This document shows, piece after piece, positions 1 through 64,000 of a stretch of DNA of 64,000 nucleotides. The number at the start of each line of letters is the position of its first letter. The first letter of the stretch is position 1. The notes under the pieces were generated by a model. That model was not told the origin of the DNA, did not search any database, and saw only the letters and a list, made by a program, of their open reading frames with translations. A program made the translations under genes and the position numbers. The DNA comes from a virus, in the IMG/VR virus record IMGVR_UViG_3300020442_000006, positions 96,001 through 160,000 of that record; one strand, written 5' to 3'.

Positions 1-231
1 GTACAGTTGAATGCACGCTTGTACCTCATCCAAGTAATTTGTAATTCTCGGATCTTTAATCCAAGATGGCACAGACATATCCGTGGAGTTCTTAATGAGT
101 GGATCGGTTCCACCACTATATTCGCCAGGGACTTTGGCAAGATAATCACAGGTATTGTAGAAATCTACTACACCGTCAATAATTTCTTCTTTTATTTTGC
201 CACCCGCAATAAACGATTGTACTGCTGCCAT
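1..231 (-). CDS. probable 2OG-Fe(II) oxygenase, N-terminal part (runs off window start)
   Basis: Manual translation MAAVQSFIAGGKIKEEIIDGVVDFYNTCD...IKNSTD...YLDEVQACIQLY resembles N-termini of cyanophage 2OG oxygenases; catalytic motifs lie outside the window. Confidence 0.5.
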   Translation of the reverse strand, partial: MAAVQSFIAGGKIKEEIIDGVVDFYNTCDYLAKVPGEYSGGTDPLIKNSTDMSVPSWIKDPRITNYLDEVQACIQLY

Positions 232-247
232 AATGATAGATGATAAA

Positions 248-475
248 TTAGTCGTCGTAAACTAGACACTCAGGTTCAGATGGTTCTACTTCGCAGAACA
301 GTTCTAGTGCAGTAGGATCGTGATGATCTCCTGCTTCGATCTCTGCTTTGTGGTTTTTGACGTAAGTTTCCAACTCGTGAAGTTCACCCTCAATATGACG
401 ACGAGTCTGTGGACTTGTCTGTGGGTTATCGAGAATCTCTTTATCGTGTTGGATGTGTTGTTCTAGTGTTTGCAT
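248..475 (-). CDS. cp12: CP12 Calvin-cycle inhibitor protein
   Basis: C-terminal DPTALELFCEVEPSEPECLVYDD is the CP12 Cys-pair motif; typical cyanophage AMG. Confidence 0.9.
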   Translation of the reverse strand: MQTLEQHIQHDKEILDNPQTSPQTRRHIEGELHELETYVKNHKAEIEAGDHHDPTALELFCEVEPSEPECLVYDD

Positions 476-486
476 TTGAATGTCTC

Positions 487-1860
487 CTATGAGGTTACAC
501 TATCTTTAGATAGGTGTAAACGTGTGGTTAACCCAGTGGGACTATAATCGTGTATGAGTCCCGTGATAAGATACCGTCCTGAATAAATTGGATCCAATAC
601 AGTTCTATCCTCTTCGTTTTTCGAAGCAGGTATTTTACATTCAATAACCATACCGACAGTTAATGATACATTACCTGGGATGGTTATGTCAAGTGTGATA
701 GAGTTCAGCAACTGCCATCGTGAATACGAATATGCACTAGCAGCAACTGTATCTGTATCCATACTGCCTGCGGATGCGGATCCGTCCAAGGCGGTTTTTG
801 CATCCTTCATCCCTGGCAAGGCACGAATCTTCGTACGAGTTGGTTTTTTCTCATCGAAGTATTCCTCCTTAATTTTAGGGAATGGGAATGCATCGTTAAG
901 CGTTTCTGCTTCACTAAACACCTGTAACAGGGTTTGAGTCACAGGTTTTTTGATTGAACCAGATGGTCCATCAGATCCACTACCTGCTGAAGGTAGATTC
1001 CCTGAGGTAAGTGCAGGTGCTTTAACACCGATAACAGTATTTACATAAGCACCAGTCCTCATCTTTTCCAGATGGTTTCCCTGATCTGGATAGTTCATCG
1101 ATTCTATATTATAAGCGTTAAACTCAGAATCGCCAACATTTGCTTGTTCATATGTGAATTGCGGGATATTTCCCTCCACATTCATCAATTCTCCCTTGGT
1201 AAGGGTGTCTATTGTATTAAAATAGAACCCATTCTTGTTTTCAAAGAACATATACCCCGATTTTTTTGTTTCCGAAGAAACAATTTTGTCTGAGATATAC
1301 GCAATTACATCAAATGGTCTCCAAGAGGGAGATATAAAATTGAAGTTGCCTGTCGATGCCTCATACGAGTATTCTCGACCTGCAGACTTCAAATACTTTT
1401 CGACAACCTCTTTTACGTGATCTACACCAGTCTTATTTTTGAATGACTTAAAGACTCTGTTGGTTTCATTATTATATGCTTCTGGTGAAACAGTGTATAT
1501 CACATATGCTTGCATTCTCTCAGATTTGGTTACAGAACCAATCTTGAAAATACGTTGTCTGATTGACAGAGGTTGATCTGGAGCACTATCTGACTCCAAT
1601 TCGATTTGAATAAATTCATTACCAGTCAAATCAGAAATCAAGTCCATAGTATCTGCTATTGCGAGTTCCATCCTGAGAGAAGGAGACTGGAGAGATTCAA
1701 TATACTTAAATCCAGGGCAAATACCTCTAATATCGATCGGGTTACCATCCTCAGGTGCTATCTCCTCGATCGTTTCTGAAGGTTTATACTCATCACTCAT
1801 ATACAGATTGAACTGTTTGATCGTATAACCTTTCGCCTGATATGTGGATTCTTCTGCCAT
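487..1860 (-). CDS. baseplate hub protein (gp27/gpD-like)
   Basis: 457 aa in tail module; YMFFENKNGFYF, IPGNVSLTVGMVIE and YSGRYLITGLIH resemble hub-protein motifs. Confidence 0.6.
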   Translation of the reverse strand: MAEESTYQAKGYTIKQFNLYMSDEYKPSETIEEIAPEDGNPIDIRGICPGFKYIESLQSPSLRMELAIADTMDLISDLTGNEFIQIELESDSAPDQPLSIRQRIFKIGSVTKSERMQAYVIYTVSPEAYNNETNRVFKSFKNKTGVDHVKEVVEKYLKSAGREYSYEASTGNFNFISPSWRPFDVIAYISDKIVSSETKKSGYMFFENKNGFYFNTIDTLTKGELMNVEGNIPQFTYEQANVGDSEFNAYNIESMNYPDQGNHLEKMRTGAYVNTVIGVKAPALTSGNLPSAGSGSDGPSGSIKKPVTQTLLQVFSEAETLNDAFPFPKIKEEYFDEKKPTRTKIRALPGMKDAKTALDGSASAGSMDTDTVAASAYSYSRWQLLNSITLDITIPGNVSLTVGMVIECKIPASKNEEDRTVLDPIYSGRYLITGLIHDYSPTGLTTRLHLSKDSVTS

Positions 1861-3908
1861 TAGAATAGATTACTCAAAGAACTAGATGCTTCAGCAACTC
1901 GACCAAATCTACTGGTGAGGAACTCAGCAGCAGGATTGGGATGTGTTTTCTGGTTAACTACAGTACCACCGCCACCTGCATTTGTTGCAGTTTTCTCTGT
2001 GGGTAATATGATAGCATCAGCAACTATAGTCTCTACTGCAGCATTTAGGTCATCACTCTTGACCTTTGTAGCAAGACTCTTAATATTGGTAACTGTCTTC
2101 TGGATAATTTTACCAGTTCGCTCTTTTAGAGCAGGGGGCATAATATCAACAACTTTATTGACGACACCACCAATATTTTCACTAGCAGATTCAATATGAG
2201 GTTTGATGAATTTCATCGCTGCTGCTGCGTGTGGCGGTAAAGTCGCATTTGCTGCTACAGATGAAATTTTATCTAAAAATCCACCAAATGAGTATCCTTT
2301 ATATTGACCATAATTTGTAGGGGGCAATGCAGGGGGTGATGTGAGAGATGATTTTGAACCACCGAAGTTAAATGGAACTACACCACCTTTTGAGAATTTT
2401 GGTACTTTATATCCTGCAGCAGACGCCTGTCTAATTCTTTGACTTGTAAGATTGGGATTTTTTCGCGTATGGGGGGTATCAAACGGTACCACAAATCCCC
2501 CAGAGGATCTTTGTGCCACATATTCAGTTCCGTGTCCGATAAAGGAAACCGACTTACCACCATCGAGTGATACTGGGTAACCTGATTGTGGTCCAGAGAT
2601 CCACCCACCTTTGGACTTCTCTGGTAGCACTGCGGTCTGTGGTCGAATCAGACCACCTTTTGACATCTCATCTGGATTGCCTGTATTGTCCCCTGTAGTG
2701 TCCGCTGCGTCCATCCTGTCTTGGACCCCAGGAATCATTTTGAGGAATCCAGTCAATCCTTCCAACATTTTGATCAATGGGAAGAATACGACCGTACCCA
2801 TCGTCTCAGCAAATGACATCAATCTAGGTAGATGTGGTTTTATCGCATCTACGATCATCTGCAATGGTGGACCCATTGCCTTGAAAAGTTCGTCTATCGC
2901 ATCTCTAAGTGGTTTGAACAATTTGTCCAAAAACTCCATCATAGTATCGAACATTTCCTTCATTGTATTGAAGAAATTGCCCACCATAGGTCCGAGGAAC
3001 TTACCTGCCTCTTTTCCTAGTAATCCACCAACAGCGTTACCAATCAATCCACCGATAGGACCTGCAATCTTGTTACCGATCATACCAAGTGCTATACCGC
3101 CACCTGCAGCACCTACACCTGCACCTCTCGCTGCTGCTACTCGATCTTCTTCAGCACCATCGTAGTTCTGCATCACATCTTGGTATGCCATATAACCTTG
3201 GGCACCCGCCATCGCCATCTGACCAAGGGCATTCCCGCCAAGGAATTTACCCAAATTCATAATACCTTTACCAACAGTGGTGATGATACCACTAAATGCT
3301 TTGATGGTTCCGATAGGATTCTTCAGGAACGCTATACCTGCTAATACAGCAATTCCTGCACCAAGCATTTTTGCTGCCGCTTTGAATCTAGTCCATCCAT
3401 CGCTATCTTCACCAAATAACTCACCAAATTTCTGTTTCCACCAATTTATCGTGTCTCCAATCCACTTGAAGAACCCACTTATCATCTCAAACCCTTTTAT
3501 TATCTTCTCTCGGTTCTCTTTCTTAGATAAGAAGTTCAGTGCACCAAAGATCAACAGATTCTTGAGGAATTTCCACAAGTAATCCATAAAACCCATAGCA
3601 GAACCAGTGGTGTTTCTGATTGCGCTATCTGCACTTACTTCTTCTGCCTCTATCGCTGCTTCTCTTTGTCTATCTGCTTGGAGGGCAGCAGCACGTCTCT
3701 GGTCCTCCATTATTCGTGCTTGTGCCTGCTGATTCTTCTTTAGAGCAATACCAATGCTGTTTACAGTTGCTCCTAGGGAATTAATTGCTTTAACTGTTGG
3801 GACGAAACCTGTGGTGGTAAATGTTTTTTTACCCACAGTCATCTGTGCACCATCCGCCTCTTTGGGTGGTGTTACATACTTATATAACCTGATACGATTT
3901 TCTGACAT
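1860..3908 (-). CDS. tape-measure/baseplate hub-like tail protein (gp29-like), paralog 2
   Basis: 682 aa, helical amphipathic and Gly-zipper segments, GGWISGPQSGYPVSL...FIGHGTE motif, downstream of gp26/gp51. Confidence 0.55.
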   Translation of the reverse strand: MSENRIRLYKYVTPPKEADGAQMTVGKKTFTTTGFVPTVKAINSLGATVNSIGIALKKNQQAQARIMEDQRRAAALQADRQREAAIEAEEVSADSAIRNTTGSAMGFMDYLWKFLKNLLIFGALNFLSKKENREKIIKGFEMISGFFKWIGDTINWWKQKFGELFGEDSDGWTRFKAAAKMLGAGIAVLAGIAFLKNPIGTIKAFSGIITTVGKGIMNLGKFLGGNALGQMAMAGAQGYMAYQDVMQNYDGAEEDRVAAARGAGVGAAGGGIALGMIGNKIAGPIGGLIGNAVGGLLGKEAGKFLGPMVGNFFNTMKEMFDTMMEFLDKLFKPLRDAIDELFKAMGPPLQMIVDAIKPHLPRLMSFAETMGTVVFFPLIKMLEGLTGFLKMIPGVQDRMDAADTTGDNTGNPDEMSKGGLIRPQTAVLPEKSKGGWISGPQSGYPVSLDGGKSVSFIGHGTEYVAQRSSGGFVVPFDTPHTRKNPNLTSQRIRQASAAGYKVPKFSKGGVVPFNFGGSKSSLTSPPALPPTNYGQYKGYSFGGFLDKISSVAANATLPPHAAAAMKFIKPHIESASENIGGVVNKVVDIMPPALKERTGKIIQKTVTNIKSLATKVKSDDLNAAVETIVADAIILPTEKTATNAGGGGTVVNQKTHPNPAAEFLTSRFGRVAEASSSLSNLF

Positions 3909-6322
3909 TAGAACCCACCTGATGTGAATGATCCGAGATCAGTGTGAATGACCTGAGTATTGTCAACGCCAACAGTTTCTTTCACTGTCTTGATGATTGG
4001 TTGCATAACGACCACCTGTGAAGAATCACCTGAAGTAAGTTCAGTGTCTTGTCTTTGAGATGATGATGTTAATTCACTAGTCTTCGTACTATTTAGATCT
4101 GTACTAGTAATACTCCTGTTATCAGGAGTGCTTGGTGGTCCACTGCTCAACTTTTTGGCACCTTTAGCGATAGCAACTCTTATAGTTTTTGGCATCACCT
4201 TTTTATATTTTTTCACAAAATCCTTATCTTTTTTATTACCTGCAACACCACCAAGAGTCACACCAACACAACCTGCAGTACCATTGTCATTAATATCATT
4301 ATGAAGTTGAATTGCAGATCTTTTACCAATCGTACCACTCATATTGTTAATAAAGGTAGACCAAATTCCAATACCTTTTACATTTCCGTGTTCTGCAAAT
4401 CCAACAAGAGGATAAGTACCATCTGGTAAAGGATAATAAGCACCAGATACGTTTCTTCTTTGTTTCTGTGATGTACCTGCTGTATTATATGTACCACTGA
4501 TTGCTTCCCACTGACCAACCTTCTTATTCTTACCATCAAACAGACGTAACACACCAGTAGCACCATCACCGTGTCCTTGGAAATCTAAACGTCCTCCTGG
4601 TGGCACAGGACCGTCATCTGGACCCTTACCTTTATTAGCAATAGATGGATCGGAAACCATATCAGTTTGAGGTTGTGCCATCTCAATCTCTTGTAATGCT
4701 ATTGCTGCTTCTCTTGCTTTCTTTTTAGCGTGGGGTATTAAAACCTCTTCCCAGTGCTTCGCTTTTTCATCGTTAGTTGAACCAAGTGGGTTACCGTGAC
4801 CATTTCCGATGTGCATACCTGGTGCACCATTGGATGTCCTGATGACACCATCAACACCAAACCAGATTGATCTGCTTCCACCCTTACCCTTTGCTTGACG
4901 CTTCTTAATCTTCTCTAACTGCTTAGTCAGATTTCGAACATCATAATCCTCATTCTCTGCCTGAGCGATTGCTTTCTGAGCATCTGAACCAAATGCTCTC
5001 GCGAAATTATTCGCTGTTCCTTGTGCAAGTTTGACACCATTCTTAATGAACCACGCTGCTTTCTCAATGATCCAGACAATACCATCTAACGCTCCTTGAG
5101 CAAGAGGACCTGCAATGAAATCCATAATGGCACTGAACGCCTTGGTTGCAATAGGTGCAACCGCATCAATAATGATTCCAAATAATGCTTTCAGTGGTTC
5201 AAACAAATCTTTCAGTGGTTCTACCAGTGGCATTAGATATGCTTTCCATATTGGTAGAGCAATATTCTTAAAGAAATCACCCATAGGTTTCAGAATGGGT
5301 TCCATTGACTCTCCAAGGAACGCTCCAATCTTATCTCCAATAAATCCACCCAAGACACCACCAACAAGAGGTGCAAATGGTCCTAAGACAGGCACCAACA
5401 ATGCAGTTACCGCAGTAGTACCAACAGCAGCACCGATACCTCCACCTGCTGCAACGTTCAACTTGTCACCTGCAGCGAGTCTAGATCCAAATGCAAACAC
5501 ACCTGACAGTGCACCTGCACCGACAGGAGATTTGAAGAACTTACCCATCTTACCTAGCAACTTGCCGCCACCACCAGGTTTCATCCCAGGTTTTCCTTTT
5601 AATCCTGGTCTTGTGCCAGTATTTTGCATCTGGCGCTGTTGGATGCGCTGCTTCTGTAACTGACCTGCCTTTCTATTTCCTTTGAATAGTTTAGATAGTT
5701 TACTTATATCTCCTGCAATTTTCCACGGTCTTAATATTCTACCTGCTACAAAAATACCTGCGAGACCACCTATAACTTTCAGTGCTCTCATTACAGGTCC
5801 GTCGTTACCATCTGGATCAAACAGACCATCGTAGATCATAGAGAAACCCCACGATCCAACTTTCCATACAGTTCCCAACCACTTACCGATCCACGAGAAA
5901 CCAGTCTTGATCATCTCTTTGTTCTCTGGTTTGGATAAGAAATCCAATGCAAAGAACGTTGCAATAGTACCTGCAAATTGAATTAGAGGTTGGATTAGTG
6001 GTGATAGCAGTCCAAAGATACCACTGCCACCCTTCTTATATCCTCTTGCTTCTGACTCCTTGTCAATATTTTCTGCTGTCTTCTTCTCAATCTTTTTCTC
6101 TCTCGCCCTGTCTTGTGCTAAAGACCTTCTTCCTTGCACCTGATACGCTGCATCTAGTCTCGCTTGATGTGAACTGGTTAGAATTTTACCTACATCAGTT
6201 ACAGTTGCTCCAAGTCTGTTGACCGCCAAGGTCATTGACATAGCAGGATCTCTCTTGTCCATACCTGAGGTAGTGACAGGAAGAAAGTTTCTTATTTGTA
6301 ACTTGGGTGCTGATTTTGCCAT
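3908..6322 (-). CDS. tape-measure/baseplate hub-like tail protein (gp29-like) with C-terminal LD-transpeptidase-like (Tlde1/DUF2778-like) domain
   Basis: 804 aa; shares N-terminal NxLGATV with the neighbour; C-terminal LPDGTY...IQLHNDINDNGTAGCV. Confidence 0.55.
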   Translation of the reverse strand: MAKSAPKLQIRNFLPVTTSGMDKRDPAMSMTLAVNRLGATVTDVGKILTSSHQARLDAAYQVQGRRSLAQDRAREKKIEKKTAENIDKESEARGYKKGGSGIFGLLSPLIQPLIQFAGTIATFFALDFLSKPENKEMIKTGFSWIGKWLGTVWKVGSWGFSMIYDGLFDPDGNDGPVMRALKVIGGLAGIFVAGRILRPWKIAGDISKLSKLFKGNRKAGQLQKQRIQQRQMQNTGTRPGLKGKPGMKPGGGGKLLGKMGKFFKSPVGAGALSGVFAFGSRLAAGDKLNVAAGGGIGAAVGTTAVTALLVPVLGPFAPLVGGVLGGFIGDKIGAFLGESMEPILKPMGDFFKNIALPIWKAYLMPLVEPLKDLFEPLKALFGIIIDAVAPIATKAFSAIMDFIAGPLAQGALDGIVWIIEKAAWFIKNGVKLAQGTANNFARAFGSDAQKAIAQAENEDYDVRNLTKQLEKIKKRQAKGKGGSRSIWFGVDGVIRTSNGAPGMHIGNGHGNPLGSTNDEKAKHWEEVLIPHAKKKAREAAIALQEIEMAQPQTDMVSDPSIANKGKGPDDGPVPPGGRLDFQGHGDGATGVLRLFDGKNKKVGQWEAISGTYNTAGTSQKQRRNVSGAYYPLPDGTYPLVGFAEHGNVKGIGIWSTFINNMSGTIGKRSAIQLHNDINDNGTAGCVGVTLGGVAGNKKDKDFVKKYKKVMPKTIRVAIAKGAKKLSSGPPSTPDNRSITSTDLNSTKTSELTSSSQRQDTELTSGDSSQVVVMQPIIKTVKETVGVDNTQVIHTDLGSFTSGGF

Positions 6323-6495
6323 TAAAGTGATTGATGTTGACCCGACTGTTGTCGTTGCCTTGCTTCTTCTTCACGTAGATAACGCATCAGAAGATTCACA
6401 TAAACATCACGTTCCCAGGGCATCATATTTTCTAACTCAGTGAGACTATACTTATGGTGTTGCATCAAAGCAAAGTTAGTCTCAAACATATTCAT
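6322..6495 (-). CDS. gp51: baseplate hub assembly protein gp51 (57 aa; possibly also made as a frameshift fusion to gp26)
   Basis: Not in the ORF track; manual translation MNMFETNFALMQHHKYSLTELENMMPWERDVYVNLL matches the gp51 motif. Confidence 0.85.
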   Translation of the reverse strand: MNMFETNFALMQHHKYSLTELENMMPWERDVYVNLLMRYLREEEARQRQQSGQHQSL

Positions 6496-6515
6496 CAAGG
6501 AGTCGTGCGCTAGGG

Positions 6516-7220
6516 CTACGCGAAAAAACTTGCTAGTCCTTCAAGCACGATGGGTGATGTAACTTCAGTTTTAGGATTGAAAACCTCAATAGTATGAGTA
6601 AGTTTAGGCATAGTTTCAAAGAACTTCTGAACCTTAGCGAACTGTACTGAATCCATACTCTCGTAGAATTCTACAAGTTCCTTGGTTGTATGATCCTTTC
6701 CTTCATATACTTCCTCGCCTTCAGCAATATTATCAGTACAAGAGGCAGCGAGTTTGAATAGATCATCTACACCTGGATCATCAACGAGATTATTTTTCAC
6801 GAACACATCCAGTGAAGGATACTTCATAGTAATAGTAATATCATCGTTGAGTACAAGTTTGTTGGTATGTTCCTTAGGAATTTGTACCTTAACTTCATCC
6901 AGATTGACTTGAATGTCAACCTTAGTGGTCTCATCGTCAGGACAAGTGATTTTGAATTCACTCACCTCACCTACAGATTTACCACGGATCTTAAGGAAAA
7001 GATATTCAATATCAAAAGTGGCAAGTTCATTAACGTTCTTAATGTTAGTGCACGCTTTGATAATATCTTTAACCGCTTTGATCATCTCCTTGTTATCCTG
7101 TGTCTCCATAGCAAGGTAAAGAAGTTTCTCTTCTCTTACTAGGAAAGGTCTGTAGGTAACCTTTTGTCCACGAGGAAGCACGCATTCATAATCTGGAATG
7201 CTCAGTTTAGGTAAAGGCAT
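6516..7220 (-). CDS. gp26: baseplate hub subunit gp26
   Basis: MPLPKL...YRPFLVREEK, FDIEYLFLKIRGKSVGE, C-terminal LEGLASFF. Confidence 0.92.
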   Translation of the reverse strand: MPLPKLSIPDYECVLPRGQKVTYRPFLVREEKLLYLAMETQDNKEMIKAVKDIIKACTNIKNVNELATFDIEYLFLKIRGKSVGEVSEFKITCPDDETTKVDIQVNLDEVKVQIPKEHTNKLVLNDDITITMKYPSLDVFVKNNLVDDPGVDDLFKLAASCTDNIAEGEEVYEGKDHTTKELVEFYESMDSVQFAKVQKFFETMPKLTHTIEVFNPKTEVTSPIVLEGLASFFA

Positions 7221-7249
7221 TGTGTAAAATTACAATTCAGTAAAACTAT

Positions 7250-7972
7250 TTAGACCCCGACGTAGGTCCTAAAGTCACTACTGTCGAGCACATTATCTAT
7301 ATTGTTTATAACCTTTTCGGTAGTCCATCCGTTGACTCTGTTCTCTTTCGTAGTAAATCTATAACGCTCGAACTTAAACTGTACATCCAATCTCATAACA
7401 TCTGCAGCAGCGTTTCCAAAGTTCATTGTACCTAGGTTGAATGGATATGCACCCGTGAATCTCCAGATACCCGTCGCTTTATTCAGACGTGTCTCGTACT
7501 TTATATTCTTCCTAGTTGTCTCTACCTTAAAATTAGATCCTCTCTCCCACTTTCTAACGATGATGTCACAGATGTAATCATCATAGAAACAGACTCTGTT
7601 CTCACCATCAGGTGCGATAGCATTCATCCAAGTCTCAAAGAAATTTCTATGCCACTGGTTCTTAGTCACCAGGAATGACATACCTAGTTCATTAGGTGTC
7701 TGTCCTGTAGCATATGATCTTTGAAGACCAAAGTTTTGTGTGTCACCTGTAGTAATATTTCTAGAAGGAATTGTAACTGAGTCAGCAAAATAATTTACAG
7801 CATCATAATACTCTGCACTAGGTTTGAATTCATTAGGTTGCAAAGCACCTGCACCAAGAACTCTCGGGAAACCAATGTCTACAGAGTACAGGTTGCCACG
7901 AACGGGTTCCCAAGCACCTTTAGCAACAAGGGATTGGAACTGTGTGAATGAATTGGGTGCTGAATATGCCAT
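7250..7972 (-). CDS. tail tube-like / tube initiator protein (gp19/gp54-like)
   Basis: RGNLYSV, DSVTIPSRNITT, GAYPFNLG, VQFKFER tube-fold motifs. Confidence 0.7.
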   Translation of the reverse strand: MAYSAPNSFTQFQSLVAKGAWEPVRGNLYSVDIGFPRVLGAGALQPNEFKPSAEYYDAVNYFADSVTIPSRNITTGDTQNFGLQRSYATGQTPNELGMSFLVTKNQWHRNFFETWMNAIAPDGENRVCFYDDYICDIIVRKWERGSNFKVETTRKNIKYETRLNKATGIWRFTGAYPFNLGTMNFGNAAADVMRLDVQFKFERYRFTTKENRVNGWTTEKVINNIDNVLDSSDFRTYVGV

Positions 7973-8427
7973 TAAAGTTTCTTCAATACTGCCGACGTTG
8001 GTACGGGTATGTTTCTTCCGTTAATCGTGGTGACGAATTCTTCGGAGGGAATCAAACCAATATCTGCCCACTCAGAGTTTTCAATGTTGTAATAGGGAGA
8101 TAAAACATTACTTCTCAAGTATTTATGCAGAGTAACGGGAGGTGGTGACGGGGAGAACCCTGACACCCGTGCTTGAGGTGGTAGATAGTGCACGTTGGCA
8201 CCCCAAAAGTGTTCTGCTGACTCACCTATCACGTACACCATAGGACACTTGTCCCAGAACTGATACTTCTCTGCATACTCTGCTGTGTACTTGAATGTAC
8301 ACACCCCACCGACAGCAGGACTATCCAGACCACGACCTGCAAGGTAGAAGAACAACTGACTCCTCCACCACGATGGTGCCATAGATTTATAGTTTGCTAG
8401 GTCTCTTAGATCTTGATAGACAGTCAT
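7972..8427 (-). CDS. gp2: DNA end protector protein gp2
   Basis: WDKCPMVY...FWGANVHYLP motif, next to gp4. Confidence 0.8.
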   Translation of the reverse strand: MTVYQDLRDLANYKSMAPSWWRSQLFFYLAGRGLDSPAVGGVCTFKYTAEYAEKYQFWDKCPMVYVIGESAEHFWGANVHYLPPQARVSGFSPSPPPVTLHKYLRSNVLSPYYNIENSEWADIGLIPSEEFVTTINGRNIPVPTSAVLKKL

Positions 8428-8861
8428 ACTTTGAGTTCTTTTTCGGTGAGGATCATAAATTTCATCTTACGATCTGCACAATACTCACGTGCTGCTTTCC
8501 ACTTCGCTTGATTGACTCCGTAAGTGGCGATCTCATTCAATAATCTCTTCGTCCTCCTACCTTTCTTAGGTGGGAGAGTTTGTGCTTTAGGTTTTACCTC
8601 CACTATATATTTAGTAGTACCAGAGGAAGTTTTTCCTTTGATGTAGAAGTCTGGGAAATATCTGTGAACTCTACCGTCAACAGGTGATATGTAAGGGATA
8701 ATAATCTCCTCACTACCCCACTCTAGAACGTTCTCATTCTTATCACACCACACCATTAATTTTCTTTCCCATAAACTCCTATAAATAATGTTTGTGGGAT
8801 CCCCTTTGTATTTTCCTGGGTAACTAGGTCTGAACCGTCCTGAATAACTACGCTGTGTCAT
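8424..8861 (-). CDS. gp4: head completion nuclease gp4
   Basis: YRSLWERKLM, WGSEEIIIPY, RYFPDF, VEVKP. Confidence 0.95.
   Translation of the reverse strand: MTQRSYSGRFRPSYPGKYKGDPTNIIYRSLWERKLMVWCDKNENVLEWGSEEIIIPYISPVDGRVHRYFPDFYIKGKTSSGTTKYIVEVKPKAQTLPPKKGRRTKRLLNEIATYGVNQAKWKAAREYCADRKMKFMILTEKELKV
8780..8787 (+). promoter_or_regulatory. T4-type late promoter TATAAATA for gp48-gp53, lying inside gp4
   Basis: Exact TATAAATA 75 nt upstream of the gp48 ATG; gp4 and gp48 start codons abut with no intergenic space. Confidence 0.7.
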
Positions 8862-9950
8862 ATGACTGCTCCATTAGTCTACCCAAGAACCCTTCCAACA
8901 GACATCCTCTCTAGTAGAAGAGAGATTGATGCTGAGGATACATATCGGACAGAACTTGTTGATTATTTGAAGATTCAAGTTTTTGATTCGGAGATTGCTA
9001 ACCCTTATACTTATGCAGGAAGCGGTGGACAAGATATAAAATCATTGAATGCTCAGAGATCTACTGCAGGATTAGTGGGTAATGTGTTCTTATATTTACC
9101 CAATGGATTGCAGGAAAGTTATCAAGCAATGTATAACGAGACAACACTGGGTGCAGTTGGTGTTGGTGCGATTGGTGCAATAGGAGATCTAACTAATAAA
9201 GAAAATCTTGTAGAACAATTACAAAGTACAGCGGGTGCATTGAAACCAGAGTTCTTGATGAACTCAGTGTCATCTGCTCTCGGTACAGTTAACTCTACTC
9301 TAGGTGCAAGTGGTAACATCGATGGTGATGCTCTGTCTGCTCTTACAACTAAGAAAGTTTTCAACCCATACCAAGAAGTAACATTCAAAGGTGTGGCATA
9401 TAGAAACCATACATTTAACTTTAAGATTGCACCACGTAATGCATCTGAAGCAGAGGAAGCACTAAGAATATTCAAACTACTAAGAATTACTATGCACCCT
9501 GCTATGTCAGGTGGTAACGATGAAGCAGTTAATAAGATGTTTGGTCTAGATAATAAGAATGAGAAGACTGAAAAAGAGTCAGGTGATGATAAAACCAAAG
9601 AGAATGTAGCAAACTTTGTAGCAGTTAAAGATGGTGAGACTGCTAACAACGCTAGGTTCCTAAACATTCCTCATCATTATCGTCTGTCTGTCGTTCGTGT
9701 GAAAGCACAAGAGACTGAGACGGGTGATGATCTTACGATCACTGGTAAAGGTGGGTTCCTGAAACAGATTCATAACTTCCCATCGAAAGTTGTGCTTGAG
9801 AATCTTTCTTTGAGTTCTTCACCTGATAACTTTATGAATACGCTGAGAGACATTGCTAACAACACTTGGGACTATGGTCCTGTTGCATACACTTTGACGA
9901 TGACCTTCAAAGAAACTCAGTTCCTTACAAACGATATGTTCCCTGCATAA
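8862..9950 (+). CDS. gp48: baseplate tail tube cap gp48
   Basis: LYLPNGLQESY, FNPYQEVTFKGVAYRNHTFNFKIAPRN, LTMTFKE. Confidence 0.88.
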   Translation: MTAPLVYPRTLPTDILSSRREIDAEDTYRTELVDYLKIQVFDSEIANPYTYAGSGGQDIKSLNAQRSTAGLVGNVFLYLPNGLQESYQAMYNETTLGAVGVGAIGAIGDLTNKENLVEQLQSTAGALKPEFLMNSVSSALGTVNSTLGASGNIDGDALSALTTKKVFNPYQEVTFKGVAYRNHTFNFKIAPRNASEAEEALRIFKLLRITMHPAMSGGNDEAVNKMFGLDNKNEKTEKESGDDKTKENVANFVAVKDGETANNARFLNIPHHYRLSVVRVKAQETETGDDLTITGKGGFLKQIHNFPSKVVLENLSLSSSPDNFMNTLRDIANNTWDYGPVAYTLTMTFKETQFLTNDMFPA

Positions 9951-10937
9951 ATGGCATACTTTAAGTTTTTCCCCAACGTATATGTAAGAAATAGGACGTT
10001 CCAAAACGGTAACCATCCTTATGAACTTACAAAAAACATCTTCCGTCGTATCAAGATCAAGGAGAAGGTCGTAGGTAAACTCCTAGGTTTTACTCAGTAT
10101 TCTATCAAGGAAGGTGAGCGTCCAGATATGGTTGCCAAGAAAGTGTATGGTGATTCTGGATTGGACTGGGTTGTGTTACTTTGCAACAACATCATCAATG
10201 TAAATGAAGAATGGCCAGTAACAAGAGATGAAATGTATGCTATATGTCAAGACAGGTTTGGTGATGTAGATTCAATCAGTCACTACGAAACTAGAGAGAT
10301 TAAAAATCTTGATGGTACTGTGGTTCTACCCGAAGGTATAGTTGTCAATGAAGATTATCAATACATCAAAAGTGATGGGACTGTAATGCCCAAGAGTGAA
10401 TCTCGTAGACCTATCAGTAACTTTGAGAAACTTGATGCAGAGAATGAATACAAACGTAACATACATCTCTTGCGTGGTGCATACATTGATGACTTTGTGA
10501 ATGAGTTCAGAAGACTTGCCAAGTATCTACCTAACGATGAAGTAGATGCTAAAGGCAATAAGAAAACCCCTACCACATTGGCAGAGGAGTTCATTGGTAT
10601 CACTAACTATAGAAAACCAAGTCAGAGCACAGCATCAACTGGTTCTGCACGTGGTGGTGGATCATCTACAGCACTCATCTCATCTGGTGGAGGAGTATCA
10701 GCAGTAACATCAGCAGTAGAGACAGAGGCAGACAACACACAAGCATCAACGTCCACGACATCCACATCGAGTGTGTCTTCTGGATCATACACTGGCACTC
10801 AGACTGGTAGTGGTGACACCTCAAGTAGTTCTAGTTCCTCTAGCAGTAGCAGCAGTTCCAGTTCTTCTAGCGGTAGTTCCAGTAGTGGAGGATCCAGTAG
10901 TTCTGGTGGAGGTTACGGTTACGGAGGAGGATATTAA
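9951..10937 (+). CDS. gp53: baseplate wedge gp53 with Ser/Gly-rich tail
   Basis: YFKFFPN, YSIKEGERPDMVA, DWVVLLCNNI, HYET; low-complexity C-terminus. Confidence 0.92.
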   Translation: MAYFKFFPNVYVRNRTFQNGNHPYELTKNIFRRIKIKEKVVGKLLGFTQYSIKEGERPDMVAKKVYGDSGLDWVVLLCNNIINVNEEWPVTRDEMYAICQDRFGDVDSISHYETREIKNLDGTVVLPEGIVVNEDYQYIKSDGTVMPKSESRRPISNFEKLDAENEYKRNIHLLRGAYIDDFVNEFRRLAKYLPNDEVDAKGNKKTPTTLAEEFIGITNYRKPSQSTASTGSARGGGSSTALISSGGGVSAVTSAVETEADNTQASTSTTSTSSVSSGSYTGTQTGSGDTSSSSSSSSSSSSSSSSSGSSSSGGSSSSGGGYGYGGGY

Positions 10938-11182
10938 TGCTGTACATCGAAGGTTGCCAGTCTCTTAAATTAGAGTGTGCCCTTCGGCAGTTAGGTTTTG
11001 TTGATATAGGTTGGAAGACAGTAGCACACGCAGGTATATTTTTCGTGCAACCAGTAGGAGTTCCTGACGTACCAGACGGAGACCTCCTAGGATTTCTTGT
11101 GACTATTCCATACGCAGAATGGCGGCGTCCTAAACTTAAGACGACCGCCAAACTTGCTTTAGATTATGCTCTACACGGTTAG
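10937..11182 (+). CDS. hypothetical protein
   Basis: 81-aa ORF overlapping the gp53 stop. Confidence 0.6.
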   Translation: MLYIEGCQSLKLECALRQLGFVDIGWKTVAHAGIFFVQPVGVPDVPDGDLLGFLVTIPYAEWRRPKLKTTAKLALDYALHG

Positions 11183-11475
11183 AAACACCAACCGTCTTTC
11201 TTGTAGAAATAACAGGGAACACCGTGTTCGTTGTACCGATTAGGTCTGAACACAGGGGGACGATAATAATCCCTGTGATAATGATGGTGATGATGATGCT
11301 CTCGCTTTGGTCTTACTGGTGAGTACCAACAGTTCCAAGTCTCGAACAGTTTATCATACACGCAATGTGATGGATGCACTTCAAATCCATCAGCAGTTTT
11401 AATACGAGGTTTGTGTGCTGCCACCGCAGGTGATGCGATGGTAAGTGCAAGGAGTGCGATGGCAAACTTTTTCAT
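11179..11475 (-). CDS. secreted His-rich small protein
   Basis: Signal peptide MKKFAIALLALTIASPAVA; HHHHHHYH tract; four Cys. Confidence 0.7.
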   Translation of the reverse strand: MKKFAIALLALTIASPAVAAHKPRIKTADGFEVHPSHCVYDKLFETWNCWYSPVRPKREHHHHHHYHRDYYRPPVFRPNRYNEHGVPCYFYKKDGWCF

Positions 11476-11482
11476 TGGTTCT

Positions 11483-12403
11483 TTACTCTTCTTCTGCTAG
11501 TTTAGCAAAGTATGAGAGAGTGTCGTCCTCGTCTGTGCCACTTGTTGAAGTGGACACCTGTTCTGTCCAAGCAGGAGCAGTAGGTGTGATGTCAGCAGCG
11601 TTGAATGAACCACGTCCTTCAGACTCATCCTCAAGTGACTCATCGATCTGCATAGCAGCAGTCTTAGGACCGAGCACAGACTTCAGACGAGCATCAAGTT
11701 CCTCGTAGGTCTTGAACTGATCTGGAGCAGTGAACGATGCAAGATCGTGAGTAGATGTGTAAATCTCTTCAAGTTTAGCATCATCAAAACTACCCAAGAC
11801 ATTAGGAGTAGTGAAAGAACTATCATCATAGTTCCAGTAACCTGCAACCTGCTTGATCTTCAACTTGAAGTCAGCACCCTTCCAAAGATCGAAAGGATTG
11901 AATGCGGGTTCTGGATCGTAGTCATTCTCATTGGGTTGCATCTTTGCCATAATCTTGTCAAAGATACGCTTGCCATACTTATACAGGAATACCTTACCTT
12001 CGTTCTCAGGATTCAATGGATCCTTAACAACGTAGATGTTGCTGTAGTACGACAACTTACGCTTTTGCTTACGTGCGATGTCTTTATCTGACTCGTTACC
12101 AGAGTTCCAAAGTGAAGAGTTGAGTGCAGAGACAGGATCCTTTTGACCAAGGGTTGTGAGAGAGTTCTCAATGTACCAACCACCAGGACCTTGGAATGCG
12201 TGACTCCAAACCTGTGCCCAAGGAAGGTCTGCTCCTTCAGACTCTGGGAGGAAACGGATTACTGCGAACCCATTACCTGATTTGTCCACCTGTGGTTTCC
12301 AGAAGCGTTCGTCTACCTTCTTTCCTCCACTGGACATTTTCTCAATTTCTTTAGTCAGGTTAGCGAATGAACCAGACTTCTTCTTAAGATCTGCAAATGC
12401 CAT
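11483..12403 (-). CDS. gp32: single-stranded DNA-binding protein gp32
   Basis: RFWKP, GFAVIRFLP, GWYIENSLTT, LFKYGK-like motif, acidic tail DDTLSYFAKLAEE. Confidence 0.97.
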   Translation of the reverse strand: MAFADLKKKSGSFANLTKEIEKMSSGGKKVDERFWKPQVDKSGNGFAVIRFLPESEGADLPWAQVWSHAFQGPGGWYIENSLTTLGQKDPVSALNSSLWNSGNESDKDIARKQKRKLSYYSNIYVVKDPLNPENEGKVFLYKYGKRIFDKIMAKMQPNENDYDPEPAFNPFDLWKGADFKLKIKQVAGYWNYDDSSFTTPNVLGSFDDAKLEEIYTSTHDLASFTAPDQFKTYEELDARLKSVLGPKTAAMQIDESLEDESEGRGSFNAADITPTAPAWTEQVSTSTSGTDEDDTLSYFAKLAEEE

Positions 12404-12461
12404 TTGATTAGTGTCGTTGTGTGTTGTGTGTTTGTACTACCCATACAGGGTAACGTACTAT

Positions 12462-12803
12462 TTAGTCGTTGTCAAGGTGCTTTCTTCGCATATCCCTGAG
12501 TTTTGTCTCCATATCATCAAGAACCTCGTTGATGTGCTTGCCTCCAGAATACATCTCTGAAAGCGTATCAATTTTGAACTTGATGGACCTTGCCTCCTCG
12601 TCTGTGTGGGACATCAGAGCAAGTCTAGCATAGAATACCTTTTGCTTGGCGATCAGTTCCAGAGTTCCCTCTAGATGCTGTCGTCTGCCTTCCTCATCGA
12701 GTTCAGCAAACTTTACTGACAGTTTTGCAAGTTCGAGATAGAGTTGCTCCATCTCTTGTACTTCGCCACGTACAACGTCCGATTCGTAGAATGGTTTCGT
12801 CAT
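12462..12803 (-). CDS. conserved cyanophage protein (DUF1825-like)
   Basis: FYESDVVRGE, LIAKQKVFYARLAL; conserved position between gp33 and gp32. Confidence 0.65.
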   Translation of the reverse strand: MTKPFYESDVVRGEVQEMEQLYLELAKLSVKFAELDEEGRRQHLEGTLELIAKQKVFYARLALMSHTDEEARSIKFKIDTLSEMYSGGKHINEVLDDMETKLRDMRRKHLDND

Positions 12804-13045
12804 ATTGGTAGGACTCCTCTGCTTGTGCGTTTAACGTAGTTTAATTCTTGGGCATTAAACTTAATCTTATCCTTCAGCGGTTTGCTGATGAGTTTGTTAA
12901 CAGTGTCCACCTCAATGTCAAGATCATCACAGACAACAATGACTGCATCAATATAGTTGACAAGACCGTTGCTGTTTTTGACAACCTCTTCCACAGCAGC
13001 AGAAAATTTCGCTTGTGTCATAAATTTGTCTTTGTATTCCTTCAT
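12800..13045 (-). CDS. gp33: late transcription coactivator gp33
   Basis: YIDAVIVVC, LISKPLKDKIK..AQELNY. Confidence 0.9.
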   Translation of the reverse strand: MKEYKDKFMTQAKFSAAVEEVVKNSNGLVNYIDAVIVVCDDLDIEVDTVNKLISKPLKDKIKFNAQELNYVKRTSRGVLPI

Positions 13046-13713
13046 TGTAGTTTTGACTGCATAAATTCGTTGATGTATTCAACAAGTAATTGGTAGTAAT
13101 AATCAAGATCAGTTTTCTGAATGACCTGCATAGATCCTTCTTCAGTGGCGATAAGAGTTACAATCTTATCAACCTTGACACCACACCGCTCGTAATACAT
13201 CACAGCGTATGCAGTTTCTTGAACAAAGTAGTTCTCAATCCAGTTTTCTTTCTTAGGTTTCGTAGAAGTTTTGAAATCAATGACTGCTAGTTCACCTTCA
13301 TACTCAGCGATGCAGTCTACTCGACCTGCAACACGGAGGTGATCACTGAACAAAGGACTTTCAAGAAGATGAATGTTGTCAATGTTCTTAAGAGTTTCCT
13401 TTGCTGTTCTGAATAAAAAGGATGCTAAAGGATTCTTATCGTCGAACTTGACAGTTTCATTCTTCAGATAACATTCTACCATACTATGAAACTTATTGCC
13501 ACGTGATGAAGCACGACCAGAGATCTTGTTTGCCTCTGCCTCTCCAACACGCTTTCTCCATTTCATAATCTTGTCCTTGGTCCGATGACTGGTGACAGTC
13601 GTCACGGAAGGATACCATTTGCCATCACCAACTTCATATAAACGAAGACCATTAGTTTTAGTAACAGCATTCATTTCAGTCAGTGGAACGGGAGGTCCCA
13701 CTAAGTTAAACAT
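13042..13713 (-). CDS. PD-(D/E)xK exonuclease (Cas4-like fold)
   Basis: YPSVTTV, RGNKFH, AGRVDCIAEYEGELAVIDFKTS, YFVQ. Confidence 0.9.
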   Translation of the reverse strand: MFNLVGPPVPLTEMNAVTKTNGLRLYEVGDGKWYPSVTTVTSHRTKDKIMKWRKRVGEAEANKISGRASSRGNKFHSMVECYLKNETVKFDDKNPLASFLFRTAKETLKNIDNIHLLESPLFSDHLRVAGRVDCIAEYEGELAVIDFKTSTKPKKENWIENYFVQETAYAVMYYERCGVKVDKIVTLIATEEGSMQVIQKTDLDYYYQLLVEYINEFMQSKLQ

Positions 13714-13715
13714 AA

Positions 13716-14468
13716 TTAGAAACCAAGATTAATTTTGCTGATCAGATACTCTCGTACCAGACCAGAGCGAACGATGTCTTCAATACCAAACTCTACACAA
13801 TCAAACGAACTCATAGTCTGAATGATCTTCATAAAATCTAGAACACCGTTCTTCTCATTTGTTTTGATGAGGTCAGACTGTGTGTAGTCACCTGCGAAGA
13901 TGATCTTACAGTTCTCTCCCACCCTTGTAATTATACTATCTAATTCGTGAAAGTTCAAGTTACTAAACTCATCAACGATGACAATACAATTATCCATCGT
14001 GACACCACGGATGAATGAGGTTGACCAGAATGAAATAGTTTCCTGTGCTCTAAGATTATCGTAAAGCATTTCGAATGCAGCATCGTCTGGCATTTCGAAC
14101 ATATACTTCACCATATTCTTGTAAGGAATCTGGTATAGGTTTGACTTGTCCTCGTGATCACCTGGAAGGAAACCAATCTCCCTCGTAGGTACCAGAGAAC
14201 GCACCATATAAACCTTCTCATAATTATTATCAGGTTCAAGCACTTGTTTCAGTGCCATATACAGACTGATAAATGTTTTACCAGTACCTGCTGCACCGTG
14301 TAGACACAAGTTCTTACCTTCACCATAAGACTTGAACACTCTCTCCTGATTAGGAGTGATAGGTTCAATGGTTTTTAGATGTTCAAGATTGATAGGTTTC
14401 TTTCTTCGCATCTGTTTCGCTGAACGTGAAAATGATGATGAGGGTGTCTTCCTTTTCCTTTGTGGCAT
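13716..14468 (-). CDS. phoH: PhoH family ATPase
   Basis: GAAGTGKT, REIGFLPG, IVDEFSN, AGDYTQSD, DIVRSGLV. Confidence 0.96.
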   Translation of the reverse strand: MPQRKRKTPSSSFSRSAKQMRRKKPINLEHLKTIEPITPNQERVFKSYGEGKNLCLHGAAGTGKTFISLYMALKQVLEPDNNYEKVYMVRSLVPTREIGFLPGDHEDKSNLYQIPYKNMVKYMFEMPDDAAFEMLYDNLRAQETISFWSTSFIRGVTMDNCIVIVDEFSNLNFHELDSIITRVGENCKIIFAGDYTQSDLIKTNEKNGVLDFMKIIQTMSSFDCVEFGIEDIVRSGLVREYLISKINLGF

Positions 14469-14471
14469 AGT

Positions 14472-14702
14472 TTAAGTAAAGCGACTGAGGTTCGCTGCAG
14501 GGTGATTCTTTTGAATCTTTTGCATCACGTTTTTGAATCCTTCGGACTGTTTAGGTTTACCGTAAATAGTTCCGTTGGTTTGGTTGCCCAAGTATCTTTC
14601 CAACTCGGGATGTTCTTCTTTGTATTTATCGAGATCAGCGATCTTCATAAAGTTGGTCGTGATCTCTCCAGTCTCTTTGTTAATCCATTCGTAGGTTGGC
14701 AT
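14472..14702 (-). CDS. FmdB-like small protein (no Cys ligands)
   Basis: MPTYE start and GFKNVMQKI, next to phoH as in T4-like marine phages. Confidence 0.6.
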   Translation of the reverse strand: MPTYEWINKETGEITTNFMKIADLDKYKEEHPELERYLGNQTNGTIYGKPKQSEGFKNVMQKIQKNHPAANLSRFT

Positions 14703-15302
14703 TTATCTGAGGTCCAAAGATTTTGTGTGAATACCGAACAATCCTCTGATAAAAATATTAAAAGAGAGACTCATTCGTGGGGTAAGATTTGTACCCTGTG
14801 GTACATAGTGTACTAGATGTGAGGGAAAAATACAAATCATCCCTTGTTGAGGGGTAACTTTATATAGGGAACTATTGTACATATTCCATCCCTCAATGTC
14901 TGGTTCGATCATCTTGTACTGATTCTTATTGAAGATCAATTCGGATGATCCCACAGGTGCTGTAAGGAATATGACACCACTGTACATACTATTAGTATGG
15001 TCGTGGGAGTCCGCTGCTTCACCATCATTCAGTTTACTGATCCAAGAATTAGTAACTTGGATGTCGTGCTTCTGACTGATACCTTGAACAGCATACACAT
15101 ACTGTTTGATGTGGTGGTTTGTCCATTCGACAAACTCTTTAGGCATTCTAGCAAGAACGTTAGGGTATTGCGTCAGTGCTCCACCACTAGGTACGCTTTC
15201 GAATGAAAAACCTGACACTACTTCAGTAACGTCAGGCATCTTACCATCATTATCAATGTAAAGAGGAGATGAAAACAATGGAATAACTTCCATCGTCATC
15301 AA
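14703..15302 (-). CDS. 2OG-Fe(II) oxygenase (TIGR02466-like)
   Basis: HDH...YSGVIFL...IFPSHLVHYV...RMSLSFN. Confidence 0.88.
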   Translation of the reverse strand: MMTMEVIPLFSSPLYIDNDGKMPDVTEVVSGFSFESVPSGGALTQYPNVLARMPKEFVEWTNHHIKQYVYAVQGISQKHDIQVTNSWISKLNDGEAADSHDHTNSMYSGVIFLTAPVGSSELIFNKNQYKMIEPDIEGWNMYNSSLYKVTPQQGMICIFPSHLVHYVPQGTNLTPRMSLSFNIFIRGLFGIHTKSLDLR

Positions 15303-16021
15303 TCAATCCTCAAGCAAGGTTGTAGATCATCCCAATCCTCAGGACAACCACAGTCTTCATCTGGACACCAGTCAAGTGCACTAGAAATGATAGGGAACTG
15401 ACAGATGAAGTGTGTCTTCACGATGTCAGCGATACGTTTGTGCTCTAGTTGCGTACCGTTCTTCTCACGCAACTGAATATAATGAATCCAGTTACGAAGA
15501 TTACCTGTCATATAAAGTTTGGTTGGTGTGGCGAGTGGAAGCACAAATCTTGCACACTCTTTTGCGATCCCATCCTCTACCATTTTCTTGTAGAGATCCA
15601 TCGCTTCATCAAAATGTTTTGCAACTAGAATCTCATAACGTTGCTTAGTATATTCATCAACGTCATCGATACTGTTCTGTCTGTTCTTTGTATCTTGTCT
15701 GCGTAGATCAAACATAGGAATTTTATTGTCCAACTGTGATGCATCAGCATACCGTTGGGAAAACTCTTGGAATGTGAATGACCTGTGTCTCAAGATCTGA
15801 GCAGCGATTGCTCTAGTCGTACTGATTTCCAGAGTCATACTTGCCTGCTCAAACACAGACCAGTGACCGTGCTTAATACAATACTTAAGGAGTCCTGATA
15901 CGTTAGGGTTCTCCTGATTCTTGGGGTTGCTTACGCGAGCGATGTATCCGATAGTCTTCTCAGCGTCAGGTGTGACAGAGACTAGGCATACCTTGGTGGT
16001 GTCAGTCGGCATTAGTAACAA
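15299..16021 (-). CDS. thyX: FAD-dependent thymidylate synthase
   Basis: HWSVFEQ, QILRHRSFTFQEFSQRY, ECARFVLP, GTQLEH. Confidence 0.97.
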   Translation of the reverse strand: MLLMPTDTTKVCLVSVTPDAEKTIGYIARVSNPKNQENPNVSGLLKYCIKHGHWSVFEQASMTLEISTTRAIAAQILRHRSFTFQEFSQRYADASQLDNKIPMFDLRRQDTKNRQNSIDDVDEYTKQRYEILVAKHFDEAMDLYKKMVEDGIAKECARFVLPLATPTKLYMTGNLRNWIHYIQLREKNGTQLEHKRIADIVKTHFICQFPIISSALDWCPDEDCGCPEDWDDLQPCLRID

Positions 16022-16268
16022 ATCTGATAATTACAATCATACAAAATGCGTGGAGATAGTTCAGTGTCTTTAGACCAAAGAGGTAAGGCATTAAACCATT
16101 CCAACATACCATCAGAAGTAGCGGTCCGAGAAGGAAAACTCCAATGAACTTTCCAACTTGCTCGGGTGTGACTTCGTATTCTGGTTTCTTGATCTCATCA
16201 GGAGCATCTTTCTGCCCCCTCATATAGATCATTTTTTCTTTCCAGGTTTCTCTGGGTTTGGATTCCAT
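16002..16268 (-). CDS. hypothetical membrane protein
   Basis: Hydrophobic C-terminal half, WNGLMPYLFGL. Confidence 0.6.
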   Translation of the reverse strand: MESKPRETWKEKMIYMRGQKDAPDEIKKPEYEVTPEQVGKFIGVFLLGPLLLMVCWNGLMPYLFGLKTLNYLHAFCMIVIIRFVTNAD

Positions 16269-16483
16269 AATTTAGGTGAGATTCTTCCTTGTGTTTGTTC
16301 AAATCCTTTGAACTTCTTCTTGTACTTGTCGTAGTAATGATCAAAGATTTTGACCTGTACTCCCATCACTATATCATACTTTGGTTGATCCTTCTCGTCA
16401 AGATAATTAACAAGATAGGCATTGTTAGGAAGGTCGCGATTGTTCGCGTCCTCAGGACGTGCATTCTCTTTAATCATTTTCAT
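16229..16483 (-). CDS. conserved hypothetical protein
   Basis: DLPNNAYLV, IFDHYYD, GRISPKLW; operon packing. Confidence 0.65.
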   Translation of the reverse strand: MKMIKENARPEDANNRDLPNNAYLVNYLDEKDQPKYDIVMGVQVKIFDHYYDKYKKKFKGFEQTQGRISPKLWNPNPEKPGKKK

Positions 16484-16929
16484 CAGGCAGAACCCCGATT
16501 ACCCCAGTTGATTGATGGGAACGCTTCACTTACAACGTTCTTTGTGATGCGAAACTTCTTGTGCAGTTTCTTATCCTTTACAAGACAGAGGATCTTCGCT
16601 TCATCTGCGTGCAATCCTTCGCACATTTGGATGAACATATTCTCTCGTTGCATACGAGGTACATTCTCAGCACCACCCTTGATGAAGTAATAGAACTTAC
16701 GTCCTTCCTTCTCTAGAAGAGTATGCTCTGTGCCTTGAGGTGCATCGTTAGGTGTGTAAGGTACTTCACCCTCGGGTACAACAGACTGTACAGTCTCATC
16801 AAAGTTCCAGATGAACAGAGACCTGAGTGCCTGTGAATTATTTTCTTGAAGGATTTTCACCTTCTCTGCTTTTGTCTTAGCGTTGTGCGCTTTCTGCAGA
16901 ATTTCTGAGATCATAAGTTTGAATGCCAT
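16483..16929 (-). CDS. conserved T4-like hypothetical protein
   Basis: LMISEILQK, RENMFIQMCEGLH..EA; directly downstream of rnh. Confidence 0.75.
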   Translation of the reverse strand: MAFKLMISEILQKAHNAKTKAEKVKILQENNSQALRSLFIWNFDETVQSVVPEGEVPYTPNDAPQGTEHTLLEKEGRKFYYFIKGGAENVPRMQRENMFIQMCEGLHADEAKILCLVKDKKLHKKFRITKNVVSEAFPSINWGNRGSA

Positions 16930-16931
16930 AG

Positions 16932-17801
16932 TTAAAAGTCTCCGATCTGTTGGAGCAAATCATTTAGTTCGTTGTCTACAAGATACTTCCACACGTACTT
17001 ACGTGCAGGAGGATTAAAACTCTCATAGTTATCTATAATCTTTTCTTCAACCTCTTTTGGGATACAAGAAAAGTCTATCAGAGTTTTGTTCCTTTCGTAG
17101 TTTGCTTTGTTTTCCTCAGGGATGTAGTCCACGTTCTGTGCCCAGACATCTATCTTCTTACGTGCCAGAGGGCGCTGTCTGCGTCCTTCTGTGAGGCAGG
17201 AGTCATCTGATAGGACGTTGGGGATTCCGTCGCTTCTATCGCCTTTGAGGATGTGCTCAGAGATGTAGATGTGAGGGTCTACACCGTTCACATACTTCTT
17301 GAGGCAGGGATTGTACTGGGTGACAAATCTAAAGCGTTGAAGTTGGATGAAGTCTTTATCTCCAGAGAGAATCAAGACCTTCTGAGCAGGTTGCATATTG
17401 TTTTGCAGTCGTATGTTCTTCAGACCTTGGTCCTTAACAAGAACTGCGATGATGTCATCTGCTTCAGCACCATCAACTTCGACAACTTTATATGGAAGTG
17501 ACTCTCTGAACTCATCCTTAAGTTTATTAAGGAGGTCAAAGATGTTGTTCCAGTTGTGCTTGGACTTCTCTCGATCCTTCTTCCTCGTACCTTTATAGTA
17601 AGGAAAGTATTCACGTCGCCAGTAATGTTTACTGTCATAACAAAGGACTAATTCACCGTACTCTTTCCGAAACTCGTGGCGATAATTTCGCAGTGAGTTA
17701 AGGATCATATGGCGAACCAGTCCTTCCTGTAGTTCTTCAGATTGTGTCAAACTAACCATCAGGTTAGCGATCATTACCTGATTCATATCGACCAGGATCA
17801 T
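16932..17801 (-). CDS. rnh: RNase H / 5'-3' exonuclease
   Basis: MILVD, WRREYFPYYK, EADDII, SGDKDFIQL, GDRSDGIPN. Confidence 0.96.
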   Translation of the reverse strand: MILVDMNQVMIANLMVSLTQSEELQEGLVRHMILNSLRNYRHEFRKEYGELVLCYDSKHYWRREYFPYYKGTRKKDREKSKHNWNNIFDLLNKLKDEFRESLPYKVVEVDGAEADDIIAVLVKDQGLKNIRLQNNMQPAQKVLILSGDKDFIQLQRFRFVTQYNPCLKKYVNGVDPHIYISEHILKGDRSDGIPNVLSDDSCLTEGRRQRPLARKKIDVWAQNVDYIPEENKANYERNKTLIDFSCIPKEVEEKIIDNYESFNPPARKYVWKYLVDNELNDLLQQIGDF

Positions 17802-17804
17802 AAC

Positions 17805-18047
17805 TCAGTCGTCATCTTCAGCGTCTAGTGTATCATCATTGTCCGTGAATCGCAAGTAAAGTAGTTCTGATTGATCTACATTACCATCTTCATCTAGCAT
17901 CTCAGGATGCACAATGGACTTTGCGTATGCTGCATTGTCAATGTATGCATCAACGTAGTCTTTCGCTGTCCAAGTTACCAGTCCTCCAATGAGGAATGCT
18001 CCTATGATTGCGAAGACATATAATGCTGTGACCATCGGTCTCTCCAA
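17805..18047 (-). CDS. small membrane protein (DUF2973-like)
   Basis: N-terminal TM then HPEMLDEDG. Confidence 0.6.
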   Translation of the reverse strand: MERPMVTALYVFAIIGAFLIGGLVTWTAKDYVDAYIDNAAYAKSIVHPEMLDEDGNVDQSELLYLRFTDNDDTLDAEDDD

Positions 18048-18098
18048 GTAAGGTGAACAAAGGGTGCAAGATAGAGACCTCCTATAACTCTGATTTAT

Positions 18099-18341
18099 TT
18101 ATAGAAGACCTTGGGATCTAAACTGTGTGATGGTTTCATTGCATCCACCAGTCCTTTTCCCATCTACGATTAGTTGTGGGAATGTAGCAGAGCGACCAAA
18201 CTCTTCCCAGAATTGTGGACGTGTGAAGTTCACATCAAGTTTCTGTTCTTGGAACTTCCATCCCTTCATCTCGTAGAGTTTTTTAATTTTAACACAGAAG
18301 GGACAACCTTCACGAGTGTAGATAATAGTGTTGCTTGGCAT
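18099..18341 (-). CDS. nrdC: glutaredoxin
   Basis: CPFC, TFPQ, GGC. Confidence 0.95.
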   Translation of the reverse strand: MPSNTIIYTREGCPFCVKIKKLYEMKGWKFQEQKLDVNFTRPQFWEEFGRSATFPQLIVDGKRTGGCNETITQFRSQGLL

Positions 18342-18356
18342 CAGTCTTCAGAGAAT

Positions 18357-18380
18357 AAAAAAGGGAGCGAGTGCTCCCTA
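18357..18380 (-). terminator. rho-independent terminator
   Basis: GGGAGC-ACTC-GCTCCC followed by a T-run on the minus strand. Confidence 0.75.
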
Positions 18381-18403
18381 GTATCTATTATAGTACGAAA
18401 CAA

Positions 18404-18772
18404 TTAGAATGCGTACTTAACTCCGAGTTTACCACCAAATGAGGTGTCCTTAACATCGTCTGTCAAGAAAGAAACTTCACCATATACTCCAACTGCCTCA
18501 GAAACAGCAACACCAAGTCCGCCCTTACCAGAGAACTCAGTCTTACCGTCAGCACCGTCAACAGAAATCAAACTTGGACCTGCCTGCACGTAGTATGAAG
18601 CAGCGCCAGTAGTACCCTCGTAACCCACGTGAAGATCTGTGGTTGCACCAGTGTAGTCAGATCCCGTCCAACCCGCATTGGTTTCTACGTTGACGTAGGG
18701 TCCTGCAATGGATGCAGATGGGGCAGCAATAGCGGTTGCTGCAGCAAGAGCAGCGAATGCAGTTTTAATCAT
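18404..18772 (-). CDS. outer-membrane beta-barrel-like secreted protein
   Basis: Start reassigned to MIKTAFAA (AAGGAG SD); signal peptide, alternating beta strands, terminal aromatic GVKYAF. Confidence 0.75.
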   Translation of the reverse strand: MIKTAFAALAAATAIAAPSASIAGPYVNVETNAGWTGSDYTGATTDLHVGYEGTTGAASYYVQAGPSLISVDGADGKTEFSGKGGLGVAVSEAVGVYGEVSFLTDDVKDTSFGGKLGVKYAF

Positions 18773-18869
18773 TGAAATTTTACTCCTTAAAATAGAAATG
18801 GACAATTCGTGTTTACGATGCGCTTCGAGCACGAATGGTTATTTATACACAAAATGTTTCATTGTGTAA

Positions 18870-18954
18870 CGGAAAAGGTGGGATTCGAACCCACGGACGC
18901 TCTCACGTCGTCGGTTTTCAAGACCGATGCCATCAACCACTCGACCACTTTTCC
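18870..18954 (-). tRNA. tRNA-Ser(UGA)
   Basis: GGAAAAG acceptor, TCGGT-CTTGAAA-ACCGA anticodon arm, long variable arm, GTTCGAATCC; no encoded CCA. Confidence 0.93.
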
Positions 18955-19142
18955 TTGTATTTGAAAACGCCAGAGCGATCATACACCAAACGATAGTTAT
19001 CTGTCAACACATAGTGACCAGTAATATCAGAACCGTCACAGTGATACCCATACGAAATGACTGACTCGTAAACACCATCAATGCAGAACTTCTTTTCCTT
19101 GTCAGCAAGGTAGGAGTGATAGTATTCATCGAGGTTTATCAT
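18933..19142 (-). CDS. hypothetical protein
   Basis: MINLDEYY...; stop codon falls inside tRNA-Ser. Confidence 0.55.
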   Translation of the reverse strand: MINLDEYYHSYLADKEKKFCIDGVYESVISYGYHCDGSDITGHYVLTDNYRLVYDRSGVFKYKEKWSSG

Positions 19143-19253
19143 TGGTTTTGAATCTCCTTCAAACGACGGTGGCAATAGTCAAGGAGTTCATCACGGTACC
19201 CTAAGAGTTCGTGATAGCACTCCTGATTATGTGCACAATTTCTTAACGCAGGA

Positions 19254-19511
19254 TCAGGTTTGTGAAGACTCTCGATCAGCAGGGTCATCCCCCGTATCTG
19301 TTTGTCCTTCATTCATTTCCTCCTGTGTTGAATCCTTAACATTATATAGAGAACCGTCAAGTCTGGCAACTTCTCCGAGGGGAGATTTGAAAAACTTACG
19401 GATTTTCTTTAGTTTCTTTGCCGCTTTTCTCTGGTCTCCAGACTTGAGTGCTCCTTTAACAGCATCCAACTCCATCTTAGACTTGAGGAAACGACGGTCC
19501 CAATAATCCAT
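19254..19511 (-). CDS. hypothetical protein
   Basis: 85-aa basic ORF coupled to the upstream gene. Confidence 0.6.
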   Translation of the reverse strand: MDYWDRRFLKSKMELDAVKGALKSGDQRKAAKKLKKIRKFFKSPLGEVARLDGSLYNVKDSTQEEMNEGQTDTGDDPADRESSQT

Positions 19512-22500
19512 TAGTCAGTATCTTTAATTACTATGTTGAAATACCTTATCTGTGTGGGTTGATAAGGCGTCCTATTACTATACCATACATTGCTAGTTTT
19601 GTCGTGCATCTTCTGGTACAGTGCCATCCTAGCGTTGCGTTTGTACCTACCAGTCGTGGCATCTCTTACAAGAACTTTCTTCGGTAGGTTAGTTTGATTA
19701 GGATAGTACGGTGACTGTGCTTCTGAACCATCAGAATACTGTAAGTCTGCAGGTGGCCACTGAATATTAATCACATCGTCAGTATCATATCTCTTACCAT
19801 AATCAAACACGTCAGAGATACTTACCATACCAAACCATCCATACTTATCAAACTTATATGAATCACCAGAATCATAATGATCTTGGAATACAACTCTGAT
19901 CTTGAGTCTGAAATGCAGTCCACCTTTGTCTCTATAATCTGTCCTAAAGATTACGTTTTGACCTGCAGTAGTTTTTTCCATCCAATACTGGTGGAATGAA
20001 GTGGCATTACCATTCTCATACAGGAAGAAACTCTGGAAGATCTCATTCATATTAACTGCATACTCATTACCTGTAGTGCTCTGGTTGTTGACCACCAACG
20101 CTCCAGGTTGTCTAGGAATTGTTAGGTCACTGTAACTGTCAAGTTCAATGTCTTGAATCCTACCTTGGTTTTCAGCAGGGTCGGGACACTGATCACTATT
20201 GATTGCTGTCACTTTGAATCCTAACATATACCACTTAGGACCACTCCAAGTAATGCCATCAAATCCGCGTTGATCTGTATTGAAATATTCATCCTGATTA
20301 TCAATGTGTAAATTAAATTCATCGTTAACTTTGAAACCACCACTACCCCAGTCTTCGACACTATCAAGGTACCATCTGACAAAATATTGCTCTGCATCCT
20401 CAACGAGATACTTGAGTCTAACTGAGAATCCATTCTTTGCGACGACATCAACGAACCCTGTGTCACCATCTTCCATATCTTGTGCAACATCTTTACCATT
20501 AATGATCCTACATCTCTGTGATGATCTCTCGTGATTATCCAAATAGACGTTTGCTGCTTGGTCAACTACTTTATTTGTGAGTACAGTTGTGTAATCTTCT
20601 TTATCTGGATCATCATCCAAGTGATTATCCCAAACAAATAACTGACCACTGATAGGTAGACCACACGGTTCTGTAATATCAGGACCTGATTGTGGTTGTC
20701 CCTCTGCCTGATCCTTACTATCAGTTCCATAACTATGTGACTGTGTGATCAGATTGACAGTCCAAGTGTTTACATATACACCTTCGTTCTCATCCCTCAA
20801 TGCAAAGGCAGGAGATGTCTTTCCATTGTAGTGTCCTGTGTTAATTGCTTTAATTTTGAATACTAAGTTGTCTCCCTTCTCTACATTAAACGTATGTAAG
20901 ACAGCACCGATCCTTTTCCATTCAGATACTAGTGACTTCTCTTCATAGATTACATTACCATTTAATTTGAGTTGCCAAGTGAACTTGGTACAGTCACCAT
21001 AACCTGCAGTCATACCACCGTGTGATCTGATGGTCATTGTTGTAGTCTTTGCAATCTTAACTTTCTGTACTCTGTTTATACTGTTCGCATAGTCACCCTT
21101 ACATTTACCACACTCCCACTGGTCAGCACCTGTCTTAGGATGTTCTGAATAGTTTCCACACTCAGTACGAGTCAGCATCACGTCACCGAATGCTCCTTCC
21201 TTAAATGCTGCCTTCTCACAATCATCTTGAGTGTTTATAGATGCGAAGACTGGTTGTGCAGGTTCAGAGAAGACATAACATTCAATACCTTCATAGTAAT
21301 ACTCACTGTCACCATAACCTACTTTATATGATAGGCGAGTGTCATTATAATCTTCATCACCAGACCATAAGTCCTCCCAGTATTGCCAAACAGCATCTGG
21401 CCACTTAGTCATATCTTTCTTGCCAGGGTTCAGTCTCCTGTCTGAGAACCATACATATCCATTCTGTTTAGGGTGACTGTTCTGACCATTGGTTGTGTAC
21501 CCATCACCGTACTGATTATTGTGTGCTACAAATGTGATGTCTTGACCATCACTTGCACCACCACGTCCACCATCAGGAATCATAAAGAACCCGAGGTTGC
21601 AGGGCATATAAGAATTGATTTCGTCCTTAGGAATAGATCTATGGAATGTACCAGAAGAATCAGTAGCGTTTGCTAGAAGAACCCGACCAAAGATAGGTAC
21701 ATTGTTTTCATCTGTGACGTACCATCCAATAGTATTATCATACTGAGCACTACCACGTCGTGTATTCAAAGTAATCTTGAGTCTAGACTCAGCAGGGGTA
21801 TCAAACCTGAATATATTGTTCTTGAGATCTGGTGCTCTCATTACTTTCCCAAGTGGTTCAATAGAATATTTGTGATCATTACCCTCAAAACTATAGTAAC
21901 GATGGAGAGCAGCAGGTTCCTCACCTTCCATCAGTTCTGAGATCATATCCTCTGCCTCTCTGTACCCAAAGAAGAGAACCTCATCACGTGGTTGGTATCC
22001 ACCTGCATCTAGATCTGCTTGCTCCCCTGCAGGGTCAGAGAGCAACTGAGTGTCCTGTCTGGATGCTGAGAATGTCCTATAGACAGGGACGCTGCGTCCT
22101 GTACCAGAGGGTACAAGGTTACCGTACCACCTGATACCACCCATCTCATAACCTGCATCAGGTATATCAAACTTGCCATAGCGATGATCTCTACCGAGGT
22201 TATTGTTACCTAGGATAGAGAACCTTGCGTTGGCATCGTTACCATCATTATCTTTGAATGCAATCGACTTATTATTACCATAGTTCTTATCATTATCAAC
22301 TGAGTATCCAGAACCAGATAGTCCTGTATAACTGATGGTGTAATCCCCAGGTGCTAGTGTGAGTGCTTGCGTTAACTTTCCTTTCTCTCCACTTCTAGTG
22401 AACGTAGTACCACTAACTGTCACAGTATCTACAGCAGTGCCTGCTGTCCTAGGATTATCATCCCACTGAAGTTCAAAACTAATTGTCTGTGATGTGTTAC

Positions 22501-23167
22501 CAGTAACAGTAACTGTGTTGGGTCCGTTGAACACAGCACCACCTGTGTTACTCATACCCTTTTTGTATTCAAATATAGGTACTCTCTCTGTTACACAATT
22601 TCTAATACATACCTGATTGGTAGTTCCATATGATGCCTTAGGTACAAACGAATCACAGTCTGCCTGAGGTGGTTTCCAAGCACCACCAACATAAGGTCTG
22701 AAGTGACAGTCAAGATGATTCTGAAGACATCTCTCAAGGTCAGGGTTCTTTCCCTTATCACAATCTACTGTGGTGCGACTCATATTAGTTGTCTCTGGTG
22801 GTGAGTTGCAAATGTCACCAGAGTTCTCATCGTCAGGATCAATCACAGAGATTGAAATGTCACCTGTATCAGGTGCACTCAGTCCTAGTCCTAAGATGGT
22901 ATCTAAAATAGGTTTCCAACTGATATATGTTGGAGGTGGTAGTGGTTCTTCCGTTAGGTCAGGGAAGTTGTTAGGTTGCAACGTACCTTGGTCACCATAA
23001 CATTGACCAAGGAGTTGCTCCACTACTGCTGTTAGTGTGTTAGGGGAGGGAGCACCACCAGGCGCACCAGTTCCTCCACCACCAGACGGGACAGGTTGTT
23101 CCTGTTGTTCTACGTCTGAGGGATCACAATTTCGTTCGAACCAATGATCGTTCGAGAGGTTGGACAT
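19511..23167 (-). CDS. large multidomain protein (DUF4114-like domain, short aromatic repeats), probable virion/structural
   Basis: 1218 aa; NTIGWY...FFMIPDG...WEDLWSGDEDYND resembles DUF4114; VPVYRTF and ALHRYY repeats. Confidence 0.6.
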   Translation of the reverse strand: MSNLSNDHWFERNCDPSDVEQQEQPVPSGGGGTGAPGGAPSPNTLTAVVEQLLGQCYGDQGTLQPNNFPDLTEEPLPPPTYISWKPILDTILGLGLSAPDTGDISISVIDPDDENSGDICNSPPETTNMSRTTVDCDKGKNPDLERCLQNHLDCHFRPYVGGAWKPPQADCDSFVPKASYGTTNQVCIRNCVTERVPIFEYKKGMSNTGGAVFNGPNTVTVTGNTSQTISFELQWDDNPRTAGTAVDTVTVSGTTFTRSGEKGKLTQALTLAPGDYTISYTGLSGSGYSVDNDKNYGNNKSIAFKDNDGNDANARFSILGNNNLGRDHRYGKFDIPDAGYEMGGIRWYGNLVPSGTGRSVPVYRTFSASRQDTQLLSDPAGEQADLDAGGYQPRDEVLFFGYREAEDMISELMEGEEPAALHRYYSFEGNDHKYSIEPLGKVMRAPDLKNNIFRFDTPAESRLKITLNTRRGSAQYDNTIGWYVTDENNVPIFGRVLLANATDSSGTFHRSIPKDEINSYMPCNLGFFMIPDGGRGGASDGQDITFVAHNNQYGDGYTTNGQNSHPKQNGYVWFSDRRLNPGKKDMTKWPDAVWQYWEDLWSGDEDYNDTRLSYKVGYGDSEYYYEGIECYVFSEPAQPVFASINTQDDCEKAAFKEGAFGDVMLTRTECGNYSEHPKTGADQWECGKCKGDYANSINRVQKVKIAKTTTMTIRSHGGMTAGYGDCTKFTWQLKLNGNVIYEEKSLVSEWKRIGAVLHTFNVEKGDNLVFKIKAINTGHYNGKTSPAFALRDENEGVYVNTWTVNLITQSHSYGTDSKDQAEGQPQSGPDITEPCGLPISGQLFVWDNHLDDDPDKEDYTTVLTNKVVDQAANVYLDNHERSSQRCRIINGKDVAQDMEDGDTGFVDVVAKNGFSVRLKYLVEDAEQYFVRWYLDSVEDWGSGGFKVNDEFNLHIDNQDEYFNTDQRGFDGITWSGPKWYMLGFKVTAINSDQCPDPAENQGRIQDIELDSYSDLTIPRQPGALVVNNQSTTGNEYAVNMNEIFQSFFLYENGNATSFHQYWMEKTTAGQNVIFRTDYRDKGGLHFRLKIRVVFQDHYDSGDSYKFDKYGWFGMVSISDVFDYGKRYDTDDVINIQWPPADLQYSDGSEAQSPYYPNQTNLPKKVLVRDATTGRYKRNARMALYQKMHDKTSNVWYSNRTPYQPTQIRYFNIVIKDTD

Positions 23168-23375
23168 CTACTAACACTTTGTTTAGGTATTTAGGGGTTT
23201 GTTCTGGAGGGTTCCAATGTCGTATGACTCCGCTGATAATAAAACAATTAGTGACAAGATAACTGAGAAATAGAATGGTCCGTACAACCACAATGTAGTT
23301 GTCATACTGTTCTGTTTTGTCATCAGAGAAACTCCCAAGGGAATACTTCCAGACATCCCACATTTTTTTAGGCAT
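23124..23375 (-). CDS. small membrane protein
   Basis: WKYSLGSFSDDKT...RTILFLSYLVTNCFIISGVIRHW. Confidence 0.65.
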   Translation of the reverse strand: MPKKMWDVWKYSLGSFSDDKTEQYDNYIVVVRTILFLSYLVTNCFIISGVIRHWNPPEQTPKYLNKVLVDVQPLERSLVRTKL

Positions 23376-23400
23376 AAAAAAAGGGACCGTAAGGTCCCTA
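23376..23400 (-). terminator. psbA terminator
   Basis: GGGACC-TTAC-GGTCCC then T7. Confidence 0.85.
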
Positions 23401-23426
23401 TAGAATATCATAATGTAATGAGAAGA

Positions 23427-24515
23427 TCAACCGATGCTAGGTGCAGTAAGTGCAACAGGCACAGACTCAGCAGCAGCAAGATCAAGAGGGAAGTTGTGAG
23501 CGTTACGCTCGTGCATAACTTCCATTCCAAGACCTGCTCTGTTCAAGATGTCTGCCCAAGTAGGAATCACAGAACCGTTTGCGTCAAGCACAGACTGGTT
23601 GAAGTTGAAACCATTTAGGTTGAATGCCATTGTACTTACACCCATTGCAGTAAACCAGATGCAGACCACAGGGAATGCAGCAAGGAAGAAGTGCAGTGAA
23701 CGTGAGTTGTTGAATGAAGCATATTGGAAGATCAAACGACCAAAGTAACCGTGAGCGGCAACGATGTTGTAAGTCTCTTCTTCTTGACCGAACTTGTAAC
23801 CGTAGTTCTGTGACTCTTGCTCAGTTGTTTCTCTGATAAGAGAAGATGTAACAAGAGAACCGTGCATAGCACTGAAAAGTGAACCACCGAATACACCTGC
23901 AACTCCAAGCATATGGAATGGGTGCATCAGAATGTTGTGCTCTGCTTGGAACACGAACATATAGTTAAAAGTACCTGAGATACCAAGAGGCATAGCATCA
24001 GAGAAAGAACCTTGACCGAAAGGATAGACCAAGAACACAGCGAATGCTGCTGAAACTGGTGCAGAGTATGCAACACAGATCCAAGGTCTCATACCCAAGC
24101 GGTATGAAAGTTCCCACTGACGACCACAGTATGCTGTGATTCCGATAAGGAAGTGGAATACAACGAGTTGGAAAGGACCACCGTTATACAACCACTCGTC
24201 TAGTGATGCTGCTTCCCAGATAGGGTAGAAGTGTAGACCAATAGCGTTTGAACTAGGTACAACAGCACCAGAGATGATGTTGTTACCGTAAAGCAATGAA
24301 CCTGCAACAGGTTCTCTGATTCCATCGATGTCCACAGGAGGAGCAGCGATGAATGCGATGATGAAGCAAGTAGCAGCAGTAAGCAGGCAGGGGATCATCA
24401 AGACACCGAACCAACCGACATAAAGACGGTTGTCTGTGCTTGTCACCCACTGACAAAACTCGTCCCAACCTGAGAGGAGTCCGCCACGCTGACGTGTAAG
24501 TGTTGAACTAGACAT
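23427..24515 (-). CDS. psbA: photosystem II D1 protein
   Basis: Full D1 (NRLYVGWFG...HNFPLDLA) with C-terminal extension; uninterrupted; Gln at the 130-equivalent position. Confidence 0.99.
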
Positions 24516-24539
24516 TGAAAAAAGGGTTAAGTATGAGTG

Positions 24540-24640
24540 CGGGGAACACTGAATTAAATATTCCTGCCTTACCCTCCAAGGCAGGTATGAGAGACTGTTA
24601 TTTAATGTCGCTGTTTAGTCTCGGTGAGGCGACGAAGTAT
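24540..24640 (-). ncRNA. PhotoRC-II-like RNA motif in the psbA 5' UTR
   Basis: CCGAGACT...AGTCTC pairing and CCTGCCTT-GGAGGGT-AAGGCAGG hairpin upstream of phage psbA; identity from memory of the motif, not a CM search. Confidence 0.65.
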
Positions 24641-24675
24641 GAAGTGTTTACGTTTCGTAACATTCAACAGTATAT

Positions 24676-24720
24676 ATAATACTCTGAATGCTCAGGATTT
24701 GTCAACCCTGTGTGCCACTT
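24676..24720 (-). promoter_or_regulatory. sigma70-type psbA promoter with upstream AAGTGGCACAC box
   Basis: TTGACA-18-TATTAT; box at 24710-24720. Confidence 0.7.
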
Positions 24721-24874
24721 CGTTTTGTGTCTCCTTGATCTTTTCGACCTTGATGTGGCGAAGTGTCGCAAACGCATAGTTGATCTCTTCCTGAGTGTAG
24801 TTCTCAGGATGTTTCATTGCCTTAGTAATCAATAATTTCGCTGCTTTTTTTCTTGTTAGTGATTTCTGTGTCAT
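24692..24874 (-). CDS. hypothetical protein
   Basis: MTQKSLTRKKAAKLLITKAMKHPENYT; 3' end overlaps the psbA promoter. Confidence 0.55.
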   Translation of the reverse strand: MTQKSLTRKKAAKLLITKAMKHPENYTQEEINYAFATLRHIKVEKIKETQNEVAHRVDKS

Positions 24875-25094
24875 AGTAGTATTCCAAATAGAGTGCGGAT
24901 AATTCGTGCGTAAATAAACTTTCGTCAGTCTTTTCGATCTCAATAAGTCTCTTGTAAAGTCCGCTGCTCATCACCCAGTCACAAAAATCATAGTGACGGT
25001 TGGTTAATTCTCCATTCAGTTTTACACATCTCTGCAATAGGGTTGCTCGATACTCCATCATATCATCAGAGTATCTCCAATCATTAATTGTCAT
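24822..25094 (-). CDS. hypothetical protein
   Basis: DWRYSD...YDFCDWV cyanophage-type small protein. Confidence 0.6.
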   Translation of the reverse strand: MTINDWRYSDDMMEYRATLLQRCVKLNGELTNRHYDFCDWVMSSGLYKRLIEIEKTDESLFTHELSALYLEYYYDTEITNKKKSSEIIDY

Positions 25095-25251
25095 CGGGAA
25101 TCATCCTTACATTACAATAGTATGGTACATAAGGTTTTGCCATCTCGCAAACCTTTGTATAGAAATTACACTTTAATTCCGACAAACCCGAGTATTTCCT
25201 CAAGGTAACCCAGTCGTTTTTGATTTGAACTTGTAGATTGAACTTTTTCAT
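25084..25251 (-). CDS. hypothetical protein
   Basis: Start reassigned to MKKFNLQVQIKNDWVTL. Confidence 0.45.
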   Translation of the reverse strand: MKKFNLQVQIKNDWVTLRKYSGLSELKCNFYTKVCEMAKPYVPYYCNVRMIPDDN

Positions 25252-25717
25252 CGGAGACTTTTGAGAGTCTGTCCAGGTAATTATATGTATATGTCTTCCT
25301 TGGTCCTTCGATTCCCCATCCCAACCATCTGTATGCTGCATTGTGGTACTCACCGTAGGTACGACCTGGGATCTTCCAAGTGAGTAGTGCCTGTTGGAAC
25401 TGGTACTCGTTAGACATATAACGTAACTGTCCATAGAAAGAAGATGGATTCAATCCATACTTGGCACAGAACCTACCGAGTCCTTCATAGCGTGACTCAG
25501 TTGTCCATTGAATCAAACCATACCCACCCACGTGGCAGTCTTGATACTCTACACGAGCACCACCTTCACAAATGTTAGGGGTGAAGTTCGATTCCTGTTT
25601 GATGTTTGCCATAACAACAGAAAGCGCCAGAGGATCTGTGATCCCTTGACGCTGCTGTAGATACTGTAGTGCCCTTGTCTCGTTGAAGGTACACGTTGCA
25701 CAGATCCATTCAATCAT
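25166..25717 (-). CDS. phage tail lysozyme-like (Phage_lysozyme2) peptidoglycan hydrolase
   Basis: MANIKQES, GGYGLIQWT...R, GQLRYM. Confidence 0.8.
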   Translation of the reverse strand: MIEWICATCTFNETRALQYLQQRQGITDPLALSVVMANIKQESNFTPNICEGGARVEYQDCHVGGYGLIQWTTESRYEGLGRFCAKYGLNPSSFYGQLRYMSNEYQFQQALLTWKIPGRTYGEYHNAAYRWLGWGIEGPRKTYTYNYLDRLSKVSDEKVQSTSSNQKRLGYLEEILGFVGIKV

Positions 25718-25862
25718 TTCGTTTCTTGATGACGATAACGTTTTTAGAGTCTACCACGGCAAGACCGAACTCAAGTTCGTCGTCGGGGTCCCAACACAAT
25801 TCTTGATAAAGTGTGTTGAGTTTTTCCATATCCTCCCACAACTGGTCTGGGTTCGGTGCCAT
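25710..25862 (-). CDS. small hypothetical protein (50 aa)
   Basis: Manual ORF MAPNPDQLWEDMEKLNTLYQELCWDPDDEL; overlaps the next start. Confidence 0.65.
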   Translation of the reverse strand: MAPNPDQLWEDMEKLNTLYQELCWDPDDELEFGLAVVDSKNVIVIKKRND

Positions 25863-25894
25863 AGTTAAGTTATTTACTGAACGTATTTATTCTA

Positions 25895-26080
25895 TCAGAA
25901 TAATCCGAAGAACATATGTCCAGTTAGCAAATCAGAACACGCTGCTGCAAGTAAACCAAGCATTGCGAGTCTGCCATTCCAAGTCTCTGCCCAAACCTTC
26001 TGAGGTTCGATAGCGATTGCTTTCGCCTGTGCCTGTGGTTGTTGTTGGGGCACAGAGAATTGTGTGCGTGATGTTCTCAT
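25895..26080 (-). CDS. hli: high-light-inducible protein
   Basis: AETWNGRLAMLG chlorophyll-binding motif; start at MRTSRT. Confidence 0.92.
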   Translation of the reverse strand: MRTSRTQFSVPQQQPQAQAKAIAIEPQKVWAETWNGRLAMLGLLAAACSDLLTGHMFFGLF

Positions 26081-26081
26081 C

Positions 26082-26189
26082 TTAGAATATGCCAGGAATG
26101 ATTTGTCCTGTTGTAACGTAAGCACCAACTGCTGCTACGAAACCGAGCATTGCTGCCCAACCATTAAAACGTTCTGCTTCTGGGGTCAT
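26082..26189 (-). CDS. hli: high-light-inducible protein (35 aa)
   Basis: Manual ORF MTPEAERFNGWAAMLGFVAAVGAYVTTGQIIPGIF with AGGAG SD. Confidence 0.95.
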   Translation of the reverse strand: MTPEAERFNGWAAMLGFVAAVGAYVTTGQIIPGIF

Positions 26190-26238
26190 TGTTAGTCTCC
26201 TGTAAAATTGAATTGATAGCATTGAGGGTACCATAGGT

Positions 26239-26436
26239 CTAACCTAGGATACCGAAGAAAAAGAAGTTGCCTGTAGCAACATAAGAAATGAATCCTGTAG
26301 CAAGACCGAGCATTGCCAGTCTTCCATTGAGGAGTTCTGCACGTTCGTTGTGTGTCACGGATACATCCATTACTCTCATCTGTGGTTCTTTTGCGAAGAT
26401 GTTTTGTCTTCCGCCTTGTTCAGTGATTGTGGTCAT
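26239..26436 (-). CDS. hli: high-light-inducible protein
   Basis: GGRQNIFAKEP, AELLNGRLAMLG. Confidence 0.95.
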   Translation of the reverse strand: MTTITEQGGRQNIFAKEPQMRVMDVSVTHNERAELLNGRLAMLGLATGFISYVATGNFFFFGILG

Positions 26437-26461
26437 TAGTCAAGTATTAAGAACTGTTACA

Positions 26462-26490
26462 ATTATATAGGGATTGTAAACTTTTGTCAA
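26462..26490 (-). promoter_or_regulatory. consensus sigma70 promoter of the hli operon with an overlapping HLR1-like repeat
   Basis: TTGACA-17-TATAAT; TTGACAAA-ag-TTTACAAT direct repeat. Confidence 0.8.
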
Positions 26491-26512
26491 CCCCCAAGTC
26501 AGTTTTTCTTGA

Positions 26513-26752
26513 CTACTGTGACGAAACTGTATCACGTTCGTAACAGGGAACACCTGCAGGGTCCAACCACTTGGTGTACTCGAAGTCCTCGATGGCGGTC
26601 ATCATCTGATCCATATTGTCACAGTAGTACATCGTCTGATACCGCTCAGTGTATTCATTGTACTTGAGGATCCTGCAATCTGGTTTGCCATTGATCTCAA
26701 GCAACCCACAAGTCACGTACTTGTAGGGATAGCGTTCGTGGATTAGGTCCAT
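26513..26752 (-). CDS. conserved hypothetical protein
   Basis: ERYPYKYV...YTKWLDPAGVPCY. Confidence 0.7.
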   Translation of the reverse strand: MDLIHERYPYKYVTCGLLEINGKPDCRILKYNEYTERYQTMYYCDNMDQMMTAIEDFEYTKWLDPAGVPCYERDTVSSQ

Positions 26753-26773
26753 TGAATTTGTTTGACTGTTATT

Positions 26774-26820
26774 ACTATACTAATAAAAAGACCCTCTTGT
26801 CGAGGGTCAGTGTGCCACTT
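26774..26820 (-). promoter_or_regulatory. overlapping terminator hairpin and promoter with AAGTGGCACAC box
   Basis: GACCCTC-GACAA-GAGGGTC+T5; TCGACA-18-TATAGT. Confidence 0.55.
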
Positions 26821-27020
26821 TAATAAGTGAATCCGATGTCTAGAGCAAGATTGTCTACGAAGAGTTCATAATCTTCGTCTGGATCTCCAAAGAACTGGAC
26901 ACCAACAGACTCATAATATTTGAACAGTCGCTTGAACAAGGAGGGGTTTTCTTGATCCAATGCGATGTCTCCGTTTACAACATCCCTCAAGTATGAGAGA
27001 TCTCTATTGCTGATAGGCAT
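26820..27020 (-). CDS. hypothetical protein
   Basis: 66-aa acidic ORF with GAGG SD. Confidence 0.65.
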   Translation of the reverse strand: MPISNRDLSYLRDVVNGDIALDQENPSLFKRLFKYYESVGVQFFGDPDEDYELFVDNLALDIGFTY

Positions 27021-27062
27021 AATGCTACCTCTTTTGACTAGACTATAATCCCCAAAGGGGAA

Positions 27063-27135
27063 CGGGTCAGGCAGGATTCGAACCTGCGACCGACTGCTTA
27101 GAAGGCAGTTGCACTATCCACTGTGCTACTGACCC
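27063..27135 (-). tRNA. tRNA-Arg(UCU)
   Basis: GGGTCAG acceptor, ACTGC-CTTCTAA-GCAGT anticodon arm, GTTCGAATCC. Confidence 0.95.
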
Positions 27136-27142
27136 ATCTATG

Positions 27143-27325
27143 CTAGGAGTCTAGTTGAGCGATACGCTCTGCGATAATCTCTGCTTTGTGTAGTTCGTTT
27201 CTCTCCAGATACTCGTGCATCTTATCGATGAGAACCTCTAGTGTAGAGTTGAGAAATGCATTGTCAGAATCGTAATCATCCGTTTGATAGGAGGACATTG
27301 TTCTTGCCTTTGAACTACAGAGCAT
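27143..27325 (-). CDS. hypothetical protein
   Basis: Short acidic ORF downstream of a TTGACA-17-TATAGT promoter. Confidence 0.5.
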   Translation of the reverse strand: MLCSSKARTMSSYQTDDYDSDNAFLNSTLEVLIDKMHEYLERNELHKAEIIAERIAQLDS

Positions 27326-27333
27326 ACTATATA

Positions 27334-27810
27334 TCAGGTTTTACTCTCTGTCAAGGGGTCTGGGAAGTAGTCCTTTCTGTAGTAGCGTCCGAGTATGTTG
27401 GAGTTGTAGAAATGGGGGGTTCCATCGGTTCGGGACTCGGTAAGGACTCCATTGACGAATAGTTGTCGAGTCTCTTCGTAGTTTGTTTTGCCTGTAGTGA
27501 GATGGAGTGATAAAATTTCTCGTCTGAATCTAGACTTACCGAGTCGCTTAATATCATCAGTAAGTTCAGGGCACGATCCGTAGTATTTTTTCCAGTCGCT
27601 TTCAGATGTAACTCTCCTAGACTTACCTCTAGGTTTTCGTTTTTGCCAAAAGTATTTTCTTCCGATGTACTCTCTCCCCGATTCGAGATTTGTAATCCGA
27701 TAGACAAAACCGAAATAAGAGTTAATGTCCTCAGATAGAAAAGGGGATCCGTTATAAATCCAGGGGTTTTCATAGTCAATCGCAGATTCCTTCTTCGTCG
27801 TTGATGTCAC
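27334..27810 (-). CDS. GIY-YIG (Seg-like) endonuclease
   Basis: FGFVYRITN...EYIGRK...YYGS; start probably GTG at 27810. Confidence 0.85.
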   Translation of the reverse strand: MTSTTKKESAIDYENPWIYNGSPFLSEDINSYFGFVYRITNLESGREYIGRKYFWQKRKPRGKSRRVTSESDWKKYYGSCPELTDDIKRLGKSRFRREILSLHLTTGKTNYEETRQLFVNGVLTESRTDGTPHFYNSNILGRYYRKDYFPDPLTESKT

Positions 27811-27973
27811 GGTAGGTAGTAGTCCTGTCAGTGTCACCATTAGTTATACGATACGCTGCAGCGTCTGCGTAAACTTCTGATTTTAGTTCTGCTAATGCTT
27901 TTTCTATGTCAGCAATGAGAACCTTTAGGTTTCTTTTTTTCATAGTGTTTGTGAGGATAGACCCCAGTAGCAA
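27776..27973 (-). CDS. small hypothetical protein
   Basis: LKVLIADIEKALAELKSEVYAD. Confidence 0.55.
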   Translation of the reverse strand: MLLGSILTNTMKKRNLKVLIADIEKALAELKSEVYADAAAYRITNGDTDRTTTYRDINDEEGICD

Positions 27974-28006
27974 AAGTAAGCGATGAGTGAGAATAAGACA
28001 AGTGCC

Positions 28007-28189
28007 TTAAGATAGATCATCAGGTACAACTTCTTCGGGTGCACCTATCATATCAAACTTTTTGACTCCGTGGTCAAATTTGAGGATACGCTCAATATGT
28101 CCTTTAACTTCCCAAGGAAATTTGGTCTCCGCTTCCACGAAGACCTCACCAACCTCAGGAATGTTTACCTTCTGTCTCCAAAGTTTCAT
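28007..28189 (-). CDS. hypothetical protein
   Basis: Coupled to the talC stop (ATGA overlap). Confidence 0.55.
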   Translation of the reverse strand: MKLWRQKVNIPEVGEVFVEAETKFPWEVKGHIERILKFDHGVKKFDMIGAPEEVVPDDLS

Positions 28190-28854
28190 TCGTCTATGTG
28201 CAGTTCCTCTTGAAGTTTTGCCCAGTCGTTTTCAAACCTCTCAAGACCATTGTCTGTGAGGATATGTTTGTACATTTTATTGAAGACTTCGTATGGCATA
28301 GTCACAATGTCTGCCCCTGCATCAAAGCAACGTGCGACGTGGTGCACTTCGCGTACAGATGCAGCAAGGATCTCTGTCTCTACATCGTGCATACGATATA
28401 CTCTAGAGATTGCTTGGACTAATGAAATACCTGAGAAAGAATTGTCGTTCAGTCTGCCAACAAAAGGAGACATCATAGATGCTCCTGCCTTTGCAGCGAG
28501 GATTGCTTGTGCGACTGAAAAGATTAACGTTACGTTTGTACTGATACCATCTGCTGATAGATCACTACAAGCAATCAAACCTTCACGTGTACAGGGTAGT
28601 TTGATTGTGACGTTGGGTGCGATACTATAGTATTCGTTTGCTGCTTCAAGCATTTCTTCAGCAGTATCACCCATAACCTCTGCTGAAATTGAAGCATCCC
28701 AAGAGAACAGATCACTGATTTCCTGTATAACATCTCTTGGATTTCTACCTGCCTTCAACATAAGAGAAGGGTTAGTAGTAACACCATCGATTAGAGAAGT
28801 CTCCATCGCGTGTTGGATAAGTTCGGGGTCCGAACAATCGAGAAAGATTTTCAT
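28186..28854 (-). CDS. talC: transaldolase (TalC/FSA family)
   Basis: IFLD, GVTTNPSL, IKLP, NVTLIFS, SPFVGR, LAASVR. Confidence 0.97.
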   Translation of the reverse strand: MKIFLDCSDPELIQHAMETSLIDGVTTNPSLMLKAGRNPRDVIQEISDLFSWDASISAEVMGDTAEEMLEAANEYYSIAPNVTIKLPCTREGLIACSDLSADGISTNVTLIFSVAQAILAAKAGASMMSPFVGRLNDNSFSGISLVQAISRVYRMHDVETEILAASVREVHHVARCFDAGADIVTMPYEVFNKMYKHILTDNGLERFENDWAKLQEELHIDE

Positions 28855-28895
28855 TCGGCAATACCTCTATCATCTTGTATTATATATCTTAGCAT

Positions 28896-28921
28896 AAAAA
28901 AAACACCCTGTGAAGGGTGTT
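28896..28921 (-). terminator. rho-independent terminator
   Basis: AACACCCT-TCAC-AGGGTGTT plus T-run. Confidence 0.8.
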
Positions 28922-28945
28922 CGTTTCACGAAGTTATATCTAAGA

Positions 28946-29089
28946 TTAACTCTTAGATGCGAACTTACGCTCAACCTTGATGCCTCTGTACATCATTTCG
29001 TGGTTACGATTTGATTGTGCTTCGGCGAGTACCTTTGCTTTGTACTCTTTAGCGTTGTACTTAACGCCTCTGTAAGTAATTAGTTCCAT
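28946..29089 (-). CDS. DUF4278-like small protein (47 aa)
   Basis: Manual ORF MELITYRGVKYN...MMYRGIKV with two YRG motifs and AGGAG SD. Confidence 0.8.
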   Translation of the reverse strand: MELITYRGVKYNAKEYKAKVLAEAQSNRNHEMMYRGIKVERKFASKS

Positions 29090-29123
29090 TGAAATACTCC
29101 TAAAGTAGTTGGATGTTTTAAGT

Positions 29124-29370
29124 CCGTTCCTTTAGTCGTTTGCGTCCCACGGACATTCAGGAGTTGCCTCTTGAATGACTTGAACCAACTCGATCTTCTC
29201 CCCAGGGGAGAGTTGTTCGTGCCCCTGTACGTTTTGGATAAACCTCAACGCATCGTGACACTGAATATCGGTGTACATTAACAGCAACAAGTGCATTAAC
29301 ATAGTTGTTCAAGCATAGGGATGAACGCTCCGTTCCGCGACTTACTTGCGTCCTCCAAGGAGGATGAACG
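29124..29370 (-). ncRNA. tandem glutamine-riboswitch-like (glnA/Downstream-peptide-like) elements
   Basis: Two CGTTCA-TCC(C)...GG(G)A-CGCAA-N-GGAACGG units upstream of a DUF4278-like gene. Confidence 0.6.
29132..29296 (-). CDS. small protein (54 aa) nested in the riboswitch-like RNA
   Basis: Manual ORF MHLLLLMYTDIQCHDAL...EATPECPWDAND. Confidence 0.65.
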   Translation of the reverse strand: MHLLLLMYTDIQCHDALRFIQNVQGHEQLSPGEKIELVQVIQEATPECPWDAND

Positions 29371-29445
29371 TATGGATATGATAACATACCCTGTATTATT
29401 TAGCAACATCTTTCTTTTTGTAACGTTTTCTATTCCTACGGATAC

Positions 29446-30075
29446 CTATACCTTTATCTCGTTTAAGATCCCGCTTAAGTTGCCTGAGGAACTTAAGATG
29501 TAGTTTAAGTTGATTATGCATCGATAGTCATTGTACTGCGGATTACTGCTCGCGTGAAAGTTATGACCATCGAAGATAATAAACCTACCTTGACGTGGTT
29601 CGATCTTAGTTTTCAGCGTCAGTTTCTTACGTGATCCATCGTACATTTCATTGAAGAAGAACGTAGGACCATCTGAATCGTTCACATAATACAGCAACGT
29701 CATATGTGGAAAATCATAATCCACGTGTGGTGTATGGTATAGATGCTTCGATTCTTTCTTAGTTAATAGATTGATTTTGATACGTCTGAACTTTTCAAAG
29801 TCTCCTAGTTCGTCAGCGAAGTTCTCAGAAATATATTTCCACAGTGGTTCCACCACAATATCCCAAGCGTGTTGGGAAGAAATTTCTCCGTGGTTGTTTA
29901 CAACTGTGTGCTGAAACTGGGGATCCTCCCCCGACAATTCATCGGGGATAGAATCATTGAACTTAGGGTCATACCCAGTTGTTTCAGTAATCATATACCA
30001 AGGCCAATACGGACTATTCAATAGTCTTGCCTTGATGGGTTCCGACACAGTGGTCGGGACTTCACCAATAAACAT
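29446..30075 (-). CDS. 2OG-Fe(II) oxygenase
   Basis: PHVD...LLYYVNDSDG...FDGHNFHAS...RCIIN. Confidence 0.88.
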   Translation of the reverse strand: MFIGEVPTTVSEPIKARLLNSPYWPWYMITETTGYDPKFNDSIPDELSGEDPQFQHTVVNNHGEISSQHAWDIVVEPLWKYISENFADELGDFEKFRRIKINLLTKKESKHLYHTPHVDYDFPHMTLLYYVNDSDGPTFFFNEMYDGSRKKLTLKTKIEPRQGRFIIFDGHNFHASSNPQYNDYRCIINLNYILSSSGNLSGILNEIKV

Positions 30076-30077
30076 AG

Positions 30078-31268
30078 TTAAAGTTTGAAACCAGAGAACG
30101 TATCTTTTTTAATGTCTTGTTTGATTGCTCCTACAACATAGGATTCAATCTCTGTTTCCTGTGGTGCATTCTGTTGACCTTTAGAGTTCAACCAATGATT
30201 TGTCCAAGGAAGTGGATTGTTTCTAGCAGGAATATCGTAGATAGGATCGATGCCGATCGCTTTCATTCTACGGTTAGCAGTCCACTCAACATATTGTCCG
30301 AGAAGTTTAGCATTGAGTCCGATCATTGAACCATCTTTGAACAGATACTCTGCCCAGTCCTTCTCTTCTTCTACACAACGTTGGAACATTTCAACAACGT
30401 TGTCTTTTTCCTCTTTGATGATGTCGATCATATCAGGATCGTCACCGTCTGCCCACTTGTTAAGAATGTTCTGAGTGATTACGAGGTGCTGTGATTCATC
30501 ACGTGCAATAAGTGAAATGATCTTAGCAGATCCTTCCATCTTTTTAAGTTCACCGAATCCAAAAGAACAAGCGAATGAAACATAGAAGCGAATACCCTCA
30601 AGGATATTCACATTCATAACTGCTCTATAGAGTCTACGCTTAAGTTCTTTCTTCTCCCAGTAAGCAGAAGGAGAATCTTTCCAGTCCTTCTTCCACCAGT
30701 TACCTTGTCCCCATTCCTGTGCGTAGTTGATGAACTCATCATACGCTTCAGTCACAGACTTAGCACGTGCAATAATTCTTTCGTCGTCAAGAATCGTATC
30801 GAAAACCTCTTCTGGATTTGAGTAAACGTTCTTGATGATGTATGTGTAAGAGCGACTATGGATCATCTCCATAAACTCCCACGCAATCATCGCAGACTCA
30901 AGTTCAGGTAGTGAGCAATATGGAATGAATGCCATCCCAGGACCACGACCTTGTACAGAGTCAAGGAGGATCTGGTACCGTAGATTGCTCGTAAAGATGT
31001 GCTTTTGTGCATCAGTTAATTCTTGAAAGTCAGAACGATCCTTTTGGAGAGACACCTCTTCGGGTCTCCAGAAGAATCCTAATTGTGAATTGGTTAGTCT
31101 ATCAAAGACAGGATACTTAAAACCATCGTATCTCTGGACACCAAGTGGTTGTCCAAAGAACATAGGTTGTTTCTTAGTATCGTGTTGTGTTTGATTAAAT
31201 ACTGTAATTTTATCGATGCCTGTTTTTTTATTGTCTTCGGATGAGACCTTAAACTTTGCAACTGTCAC
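30078..31268 (-). CDS. nrdB: ribonucleotide reductase class Ia beta subunit
   Basis: FFWRPEEV, EMIHSRSY, LEGIRFYVSF, RDESQH, QETEIESY. Confidence 0.98.
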   Translation of the reverse strand: MTVAKFKVSSEDNKKTGIDKITVFNQTQHDTKKQPMFFGQPLGVQRYDGFKYPVFDRLTNSQLGFFWRPEEVSLQKDRSDFQELTDAQKHIFTSNLRYQILLDSVQGRGPGMAFIPYCSLPELESAMIAWEFMEMIHSRSYTYIIKNVYSNPEEVFDTILDDERIIARAKSVTEAYDEFINYAQEWGQGNWWKKDWKDSPSAYWEKKELKRRLYRAVMNVNILEGIRFYVSFACSFGFGELKKMEGSAKIISLIARDESQHLVITQNILNKWADGDDPDMIDIIKEEKDNVVEMFQRCVEEEKDWAEYLFKDGSMIGLNAKLLGQYVEWTANRRMKAIGIDPIYDIPARNNPLPWTNHWLNSKGQQNAPQETEIESYVVGAIKQDIKKDTFSGFKL

Positions 31269-33564
31269 AGTCTTCCTCTGCCTCCAAAAGTTCGTTTACT
31301 AGTTGATCAACGCTTTGCGTTAGTTGTACGGTTGGTTCTTCTTCACCATCTTTCTTATTGTCATAAGTGTTATGATAGTAACTTGTCTTCCAACCGTACT
31401 TGTAAGTAGTCAATAGGTCCATTGCCATAACGGAAGAGGGGACTTCGTTGTTTTCATAATTGCCTGGATTATAACTCCAGTTGCCACTGATTGCTTGGTC
31501 GAAGAACTTTTGCATCACAGCGACAATTTTAATATAACCTTCGTTGGAAGGCATATCCCATAGTAGGGTGTATTTATTTTTTAAGTATGGAAAACCTGGA
31601 ACAATCTGCTTAAGAGGTCCTTTCTTTGATTTCTTAATGGACAAGTAGTCTCTAGGCGGTTCGATTCCATTGGTAGCGTTTGACACAACGGAACTAGATT
31701 CCGATGGCATTTGTGCGGACAGAGTGCTGTGCCTGAGTCCGAACTCTTTGATAGAAGACCTAAGACTATCCCAATCATAAGCAAGATCTACGTTTGTAAT
31801 TTCATCTACCTCACTCTTATATGTATCGATAGGAAGAATTCCATCTGCATACTTTGTGTGTTGGAATCCATCACACGCACCCTTCTCCATTGCCAGAGCA
31901 TTTGATGCCTTGAGCAAGTTGAATTGGAATGACTCAGTTAGTTGATGAACGATGTCATATGCACCCTGATCATCATACTTGAAACCATTCTTAGCAAGGT
32001 AATGTGCAAGACCAATGTAACCAATACCAAGTGAACGACGTGCAAGAGTAGAACGTTCTGCTGCCTTCACAGGATACTTCTGATAGTCAATCAGTTCTTC
32101 CAGACCACGGACTGCAAGGTCACATAGTTCCTCCATCTCATTGAGGTTACGAAGTTTACCTACGTTGATAGCAGAGAGAATACACAATGCAATCTCACCA
32201 CCATCATCATCAATGTGAGAGATAGGATCTGTGGGAAGAGTAATCTCTTGACAAAGGTTAGACATATTAACCTTGTCTTTGAATGAGGAGTGAGAGTTAC
32301 AGTGATCGATATTCATAATGTAAATACGACCAGTCTCTGCTCTCTCTTTCAAAAGTGAGAGAATGATTTGGTTGGCGGGGACAGTCCGTCTAGCAATTTT
32401 CTCGTCCTGTTCGTACTTGGTGTAAAGATCGTCAAACAGATCAGTCCCAAAAGCATCATATAGACCAGGCACATCGTGAGGGGAGAATAGGGAGATGTCT
32501 TCACCTTGAATAAACCTTTCGTAGAATAGTTTAGAGATCTGAATACTATAGTCAAGTTTCCTGACTCTGTTGTCTTCAGTACCCTTGTTGTTTTTAAGAA
32601 CAAGAATATCTTCTATCTCTTGGTGCCAGATAGGAAAGTGAACTGTAGCAGAACCACCTCTGATACCGTTTTGCGTACAGCATCTGACAGTTGCTTCAAA
32701 CTTTTTGAGGAAGGGGACAACACCTGTGTGTTGTACCTCTCCGCCTCTGATTTTAGAGTTGATCCCACGGATCCTGCCTGCGTTAATGCCGATACCAGCA
32801 CGTTGTGCGACGTATTTACCAATAGCCATATCACTGCTAAAGATACCATCGAGGGTGTCATCAACATCAACGAGAACACAAGATGCAAATTGACGCATTG
32901 GTGTCCGAACCCCCGCGAGGACTGGTGTTGGGAGGTTGATTTTTCCTTTGGAGGTTGCTGTGTAGTAGCGTTGTACATACTCTAGACGACTGTTTTTAGG
33001 ATAGTCTTGGAAGAGTGTTGCCGCAACCATAATGTACATATACTGAGGAGTCTCATATAGAATCCCAGTGCTTCTATCCTGTACTAGATACTTATCTACA
33101 ATCTGTCTCAACCCTGCATAGGTGAAACCCATACAACGTTCGTGATCAATATAACTGTTAAGGCAATCCCACTCTACAGGACTGTACTTATTTAGAATGT
33201 CACCATCGTACACACCTGCCTCTACGCAACGTTGTACGTGGTCGTGAAGATGTGGGTAACCAACTTCGTCTGCCCACTCAGGGAACACCTGCTTCCTCAC
33301 ATCAAACAGAAGAAGACGAGCAGCAACGTACTGATAGTTAGGAGACTCCATATCAATCAGATCACTAGCAGACCTGATCAGAATCTCTTGGATTTCTTTT
33401 GTCTTAATGCCATCAAAGAATTGAATGTTGGCATTCATTTCCACTTGTGACTCACTTACACCAGTGAGACCTTCACACGCTAACTCAACCATCTTGTGTA
33501 CCTTGTCGAGGTTGAGAGGGACGGGAGTACCGTCTCTTTTAATTACGTTCATACTTTCTTCCAT
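31249..33564 (-). CDS. nrdA: ribonucleotide reductase class Ia alpha subunit
   Basis: ATP cone VIKRDG, SCVL, SNLCQEI, QMPSESSS, C-terminal CxxC; no intein. Confidence 0.98.
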   Translation of the reverse strand: MEESMNVIKRDGTPVPLNLDKVHKMVELACEGLTGVSESQVEMNANIQFFDGIKTKEIQEILIRSASDLIDMESPNYQYVAARLLLFDVRKQVFPEWADEVGYPHLHDHVQRCVEAGVYDGDILNKYSPVEWDCLNSYIDHERCMGFTYAGLRQIVDKYLVQDRSTGILYETPQYMYIMVAATLFQDYPKNSRLEYVQRYYTATSKGKINLPTPVLAGVRTPMRQFASCVLVDVDDTLDGIFSSDMAIGKYVAQRAGIGINAGRIRGINSKIRGGEVQHTGVVPFLKKFEATVRCCTQNGIRGGSATVHFPIWHQEIEDILVLKNNKGTEDNRVRKLDYSIQISKLFYERFIQGEDISLFSPHDVPGLYDAFGTDLFDDLYTKYEQDEKIARRTVPANQIILSLLKERAETGRIYIMNIDHCNSHSSFKDKVNMSNLCQEITLPTDPISHIDDDGGEIALCILSAINVGKLRNLNEMEELCDLAVRGLEELIDYQKYPVKAAERSTLARRSLGIGYIGLAHYLAKNGFKYDDQGAYDIVHQLTESFQFNLLKASNALAMEKGACDGFQHTKYADGILPIDTYKSEVDEITNVDLAYDWDSLRSSIKEFGLRHSTLSAQMPSESSSVVSNATNGIEPPRDYLSIKKSKKGPLKQIVPGFPYLKNKYTLLWDMPSNEGYIKIVAVMQKFFDQAISGNWSYNPGNYENNEVPSSVMAMDLLTTYKYGWKTSYYHNTYDNKKDGEEEPTVQLTQSVDQLVNELLEAEEDCDSCKV

Positions 33565-34547
33565 TGAGATAGTTTTAGTTTTGCTTCTAATCCTGAGTAG
33601 GTATTTGATTCTACCAGGTTTTGTACGTTGTGTCCTGCAAGAACCATATCATTAAGGTCCTTTTGTTGTATTCCTGACGGAAAGATTACTACTTTGTAAC
33701 CTCTACCGATGGTGGCGGCGATCCTGTCGGTAATCTCTTTATTCCTTGGTTCGTTATCAAAAACAAAAACACAATCGCTCCAACCAAGCGACCTAGGATC
33801 AAGATCGGACCCACACATAGCAGCACCGTTTTCCAAGAAGAGGGAATCAAACGGTCCTTCCACGAGGTAGACGGTCCGTCCACTGTCCAGTCGGTCCTGC
33901 CCGAATACTTTTGTCTTAGTTTCATCGTATAGAATAGTAATGTAACGGAGACGAGAATTTGGCATTAGGGATCTACCCTGCACACCAAACCATTTTCCGT
34001 CTTTATCAATCAGAGGAATGATGATACGGGGTCGATCATTCTGGAGGTTGTCAAATGTATGTTTCTGCGAATTGACATACTCTTTGAACTTTTCTGCATA
34101 GTATATAAGGTCAAGTTTTGACCCTGTAATGCCACGTTGTTCAAGGTATTGTCTTGCGGGATGTTCTGTATTTAGACTAGAAATAGTTGGGAGGTTAGTC
34201 CCTGTATTAAATACTGGTTTTGCTTTGAACACATCAGATTTTGGGTTAGCAACCCTTGTCCTTTTGCCTGTCAAACCATCCTTGTATCGCTCTAAAACGT
34301 ACTGATCATATATGTCTCGTGCTTGGTCTTTTAAGAAGTTGCCAAGAGTTCTCCCTACCCCACAGTTATGACACTTAAAGATGATGTCATTCTGTTTAGT
34401 AAAGAAATACCCTCTCGCTTTCGATGCCTGCTTCTGGGAGTCTCCACAGTAGGGACATCTAAAGTTGTAGAGGGTAGATTTTTTTTCTTTGAACTTATCA
34501 AGTCTGCTCCCGACAATGCGAGCATACTTGATGTCAATGAAACTCAT
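33549..34547 (-). CDS. gp61: DNA primase gp61
   Basis: CPYCGDS...CHNC zinc finger, EGPFDS, DNEPRN, KDLND. Confidence 0.96.
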   Translation of the reverse strand: MSFIDIKYARIVGSRLDKFKEKKSTLYNFRCPYCGDSQKQASKARGYFFTKQNDIIFKCHNCGVGRTLGNFLKDQARDIYDQYVLERYKDGLTGKRTRVANPKSDVFKAKPVFNTGTNLPTISSLNTEHPARQYLEQRGITGSKLDLIYYAEKFKEYVNSQKHTFDNLQNDRPRIIIPLIDKDGKWFGVQGRSLMPNSRLRYITILYDETKTKVFGQDRLDSGRTVYLVEGPFDSLFLENGAAMCGSDLDPRSLGWSDCVFVFDNEPRNKEITDRIAATIGRGYKVVIFPSGIQQKDLNDMVLAGHNVQNLVESNTYSGLEAKLKLSQWKKV

Positions 34548-34555
34548 TCAACTTT

Positions 34556-34936
34556 TTATTCGACGCTTCTAATGATACTTGATTGATTGCTTCCTGTCAA
34601 CATAGGTCCGATAACTCTCTGTCCTATGGGTGAGAGGATAAAACTGATGACTGTAAGAGCACCTGCGATAGTCCACATCTTTTTCTCTATCATACGGAGT
34701 CTTTCATCTACCAGACGGATGTCTCTCTCACATCCTTTCTTGATTGCATCTGTCTCTCTGGTGATGTCTTGATGTATTCTGTCAACTTTTTCAAACAAAA
34801 TGTTATCTATCTCGTCTTGTTTGCTTAGTTTTTCATTGTGTACAGCAAGAAGTTGACCCATCTTTACAGAGTTCTCCTGTAATGAATCAACTACTCGTTC
34901 GAGTCTCTCAATTATAGCGGTGTTAATATCAGACAT
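34556..34936 (-). CDS. coiled-coil protein with C-terminal TM
   Basis: Heptad-rich, EKKMWTIAGALTVISFIL; start at MSDINT. Confidence 0.65.
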   Translation of the reverse strand: MSDINTAIIERLERVVDSLQENSVKMGQLLAVHNEKLSKQDEIDNILFEKVDRIHQDITRETDAIKKGCERDIRLVDERLRMIEKKMWTIAGALTVISFILSPIGQRVIGPMLTGSNQSSIIRSVE

Positions 34937-36777
34937 TACATTGCTGCCTGGCGTTTCTCCCAATAATAGTGCATCACTTGAGCAGGAAGCATCCGAGTAA
35001 TCTTAATACCTTTCAACCTCTCTGGTCTATAAATTTTACGAAGTCTTATCTTGACATCAGCAGGTGACTTACCTTGGAATATAAATTCAACGTCATCCAT
35101 CTGCACAAGGAAAGATAGGTATCTTGCCTCGGTAGATTCACATATTTTATTTATGCCATCAGGAGATTTCTTACACTTTGCTTTCTTCTTTGTTAACTTT
35201 GGACCCTTACCTTTCAACTTGGCAGTACCACCCAACGGTTGATCCATACCTGCGGTTGGTCCGTTCTCATCAGCATCAGAGGAGAATCCTGCTGCACTAG
35301 CATTAGATCCTGTACTCATAGTAGGTGCACCTTCCTCGTGCACAAACTTCATACCCTTGATTGCTTTATCCTTAAGTGCCTGACGTTTCTTAGGATCCAT
35401 ATTCTTTTCGTAGTCTGCTAGTTTAGCAGCAAACTTTCTGTTATCCATCTTCTTGATAACTGCTCTGTCTTTCTTGTCAGGTCCTGTGTATGCTGCTTCA
35501 TCAACAAACTTGACAGGCATTGATACTGTTCCTTTTCCTGGAACATACTTTGTAGTTCTAGGTTTCTTAGGATCATCACTCTTGAAGTCCCTATGAATCT
35601 TAGCGTATTCCTTTTTGGTCATCTTCAATTCTTCTTTCTGGACCTTCTTCTTATCAAACTTCTTACCGATCTTACCACCAATCTTAGATCCAACAACACC
35701 ACCTACCACATCACCTACAGGTAGAGGACCGTCAAGTGCACCAAGAGCAAGTGCTCCACCGATACCACCTACAACAGAACCAATTCTCTCACCCTTACCA
35801 ACCTTCTTATCTGCTGCCATCTTATTGATACGCTTCTTAGTGACAGCACTGAACTTCTCCAGTTGCATCTCTTCCTTCACGCCCTTAGTTTTTACACCAC
35901 GCTTTTCCTTGTGTGCTTTGTGTCTCTTATCCATTGCCACAAGTCTCTCAGCAGGATCAGCAGCGTTACCACCTTCACCTGTATGTCTTACGTTCCTGAT
36001 AGATGCTTTACCATAGTTAGAACGACCACGTTCCTGACTTAATCTTTGACCGTCACTATCCTTTTGTCTTTCAAGAATAACCTCTTCGTTCTTTGGTTCT
36101 TCTTTTTTCTTTTTCTTTGATGCCAACTTACCACCTGCAATAGCACCTGCAGCACCACCTACACCGTGACCGATTGCTTTACCAACCTGTTTACCAATGG
36201 CACCACCAACAAGAGGAACAGTTCCTGATCCTACTGCTTGACCAACAGCACCACCAATCTTTCTACCAACTGTAGAACCTACTGCATATCCTGCACCTGA
36301 ACCAACTGCCTTACGAACTCTATTACCTTTCTTTGCAGTCAATGCTCCTGCAGTACCTGCCGCTGCTGTTCCTACGAACTCTTTAATATCTTCTTTCTTT
36401 TTCTTCTTACTAATACTTCCCTGTCTGGTGTTGCTATGATCTGCCCCACCTGGAACCACAGTCATTGCTTGTACTGCGTATGCTTCCTTATGTGTTTTGC
36501 CTGGCATTATTGTACCATCAGGCATCTTATGTGCATTCTTCTTAGGACCATAGGTGATACAAGGATCTTTACCACACCCACAGTTCTTTGGTTTTTTCTC
36601 TTCCCCAATCTTCTGAGGTAAATTCTTTTCTTTTGTTTTAGCAAACTTATTAACTGCCTTCGCCCCCATATCTTTTGCAGCACGTTTCAGTTCGGGCGAT
36701 GGATCTTTCATCTCTCCCTTCTGGGTGGCACGAACCATTCCCATAAATTTACGTTGTGCTACGGATTTTGCAGGCAT
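34936..36777 (-). CDS. modular basic protein, probable internal head polyprotein
   Basis: 613 aa of Lys-rich and Gly-zipper modules separated by xxE/EE motifs. Confidence 0.6.
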   Translation of the reverse strand: MPAKSVAQRKFMGMVRATQKGEMKDPSPELKRAAKDMGAKAVNKFAKTKEKNLPQKIGEEKKPKNCGCGKDPCITYGPKKNAHKMPDGTIMPGKTHKEAYAVQAMTVVPGGADHSNTRQGSISKKKKKEDIKEFVGTAAAGTAGALTAKKGNRVRKAVGSGAGYAVGSTVGRKIGGAVGQAVGSGTVPLVGGAIGKQVGKAIGHGVGGAAGAIAGGKLASKKKKKEEPKNEEVILERQKDSDGQRLSQERGRSNYGKASIRNVRHTGEGGNAADPAERLVAMDKRHKAHKEKRGVKTKGVKEEMQLEKFSAVTKKRINKMAADKKVGKGERIGSVVGGIGGALALGALDGPLPVGDVVGGVVGSKIGGKIGKKFDKKKVQKEELKMTKKEYAKIHRDFKSDDPKKPRTTKYVPGKGTVSMPVKFVDEAAYTGPDKKDRAVIKKMDNRKFAAKLADYEKNMDPKKRQALKDKAIKGMKFVHEEGAPTMSTGSNASAAGFSSDADENGPTAGMDQPLGGTAKLKGKGPKLTKKKAKCKKSPDGINKICESTEARYLSFLVQMDDVEFIFQGKSPADVKIRLRKIYRPERLKGIKITRMLPAQVMHYYWEKRQAAM

Positions 36778-37148
36778 CAGAGGTCACTCAACTGTTTACT
36801 TACGGATGCATCAATCTCAACATAATCTAAGGTCCCGCATCCTGTCTCGGGGTATCTATTTAGATAGAGTAAATATGTTTTAAGGATGTCCCAATACTGT
36901 TTGTCAACCTTGAAGACTAACAAAGGTATGGCAGCATCACCAAATACATTGAATAGTACGATCAAATGATTCAGAATCAAATGGTTACGAAGAACCCCAG
37001 TCTTTATGTATCTCCCGAAGAGACGCTTCAAATATTTGAAGCGCATCATATCTTCAAGAAAATCATCATAAGTAACTGACTGGGGATTATCGTAGTGTTT
37101 CATAGCGAACATCATAAAGTTGTCCGCTGTGAGTATATCAAATTGCAT
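36777..37148 (-). CDS. conserved T4-like hypothetical protein
   Basis: FAMKHYDNPQ, RFKYLKRL, LILNHLIVLFNVF. Confidence 0.8.
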   Translation of the reverse strand: MQFDILTADNFMMFAMKHYDNPQSVTYDDFLEDMMRFKYLKRLFGRYIKTGVLRNHLILNHLIVLFNVFGDAAIPLLVFKVDKQYWDILKTYLLYLNRYPETGCGTLDYVEIDASVSKQLSDL

Positions 37149-37165
37149 TACAAAGAAAGGTTTAA

Positions 37166-37951
37166 TTAACTAACGAAACTTAAAGTAGCGACACTACTTA
37201 CAACTTCTGCGGCACCCTTACTGGTGTTAATTTTAACTCTGTACTGGTTACCATCATTTGCTTCAGTCTGACCTGTCAATGCAAGAGATGCACTGGTTGC
37301 ACCAGATACATTACTGAATCTTCCAGAGGAAGATGTTCTCTTCTGCCACTGATAGGTGATAGTACCTGACTGATCCACAGTTGCTGCAACACTGAAGGTT
37401 GCTGCACCAGAAGATGTGTTTTGGTTAGCAGGTTGAGTACCAATAGTAATGGTCTCAAGCACGTCTGCTGCCACTGTATCATCAGCGTCGTCACCAGATA
37501 CGTTTGCTGCAACTCTAAGTGCTGCAAGTTTTTCTGCCTTGTGACGTGTAGTTCCACCTGCTGTGTTGTATGTTCTATACAACCACCAACCAGGTCCGTC
37601 AATACCACGAGTCTTGTTAGATGCGATACCATCTTCAGTCTCATCAACGAAGATAAGTTGATAGTCTGTGATGCTGTCGCCACCTTTAACTACATACTCA
37701 GCAACTGCCTTAGGAGGAGTTCTCCTTACAGCACCAGACAAACCTGCGTTTGTTGAACCTGCATATGCTTTGTGCAATTCGATTGCAGTTGTACTTGTAA
37801 CTTGTTTGACGATGTAAGCGACGTTTGCCAATTCTAGAACATCTCCGACAACAACGGTGTCGGCGGCATTCTTAGTAACTGTTGCGTCACCATTTGTGAC
37901 CGCGACATTATTGGAGAACGTTGCTGCGTCGATTTTGCCCAGAATGGCCAT
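37166..37951 (-). CDS. virion structural protein with C-terminal Ig-like domain
   Basis: PGWWLYRTY; ITIGTQP...FSVAA...YQWQK...YRVKI Ig-fold pattern; late promoter at 37982-37989. Confidence 0.75.
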   Translation of the reverse strand: MAILGKIDAATFSNNVAVTNGDATVTKNAADTVVVGDVLELANVAYIVKQVTSTTAIELHKAYAGSTNAGLSGAVRRTPPKAVAEYVVKGGDSITDYQLIFVDETEDGIASNKTRGIDGPGWWLYRTYNTAGGTTRHKAEKLAALRVAANVSGDDADDTVAADVLETITIGTQPANQNTSSGAATFSVAATVDQSGTITYQWQKRTSSSGRFSNVSGATSASLALTGQTEANDGNQYRVKINTSKGAAEVVSSVATLSFVS

Positions 37952-37981
37952 CTTGATTTACTCCGAATGTTTCCTATATTT

Positions 37982-38017
37982 TATTTATACAAACACGAAA
38001 GGGACCCGAAGGTCCCT
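37982..38017 (-). terminator. UUCG terminator followed by late promoter TATAAATA
   Basis: GGGACC-TTCG-GGTCCC-TTT at 37998-38017; TATAAATA at 37982-37989. Confidence 0.7.
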
Positions 38018-38030
38018 AGTGCCTGTGAGA

Positions 38031-38225
38031 CTACCCCTCTACAGGGAATAGTGCCTTCTCAAGTGCCTCAACTAGTTGGTCATCAACAGTGTTGTCAGTT
38101 CTTGAGACTGCTTTCTTTGCTAGAGATACAATAAACTTCTTGATTAGATCGTCTAGATTGTCTGGAATTTTATCAACTGCTGCGTCGATAATTTTAATTG
38201 CGAAAGGTAGAAGAAATTTTGTCAT
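38031..38225 (-). CDS. small hypothetical protein
   Basis: TDNTVDDQLVEAL. Confidence 0.7.
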   Translation of the reverse strand: MTKFLLPFAIKIIDAAVDKIPDNLDDLIKKFIVSLAKKAVSRTDNTVDDQLVEALEKALFPVEG

Positions 38226-38261
38226 AATTAATAAACAGAAACCTACTCTATATAGGTGCTG

Positions 38262-38669
38262 TTATGATCCTAAACCACGTCCTTTGTCGTAGTTATCTTT
38301 ACCACCGTAACGTGCCATAGTGTTCACGTAATCTTTAGTAGTTTTGAAACCACGTTTCTTAGCATCTGCAGCAGTGGTATCTTTTTGACTCTTGCGCCTG
38401 TCTGCCATTGACTTGTACTTGCCAGTACCTACATCTGACTTAGCACCTTTCTTCTTCTTGATCTGACCAACCTCTTTGCCACCCTGCATATTGCGTACCA
38501 TCCGCTTGACGCTTGCAATAGCAGAGTTCTTACCTGCACCACCTTTTTGAGTAGGTGTGCCTGCGGCAGGAGTATTGATACCAGTACGACCAGAAACTCT
38601 GCCAGTGGACTTACCAGTTTCTTTCTCGTACCGATTCAATTCGTTAAGGTATTCTCCGAAAGATTTCAT
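38262..38669 (-). CDS. probable internal head protein
   Basis: N-terminus MKSFGEYLNE resembles the T4 capsid-targeting sequence; very basic body. Confidence 0.65.
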   Translation of the reverse strand: MKSFGEYLNELNRYEKETGKSTGRVSGRTGINTPAAGTPTQKGGAGKNSAIASVKRMVRNMQGGKEVGQIKKKKGAKSDVGTGKYKSMADRRKSQKDTTAADAKKRGFKTTKDYVNTMARYGGKDNYDKGRGLGS

Positions 38670-39130
38670 TAGTGATTGTGCGATTCAACAATAACCATTT
38701 CGAGTTCACTAGCAGGGACTTGACTGTACATTTGCTCTGCCTCATCTACGATGTCGTAGTGAGTGACCTCGTGAGTATGTCCATACTCATCAGGTTCTGC
38801 CATCTCTACCAAAGTATGTGCCTCTGGAATTGTATAGCACAAACCATACTCAGCGTGCTCAACATACTTAGCACACAGATGGGTTTTCTTTCCCATCGCT
38901 TTGGCAACAGTCTTTCTACGATTGATCAGATACTTATCTGACTTATCGTGGTCTCCGTCGTTGTCAATATCCTTGTCTTCTTTACCGACAGGATCAAGTC
39001 TTGATTTTTTAGATGCTTCTTTGAGGTCAGATAGTTCTGCCTGAAGAAGTGCGCGGATGGATTCCTTCATTAGATCTTCCTTTTTAGGGTTAATAATAAC
39101 TTTTGTTTTTTTGCCCATACTATTTACCAA
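38669..39130 (-). CDS. probable prohead core/internal protein
   Basis: LDPVGKEDKDIDNDGDHDKSDKYLINRRK module; His-rich C-terminal domain. Confidence 0.6.
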   Translation of the reverse strand: MVNSMGKKTKVIINPKKEDLMKESIRALLQAELSDLKEASKKSRLDPVGKEDKDIDNDGDHDKSDKYLINRRKTVAKAMGKKTHLCAKYVEHAEYGLCYTIPEAHTLVEMAEPDEYGHTHEVTHYDIVDEAEQMYSQVPASELEMVIVESHNH

Positions 39131-41225
39131 AGTTCGGGAAGTTCTTCTTGAATAGTTCAGATGCTTCCTTGTGCTTTCCTTTGTTAGTGAGGTCCTTAGT
39201 TTGTTTTAGAACTTCACGCTTCTTCAACTGCTCTGGCGTTGGTTGTTCAGCAATGTACTTGCTGTATGCAAGACGCTCTCTCCAAGAATCAGCATCAGGG
39301 TTACGTGCCTGTGCGATGTCGTGTTCGAAAGTTTCTTGTGCTAGTGCAAGGCGTCTTACCTTGTCCACTCTTGATTCTGTCATAGTCTCTTCTCCGAGTT
39401 TTCTTGCTAATTTATCAGACCCTTTAGAGATTGCTCTTGAGGTTTTACCAATAACTTTTTTACCAAGATTACCCGCTGCTTGACCAGTCTTCTTAACAGC
39501 ACCGCCGACAGCACTACCTGTCTTCTTAACAGCACTACCTGCAGCACTAGCAGTTTTACCAACTACCTTAGCACCTGCCTTAGCAGTGCCTACTGCTGCT
39601 TTACCACCTGCCTTAGCGACAGAACCTGCTGCTTGTGCAGTTTTACCAACCGCTTTGCCTGCAAGTTTAGCACCACCAACTGCAGTTTTACCTGCAACTT
39701 TAGCGGTACCTACTGCTGCTTTACCTGCAACTTTAGCAGTACCTACTGCTGCCTTACCTGCAAGTTTTGCTCCACCGACTGCCACTTTACCTGCTGCCTT
39801 AGCACCTGCTCCGACTGCCTTTCTAAGTCCTCTGCCGACTGCACCTGCAGCACGACTGAGAAGACCTGGACCTGCCTTCTTCTTAGGAGCGGATGAACCA
39901 CCACCTGACTGAGGTTGTGGTCTGGAGTCTCCACCTGTGGATACTGGTCTGTTGTTTGAGGAAGAGGATCCACCACCACCTGATGATGAACCACCTGATG
40001 AACCTGATGAACCACCAAGTCCACGCTGTCTGCCTTGAGAGAATTCTCTCTTAGCAGCAGAACCTGCACGTTGTGCAAGACCTGATGCATAACCTGCACC
40101 ACGAACTGCACCTTTTGCACCTGCTTTGGCACCTGCCTTAGCAGCACGTCCTGCCATCCCAAGTCCTTTCTTAACGATAGAACCTGCTTTAGATGCAGCG
40201 CCTTTCAATCTCTCTGCTCTCTTACCTCTATTGATGCGTGCGGCAGCATCCTTAGATGATTTGACTGCAGAGTCGTAATACTTATCTGATTCAACAAGTA
40301 GTTCGAATCCATCCAAGATGTCAAGTGCTTCAGATAGATACTGTTCTGATTCGAAATCTAGAAGCGCCTCTACAACAACATCTTGTAGATCCTGATCTGT
40401 AAGGATGTCAAACTCTTCACCGAGTTCGTCTACAACATCCCATACCCATTCCTCGTTAGCGGGTACACAGTTAGGAACGTCCTTACCGTTCTTTTTCTTG
40501 GTACCTTTAGCAACGTAACCGTCCCAACACTTGTCAGCGCCGACGTTCTTACGTGCTTGTTTAAGTCCTTCTTCAACCTGAGTCTTAGGAGTCGAACCTT
40601 TTGCTTTGATTGATCTTTGATTCTCGCATTGAGGATCAACGGTTGACTGCTTTTCCTTAGGTGTATCAATCTTAGGAGATGCAGCACTTGGTTTGTTGTT
40701 CAGTGTTGCTGCATTAGAAGTTTCCTCCTTGATCTTTGCACGCTTTGCCTTTGTCTTGGCAAGGATTCTATCGCGTGCTTCAGATGCTGCCTTGTTAGGA
40801 CCATCATATGCCATCGCACCTTTCTGCATTCTTGGTGCTCTGATCTTATCTACACCATCACCTTTGTAGATACCATAGGCACTACCTTCGGTGACATCAT
40901 CTTCGACATCGTGCTCAATAACTTTACCGTTCTCATCCTTCTCGTGATGCTCAACGTTGAGTGTCTTAGGATAATCCTTATCACCTTTCTTTGCAGGTGC
41001 TTCTCCACGCTTTCTCTTAGCGTGAATGTTATCCCATAAACCTTTCTTACCTTCGATGATAACTTCAGCGATTGCCTTCTCTGTTGGAGTGACAAGACGC
41101 TCCTCAAGATAAGCATAGCGTGCTTCACCAGTGAAGTTATGCTCTGCGTATTCAATAACGTAGGTAACTGATTGTACGTCCGAAGGTGAATACTTCAGAA
41201 GTTTCGAAGTAATTTCTAAATCCAT
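39120..41225 (-). CDS. modular internal-head-like protein with 11-mer Ala/Gly/Lys repeats
   Basis: 701 aa; GKKGLWDNIHAKRKR and CWDGY...VPNCVP modules; repeat region. Confidence 0.6.
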   Translation of the reverse strand: MDLEITSKLLKYSPSDVQSVTYVIEYAEHNFTGEARYAYLEERLVTPTEKAIAEVIIEGKKGLWDNIHAKRKRGEAPAKKGDKDYPKTLNVEHHEKDENGKVIEHDVEDDVTEGSAYGIYKGDGVDKIRAPRMQKGAMAYDGPNKAASEARDRILAKTKAKRAKIKEETSNAATLNNKPSAASPKIDTPKEKQSTVDPQCENQRSIKAKGSTPKTQVEEGLKQARKNVGADKCWDGYVAKGTKKKNGKDVPNCVPANEEWVWDVVDELGEEFDILTDQDLQDVVVEALLDFESEQYLSEALDILDGFELLVESDKYYDSAVKSSKDAAARINRGKRAERLKGAASKAGSIVKKGLGMAGRAAKAGAKAGAKGAVRGAGYASGLAQRAGSAAKREFSQGRQRGLGGSSGSSGGSSSGGGGSSSSNNRPVSTGGDSRPQPQSGGGSSAPKKKAGPGLLSRAAGAVGRGLRKAVGAGAKAAGKVAVGGAKLAGKAAVGTAKVAGKAAVGTAKVAGKTAVGGAKLAGKAVGKTAQAAGSVAKAGGKAAVGTAKAGAKVVGKTASAAGSAVKKTGSAVGGAVKKTGQAAGNLGKKVIGKTSRAISKGSDKLARKLGEETMTESRVDKVRRLALAQETFEHDIAQARNPDADSWRERLAYSKYIAEQPTPEQLKKREVLKQTKDLTNKGKHKEASELFKKNFPNFGK
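39575..39800 (-). repeat. imperfect 33-nt tandem repeat encoding GKAAVGTAKVA-type 11-mers
   Basis: Repeated ctttacctgcaactttagc(a/g)gtacctactgctg units. Confidence 0.8.
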
Positions 41226-41246
41226 CTGTCGAAAATTTGCGTAATA

Positions 41247-42404
41247 CTATTTAGTTGACCCTGTTTTTCTGAAGTCACTGAATTTTTTGACCAACTGTCC
41301 AGGTGTCATCGCTTGGACTGCGTGTCTATATGTATCAGTGCCGACCTTCCAGGTGTTTCCACTGCCATCGTCTGCTGACTTATGCAGTTCTTTTACTTCC
41401 ATAATAGAAGTTAACCAGACATTGAATTTCCAATTCTCTGGTGTCTCAAAGATTACATAATTAGTTCCTCTTCTGATGACCGTACCTCTTACACCTGTGT
41501 CTAGGTGTTCGACAATACAACCAAGTGGGAATACTCTATCTTCGAAGAACGCTTCACGAAGATTCTCTGAATCAAGTTTAGGAGCGATGTCCCAAAGTTC
41601 AGCAACCTCTTCCTGTTCCTGTTCAACGATACCCATACCTGCACGAACTTCCATCATTAGTTGTTCAGCAAGTTTGATGTCACCACCAGGGACACCTTGG
41701 GCAAAACCTTCTAAGTCACCCGCCGCTGCCATTGCTCGCAACTTGGATGCACTCATACCTTCTACACCTTCAGCATCAGGATCTCTTTCTCCTGCACTGA
41801 TCACATTGAGTTCTTCAAATTCATATGCCTGACCGTTATACTTCTCAAGTAATGACTTGAATTCTGATACACGATCAGAACCAACAACCATAGTTACACC
41901 TGAGTAACCCTCTTGGTTGAGGTTGGAAAGTACATTGAAGATGTTAGACATATCACCATCGTTGACGATAGCGTCAGCGTGATTAGGGAACATCTTTTGC
42001 ATAAAATCAATCTTAACATCAGGTTCTAGTGGGTTCTTTTTAGGATCCACAGTACGTGATGGATAGATTCTATAGTTATCAGCACCCTGTTCAGATACAG
42101 TGTTCAGTAGTTTCTCGTGACCAACAGTAGGAGGATTAAAACGTCCAAAGGTTAGAGCGATAGTACCCAGACCTTCACCACTATTAATATGCTCGTCTTC
42201 TGCTGCTCCTTGATTGGAGTTCATCTGTGCTTGTTCTGCCTCTTTACCATCGACAGGCACCAGACGATTACCTCCTTCAGACTTAGCAACGATGTTACCC
42301 TGCCTATCAGCATAGTAACCGTGACCTGCGTGTTGGAGACCTCTCTTAGCAGCAACCTCACCTGCAGCGGTGCGTGCTTCAGTTATAAACTGACTGAACT
42401 TCAT
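41247..42404 (-). CDS. cytidyltransferase-like (HIGH-motif) nucleotidyltransferase
   Basis: TFGRFNPPTVGHEK, VVGSDRV, SAGERD, MSASKLR; N-terminal MKFSQFITE. Confidence 0.88.
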   Translation of the reverse strand: MKFSQFITEARTAAGEVAAKRGLQHAGHGYYADRQGNIVAKSEGGNRLVPVDGKEAEQAQMNSNQGAAEDEHINSGEGLGTIALTFGRFNPPTVGHEKLLNTVSEQGADNYRIYPSRTVDPKKNPLEPDVKIDFMQKMFPNHADAIVNDGDMSNIFNVLSNLNQEGYSGVTMVVGSDRVSEFKSLLEKYNGQAYEFEELNVISAGERDPDAEGVEGMSASKLRAMAAAGDLEGFAQGVPGGDIKLAEQLMMEVRAGMGIVEQEQEEVAELWDIAPKLDSENLREAFFEDRVFPLGCIVEHLDTGVRGTVIRRGTNYVIFETPENWKFNVWLTSIMEVKELHKSADDGSGNTWKVGTDTYRHAVQAMTPGQLVKKFSDFRKTGSTK

Positions 42405-42434
42405 TGATATACTGGTGTTTTCCATATCTATTTA

Positions 42435-43628
42435 TCACCCCCAATTTTTTTCTACTGTGAAGTTCGCTCTAGAGAACTCCAAACGATCCACAAGTTTGAG
42501 GGCAGAACCTGATTTGATCGCTACAAAACCCTCTGGTGCAGTAACTCTGTAACCATTGGGTGTCTTAATATATGTACCGATGTCTTGAACCTTTCCTAGT
42601 TGTCTGACAACTACAGTCTTAGCAGCGATCAAATTCATATAGGATGCGACAGTCATATAGACAGCACGTGAATTTGACTTCAAGAACTTCAAACCATTTG
42701 CTTTGATGGTCTGATATTTTTTCTTGGTTGCTTCTTGTTTCTTAGACTGGATCTCTTTGTCTAGTGCTGCTGAATAGAATGCAGCAAATCCTGCTGCAAC
42801 TCTCTGTGCATTGACAATAGGTTTACCAGTACGAATGAATGAGTTGAAATAAACTTTGAACATAGCAGAGAGCATAAACTTACCCTCTCCTTGATCCTGT
42901 AGGATGTCCAAGAATCTAGATGCTTGCTTAAGAGAACCTTCAGCACGGTTGACTAGCAGATCATACTTACCTCTCTCTGCAGCATTAAACCTAGATGCAT
43001 CTGTAGCATCTGTAAAGTCTGAACTAAACACTGCAACGTTGGGTGTTGCCTGCATTCTTTTTACATCAACACCAAACCCAGGTTTCATATCTCTGAGTGT
43101 AGGACCACCAGTATATGTGGTATGAAATACAATACCAAGTTGACTGGTTGCTACCTTCTTACCCATAGGTGTGTTGGTAGGTACAGCATATGTGATGGTG
43201 TTTGGCATAAAAGTATGACACTTCTGACCATTCATCTTCTTTGTTGTCACATCACCTTTGGTGAACAACAAATCACCCTGCAGTACACCATTCATAGGTA
43301 CCTGAGGAAGGAGACGCAAGCACATCTTTAGTTTCTTTGCCAGTTCTCCACTATAGAATCTATCTACATCTTCATCATTCATACAAAGTTTTGGCATCTT
43401 AGCAAAGACACCCTTAGTACCAACAAAAAACCTACCAGTTGAGGGATGCTTGCCACAAATAACAGCAGGAGCACCGTCCCATTTGGTAGTAACACCGACA
43501 CCTGACACAGGTTCGGTGAGCATCTTGCCAAGTTCCCTTAGGAATGCGATAGCGTTACGTCCTCCGTTCGAACCTTGGTTTAGGATGTCATCTTCAAGGT
43601 GTTCGAGGTGGGTATTTTGCTTTGCCAT
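42435..43628 (-). CDS. conserved protein with ligase-like KxDG motif (DUF6267-like)
   Basis: NTHLEHLED, TTKWDGAPA, VGTKGVF, LQGDLLF, PEGFVA, LKLVDRLEFS. Confidence 0.7.
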   Translation of the reverse strand: MAKQNTHLEHLEDDILNQGSNGGRNAIAFLRELGKMLTEPVSGVGVTTKWDGAPAVICGKHPSTGRFFVGTKGVFAKMPKLCMNDEDVDRFYSGELAKKLKMCLRLLPQVPMNGVLQGDLLFTKGDVTTKKMNGQKCHTFMPNTITYAVPTNTPMGKKVATSQLGIVFHTTYTGGPTLRDMKPGFGVDVKRMQATPNVAVFSSDFTDATDASRFNAAERGKYDLLVNRAEGSLKQASRFLDILQDQGEGKFMLSAMFKVYFNSFIRTGKPIVNAQRVAAGFAAFYSAALDKEIQSKKQEATKKKYQTIKANGLKFLKSNSRAVYMTVASYMNLIAAKTVVVRQLGKVQDIGTYIKTPNGYRVTAPEGFVAIKSGSALKLVDRLEFSRANFTVEKNWG

Positions 43629-43635
43629 ACCTTTA

Positions 43636-44469
43636 TTATACCTCGTATCGGACCACAATGGCATTTTGACGGACACCTGTAATTTTGTCCTTACCCCTGC
43701 CCTTCAATGCCATCCTGACACCTGCCTGTTTCATCACACCTCTGACTACTTTCTCATCAATTTCTTTCACACCATCCTCAGTGAGGATATGAGACGCTGC
43801 TCTGTCATCATTGTTGAATAACATAGCACCTGTCATACACTCGTGTGTAAGATTATACTTGAAGCAATCATATGCAGCAGCACCATCAGGTTTTGATTTC
43901 GAACCTAGCACTTCTTGCAACTGTTCATTCAATCCACCTGCCTTCTTTATATCTGAAAGGATTCTTTTTGCTGTTGGTTGATCAACAGTTCCCTTTGCGT
44001 TCTCACATTTATTACCAATCTGCTCAAGGATCAACTGTAAGTAACCAAGTGTCTGTGCGTTAGTAGATCCACCACCACAATCCTTAGCAGTCTTTGCTAA
44101 TACTTTTTGGAATACTGCTACAGACTTATCAATGCCTGCAGATGTCAACTGATATGACTTGCCCCATTTCATAGAGCATTTGTATGTCACACCACCTGAC
44201 TTAAACATAATGTCTGTCTTTGGTTCTTCTCCACCACCAGACATCTTTTGGAATGACTTATAATATTTCTGCCTTGCTTCTATATTATTACCAGTAGGTG
44301 CCATAGACTCAACAATTCTATCTGCAGCAGACTTTATATCATTTGGGATAGCACCAATACGTCCTGATGCATCCTCAAAATCTTTCTGGTTTTGCGAACT
44401 CTTATTAATAATACGACTCGTTGCCGAGTACATCACAGCGTGTTCAAATTGCAATCCTTTGTTTGCCAT
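43636..44469 (-). CDS. putative PD-(D/E)xK endonuclease
   Basis: GLQFEHAV, EPKTDI...CSMK pattern. Confidence 0.5.
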   Translation of the reverse strand: MANKGLQFEHAVMYSATSRIINKSSQNQKDFEDASGRIGAIPNDIKSAADRIVESMAPTGNNIEARQKYYKSFQKMSGGGEEPKTDIMFKSGGVTYKCSMKWGKSYQLTSAGIDKSVAVFQKVLAKTAKDCGGGSTNAQTLGYLQLILEQIGNKCENAKGTVDQPTAKRILSDIKKAGGLNEQLQEVLGSKSKPDGAAAYDCFKYNLTHECMTGAMLFNNDDRAASHILTEDGVKEIDEKVVRGVMKQAGVRMALKGRGKDKITGVRQNAIVVRYEV

Positions 44470-44490
44470 TGCACTAAACTTTTTAAGTAT

Positions 44491-45021
44491 TTATGAAACC
44501 CAATCTGGTTTACGTTCTGGCAAACGGAGATAGTTATCTTTGACCCAAGGTTTTGAAGCGATATACCTTTTATATGCTGTGAATGTATCTATTGACTGGT
44601 CGTGTTTGAATTCATCGTACATTGCTCTGGCAAAGGGTGTAGGATGCTTCCCGCTCCTGCCAGTAGGATCGCCAGTAGGAAATATTTTACGTGCGTGTTC
44701 AAGAGTGAATTGACACGAGTGAACTTTGCCATAGCGAAGAGTGTATTCATTGCAGAGTGCAAGACCGTGAGTGATTAACCATCGCCAGTTGAGCACAAAA
44801 CTGTTTGCCCATACTGTACAGGGATGATTACGAAAGGCACCCTTGTCTGTCTTGTAAGGAGTACCGTCAAGTTTTGGTAGGTCACCGAAACCGTGACCCC
44901 ACTTTTCTGATGCGACAATAGAAAGCATCTGACAGGTTTCAAGTGGCATTTTGACAATGTGCTTGTCAGGTAGACTTCTGGCAGATGCTATTGGATCAGG
45001 ATCAGTAACGAAGATATTCAT
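44491..45021 (-). CDS. denV: pyrimidine dimer DNA glycosylase (DenV/endonuclease V family)
   Basis: MNIFVTD...DKHIVKMPLETCQMLS...NHPCTVW...EYTLRYGKVH. Confidence 0.85.
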   Translation of the reverse strand: MNIFVTDPDPIASARSLPDKHIVKMPLETCQMLSIVASEKWGHGFGDLPKLDGTPYKTDKGAFRNHPCTVWANSFVLNWRWLITHGLALCNEYTLRYGKVHSCQFTLEHARKIFPTGDPTGRSGKHPTPFARAMYDEFKHDQSIDTFTAYKRYIASKPWVKDNYLRLPERKPDWVS

Positions 45022-45042
45022 AAACCTGATTATGTAATGGTG

Positions 45043-45213
45043 TGTGGGAGGTAGGAATACATTATACCTACAAGTTATGGGAATCGCTAGTGCGAAAATT
45101 AGTACATAACAACAACAGTCATCCTGGTAAGGACTTCTCCGAAGAGCGGGCACCACCCCTGACCGTTTACATTACCCCGCCTAATTCCAACAGGGTTATT
45201 CAGTCACTCCCGT
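45043..45213 (-). ncRNA. manA-like structured RNA
   Basis: ~170-nt GC-richer noncoding stretch GGGAGTGACTGAATAA...GGTGGTGC...ATTCCC..GTAGG..CCTACCTCCCAC behind a TTGACA/TATATT promoter; resemblance from memory. Confidence 0.55.
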
Positions 45214-45250
45214 GTCGGTTGATCGGTCCGACTCCTATAATATAACCGAC

Positions 45251-45424
45251 TTACTTTCTTTTGTCAACCCCGAATCTCTTATCCATTTTTAGTTTGAGAT
45301 AATACATCCCAAGAATCCATAGAGAGAAAAGAAATCCCTCTCCATATGACATAGAGTTCCAAGCACTGACTGCTCCACCGAGCATAGCAAGTGTTGTCTT
45401 TGCTGCAAGCATTTCTGCACCCAT
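45251..45424 (-). CDS. small membrane protein (57 aa)
   Basis: Manual ORF ...AWNSMSYGEGFLFSLWILGMYYLKLKMD. Confidence 0.6.
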   Translation of the reverse strand: MGAEMLAAKTTLAMLGGAVSAWNSMSYGEGFLFSLWILGMYYLKLKMDKRFGVDKRK

Positions 45425-45990
45425 TATCTGTCCCCCTTCTTACGGTTTTCAGACCTGACGACAGTGAACTGACCCTCAGGATAACGTGTGGTCAGTTTAA
45501 CTGTGTTACGGAAGACAACTTCATCGATACCTACACCAAGTGCCATACACGCTTGGGCGACATACCACATAACATCACCAAGTTCAATGATGAGATGCTC
45601 TTTGTTGTCATCATTCCAGGGTTTGCCTTGGAACTTAAGTTTCTTGACAATCTCCATAAACTCACCACCCTCAGCAACAAGACCAGAGGCAGCAGTGTCA
45701 AGACGTTCGATGTCACACCCTTCTCCCTTGAGAGTTTCATAGCGTTCCATCAGTGTGTCAAAATCTTTTGACTCTTTGCTAGTAGTTTGATTTACAAACT
45801 TCAGATAGTTAGCAAGATCGACTGTGAATGGTTCTTTCTTCTTGGCATTCTTGTTACGCTTTTCGTAAACTTCTTTGCCTTTGAATCCCTGCGGTCCCTT
45901 AAATTCTTTAGGGATGCGATCAGCAGGGTTGTCCATAGATTCGGGTTCTGTGTTCACAGATTCCCGAAACTCTGCTTTGTCCTCAGTCAT
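45424..45990 (-). CDS. mazG: MazG-like nucleotide pyrophosphohydrolase
   Basis: GLVAEGGEFMEIVKK, ELGDVMWY, KLTTRYP. Confidence 0.93.
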   Translation of the reverse strand: MTEDKAEFRESVNTEPESMDNPADRIPKEFKGPQGFKGKEVYEKRNKNAKKKEPFTVDLANYLKFVNQTTSKESKDFDTLMERYETLKGEGCDIERLDTAASGLVAEGGEFMEIVKKLKFQGKPWNDDNKEHLIIELGDVMWYVAQACMALGVGIDEVVFRNTVKLTTRYPEGQFTVVRSENRKKGDR

Positions 45991-45992
45991 AA

Positions 45993-47369
45993 TTAAATTT
46001 TGAAATCGTTAAAGTTTTGTTTAGAGAAGGTTAGGATGTCAGATGCATCAATCGTTTCCTCTTGTCCAGAGTCCACGATCTTCTTTTGTTCTTCACAATC
46101 ATACAGACGCATCTTCGCTCTGTCAATACCCACAACAAATCGTTTGTTTACTGTGGGATCATTGTATCTATTCTTGAGTTGCTTCACCATAATTTGATTC
46201 AACTCTTCCATCTCCTCAGTAGAGATCAGAGCAACCATAAAGTCTGCAGTAGCAGGAAGTCCAAATGACTCCGAAGTATCTGTCAGGTCAACATCACTGT
46301 TGCCATAACCACTACGAGTAGTTTGAGTAGCGGATACGATAGGAACATTATGTTCACCTGCAAGTCCACGTAATTCTTCAGCAATGGATTTAACAAATGT
46401 GTATGAGTTAACTATAGCACCTTTGTATCGTGATGAACTACAAATGTTAAGGTAGTCAACATAAATGATGTCTGGTACAAATGCTTTCTTGATAGAAAGT
46501 TCTTGCAACAATGCCTTGAAGTGTCCTACGTGTGCTGATGCAGTAGGATATTCCTTAATCAAGAGACGACCCTGTGTTTTGTTTTGAACCTTTTCGATCT
46601 TAGAATCGAACATTGGTTTAGGTAGTGTCTCTAGTTTCTGAACTGGAATGTTCATCAAGTTAGCATCAATACGCTCAGCAATCTTTTCTTCTGCCATTTC
46701 CAACGTGATGTATAGCACGTTATATCCTGCAGCAAGATTAGCAGCAGCACAGTGACACATAAACAAACTCTTACCAACACCTGTACCTGCAAGTGCTACG
46801 TTCAATGTCTTCTTAGATAGACCACCCTTGGTAACTTTGTTGAGTAATTCAATATCAAACGGAACCTTTTCTTCTACCCTGTGATAGAACTGGTAACGTT
46901 GATCAGCATCATCAAGATAGTCGTGACCAACAGAATTATCGAAACTAACAGATAAAGCATTGGAGAGAATAGAAGGGATAGCATCACGTCCCATTGTCTC
47001 AGACTTACCATCAGCAATCTGGATAGACTCTAGGAGTGCATTGTAGATAGCACGATCACGACACCACTTTTCTGAGGTGTGTACCAACCAGTCGATTTCG
47101 TGTGGTTCTTCAGTGGCAAAATCAAGTGTTTGTTTTACGTCAGTGAATGTAGTTTCATTTAGATCATCACGTGACTCAATCTCAATACGCAATGCTTCCT
47201 TTGTAGGGAGACTATCGTACTGAGTAAAATAAGAAGACAGTTCCTCAAAGATTACCTTGTTATTGTAGTTCTCAAAGTAATCTGTTTTGATGTGAGGAAG
47301 AGTCTTCCTAGTGAAGTCTGTATTGTGCAACAGAGATGCAACAACCAGATCCTCTACAGAATTAGACAT
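45993..47369 (-). CDS. gp41: replicative DNA helicase gp41
   Basis: AGTGVGKS, LEMAEE, KEYPT, VDYLN, SATQTTR, ESFGLPATAD; start at MSNSVE. Confidence 0.97.
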   Translation of the reverse strand: MSNSVEDLVVASLLHNTDFTRKTLPHIKTDYFENYNNKVIFEELSSYFTQYDSLPTKEALRIEIESRDDLNETTFTDVKQTLDFATEEPHEIDWLVHTSEKWCRDRAIYNALLESIQIADGKSETMGRDAIPSILSNALSVSFDNSVGHDYLDDADQRYQFYHRVEEKVPFDIELLNKVTKGGLSKKTLNVALAGTGVGKSLFMCHCAAANLAAGYNVLYITLEMAEEKIAERIDANLMNIPVQKLETLPKPMFDSKIEKVQNKTQGRLLIKEYPTASAHVGHFKALLQELSIKKAFVPDIIYVDYLNICSSSRYKGAIVNSYTFVKSIAEELRGLAGEHNVPIVSATQTTRSGYGNSDVDLTDTSESFGLPATADFMVALISTEEMEELNQIMVKQLKNRYNDPTVNKRFVVGIDRAKMRLYDCEEQKKIVDSGQEETIDASDILTFSKQNFNDFKI

Positions 47370-47949
47370 AATGAATGTAAGTTCCCGCGATGTATTTTGC
47401 GTTAGAGATTGCAGGTAGTCCTGCGTGAGGGTATGTCCACGTGGGAGGGAACACCAATAGTCTACCACACTTAGGAGTAACTTTCATATGTTTGAATTCA
47501 GTTTCTCCACCCTCTTCGACATCATTTAGATACCAGAACAGTACAAGCATTCTCTTAGCAGACTCGTGGTCACCCACATCAACGTGCCATTTGAATTCAT
47601 CGTCTGTATCTGGTTTGTATCTCTTGATTCTAAACTGTTCAAGTGATGTCTTCATTGGAAAGTATTGTCTGCAGTCACAGTCATCCATATATTTTTGGAT
47701 GTAATCGTGTGCAGACCTGATGAGTTCTGACTGGATAATATCCCAGTCTTTGTTCTCAGTTTTTTCTATCTTCTCAGTGATGTTGAACTGTGCAAACGTA
47801 GGACGACCGTCTCTATCCCAGACATCGAGTTCTTCTTCCTCGAATAATCTGATTGCATTAGTACAAACTTCCTTGGGCAGGGCATCATCATAGACCCTGA
47901 TGAAATGATTAGGATCCATATGCGAATTCCTGTTTCGCTGCCTCCTCAA
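47362..47949 (-). CDS. 2OG-Fe(II) oxygenase (prolyl 4-hydroxylase-like)
   Basis: [28 protein letters not shown]. Confidence 0.92.
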
Positions 47950-48931
47950 GTTTTGCCATTATTTCCTCTGTGAAATATTTCTCAGGAGAGGCAAGAACCA
48001 CAGAAGGAAAAGCGGAAGATTCACCAATAGTAACCCTATTCCCCCTCCTCTCGAAGACTCCATATTTCTCACCCAGTTCCAATAGTCCATAATACTTGTC
48101 CAATCCCCTTGCGTCATAGAATAACCTCGTCTCTACTTTTGAATTTTCTTTTGTAAAGCGTGACTTTGCAGTCGTACACTTGATAATATTACCAACAATC
48201 TCCTTTTTGGAGTCACGTTCCTTAGACTTGCTTAGGAAAATAATTGTGCTTGCGGCATACTTAAGACCCGATCCTCCACCCATCTCTTTGGTTGGAACGT
48301 ATGCACCTACTACATCATATGTATGGTTGGTGACGATCAGAGGTACATTGCAGCGACCAAGTTCTAGAGTCAGTACACGGAAGATTGCCTTTACAACCTG
48401 TGCACGTGTCATATCTCTAGTCTCTTTACCTTCTTCGCTGTCAGATACTTCTTTACTGGTAGAAAGCATACCAAGTGAGTCAAGACAGAACATCATAGGT
48501 TTACGTTCTGACTCATCCATCTTGGAATAGTTCTTCAGAGTCTTGAGTGCTTGTGTTCTGAACTCCTGCACAGTTGTGACAGGTACAACAGCAACACGAT
48601 TAGCATCGATACCTCTGCTCTCTAGCATATCTTTGGAGACAGCAGATTCAGATTCAAAGTATAGTACAATACCATCAGGATTAGAATCCAAGAAACTCCG
48701 AACGACACTAAGAGTAAAAAAAGTTTTCCCAGTGCTGCTCTCTCCTGCAATAGCGGTGATCTTGTTTGAAGGCAGACCTCCATAAATCGAACCACTAACA
48801 AGGGCATTGAAAATATAAGACCCAGTGTCAACAAAAGAAGACACGTCGCCTGCAGCGACCCCATCGCTAACGACTGAAGCATAGTCATTGCCGATGTCTT
48901 TAATAATGTCTTTTAGAAAGGATGTAGTCAT
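47909..48931 (-). CDS. uvsX: RecA-like recombinase UvsX
   Basis: [23 protein letters not shown]. Confidence 0.96.
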
Positions 48932-51408
48932 AGGAAAAATTCGTCTAGGTTAGCAATCTTCTCTGCTTTCCAGTTGATAGTATCCATAATAACCTGTAAT
49001 GGGTCAAGGAAACTCTTCTGGAATTGTAGGTCATAATCTATGGACTTGTCAAGACCAAATTCTTTCGGCAGAGTCTGAAAGAAACTTACAACGTTCTCTT
49101 GGATTTTGTTTGGGGTCTTCAAGTAGAGGAACTTGACCTTCTCACCCTCTTGGATCAGAGGAAACTTGTGAGATAGTTTGTTCTTCTTGATATAGAAATT
49201 GTATAGGAGTGCTCCTCTCACGTGGATAGGAGTTCCCTTTGAGTATATTGTAGCAGGATTTGAGAACTTTGACAGACCATTACATCCACGTGGGAATGCA
49301 ATCTCTTCTGCTGATAGTTTCTCGAACTTGTCTCTGAAGTTTGAAATGAATTCTTGGGTATCCTCTTCGGTACCATTCATAATCACCTTCATAGCATCCT
49401 TAATTGCTGTCCTGCAGGCAGCAGGTGTGGATGATTTAACTGCCTCAATACCCATCATCTTAAGTTTAGGGTCAGCAAACCTGACTCCTTCGATGTCATA
49501 AGCATTGAGAATGTATCTTTTCTTGGCAGTCCATATACCTTTGTTGGCAATGGTCTCCCTCTTCATTTTCATTTTTTGGTCATACGCCGATACATACGTC
49601 GCGAGGTCCGCGTAAGACTTATCAATGTAGGGTTCAATCTTTTCTTGGCAGATCTTGTCAAGTATCCCCACAACTGCTGCTTTATCGCCAGACTTACTAT
49701 TAAAAAATTTATCAACAAGAGGTCCAAGGTTAAGATAGATTGAGTCAGTGTCAGATGCAATGACATAATCCTCCTTTTCCGTGTTGAGTAAGTTATTTAG
49801 GTAGTCGTTCATACGGTTTTCAATCCAACGGATAGAAACCTGACCAGAAAGAGTGATTGCTTCAGCGTTCGCTAGGTTATAATACCTAAAGTATTGGTTA
49901 CCGATAGCACCATATGCAGAGTTCAACTGGATCTTTCGCGCCATCTGTATATTATTGAAGGCAGAAATATCATCTTGTAACTTTTTGTTACCAGTCTTCT
50001 CATATTCTTTCTTCGCCTTGATCATCTTCTTCTTATAGATCACACGTTCATCGTAGATCTTTTGCATCATTTCGGGGAGAAACCCTTGTATGTCTTTCCT
50101 ATACTGTGCTCCGTTGGCGCACACACAGTAATCTCCACTCCCGATTGATACTTTTTGATTGAGCAATCCATCAACACTGGCGGTGGGGTGACGCTTGTCG
50201 AGGAGGGTTTCAGGCGAAATATTATACTGCATAATGAGATGAGGGTACAGAGAGTTAAGGTCAAACGAAACCACCCAATCGTATAGTCCTGGTTTTGGTT
50301 CTTTGACGTATGCTCCTGCGTACTTGTCGTTCTTGTTGCTCTCTTGTCTCGGAGGGACACAGATTTTACGCTCCTTCAGATAGTTGTAGATGAGTGTATC
50401 CCACATACGAACCTGTGAGTAAACATCCTCGAAGTTTACTTTGGCATCGTATGCCATAACCACAGCGAGTTCTAGTAGTTTCATCTTGTGCTCAAGACGA
50501 TCTACTAGTTCAACGTCGTGGATGTTGTATTCAACAAACTTCTGCCAGTCCTCAGTATAGAACGCTTTGAAGTTTTCAAACTCGCTATGATCTAACTTAC
50601 GTTCATCTAGTTCGACAAACGCAATGTGGTCAAGGCGATATGATTCCTGATTGGTATATGTAAACTTGCGGTATAGATCAAGGTAATCCAGAATACTGAC
50701 ACCAAGAATATTGTAAGAAAGATTCTTGCGTCCCTTGATGAATACCTCACGCATATTGACCTTGTTCCAAGGTGATAGTGATTTCTGCCACTTCTCACCT
50801 AGCACACGTTCAATACGACGACAGATATAGGGGATGTCGTACAGATTACAGTTCCAACCAGTGACCACATCTGGAGTGTTCTCTACCCACCAAGTATGGA
50901 AGTTAGACAACATCTCCTGTTCAGTAAAGAAGACACGATACTCTGTGTCAATCTTTGCCTCACGTGTACCCCAAGTGATGTACTTGCCACTACTAAGATC
51001 TTTAATAGTGATCAGCAGCATCTCTTCTTGACACGCTTCAGTGTCAGGGAAACCATTCTCACAGGCAACCTCGATGTCAATCGTATAGATCTTCATCTGC
51101 TCTAGGTTTGCCCTCATATCCTGAGGGTATTTCTCTGAGATCCACTGATATACAAATCTCTCGTAACCGTGCACCTCAAACCCTTCAACACCTTTGTACT
51201 TCTCGATGAACTCACGAGCACGTTTAGCACCGTCTTGTTTGACAGGTGCCATCTTCTCGCCATCAAGAGTCTTCCACTTACCTTTCGGTGATGGAACATA
51301 CAGTGTAGGTTTGATGATCTCCTTATAGGAAATAGGGACACCATCCTCATATCCACGACAGAGGATAGCGTCACCTAGCAATGTTACGTTTGTATAAACT
51401 GAACTCAA
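48928..51408 (-). CDS. gp43: family B DNA polymerase gp43
   Basis: DIEV exonuclease, [22 protein letters not shown]; uninterrupted. Confidence 0.98.
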
Positions 51409-51641
51409 AGTGCCTTCTTGTAGTTGGTAATGGTCTCTTCAGACGGTTCAACTATAGTCAAAACTACGTCAGAAGTCAAGAAGATGTCACGTTGATTCGT
51501 GTAGAAGGGATACCTCTTGTATTCTCCTTCTTCGATTTTCATACAGTCAGAGATAAGGTAAGAGGGTTCCTCATCTAGTTCTGTGACTGCACCCATTAGG
51601 TGCGTATGATCCTTAAGAAGGATTATCTTTAGTGGTGTCAT
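51405..51641 (-). CDS. small Sm-like hypothetical protein
   Basis: LKIILLK...VLTIVEP; paralog-like to the neighbour. Confidence 0.65.
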   Translation of the reverse strand: MTPLKIILLKDHTHLMGAVTELDEEPSYLISDCMKIEEGEYKRYPFYTNQRDIFLTSDVVLTIVEPSEETITNYKKAL

Positions 51642-51963
51642 TACCTTTGATACAAGTTTTCCATTTTGATTCCACCTCAGGGTGTGGATTGTAGATTGTA
51701 GCGACGTTGCTCAATACTACTAGTGTAGCATTATTCGAAGACAATGGGATCCAAGGGAATAGTTCCAAGTTCAGATCGTTGATCTTTTGTGGTGTCTCCT
51801 GTGTCCCTTCGAATAGCATTTCTGCTGCAGCGTGCAGGTTTACCTGATAGGGATCCTTCATAAAATATCCAATAGGAGAGTAAGAATCCTTCTCGGGATA
51901 CGCTTCTTGCACATCAGCGATTACGTCTTCTCCGTTGATCATTCTTACGATTTTTACGGTCAT
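51613..51963 (-). CDS. Sm-like hypothetical protein
   Basis: VKIVRMINGEDVIA...PWIPLS. Confidence 0.75.
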   Translation of the reverse strand: MTVKIVRMINGEDVIADVQEAYPEKDSYSPIGYFMKDPYQVNLHAAAEMLFEGTQETPQKINDLNLELFPWIPLSSNNATLVVLSNVATIYNPHPEVESKWKTCIKGNDTTKDNPS

Positions 51964-52153
51964 AATTTTCTGTTAGGTTATTGTAAACACCACGAACGAT
52001 GTCTGCGAATGCTCTTCTTGCACTCACGTTATGTTCATCGGCAAGGGTCCTAGCGTATTGTAGCACCTCATCAACATTTTGGGAAGGAACATCTAGCGTG
52101 ATCGATTCATAGTCAGTGCTCCCCCTTGGAGCACAGTTCACATAGTGATTCAT
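51914..52153 (-). CDS. hypothetical protein
   Basis: Start at MNHYVNCAPRG with GGAG SD. Confidence 0.55.
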   Translation of the reverse strand: MNHYVNCAPRGSTDYESITLDVPSQNVDEVLQYARTLADEHNVSARRAFADIVRGVYNNLTENYDRKNRKNDQRRRRNR

Positions 52154-52168
52154 TAAAAAAACTCCATA

Positions 52169-52193
52169 GAAAAAGAGACCCGAAGGTCTCTTC
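52169..52193 (-). terminator. UUCG terminator
   Basis: AGAGACC-TTCG-GGTCTCT-TTTT. Confidence 0.85.
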
Positions 52194-52211
52194 TGTTGTA
52201 CATTATGTAGG

Positions 52212-52382
52212 TTAGTAATCATCCTGTGTTTGTGACTCTACCCACTCAGCATTGTTTCGACAATATGAGTGAACATCTATCTCCATCTTATGATGAGCAC
52301 GAGTATGAATCACTTGTATCATACCGACTGTTCCCACTATCAACAGATTCAAAACTGTCAGTGGATGAGTGACATATTTCAC
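52212..52382 (-). CDS. small membrane protein (56 aa, GTG start)
   Basis: Manual ORF MKYVTHPLTVLNLLIVGTVGMIQVIHTRAHHKMEIDVHSYC. Confidence 0.6.
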   Translation of the reverse strand: MKYVTHPLTVLNLLIVGTVGMIQVIHTRAHHKMEIDVHSYCRNNAEWVESQTQDDY

Positions 52383-52394
52383 TGGAATTTGGTA

Positions 52395-52835
52395 TCAGTC
52401 TATATTATATACCTTTCTCTTGTGACTGTCAGGTACGATTTTGTTAAGTTCAATGGTCAAAAGACCATCTTGGTAATCAACACTGCCAATCTTTACGTCA
52501 TCTGAGAGTGTGAATGTCCTAGCAAAGGTACGTTTCGCTACACCTTTGTGTAGGTATCCTCTGTGGTCATCGTTCTTCTCTTTGACTGTCCTGATTGATA
52601 GGACGTTAGTTTCTGTTGCGACCTCGAACTCTTCCTTCTTGAATCCTGCTAGTGCTACTTCGATCTTCCATTTAGTTTCTGATTCTTTGATCAGATTGTA
52701 TGGAGGATAGGATGTTTTCTCGTGATCCGCTAGTGCTCGTGCCTCTAGTCTGTGGAAGATGTTGTCGAGTCCGACTGAGTATGACCTAGATGCCTGTAGG
52801 ATTTTATCTAGATCACTTGATGTGAAATGGTTCAT
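52395..52835 (-). CDS. hsp20: small heat-shock protein Hsp20
   Basis: YPPYNLIK, IEVALAGF, HKGVAKRTF..TFTL, DGLLTI. Confidence 0.97.
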   Translation of the reverse strand: MNHFTSSDLDKILQASRSYSVGLDNIFHRLEARALADHEKTSYPPYNLIKESETKWKIEVALAGFKKEEFEVATETNVLSIRTVKEKNDDHRGYLHKGVAKRTFARTFTLSDDVKIGSVDYQDGLLTIELNKIVPDSHKRKVYNID

Positions 52836-52839
52836 TTGT

Positions 52840-52898
52840 ACTGCTCCTTAAAAGCGAGAGTTTATGTGTTGTCCCTTTCGGCGACATCAATATTTATA
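52840..52898 (-). promoter_or_regulatory. hsp20 late promoter and ROSE-like 5' UTR
   Basis: TATAAATA at 52891-52898; GAAA hairpin; TCGCT-TTTA-AGGAG hairpin covering the SD. Confidence 0.6.
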
Positions 52899-52996
52899 AT
52901 GATAGCAATGGATTTGGGGTTCGGTTAAAACGGTATCATATGTACAGTTTATACGACGCTAAATAGGCTTACATAGACCTCGTATTTTAGAGCAAA

Positions 52997-53500
52997 ATGA
53001 AAAGAGCAGCGATGCTTTTTGTTATGAGTTTGATGACGGCACCTGCATATGCCGATGTTACACATAAATTATCTTCTTCAGTACAACTTACTGTGGACGC
53101 GGCAGCAACAAATGTACAGCGTGTCGGTACAACCTACAGTGTAAGTGGTAACAACGTGACTACACAATACACACCTAGTGGTGGTTCTGCTACGTCATCT
53201 ATTGGTTCCCTTACTGTCAGTTCAGGCGTTGGAGCAATTCCATCATTGACAGCGACCCAAGCAACTGCAGGGGAAAGTTTCAGTTTTACTCAGTCATTCT
53301 ATCAAGGTGACGCCATAAGCACTAGCGCACCCAGTTTAGGTGCTGTTGGTAACTACTCCAACCAGACTTCAACTGCTGCAGGTACAAAAGACACATTAGC
53401 AGGTACCATCGATACCTCAGGAACGATGGCACTAACAGCAGGTGGTGCAGGTACCAGTGCTGTGGGTCAATTTGTCTCCGAGATTACTATCGGAAACTGA
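52997..53500 (+). CDS. secreted Ser/Thr-rich beta protein
   Basis: Signal peptide ending APAYA; beta-strand-rich. Confidence 0.75.
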   Translation: MKRAAMLFVMSLMTAPAYADVTHKLSSSVQLTVDAAATNVQRVGTTYSVSGNNVTTQYTPSGGSATSSIGSLTVSSGVGAIPSLTATQATAGESFSFTQSFYQGDAISTSAPSLGAVGNYSNQTSTAAGTKDTLAGTIDTSGTMALTAGGAGTSAVGQFVSEITIGN

Positions 53501-53931
53501 TGAAAAAACTTGTCATCCTGGCACTGTTCACATTCGCTGGAACTCCAGTGATAGCAGTGCCTGTGGTGCCAAATTTTACACAGGGCAGTATGACTAGCCA
53601 CACGGAAACGACTTCCAAGGTGACGGAGACCATAAATTCTATGGACTACGCTACAGGGTGGGTTTATTCGGTAAGTGGTACAAACGTAAAACACGATGGT
53701 GCATCTATGACACCAGGTGTTCAAAGTGAAAATCAAACTATTGATGGTGTGACTTCAAAATGGACAGGATTAAACGTAAATCAAAAACCAAACTGGACAC
53801 AGAACAATGTGGGTCAGGCATTCCAGTTCACAGAAACCTATTCAGGACCTGGTTTGCAAAATCAAACAATTATTCAGAGAGTGACGGAGGTTACAAGCGT
53901 AACCGACACTACAAGTATCTTCCAACAGTAG
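53500..53931 (+). CDS. secreted Thr-rich protein
   Basis: Signal peptide MKKLVILALFTFAGTPVIA; VPNFTQGSM. Confidence 0.75.
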   Translation: MKKLVILALFTFAGTPVIAVPVVPNFTQGSMTSHTETTSKVTETINSMDYATGWVYSVSGTNVKHDGASMTPGVQSENQTIDGVTSKWTGLNVNQKPNWTQNNVGQAFQFTETYSGPGLQNQTIIQRVTEVTSVTDTTSIFQQ

Positions 53932-54779
53932 GAGCAGTTGCTCTATCTCTATTGTCAACACCACTACGTGCAGAGACTGTTGGTGGTGTATCTGCTACTG
54001 CAGCGCCCATCGCAAATAGCAGTGGCTCAGTGACTAATCAGGCAATTCAGGTGTTACAAGGACCATATATTACCAACACTTATGGTAATGGTATTCAGTG
54101 TCAAGGTAGTACACTTAACATAACACCATTTGTCACTGGTAGTGCATCTGGACAAAAACCTTGGGAAGATCAGTGGTGGGATAATGTATATGATATGCGA
54201 GATCTAAATGACGATGGAGCACCAGACAATCCTGGGTCTGTGTTATATCAAGTTCCCGTAAGGACAGGACAGAAAGATACATATAACCTATCTCTTGGTG
54301 TAAGTGCTACGTGGTCTATTCCACTTGACAAGAAAGCACAAGATCAATGTAAGAGAGCAGCGACTACACAGAATGATATGCAGAGACAACTAATTGCTAA
54401 CAAGCGATTAGATTTTGAGATCGCGAGACTCAAGAATTGTGGAGAATTGATGAAGGCAGGAATTATGTTCAAACCTGGGTCGAAATATTATGCTGTATGC
54501 TCCGATGTATTGGTTATGAATGTGAATCATATACCACAACATAACCACTTACTTCAACAGTTGCCTACCTCTTCTTCATCTTCCGAAGTTCTCGAAGTGC
54601 CCGAGTCCTCATCCTCTGGTGATCTTGACGGTCCCGAAGTGACTGAAGTTTCGGAACCCGTCCAAACGCAATCCCAATCTTCTGAACCGTCTTCTTCACA
54701 GCAGGTTTCACCACTTTCAGAAGAAGATCGGCAAGCGGTTTTGCGAGCAGTGCAGAGGTGGCAGCAACTGCGGCGATAG
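53760..54779 (+). CDS. secreted/outer-membrane protein, start uncertain
   Basis: Signal-like segment then GGVSATAAPIANSSGSVTNQAIQ; LSLGVSATWSIPL; Cys pairs. Confidence 0.7.
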   Translation: MDRIKRKSKTKLDTEQCGSGIPVHRNLFRTWFAKSNNYSESDGGYKRNRHYKYLPTVGAVALSLLSTPLRAETVGGVSATAAPIANSSGSVTNQAIQVLQGPYITNTYGNGIQCQGSTLNITPFVTGSASGQKPWEDQWWDNVYDMRDLNDDGAPDNPGSVLYQVPVRTGQKDTYNLSLGVSATWSIPLDKKAQDQCKRAATTQNDMQRQLIANKRLDFEIARLKNCGELMKAGIMFKPGSKYYAVCSDVLVMNVNHIPQHNHLLQQLPTSSSSSEVLEVPESSSSGDLDGPEVTEVSEPVQTQSQSSEPSSSQQVSPLSEEDRQAVLRAVQRWQQLRR

Positions 54780-55332
54780 ATCCTGTAGTAACTACTAACC
54801 CTGCTGAAGGGATGTTTTCTACAATCTGTTGTTGAAGATTAAGTTTCTCTGTTACTTCAATACATTCTTTGCCTACGAGTTCGTAAGCAACAATCTTTTT
54901 ATTACCCTCTAGGATCTTTCCTATGGGGTTTTTTAATTCTTGTGCCCTAGTAGGACATTTTGGAATCTCTGTCTTAGGGATTTTTGTCTCAGGAACATTT
55001 AATTCTGGTTTCTGATTCTCAAACTTAGGTGGTTCTACTGGTGGTCCAGAGAGTGTCAACCCTTCAGGACTATAGTCAAGAGGATTGAACGAAGGAGTTG
55101 ATGCATCACAATACACCCTCGTTCCTTTAGGGTCATCCTCTGTGAGGTTTTTATTCTTACCATCATCTGCTTCGTGTGCCTCTACACATCCAGGGATGTT
55201 GATGATAGGCACACCAACCTGTGTAGTAACAGGAGGGTAGATCGGTATTGCCTGTGGTGGATTGTTTAACCAGTCAAACGTCCTAATGGGAGGTATGTCT
55301 AGGTTTCTCACACCGATCTCAGGGATTTCCAT
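54565..55332 (-). CDS. Pro-rich membrane-anchored hypothetical protein
   Basis: GVPIINIPGCVEAH, TM SIAAVAATSALLA. Confidence 0.7.
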   Translation of the reverse strand: MEIPEIGVRNLDIPPIRTFDWLNNPPQAIPIYPPVTTQVGVPIINIPGCVEAHEADDGKNKNLTEDDPKGTRVYCDASTPSFNPLDYSPEGLTLSGPPVEPPKFENQKPELNVPETKIPKTEIPKCPTRAQELKNPIGKILEGNKKIVAYELVGKECIEVTEKLNLQQQIVENIPSAGLVVTTGSIAAVAATSALLAKPLADLLLKVVKPAVKKTVQKIGIAFGRVPKLQSLRDRQDHQRMRTRALRELRKMKKR

Positions 55333-55334
55333 AA

Positions 55335-55886
55335 TTACTCAAGCATTTCTTCTTCGCAATCTGCTAATTGTTGTGCGATTTCTCCACCGATGTCACCACC
55401 TTTGTTACCTGCAAAGAGAGCAACACCACCTGCTAGGACTGGACCTACAAATGGGATACCTGATAAAGCGGGAGCAGCAGCAGTTCCGATACTAGCGCCG
55501 ATCACTGCACCTGTCTGTTCTCCACCACCTGCCGCCTTGATACACTCGATCTTTTTGGCAGTTAGGACCGACTTTCCCACAGCACCTCCACCCGTATGGC
55601 GAGCACCATCCATTGTGTACTGGTTCTCTTTTCTGATTGTAGATTCACCACCGATACCAAAGAATCCGTTGGTCTTATCAATGAACGTATTCTCTGCCAT
55701 CACCTTTGGATCGTTACCTTTGTAGGTTATGCGATACCCATCCTTCTTAACCTCAGCACTGTAGGAACTATAAGGACCTACAGGTGGGTTAAGAGTTGGA
55801 AGAGTTGATTTGTTCGCTATGATACCGATCATTCCTAGATGTGAAATACCTAAGATAACACCTGCACTAGCGTAAAACCATTTCAT
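55335..55886 (-). CDS. Gly-zipper membrane protein
   Basis: N-terminal hydrophobic segment; GAVIGASIG...GGDIGGEIA. Confidence 0.7.
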   Translation of the reverse strand: MKWFYASAGVILGISHLGMIGIIANKSTLPTLNPPVGPYSSYSAEVKKDGYRITYKGNDPKVMAENTFIDKTNGFFGIGGESTIRKENQYTMDGARHTGGGAVGKSVLTAKKIECIKAAGGGEQTGAVIGASIGTAAAPALSGIPFVGPVLAGGVALFAGNKGGDIGGEIAQQLADCEEEMLE

Positions 55887-56137
55887 TTTCCTAGAGGATT
55901 AGAGGGAGCGGGTAGACCAACAGGAGGAATAGCAGGACCACCGATGTTAGGGATCTTAGAATCAACAAGACCAGGGACCATACTGCCCACTGCTTCAGCG
56001 ACAAAACCTGCAAGTCTTTCTCTTGATCTTTCTGCAAGTGCTTCTCTATTCACCCAAGTGTAAACACTTACACCAGTGATAGTACCTGCAAAAACAAAGT
56101 TGAACACAACGAATGTGTTAATTACTTTTTGGAACAT
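55883..56137 (-). CDS. small membrane protein
   Basis: N-terminal TM, Pro-rich tail. Confidence 0.65.
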   Translation of the reverse strand: MFQKVINTFVVFNFVFAGTITGVSVYTWVNREALAERSRERLAGFVAEAVGSMVPGLVDSKIPNIGGPAIPPVGLPAPSNPLGK

Positions 56138-56139
56138 AA

Positions 56140-56583
56140 TTACATCTCATACTTTTTAGGGTCAGTTTCGGTTGTTATTTTCAAAGGTGCTTGTTCGACA
56201 CGGATGATCTGTGCAGGAGCAGTTTGTGATGCTGCCTGAATCAATCTTTCCATATCTGCCTTTGTGATGCCCCCACCGTTCGGAGCATCTTTCCCATTAC
56301 CATTGTTCTTCTTGGCGGTCTGGACCCCGAAAGTCGCTAAAACCCCAGTGAAGACGCTGGCTATGAAAGTTGGATCGAGATCCTGTTCGGGAAAGTTGAG
56401 TGCCTTTGGCAAGTCAACGTACGCTAAAGTGAGGATACCACCAGACCATACAAGAATACCAAGTCTCACGAAAGTAGATAGAATCGCGAGTTGTTCTTCC
56501 TTATCTTCTGATGCCTCCTTCAAGCGACCAAAGAAACCTTTGGGTTTCTCCTCAGGTTGAGGTTTTTTCTTTTCCTCTGCCAT
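56140..56583 (-). CDS. two-TM membrane protein
   Basis: FVRLGILVWSGGILTL, DPTFIASVFTGVLATFGV. Confidence 0.75.
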   Translation of the reverse strand: MAEEKKKPQPEEKPKGFFGRLKEASEDKEEQLAILSTFVRLGILVWSGGILTLAYVDLPKALNFPEQDLDPTFIASVFTGVLATFGVQTAKKNNGNGKDAPNGGGITKADMERLIQAASQTAPAQIIRVEQAPLKITTETDPKKYEM

Positions 56584-56614
56584 AGGTACTACTTTTGGAA
56601 CTAACTATATATAT

Positions 56615-57037
56615 CTACTCAGCGACCGTACGTTTCTTCCCGATATTATATTTCGACTCTAGGATCCACTCACCCTTGTCCTTGTAAGAGATAACCTTGA
56701 TCTGGTTTAGTGGTGCAAGTTCACCGATCTCTTCTTCAACAATATCTACAAGTCCCCAATCGGATAGTAGTTTAGTAATTCTGTTGCGACGTTCTACGTC
56801 ATTAGAAGTTAAGTTCGCGTGCTTTCCATCCAACGCAAACAACTCCTTAAAATGTACAATATAATACTTACCCTTCTTATGAAGAATATGACAACTCTGA
56901 AATAATTTCTTTTCCTTTCTTGATGCTACACCGATTCTAGTAAGTGTCTCTCTGACTTTCAAGAAGTCGTCAGGTTGTTTGAGACTAACCTCAACCATCA
57001 TATCGGGGGACCAAGAAATCTCGATCTCACCTGCCAT
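56615..57037 (-). CDS. regA: translational repressor RegA
   Basis: DDFLKVRETLTRIGVAS, QSCHILHK.G.YYIVHFKELF. Confidence 0.97.
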   Translation of the reverse strand: MAGEIEISWSPDMMVEVSLKQPDDFLKVRETLTRIGVASRKEKKLFQSCHILHKKGKYYIVHFKELFALDGKHANLTSNDVERRNRITKLLSDWGLVDIVEEEIGELAPLNQIKVISYKDKGEWILESKYNIGKKRTVAE

Positions 57038-57437
57038 TGGTTTTACCTCCAGTATTCATTTTTAATTTAATCAATTCAATCTGATCCTTAGTCAGAATCC
57101 TAAGTGCATCCCGTGCTTTTTCATCTGAATACTTGAAGTATTTTTTGATGAGGTCAAGGTTTTCAATCTTGTCCTTACGTTGCCAGGGAGAGAAACGACG
57201 TTTCTTTCTCAGACTATTTAGATAAAATGAATATTGAAGATCGTTATCAAGTTGGTGAAACTCATTGAGAGCATTGGCATATAGAACTGTCTCTTTGAAT
57301 CCGCTAAAACATTTGTTGACGATGAATGGAGGATACTTCTTCATCCAATCATCACCACGCTCACGAAGATCCTCTTTAGTATGGTTAATACTATTGAGGT
57401 AATCAGTTAAAGGGTAGTCCTTGTGGTGCTTTGACAT
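57027..57437 (-). CDS. gp62: clamp loader small subunit gp62
   Basis: DYLNSIN, YPPFIVN, QYSFYLNSLRKKRRF. Confidence 0.95.
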   Translation of the reverse strand: MSKHHKDYPLTDYLNSINHTKEDLRERGDDWMKKYPPFIVNKCFSGFKETVLYANALNEFHQLDNDLQYSFYLNSLRKKRRFSPWQRKDKIENLDLIKKYFKYSDEKARDALRILTKDQIELIKLKMNTGGKTNGR

Positions 57438-58242
57438 AGTTCGTGATGAGAAGTTCTTTACGTTTAGATTGTTCTTTGTTGTAGTTGCCTGTAGATCTCA
57501 TTGTATATGTGAGATCCCATTCTGTTTGATTATAACCTGTAAACAGACCACGAGTGTTCTCGTTTGAGTTGTACGTGATCATCCAGTTACAGGTGGACTC
57601 ATCACATACACGTGCGAAACGTTTGTGATCGAATCCTTTGTGCATAGAACCCTTGGTTCCATACAGAAAATCTTTGATGTCGTAAGGAGGATCTAGGAAA
57701 CAGAATACATCCCTATCATCAGTCATCAATTCTTCATAGTCATTGTTAGTGATCTCCCAATGCTCAATGATCTGACCATAGTGTGCTAGTTTCTTGATAC
57801 CTTTCTTACTGAAGTTTGATACTGATGCCTGCTTAGAAAATGAACTGTTCTCTGTCAGTCCAGAGAATGAACACTTATTAAGAATGTAAAAGTAAACTGC
57901 TTGTTGATACTCAGGTACCTTGTCGATGTCCTCTCTACATTTGAGGAATAGATCTTTCGCTTTCTCTTCTGTATCGTGAGCATTCTTGATACCCATCAGA
58001 GTATCACTCAAATCATATCCACGATCTTGTAGTACAACCCAGAAGTTATACAGATAATAATAAGTATCATTCACCCATACAGGTGTGTCTGGATTGCACT
58101 TAGAGAAATGAATTGCCATAGAACCACCACCGAGGAATGGTTCACGAAACTCTTTGATATGGTCAGGAAACTTAGGATACAGTTTTGCAGCAGCACGTGA
58201 CTTACCACCAGGATAACGCAGCGGTGTTTTGTACGATTTCAT
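57403..58242 (-). CDS. dam: DNA adenine methyltransferase (Dam/D12 class)
   Basis: LRYPGGKSR, EPFLGGGS, FLDPPY; start at MKSYKT. Confidence 0.93.
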   Translation of the reverse strand: MKSYKTPLRYPGGKSRAAAKLYPKFPDHIKEFREPFLGGGSMAIHFSKCNPDTPVWVNDTYYYLYNFWVVLQDRGYDLSDTLMGIKNAHDTEEKAKDLFLKCREDIDKVPEYQQAVYFYILNKCSFSGLTENSSFSKQASVSNFSKKGIKKLAHYGQIIEHWEITNNDYEELMTDDRDVFCFLDPPYDIKDFLYGTKGSMHKGFDHKRFARVCDESTCNWMITYNSNENTRGLFTGYNQTEWDLTYTMRSTGNYNKEQSKRKELLITNYVKAPQGLPFN

Positions 58243-58243
58243 A

Positions 58244-58414
58244 CTACTGGGTGACATCATATTCAATAGTAATTACTTTAGAAGACCGTCCGTTGGATTC
58301 AACTCGACGACTTCTAGTCATCTTACCACCGATTCGCTGTGCTGCATACTCTAGATCTGCAAGGATTTCCTTTTCAAGATCTTCGTATGGATCATAAAAC
58401 CTGTCAACTTTCAT
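58244..58414 (-). CDS. small hypothetical protein (56 aa)
   Basis: Manual ORF MKVDRFYDPYEDLEKEILAD...VITIEYD fills the operon gap. Confidence 0.6.
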   Translation of the reverse strand: MKVDRFYDPYEDLEKEILADLEYAAQRIGGKMTRSRRVESNGRSSKVITIEYDVTQ

Positions 58415-59054
58415 CTGGGTTTGGTTGCATAATAGGATCGTCTTTGATCAACTTGATGTTGGTCATATTTTGACCGTAAGGACCGAAGTTAATAGGACCT
58501 GTAGGTAGTGCATTGAATGCAATGTTTGCACGGTATTCATCACCCACGTGCGGTGTTGAGAAGTGAATTAACCAACTCGGCCAGACCACCAGTGTCCCTG
58601 GACGCCACTCAGGGGCGCTACAAGCGTTCTTATACGCTGATGAGACTACTTCCATCTGATTGAAGGAACGGACCCAACAGGGGTCCTGGAACTGCGTAGG
58701 GTGTCCTGCAGTAAGATTGAAGACACCTGACCAGTATGACAGAGGGTGTCTGTGTGGTTGATGCATCCCTTCAGAGTGTGGCATCGATACGTTGCCCCAC
58801 ATCATAGAGACCTCAAACTTCCCCCACATCTCAAACTCTTGATCAACCTTAATCTCTTCCAGACATTCTTCAATCCAATCTGTAAGTGGTTGAAATGAAG
58901 GAAGGTTTTGAAGGTTACCTTTAGTAGACTGTACAGGATGTGGAAAGTTAAACATACCACGTTCAATAGGATCAAGAGCATCCAAGATAGGATCTACAAG
59001 ATCAGGTCTTTCAAAGGTAAAGATCTCAACAGGAAAGATGTGGTGCTTTTTCAT
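58404..59054 (-). CDS. 2OG-Fe(II) oxygenase (TIGR02466-like)
   Basis: HQPHRH...WSGVF...WPSWLIH...RANIAFN. Confidence 0.88.
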   Translation of the reverse strand: MKKHHIFPVEIFTFERPDLVDPILDALDPIERGMFNFPHPVQSTKGNLQNLPSFQPLTDWIEECLEEIKVDQEFEMWGKFEVSMMWGNVSMPHSEGMHQPHRHPLSYWSGVFNLTAGHPTQFQDPCWVRSFNQMEVVSSAYKNACSAPEWRPGTLVVWPSWLIHFSTPHVGDEYRANIAFNALPTGPINFGPYGQNMTNIKLIKDDPIMQPNPDES

Positions 59055-59134
59055 TTCTTGAACACTCCGAGTCTAGCGAAAAGATAGACTGTAAGTGTTG
59101 TCCAAAAAACAATTTCTAATCCAATGTGATTCAT
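59051..59134 (-). CDS. 27-aa single-TM peptide
   Basis: MNHIGLEIVFWTTLTVYLFARLGVFKK with ATGA overlaps at both ends. Confidence 0.6.
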   Translation of the reverse strand: MNHIGLEIVFWTTLTVYLFARLGVFKK

Positions 59135-59730
59135 TTTCTCCAAGCGAACATAGAATCATACGTTGCCATATGACTGTTAATTTCATTTATATCTCTGAAC
59201 TCTGCTACAGCAACATTCACTGCTTCAGCGTTGTAATCGTGACCGATGCATAGACCACCCTTTTTAATTTTAGGATACCAATCATTCAGTTCACGTTTTA
59301 CTTGTTCGTAATCCAACCAAGCATCAAAGAAAATAAAGTCGAATGTCTCATCGTCACACCTTTCATAAAGGGTATCTGTATTACCCTTCCAAAGTTCAGA
59401 ACGTTCAGAGCAACCAGACCATTTGATATGGTGCTTAGCGATCCATTCGTGTGTCTCCATCTGTGCAGGAGAGGTAGAGTTCAAAGGACCATCACCGTTA
59501 GGATTCATATAATCCGTGTATGGTTCCCAGTTATCAATACCATACAACTTCTTCACGTTAGGACAGTTCTGCAAAATAGTCAGGTGACTTTCTGCACGAA
59601 AGACTCCAAGTTCTAGACCAATAAGATCTTTACCGTGGAGTCCGATCAACAGGATTGCTGATCTAATATCTGTCAGAGCATCTACAAAGTTGTACTCTTT
59701 TGGATAACGAAGTTTCATTTGAACTGGCAC
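59131..59730 (-). CDS. class I SAM-dependent methyltransferase (Methyltransf_24-like)
   Basis: GLELGVF, GIDNW, FDFIFFDA, GGLCIGHDY. Confidence 0.85.
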   Translation of the reverse strand: MPVQMKLRYPKEYNFVDALTDIRSAILLIGLHGKDLIGLELGVFRAESHLTILQNCPNVKKLYGIDNWEPYTDYMNPNGDGPLNSTSPAQMETHEWIAKHHIKWSGCSERSELWKGNTDTLYERCDDETFDFIFFDAWLDYEQVKRELNDWYPKIKKGGLCIGHDYNAEAVNVAVAEFRDINEINSHMATYDSMFAWRK

Positions 59731-60656
59731 CTCATCATAAGTTCAGTAAGGAAAGCAACCAAGTTAATCTCTTGGTCAGCAACAAATGCTGCCTTGTATT
59801 GATACTCACCTATCAGTAGGACTGCCTCAGGAATAGACTGAGGTTGAAAGTGTGTGTAGAGACTGTCGTAAACATTCCTAATGATCTGTGTAGGTTCATT
59901 GTCCAGATTCTGAACAACCCACTTCTTCATCTTAGTAAACTCTTTCTCCTTGAGAAACTTTACTAGGTCGTCAAGTTTAGTATCAGATACAGCAGCAAGA
60001 ACACCAGTGTCAATCTTACCAATGGAAGAATAACGTTGGAGTTCATTGAGAGTCCTCCTAAAGTCAGGGAAATATTTTTGTACTAGCGCCGCCAGAACGC
60101 GAGGTTCTGAAGTGACCTTGTTTTCGTCAAGGATGGACTGGATGCGCTTGAAAAACTCTGCTGCGAGTTGTTGCTTTTCTTTTCCTGTGATGGAGAAGTC
60201 AACAACTGAGCAGCGAGAATGGAGGGGTGCGATGATTTTGTTTTTGTAGTTGCAAGTGAAGATGAATCTACAGTTGCCACTAAACTCTTCAATGCTTGCC
60301 CGTAGGAGGAGTTGAACATCAGGGGTTGTGTTATCTGCCTCGTCAATGATGATGACTTTGTGTTTAGCAGTTGCAGTAAGCGATACGGTCGAAGCGAAAT
60401 TCTTCGCATTGTTTCTGACTGTATCGAGAAACCTTCCTTCGTCTGATCCGTTGATGACATAATAGTCTGCCTCTAACTGTTCGCACAATGCTTTTGCTAC
60501 TGTTGTCTTGCCAATACCAGGAGGTCCAGACAGCAGCAGATTGGGAATCTCACCCTTCTCCACAAATTTGTTTAGTACACTCTTGATATTCTCAGGCAGG
60601 ATGCAATCGTCAATCTTACGAGGACGATATTGTTCACACCAAAGAAAATCACTCAT
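59715..60656 (-). CDS. gp44: clamp loader large subunit gp44
   Basis: YRP, GPPGIGKT, IIDEAD, FPDFRR. Confidence 0.97.
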   Translation of the reverse strand: MSDFLWCEQYRPRKIDDCILPENIKSVLNKFVEKGEIPNLLLSGPPGIGKTTVAKALCEQLEADYYVINGSDEGRFLDTVRNNAKNFASTVSLTATAKHKVIIIDEADNTTPDVQLLLRASIEEFSGNCRFIFTCNYKNKIIAPLHSRCSVVDFSITGKEKQQLAAEFFKRIQSILDENKVTSEPRVLAALVQKYFPDFRRTLNELQRYSSIGKIDTGVLAAVSDTKLDDLVKFLKEKEFTKMKKWVVQNLDNEPTQIIRNVYDSLYTHFQPQSIPEAVLLIGEYQYKAAFVADQEINLVAFLTELMMRCQFK

Positions 60657-61225
60657 AATGAAATAGTATCTCCAGAGAGATGTAGATTAAATGAAAAGAT
60701 AATCTTATCCTCATATGCACGATGTGGTTGTGACTGGTGGATAAGATAGGATGGGAAGAAAATTATATCACCTTCCCTACATTCTGGTTCAATCGATTCG
60801 ATTTGTCCAGACCACGGATCAATCAACGGTGAGAAGAATGATGTGGGTTTGTGTGCTCTGCCCAGTTGAGCATAGAACACAGCGGAGTATCCAACTGCAC
60901 CGTGATTGTGTGCAGCGTGACAGGTGTTAGCGGGATACTTTTGGCACCACGCATTAGACACAAATGCTCCTGGGTTCATACTAGCAAACTCTTGAAGCGG
61001 TTCGTGCAAGATTGTCATCAATTCTTCATAGTATTCTGGGTTGCGTCCTTGAGCATAATACTTGTGGAAATCGCTATACCCACCATTGAGATAATCATCT
61101 TGCATCAAATCCTGACACTCTGGATCGTTCCAGTTAATCTTGTTCAAGAAATACATCTTGATAGTTTCCCAGTCACGAACTGAGTGGATATAAACTGGAA
61201 CTTTGAAGAGGTCAGTTTGCTTCAT
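60653..61225 (-). CDS. 2OG-Fe(II) oxygenase (TIGR02466-like)
   Basis: HAAHNH...YSAVFY...FFPSYLIH...SFN. Confidence 0.85.
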   Translation of the reverse strand: MKQTDLFKVPVYIHSVRDWETIKMYFLNKINWNDPECQDLMQDDYLNGGYSDFHKYYAQGRNPEYYEELMTILHEPLQEFASMNPGAFVSNAWCQKYPANTCHAAHNHGAVGYSAVFYAQLGRAHKPTSFFSPLIDPWSGQIESIEPECREGDIIFFPSYLIHQSQPHRAYEDKIIFSFNLHLSGDTISL

Positions 61226-61905
61226 TTGCCTTTGGGTTCTAGAGCGATGTAGTATTCAAGCGGTGTGCCAGTAGATTGGAAGTGTCCGATCTTGTTCTTA
61301 GCAATACGAACTTTGTAATCACCTGGGAGGAGTCTGAGGTTCTCAACCTTGAAACAATAACAGAACTCATCGTCAGGATCTTTGAGAGTACCTACAGGAA
61401 CACTGAATGTGTTGCTAGTCTCGTTCTTCTTGTCGCATACCATCAGGTTAATGTTCCCACCACCATTGTACAGACATAGATCAGGCACTTGGTAGACGGA
61501 AGCAGCACGGAGAAGGTCAGCAAGAGTATCAGTACGAAGATTAAATTCAACATCTACCCCAGGGATGTCCAGTTCCTTGGACGGAGGTTTCGTGATGATG
61601 TCAGGGTCCGAGTAGTAATACTGCGTCCTCGCTTGGTGGATCTCGTCTTTGATCTCAAGTTTCTGAGGGTCACTGAAGTCAAAAATTGGACTCTCAAACA
61701 ACGAGAGACCAGAGAGGAACAGACCCAAGTCATAAATCGGGACCTGCTGAGGGAACTTTTCAGCAACTTCGACAGAAGCATAAATGTTGCGGTTGACAGA
61801 GATCGTACGGATTCTACTGCCAGGATCGATAACGATCGACTTATTGATAGTAGCAAAGTTTTTGAGGATTGATTGAGTTTTTTTAGAGATCTTGACTGTG
61901 CTCAT
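61222..61905 (-). CDS. gp45: sliding clamp gp45
   Basis: LKNFATINKSI, IYDLGLFL, LLPGDY, YYIALEP. Confidence 0.96.
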   Translation of the reverse strand: MSTVKISKKTQSILKNFATINKSIVIDPGSRIRTISVNRNIYASVEVAEKFPQQVPIYDLGLFLSGLSLFESPIFDFSDPQKLEIKDEIHQARTQYYYSDPDIITKPPSKELDIPGVDVEFNLRTDTLADLLRAASVYQVPDLCLYNGGGNINLMVCDKKNETSNTFSVPVGTLKDPDDEFCYCFKVENLRLLPGDYKVRIAKNKIGHFQSTGTPLEYYIALEPKGK

Positions 61906-62195
61906 TGAGGATACTGTTCAGTGATTTTTTCTTTTTGGGAGAAGTGATATAGAAGGACTGCGTAATGCATCACCTTGAGGAGATCCATTTTAGAGGATCC
62001 CTTCTTATCATAACGAGAGGCATACTTAAGGATGTTGCTCCTACAGAATGCCTCGGCATCACCACACGCTTCAATTAGATCAAGTGTTTGAATCTGATCA
62101 TTGCCTGCTGAATAGTGACCTTGATATGTTCCTGAGATGTAGTCTTTCAAAGTGGTGATAGTTTCACCTTCTTCATACTTAAACGACATAACCAT
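61902..62195 (-). CDS. DUF3310-like protein
   Basis: HYS, FCRSNILKYASRYDKK, DLLKVMHYA. Confidence 0.75.
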   Translation of the reverse strand: MVMSFKYEEGETITTLKDYISGTYQGHYSAGNDQIQTLDLIEACGDAEAFCRSNILKYASRYDKKGSSKMDLLKVMHYAVLLYHFSQKEKITEQYPQ

Positions 62196-62343
62196 ACTGT
62201 TCGCGTAGAATTTTTTTGTAAGGTTTACCCAATGCTCTTAGTTCAGTAACAAGTTTGAGTTTGTTGTGAAGAGCGGTGTCGCCACCCAGTTTAAGGGCAG
62301 CGACAACAGTGAGGAGTTCCTCATCATTAATTGGGAGGTCCAT
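62179..62343 (-). CDS. small hypothetical protein (54 aa)
   Basis: Manual ORF MDLPINDEELLTVVAALKLGGDTALHNKLKL. Confidence 0.65.
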   Translation of the reverse strand: MDLPINDEELLTVVAALKLGGDTALHNKLKLVTELRALGKPYKKILREQYGYVV

Positions 62344-62369
62344 AGAATACCTTTAGTTTAACAGATTGA

Positions 62370-63461
62370 TCACCCCAAGTCAACATCAGTACCACTTAGA
62401 GGTACAACTTTGTCACCTTCGGGTGCGAAGTCCGCGTCAATCTTATCATAGAGTTCAAAGAATGCTTGCTTAGTTTCCTCATCGAAACGATTGATGGAGA
62501 ACTTGATAGCATCTTCCTTGGAACCGAAGATATTGAATGCCTTGGCAATGTGAACCAAACGACGAGTAGAGATCAACTCATCGATACCACCCTCAGCAAA
62601 AGTCCTGCGGATGATGGATGCCCAGTCAGCAAGACGCTTGCAGAAGTCAGCATCATCACAGATACCTTTAAGGATTTTAGTTTCAGTAACTACAGATGGG
62701 TAGTCCTGTTCGAGGGTAATAGCAAAACGCTCTAGGAATGCTTCATTGAGAACATTGGTTCCAACAAAGCGACCGTCATCGCTGCCTTTACCTTTAGTAT
62801 TTGCAGTTGCAATAACATTGAATCCAGGGGCGGGTTTTACATAGCGACCAATCTTCTTAAGGAATACACCTTTGCCTTCAAGGACAGACTGGAGACAGAG
62901 AATCTTGTTTGATGCAAGGTCTACTTCGTCTAGAAGCAGCACAGTTCCTTTCTCCAGAGCATCGATGACTGGTCCATTGTGCCAGACAGTATTACCATCA
63001 ACAAGACGAAACCCACCAATAAGATCATCTTCGTCGGTTTCAATCGTGATGTTAACGCGAATCAACTCCCTATTTAGAGAAGCACACGCTTGCTCGACAC
63101 CAAGTGTCTTACCATTTCCTGACAATCCTTGGATGTAGGTAGGGTAGAACGCTTTGCTTTTGATAACTTTTTTGATTGTGCTGTAGTTACCGAAAGGAAC
63201 GTAGTTAGGATCTGATGCAGGAACAAGAGATACTGATGGAGCAACTGATGCCTCGAACTGCTTACGTGCTTCAGCAACTGTGAGTTGCCATTTGTTGTAT
63301 CCAGTTTTGTACTGCTTCATACGCTTCTTGACAGTAGCAAGAGAGCATCCGAAGTGATCAGAAGCAGAGAGAAGGTTAGGAACAGAAACTTCTGGTCCGA
63401 AGTTCTCTACAAGATAGTTGAAGAAGTCTTCGGTTGTGTAAGGGATGGGATCGAAAGGCAT
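62370..63461 (-). CDS. cobS: CobS-like MoxR AAA+ ATPase
   Basis: GLSGNGKT, DEDDLIGG, LLLDEVD, ATANTKGKG, LNEAFLERF. Confidence 0.92.
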   Translation of the reverse strand: MPFDPIPYTTEDFFNYLVENFGPEVSVPNLLSASDHFGCSLATVKKRMKQYKTGYNKWQLTVAEARKQFEASVAPSVSLVPASDPNYVPFGNYSTIKKVIKSKAFYPTYIQGLSGNGKTLGVEQACASLNRELIRVNITIETDEDDLIGGFRLVDGNTVWHNGPVIDALEKGTVLLLDEVDLASNKILCLQSVLEGKGVFLKKIGRYVKPAPGFNVIATANTKGKGSDDGRFVGTNVLNEAFLERFAITLEQDYPSVVTETKILKGICDDADFCKRLADWASIIRRTFAEGGIDELISTRRLVHIAKAFNIFGSKEDAIKFSINRFDEETKQAFFELYDKIDADFAPEGDKVVPLSGTDVDLG

Positions 63462-63491
63462 TTGTTTTAGTGTGTTTGTTTGTATGAATTA

Positions 63492-63536
63492 AGTATAGGG
63501 CATCTGTGGCACAGATGGTAGGTCAGTGTGCCACTT
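63492..63536 (-). promoter_or_regulatory. promoter with AAGTGGCACAC box and internal palindrome
   Basis: Box at 63526-63536, -10 TATACT at 63492-63497. Confidence 0.55.
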
Positions 63537-64000
63537 ATGCGATTGTCTTACTAAGAGAAGAAAGCATTTTCTTGTTGCTGTTCTTGCCTTTGTAAAGTTT
63601 CTTGAAGGCGGCACGGATCTGCTTGAGTTCTGCACCATCAACAACATCGATAGACTCAGACTCCTCCAGATTGTTTGTAGGCATAACATAGAGTACATCG
63701 TACTTGGACTCATCGATCTGCACGAACTTCTCCTTCTTGAACTTTTCGTGAGCAAGGTCAACCCTCTTGAGGCAACCCATATAACCTAGTTGACGAAGGT
63801 AAGATGCTGTGTCACGAGGAGAGATAAGACGGAAACCGATAGTAGTTACCTCAGGGAATCTGTCCTTAAGGTTCTCAAGGAAGACGTTGAGTTGGTAAGA
63901 AGGATGATCTTCTTTCTCATAGATCTTGCCGATCTTACGGTCACGAAGTTGGCACCTACGTCCGTATGTATTCTCGAACAACCTTCCAGAGAAGAGGTTG
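63535..64000 (-). CDS. CobT-like/VWA-domain protein, C-terminal part (runs off window end)
   Basis: Open to the window edge; LKDRFPEVTTIGFRL; usual partner upstream of cobS in T4-like phages. Confidence 0.65.
   Translation of the reverse strand, partial: NLFSGRLFENTYGRRCQLRDRKIGKIYEKEDHPSYQLNVFLENLKDRFPEVTTIGFRLISPRDTASYLRQLGYMGCLKRVDLAHEKFKKEKFVQIDESKYDVLYVMPTNNLEESESIDVVDGAELKQIRAAFKKLYKGKNSNKKMLSSLSKTIA

Follow-up and report, generated by a model that had tools for sequence, protein, structure and literature searches.

The window analysed here comprises 64,000 nucleotides of viral DNA and is part of a 187-kb T4-like cyanophage record (IMG/VR record IMGVR_UViG_3300020442_000006, positions 96,001 to 160,000). 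Besides a manA RNA and a PhotoRC-II RNA, it carries nrdB, a 2OG-Fe(II) oxygenase gene and talC. The manA RNA (45041-45233, 123 bits), the PhotoRC-II RNA (24550-24646, 62.5 bits) and two tRNA genes (27063-27135 and 18870-18954) all score above Rfam thresholds. These four elements, and every feature of the window described below, lie on the minus strand, and the coordinates are those of the window unless another locus is named.

The locus under study begins with a predicted sigma-70-like promoter (29406-29378), recognised by its consensus match, with a -35 element TTGCTA at 29406-29401 and an extended -10 element TATCAT at 29383-29378; relatives carry TTGACT-17-TATAAT at the same place. From the predicted promoter position, transcription would start at about the first base of a riboswitch-like RNA (29370-29124). 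The RNA is followed by a gene for a 47-aa DUF4278-like (IF17-like) protein (29089-28946), the putative regulated gene, which had been noticed in an earlier reading made from the sequence only and lies where that reading placed it. Its product matches phrog_5049 with an E value of 5e-22 and Pfam DUF4278 (PF14105) with an E value of 3.1e-5 and 24.7 bits, against a cut-off of 25.3, and YRG repeats are visible in its sequence. An intrinsic-terminator-like hairpin with a U-tract (28922-28901) marks the end of the unit. With a promoter just upstream and a terminator-like hairpin downstream, the element would therefore lie in a short unit of its own, and the stretch is best explained as the leader of a short phage transcription unit made up of promoter, riboswitch with a gene inside, DUF4278 gene and terminator.

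Directly 5' of the first aptamer base, we observed a 7-bp palindrome, GGGUAUG-UUAU-CAUAUCC (29391-29374), which encloses the -10 box. It occupies the same position at the loci L001-L007 and at many IMG/VR loci, and its arms vary among phages with their complementarity kept (for example GGTCTATAATAGACC and GTCATGCTATCATGAC). The palindrome could act as an RNA hairpin, a DNA hairpin or an operator.

Positions 29370-29124 hold two sets of the glutamine-riboswitch core CGUUCA, CGCA and GGAACGG. Unit 1 reads CGTTCA-TCCTCC-TT-GGAGGA-CGCAAGTAAGTCGC-GGAACGG (29370-29330). After a spacer of 2-3 nt comes the 5' half of unit 2, CGTTCA-TCCC (29327-29318), while its 3' half, GGGA-CGCAA-ACGACTAAA-GGAACGG, is found at 29148-29124, and an open reading frame (29302-29132) ends with WDAND* within this 3' half. 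All of these elements had been located correctly by the sequence-only reading, and its proposal of a glutamine-riboswitch-like RNA 5' of a DUF4278 gene is supported. The core CGUUCA, CG(G/C)A and GGAACG(G) is present in both sets and invariant in an alignment of 87 sequences, as are the outer core CGCA (29350-29347) and the loop-E strand AGUA that follows it (29346-29343), which match the RF01739 consensus CGGAAGUA. The features of the type-I class, namely the core, a covarying P1, a P2 after CGUUCA and a P3 with loop E, are all found in the window, and we infer from these motifs that the RNA senses glutamine.

Covariance-model searches with Infernal, which had been proposed earlier as a check, gave a divided answer: the window stays below the gathering score (GA) of both glutamine models, whereas compact homologues without an open reading frame exceed that of RF01739. 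On the window, RF01739 (glnA class, type I) reaches 28.3 bits (GA 35) and RF01704 (Glutamine-II) 30.1 bits (GA 33), each on unit 1 alone. In the compact loci L014 and L041, RF01739 takes the whole as one composite (43.6 and 40.3 bits; GA 35) that runs from the CGUUC of unit 1 to the GGAACG of unit 2, with AGU/ACU as P3 and a P3 insert of 38-46 nt; the window falls below the RF01739 gathering score because of the 200-nt content in its P3. The RF01704 model shrinks P2 on the window to a few ill-matched pairs, two of them flagged as non-standard. A Glutamine-II pseudoknot, with GGAACGG in the loop of the P2 hairpin, was rejected, since it scores below GA and the covariation places these bases in P3 and in the inner P1. 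At L012, the only locus with open reading frames in both hairpins that was scanned, Rfam returned no glutamine riboswitch even at E values up to 5. Minimum-free-energy folding of a 301-nt region gave an uninformative result (z = -1.7) and missed the long-range helices.

The layout recurs in about 200 phage loci of IMG/VR and GenBank and is missed by standard annotation. Seven GenBank phages of different genera show the same order of motifs as the window. An IMG/VR scan with a pattern that spanned the core of unit 1 and the beginning of unit 2, without the 3' half, returned at least 120 stretches, and among those listed the untargeted 3' half GGGA-CGCA-AACGACU-G/AAA-GGAACGG was present in 123. 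Across 120 unique IMG/VR loci, this 3' half follows at a distance of 144-199 nt in 110 and of 16-31 nt in 10; the latter are plain hairpins with the same 3' half, and the split unit is therefore homologous to the compact one. A tblastn search of phage genomes with a family member found the gene likewise embedded in S-RSM4, S-RIM8, S-WAM2, S-SCSM1 and S-PRM1. The recurrence of the split layout in 110 of 120 unique loci, obtained with a pattern that did not contain the 3' half, and in five phage genomes identified purely through protein similarity, is far beyond chance. The element is confirmed as real, and we regard it as a variant of a known riboswitch class. In a scan of host-genome contigs with a strict pattern, which might miss divergent host versions, the element was found only on contigs resembling misbinned or contaminating cyanophage DNA; seven other host-contig matches were discarded as chance hits without the rest of the motif.

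The 5' strand of the inner P2, UCCC(U)AUG (29321-29314), pairs across 162 nt with CGUGGGA (29151-29145), which lies within Pro-Trp-Asp codons of the nested gene. In the 110 loci bearing an open reading frame, pairing at the four positions adjoining CGUUCA/CGCA is 99-100%, with UA 102, CG 6 and GC 2 at the first, CG 108 and AU 2 at the second, CG 103, UA 5 and UG 2 at the third, and CG 81, UA 20, UG 5 and AU 3 at the fourth; these and all other pair counts given here are raw counts over loci, without correction for phylogeny. The stem around the gene covaries at positions 1-5. When 87 sequences were aligned with MAFFT, five of the seven pairs of the gene-spanning stem proved compensatory, as did all four scored pairs of the outer P2 hairpin UCCUCC-UU-GGAGGA (29364-29351). 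Over the whole structure, 95% of cells in this alignment are paired and 11 pairs have changed on both sides; none of 500 shuffles reached the observed values, and slid registers gave 30-52% pairing. The long-range TCCC/GGGA stem, first proposed from the one sequence, is thus upheld by compensatory covariation across cyanophage loci.

The gene enclosed by this stem belongs to the phrog_504 family (29302-29132); it encodes 56 aa from the AUG at 29302 or 54 aa from the AUG at 29296, and ends with UAA at 29134-29132. That the open reading frame in the stem-loop of unit 2 is a real gene is supported by its match to phrog_504 (E 5.8e-17, residues 5-56 on profile positions 2-53 of 53), by lengths that vary in multiples of three and by the alignment of all versions as one family, which has a hydrophobic N-terminus and two invariant Cys. 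The named relatives are all cyanophage proteins; comparison with the ESM Atlas returned unnamed viral clusters only, and no match was found in Pfam. An AlphaFold2 model of the protein consists of three helices (pLDDT 82.6) and gave no match in the PDB by Foldseek at E <= 0.001. The last five codons and the stop double as the inner CGCA, the 3' strand of P3 and loop E. Across 42 unique 53-codon versions, third-codon entropy is 0-0.16 bits in these last five codons (TGG GAC GCA AAC GAC), compared with 0.7-2.0 bits in codons 2-48. Some nested open reading frames stop at a UAG within the stem and have no DAND tail, and the tail is therefore imposed by the RNA.

In most relatives, the AUG within the stem (29316-29314 in the window) is the start codon of the gene; in the window it is out of frame via an extra 13-15 nt. 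Upstream of it lies GGAG (29331-29328), a candidate ribosome-binding site of the nested gene. In one set of loci, this spacer GGAG is present in 101 of 109 with an open reading frame and in none of 10 without, and it occurs in only about 30% of the class with a C/G pair in the inner P1, so that its sequence distribution half supports a role as ribosome-binding site. In the window, the stem AUG opens a 6-codon mini-ORF, MLEQLC, a variant peculiar to this phage. Its stop, UAA at 29298-29296, overlaps the in-frame AUG of the gene at 29296-29294 (UAAUG), an arrangement compatible with termination-reinitiation. The nested gene is unannotated or annotated with inconsistent starts (39, 51 and 64 codons) in S-RSM4, S-RIM8, S-WAM2, S-H35, S-B64 and S-RIM32.

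On the evidence of covariation, the two units are shown to be interlocked rather than side by side, in a nested topology with swapped P1 strands. The inner P1 is the local hairpin GGAACGG-AG-CGUUC (29336-29323), in which GAACG (29335-29331) of unit 1 pairs with CGUUC (29327-29323) of unit 2. In IMG/VR, GGAACGG as the 3' strand of unit 1 occurs with CGUUCA as the 5' strand of unit 2 at no fewer than 120 loci, and GCAACGG with CGUUGA at no fewer than 80 unique loci; S-PRM1 carries the latter combination too. A targeted IMG/VR scan found no locus with GGAACGG and CGUUGA and none with GCAACGG and CGUUCA. This G:C to C:G swap without mixed forms indicates that the GAACG of unit 1 has the neighbouring CGUUC of unit 2 as its partner. 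Within the C/G class, the outer strands are either unchanged (CGUUCA with GGAACGG, 63 unique loci) or changed jointly to CGUUUA and GAAACGG (C:G to U:A, 6 unique loci), and the CGUUC of unit 1 (29370-29366) therefore pairs with the distant GAACG of unit 2 (29129-29125), forming the outer P1. Apparent exceptions to this pattern proved to be matches to loop sequences. The initial layout, with unit 1 complete in itself and unit 2 split, has to give way to this nested fold. RNAalifold on seven compact loci (L014, L026, L028, L040, L041, L055 and L121) recovered the outer P1. The same calculation proposed a pairing of UCGUU in unit 2 with AACGA in its own 3' linker, which was set aside as lacking covariation; it may be an alternative, ligand-free conformer. 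Local P1 pairing within unit 1 may likewise be a folding intermediate.

The helix that joins the two units is P3, whose 5' strand AGUCG (29342-29338) pairs with CGACU (29138-29134). The conserved 3' block (29144-29124) reads inner CGCA (29144-29141), AA, CGACU, loop-E AAA (29133-29131) and outer GGAACGG (29130-29124). Compensatory forms among 123 loci are GUCA/UGAC (4), AAUCG/CGAUU (2) and AAUCU/AGAUU (1), with several G-U intermediates, and none of the 123 has a broken pair among the five AGUCG/CGACU positions; in the 87-sequence alignment, P3 is 100% paired. AGUA precedes P3 in unit 1 and G/AAA follows it in unit 2, and these are the two loop-E strands of the type-I consensus, with AAA in the window in place of the consensus GAA, a point that, like the sub-threshold Rfam score of unit 1 alone, counts against the reading preferred below. 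The complementarity of AGTCG and CGACT had been taken earlier as an optional contact between units; the pairing itself is confirmed by compensatory changes, and its role is instead that of a shared P3 of a type-I aptamer.

The fold is best explained, from these sequence patterns, as a type-I aptamer with a second aptamer, circularly permuted, attached to the far end of its P3. The outer aptamer would consist of its long-range P1 (29370-29366 with 29129-29125), its own P2, CGCA, and loop E (AGUA/AAA) on P3. The inner aptamer would be a circular permutation at the far end of P3, with the local GAACG-GAG-CGUUC (29335-29323) as its P1 and with a P2 (29321-29314 with 29151-29145) that closes around the whole small gene.

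The outer P2 hairpin can also enclose a gene. In 35 unique loci, it contains a gene of 66-75 aa (phrog_6471) that starts 10-11 nt after CGUUCA and stops with UAG, UGA or UAA in the 3' strand or in the loop-E AAGUAA, and the stem around it covaries. The phrog_504 and phrog_6471 families are remote homologues (hhalign probability 93.5%, E 2.3e-7). Classified by the content of the outer and inner hairpins, 82 loci are compact/ORF, the class of the window, 32 are ORF/ORF, 8 are compact/compact and 2 are ORF/compact.

The expression platform spans 29135-29097. Its first strand, CUAAAG (29135-29130), can pair with CUUUAG (29105-29100), which adjoins GGAG (29100-29097), where ribosomes would bind to start the DUF4278 gene; the two platform strands flank a small linker hairpin. 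CU(A/G)AAG, made up of the last bases of P3, loop E and the initial G of GGAACGG, is complementary to CUU(U/C)AG. This platform helix covaries: all six positions are pairable in 102 of 108 unique loci, and raw counts of the variable pair are A-U 33, G-C 49, G-U 24 and A-C 0. The downstream gene is DUF4278-like in every form checked. Glutamine riboswitches 5' of DUF4278/gifB genes are ON switches that turn on translation (PMC6212724).

Building on the observed helices, the observed coding status of the nested gene and the observed platform helix, we propose a mechanistic model. Glutamine would stabilise P1, P3 and loop E, and CUAAAG (29135-29130) would be withdrawn from its partner CUUUAG (29105-29100) next to the ribosome-binding site, switching on translation of the IF17-like DUF4278 protein. 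By analogy with known glutamine riboswitches, we infer the ON direction, in which glutamine keeps CUAAAG in the aptamer and frees the ribosome-binding site. The initiation region of the nested gene overlaps the inner P1 and P2; farther along, the inner core, P3, loop E and the outer P1 lie under its last codons and under a ribosome that terminates there. This geometry fits the coupling to ribosome traffic proposed in the sequence-only reading: a ribosome starting on or crossing the gene would first melt the inner P1 and P2 and, later, P3 together with loop E and the outer P1. Since the ribosome must melt aptamer helices, folding of the aptamers and translation of the nested gene would be mutually exclusive, the nested gene would consequently be favoured when the aptamers are unfolded, and every ribosome passage would reset the sensor. 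As a whole explanation, interlocked aptamers with a gene in the inner P2, a glutamine-ON platform and translation exclusive of folding appear to us probable. A ribosome ending at UAA 29134-29132 would also unmask the ribosome-binding site of the DUF4278 gene, which is a point against this explanation. More tentatively, and with considerable doubt, the interlocked double aptamer may serve as a gene scaffold with reciprocal, ribosome-resettable outputs, giving nested proteins at low glutamine and the IF17-like protein at high glutamine.

A serious rival accepts the fold as described and makes the nested gene only a passenger, whose translation has no regulatory role; the P2 loops would be the one insertion-tolerant place where compact genomes lodge small genes that share the promoter, and the long-range stem would be kept just to preserve the riboswitch. 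Compact forms without an open reading frame keep the same core and platform, the P2 loops also accept non-coding insertions of 20-40 nt, and neither the GGAG spacer nor the pairing of stem positions 6-7, which would engage the start codon and holds in only about 45% of loci, is universal, both points counting against the preferred explanation. However, the start codon lies 10-11 nt past CGUUCA in nearly all loci and in both hairpins, and, with the stop inside the 3' strand or past it, ribosomes have to traverse the core. In addition, the remote homology of the genes in the two hairpins suggests that aptamer and gene evolved as one module. We regard the passenger role as possible but unlikely.

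Less probable still is that the RNA senses a ligand other than glutamine or binds a protein, or that ligand binding is confined to the outer aptamer, with the inner one as a structural scaffold. The inner unit is a circular permutation, has no loop E and tolerates the G:C to C:G swap in its P1. Core pairs described for the glutamine aptamer are G40:C1 and G41:C19 (PMC6698751); a linker of 2-3 nt that closes the inner P1 while G41 pairs with the cytosine of CGCA may be sterically strained, so that the inner unit might not bind ligand, a point against the preferred explanation. Against the present rival, both units keep every core nucleotide that the validated glutamine classes have in common, the inner CGCA and GGAACGG do not vary even where a change would be synonymous, and the downstream gene is the usual DUF4278 target (PMC6212724). 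Finally, a plain tandem of two independent aptamers, each with its own P1 and with AGUCG/CGACU as an optional kissing contact, is very improbable: Rfam does align unit 1 alone as self-contained (28-30 bits) and unit 2 alone in compact loci (30-34 bits), and local pairing, which forms first in transcription, could be a folding intermediate, but separate P1 helices would leave at least 69 unique loci with C/C and G/G (or U/C and G/A) mismatches where the nested pairing stays Watson-Crick, mixed P1 forms are absent from IMG/VR, and AGUA after the unit-1 CGCA and GAA before the unit-2 GGAACGG stand as loop E requires.

Compared with known systems, the preferred nested fold resembles glutamine riboswitch type I (glnA RNA, RF01739) in its core (CGUUCA, P2 hairpin, CG(G/C)AAGUA, P3, GAAGGAACG(G)), in its three-way junction with loop E, in its place upstream of DUF4278/IF17-like genes and in being a probable ON switch by release of the ribosome-binding site. 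It differs in that P3 is not a hairpin but bears a second, circularly permuted aptamer at its far end, and in that whole protein genes (150-225 nt) are lodged in P2 loops, with some of the core being coding. The tandem glycine riboswitch likewise combines two homologous aptamers, inter-aptamer structure and a single expression platform; its aptamers lie side by side, joined by tertiary contacts with no coding sequence inside, whereas those described here are nested through a shared helix and contain coding sequence. Group I and group II introns also keep long-range helices around a protein gene in a tolerant loop. They are ribozymes whose peripheral-loop open reading frames encode their own mobility or maturase proteins, whereas the host RNA here is a metabolite sensor and the open reading frame runs into the conserved core. 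Interplay of a riboswitch with translation of a short leader open reading frame is reportedly the subject of work by Kipkorir in 2024 on atypical B12 riboswitches of M. tuberculosis (cited as reference 25 of 10.1101/2024.07.19.603033), in which, going by the title, a uORF interacts with the riboswitch; by that title, the present case is set apart by a gene of 50-75 aa inside the aptamer itself.

Two glutamine aptamer cores per leader are also found in tandem glutamine riboswitches, which have been catalogued as pseudo-cooperative doublets (PMC2864571, PMC9481103), with 157 doublets and 4 triplets and several expression platforms (PMC9481103). Unlike such independent tandems, the units described here are separated by a spacer of 2-3 nt without a platform between them, have swapped P1 strands and share a single P3 as well as a single platform. 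That T4-like cyanophages carry glutamine riboswitches is known (PMC9964418). The literature searched yielded no account of the nested topology, of a shared P3 or of genes inside the aptamer, and a prior description may still exist.

These findings indicate that a metabolite-sensing aptamer can look functional, with covarying helices, though split by a gene of 160-225 nt and sharing its core with codons, neither of which is assumed by riboswitch searches. As a solution, the nested, helix-sharing aptamer pair with its circular permutation differs from the tandems reported to date, which lie side by side. The layout also explains the under-reporting of cyanophage glutamine riboswitches by Rfam, the window being sub-threshold and the double-ORF form without a match. 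For infections of marine Synechococcus and Prochlorococcus, it links the small phage proteins of phrog_504 and phrog_6471 to nitrogen sensing and to a probable homologue of glutamine-synthetase inhibitor. If the tentative gene-scaffold reading is true, translation of an internal gene would be part of the switching cycle of a riboswitch, and one or two small Cys-pair proteins would be encoded inside sensor stem-loops, with start codons lodged in aptamer helices and stops in the stem or core. The natural variants, compact or ORF-bearing in four combinations, provide a ready experimental series.

Further arrangements were seen among the relatives. Metatranscriptome contigs (X1-X4) cover the conserved halves, with joints at window positions 29147-29318 that skip about 168 nt, and carry short loop letters of their own. 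RNA processing of the inner stem was considered for these contigs and rejected, since their loop letters differ and point to compact homologues of co-occurring phages. At L064 (6502-6830), three aptamer units stand in a row: a self-contained unit that reaches the Rfam threshold (35.1 bits, RF01739) is followed by an interlocked pair with an open reading frame in the first hairpin of the pair. Within the linker hairpin that separates the riboswitch from the ribosome-binding site, about 18 loci carry a conserved extra module, AACGGAUCC-hairpin-GAGAAGGUUAA, which is absent in the window and is found at L012 (8222-8290), L004, L034, L051, L088, L121, L144, L145 and others. A comparison of this module with Rfam gave no match; it may be a further regulatory element.
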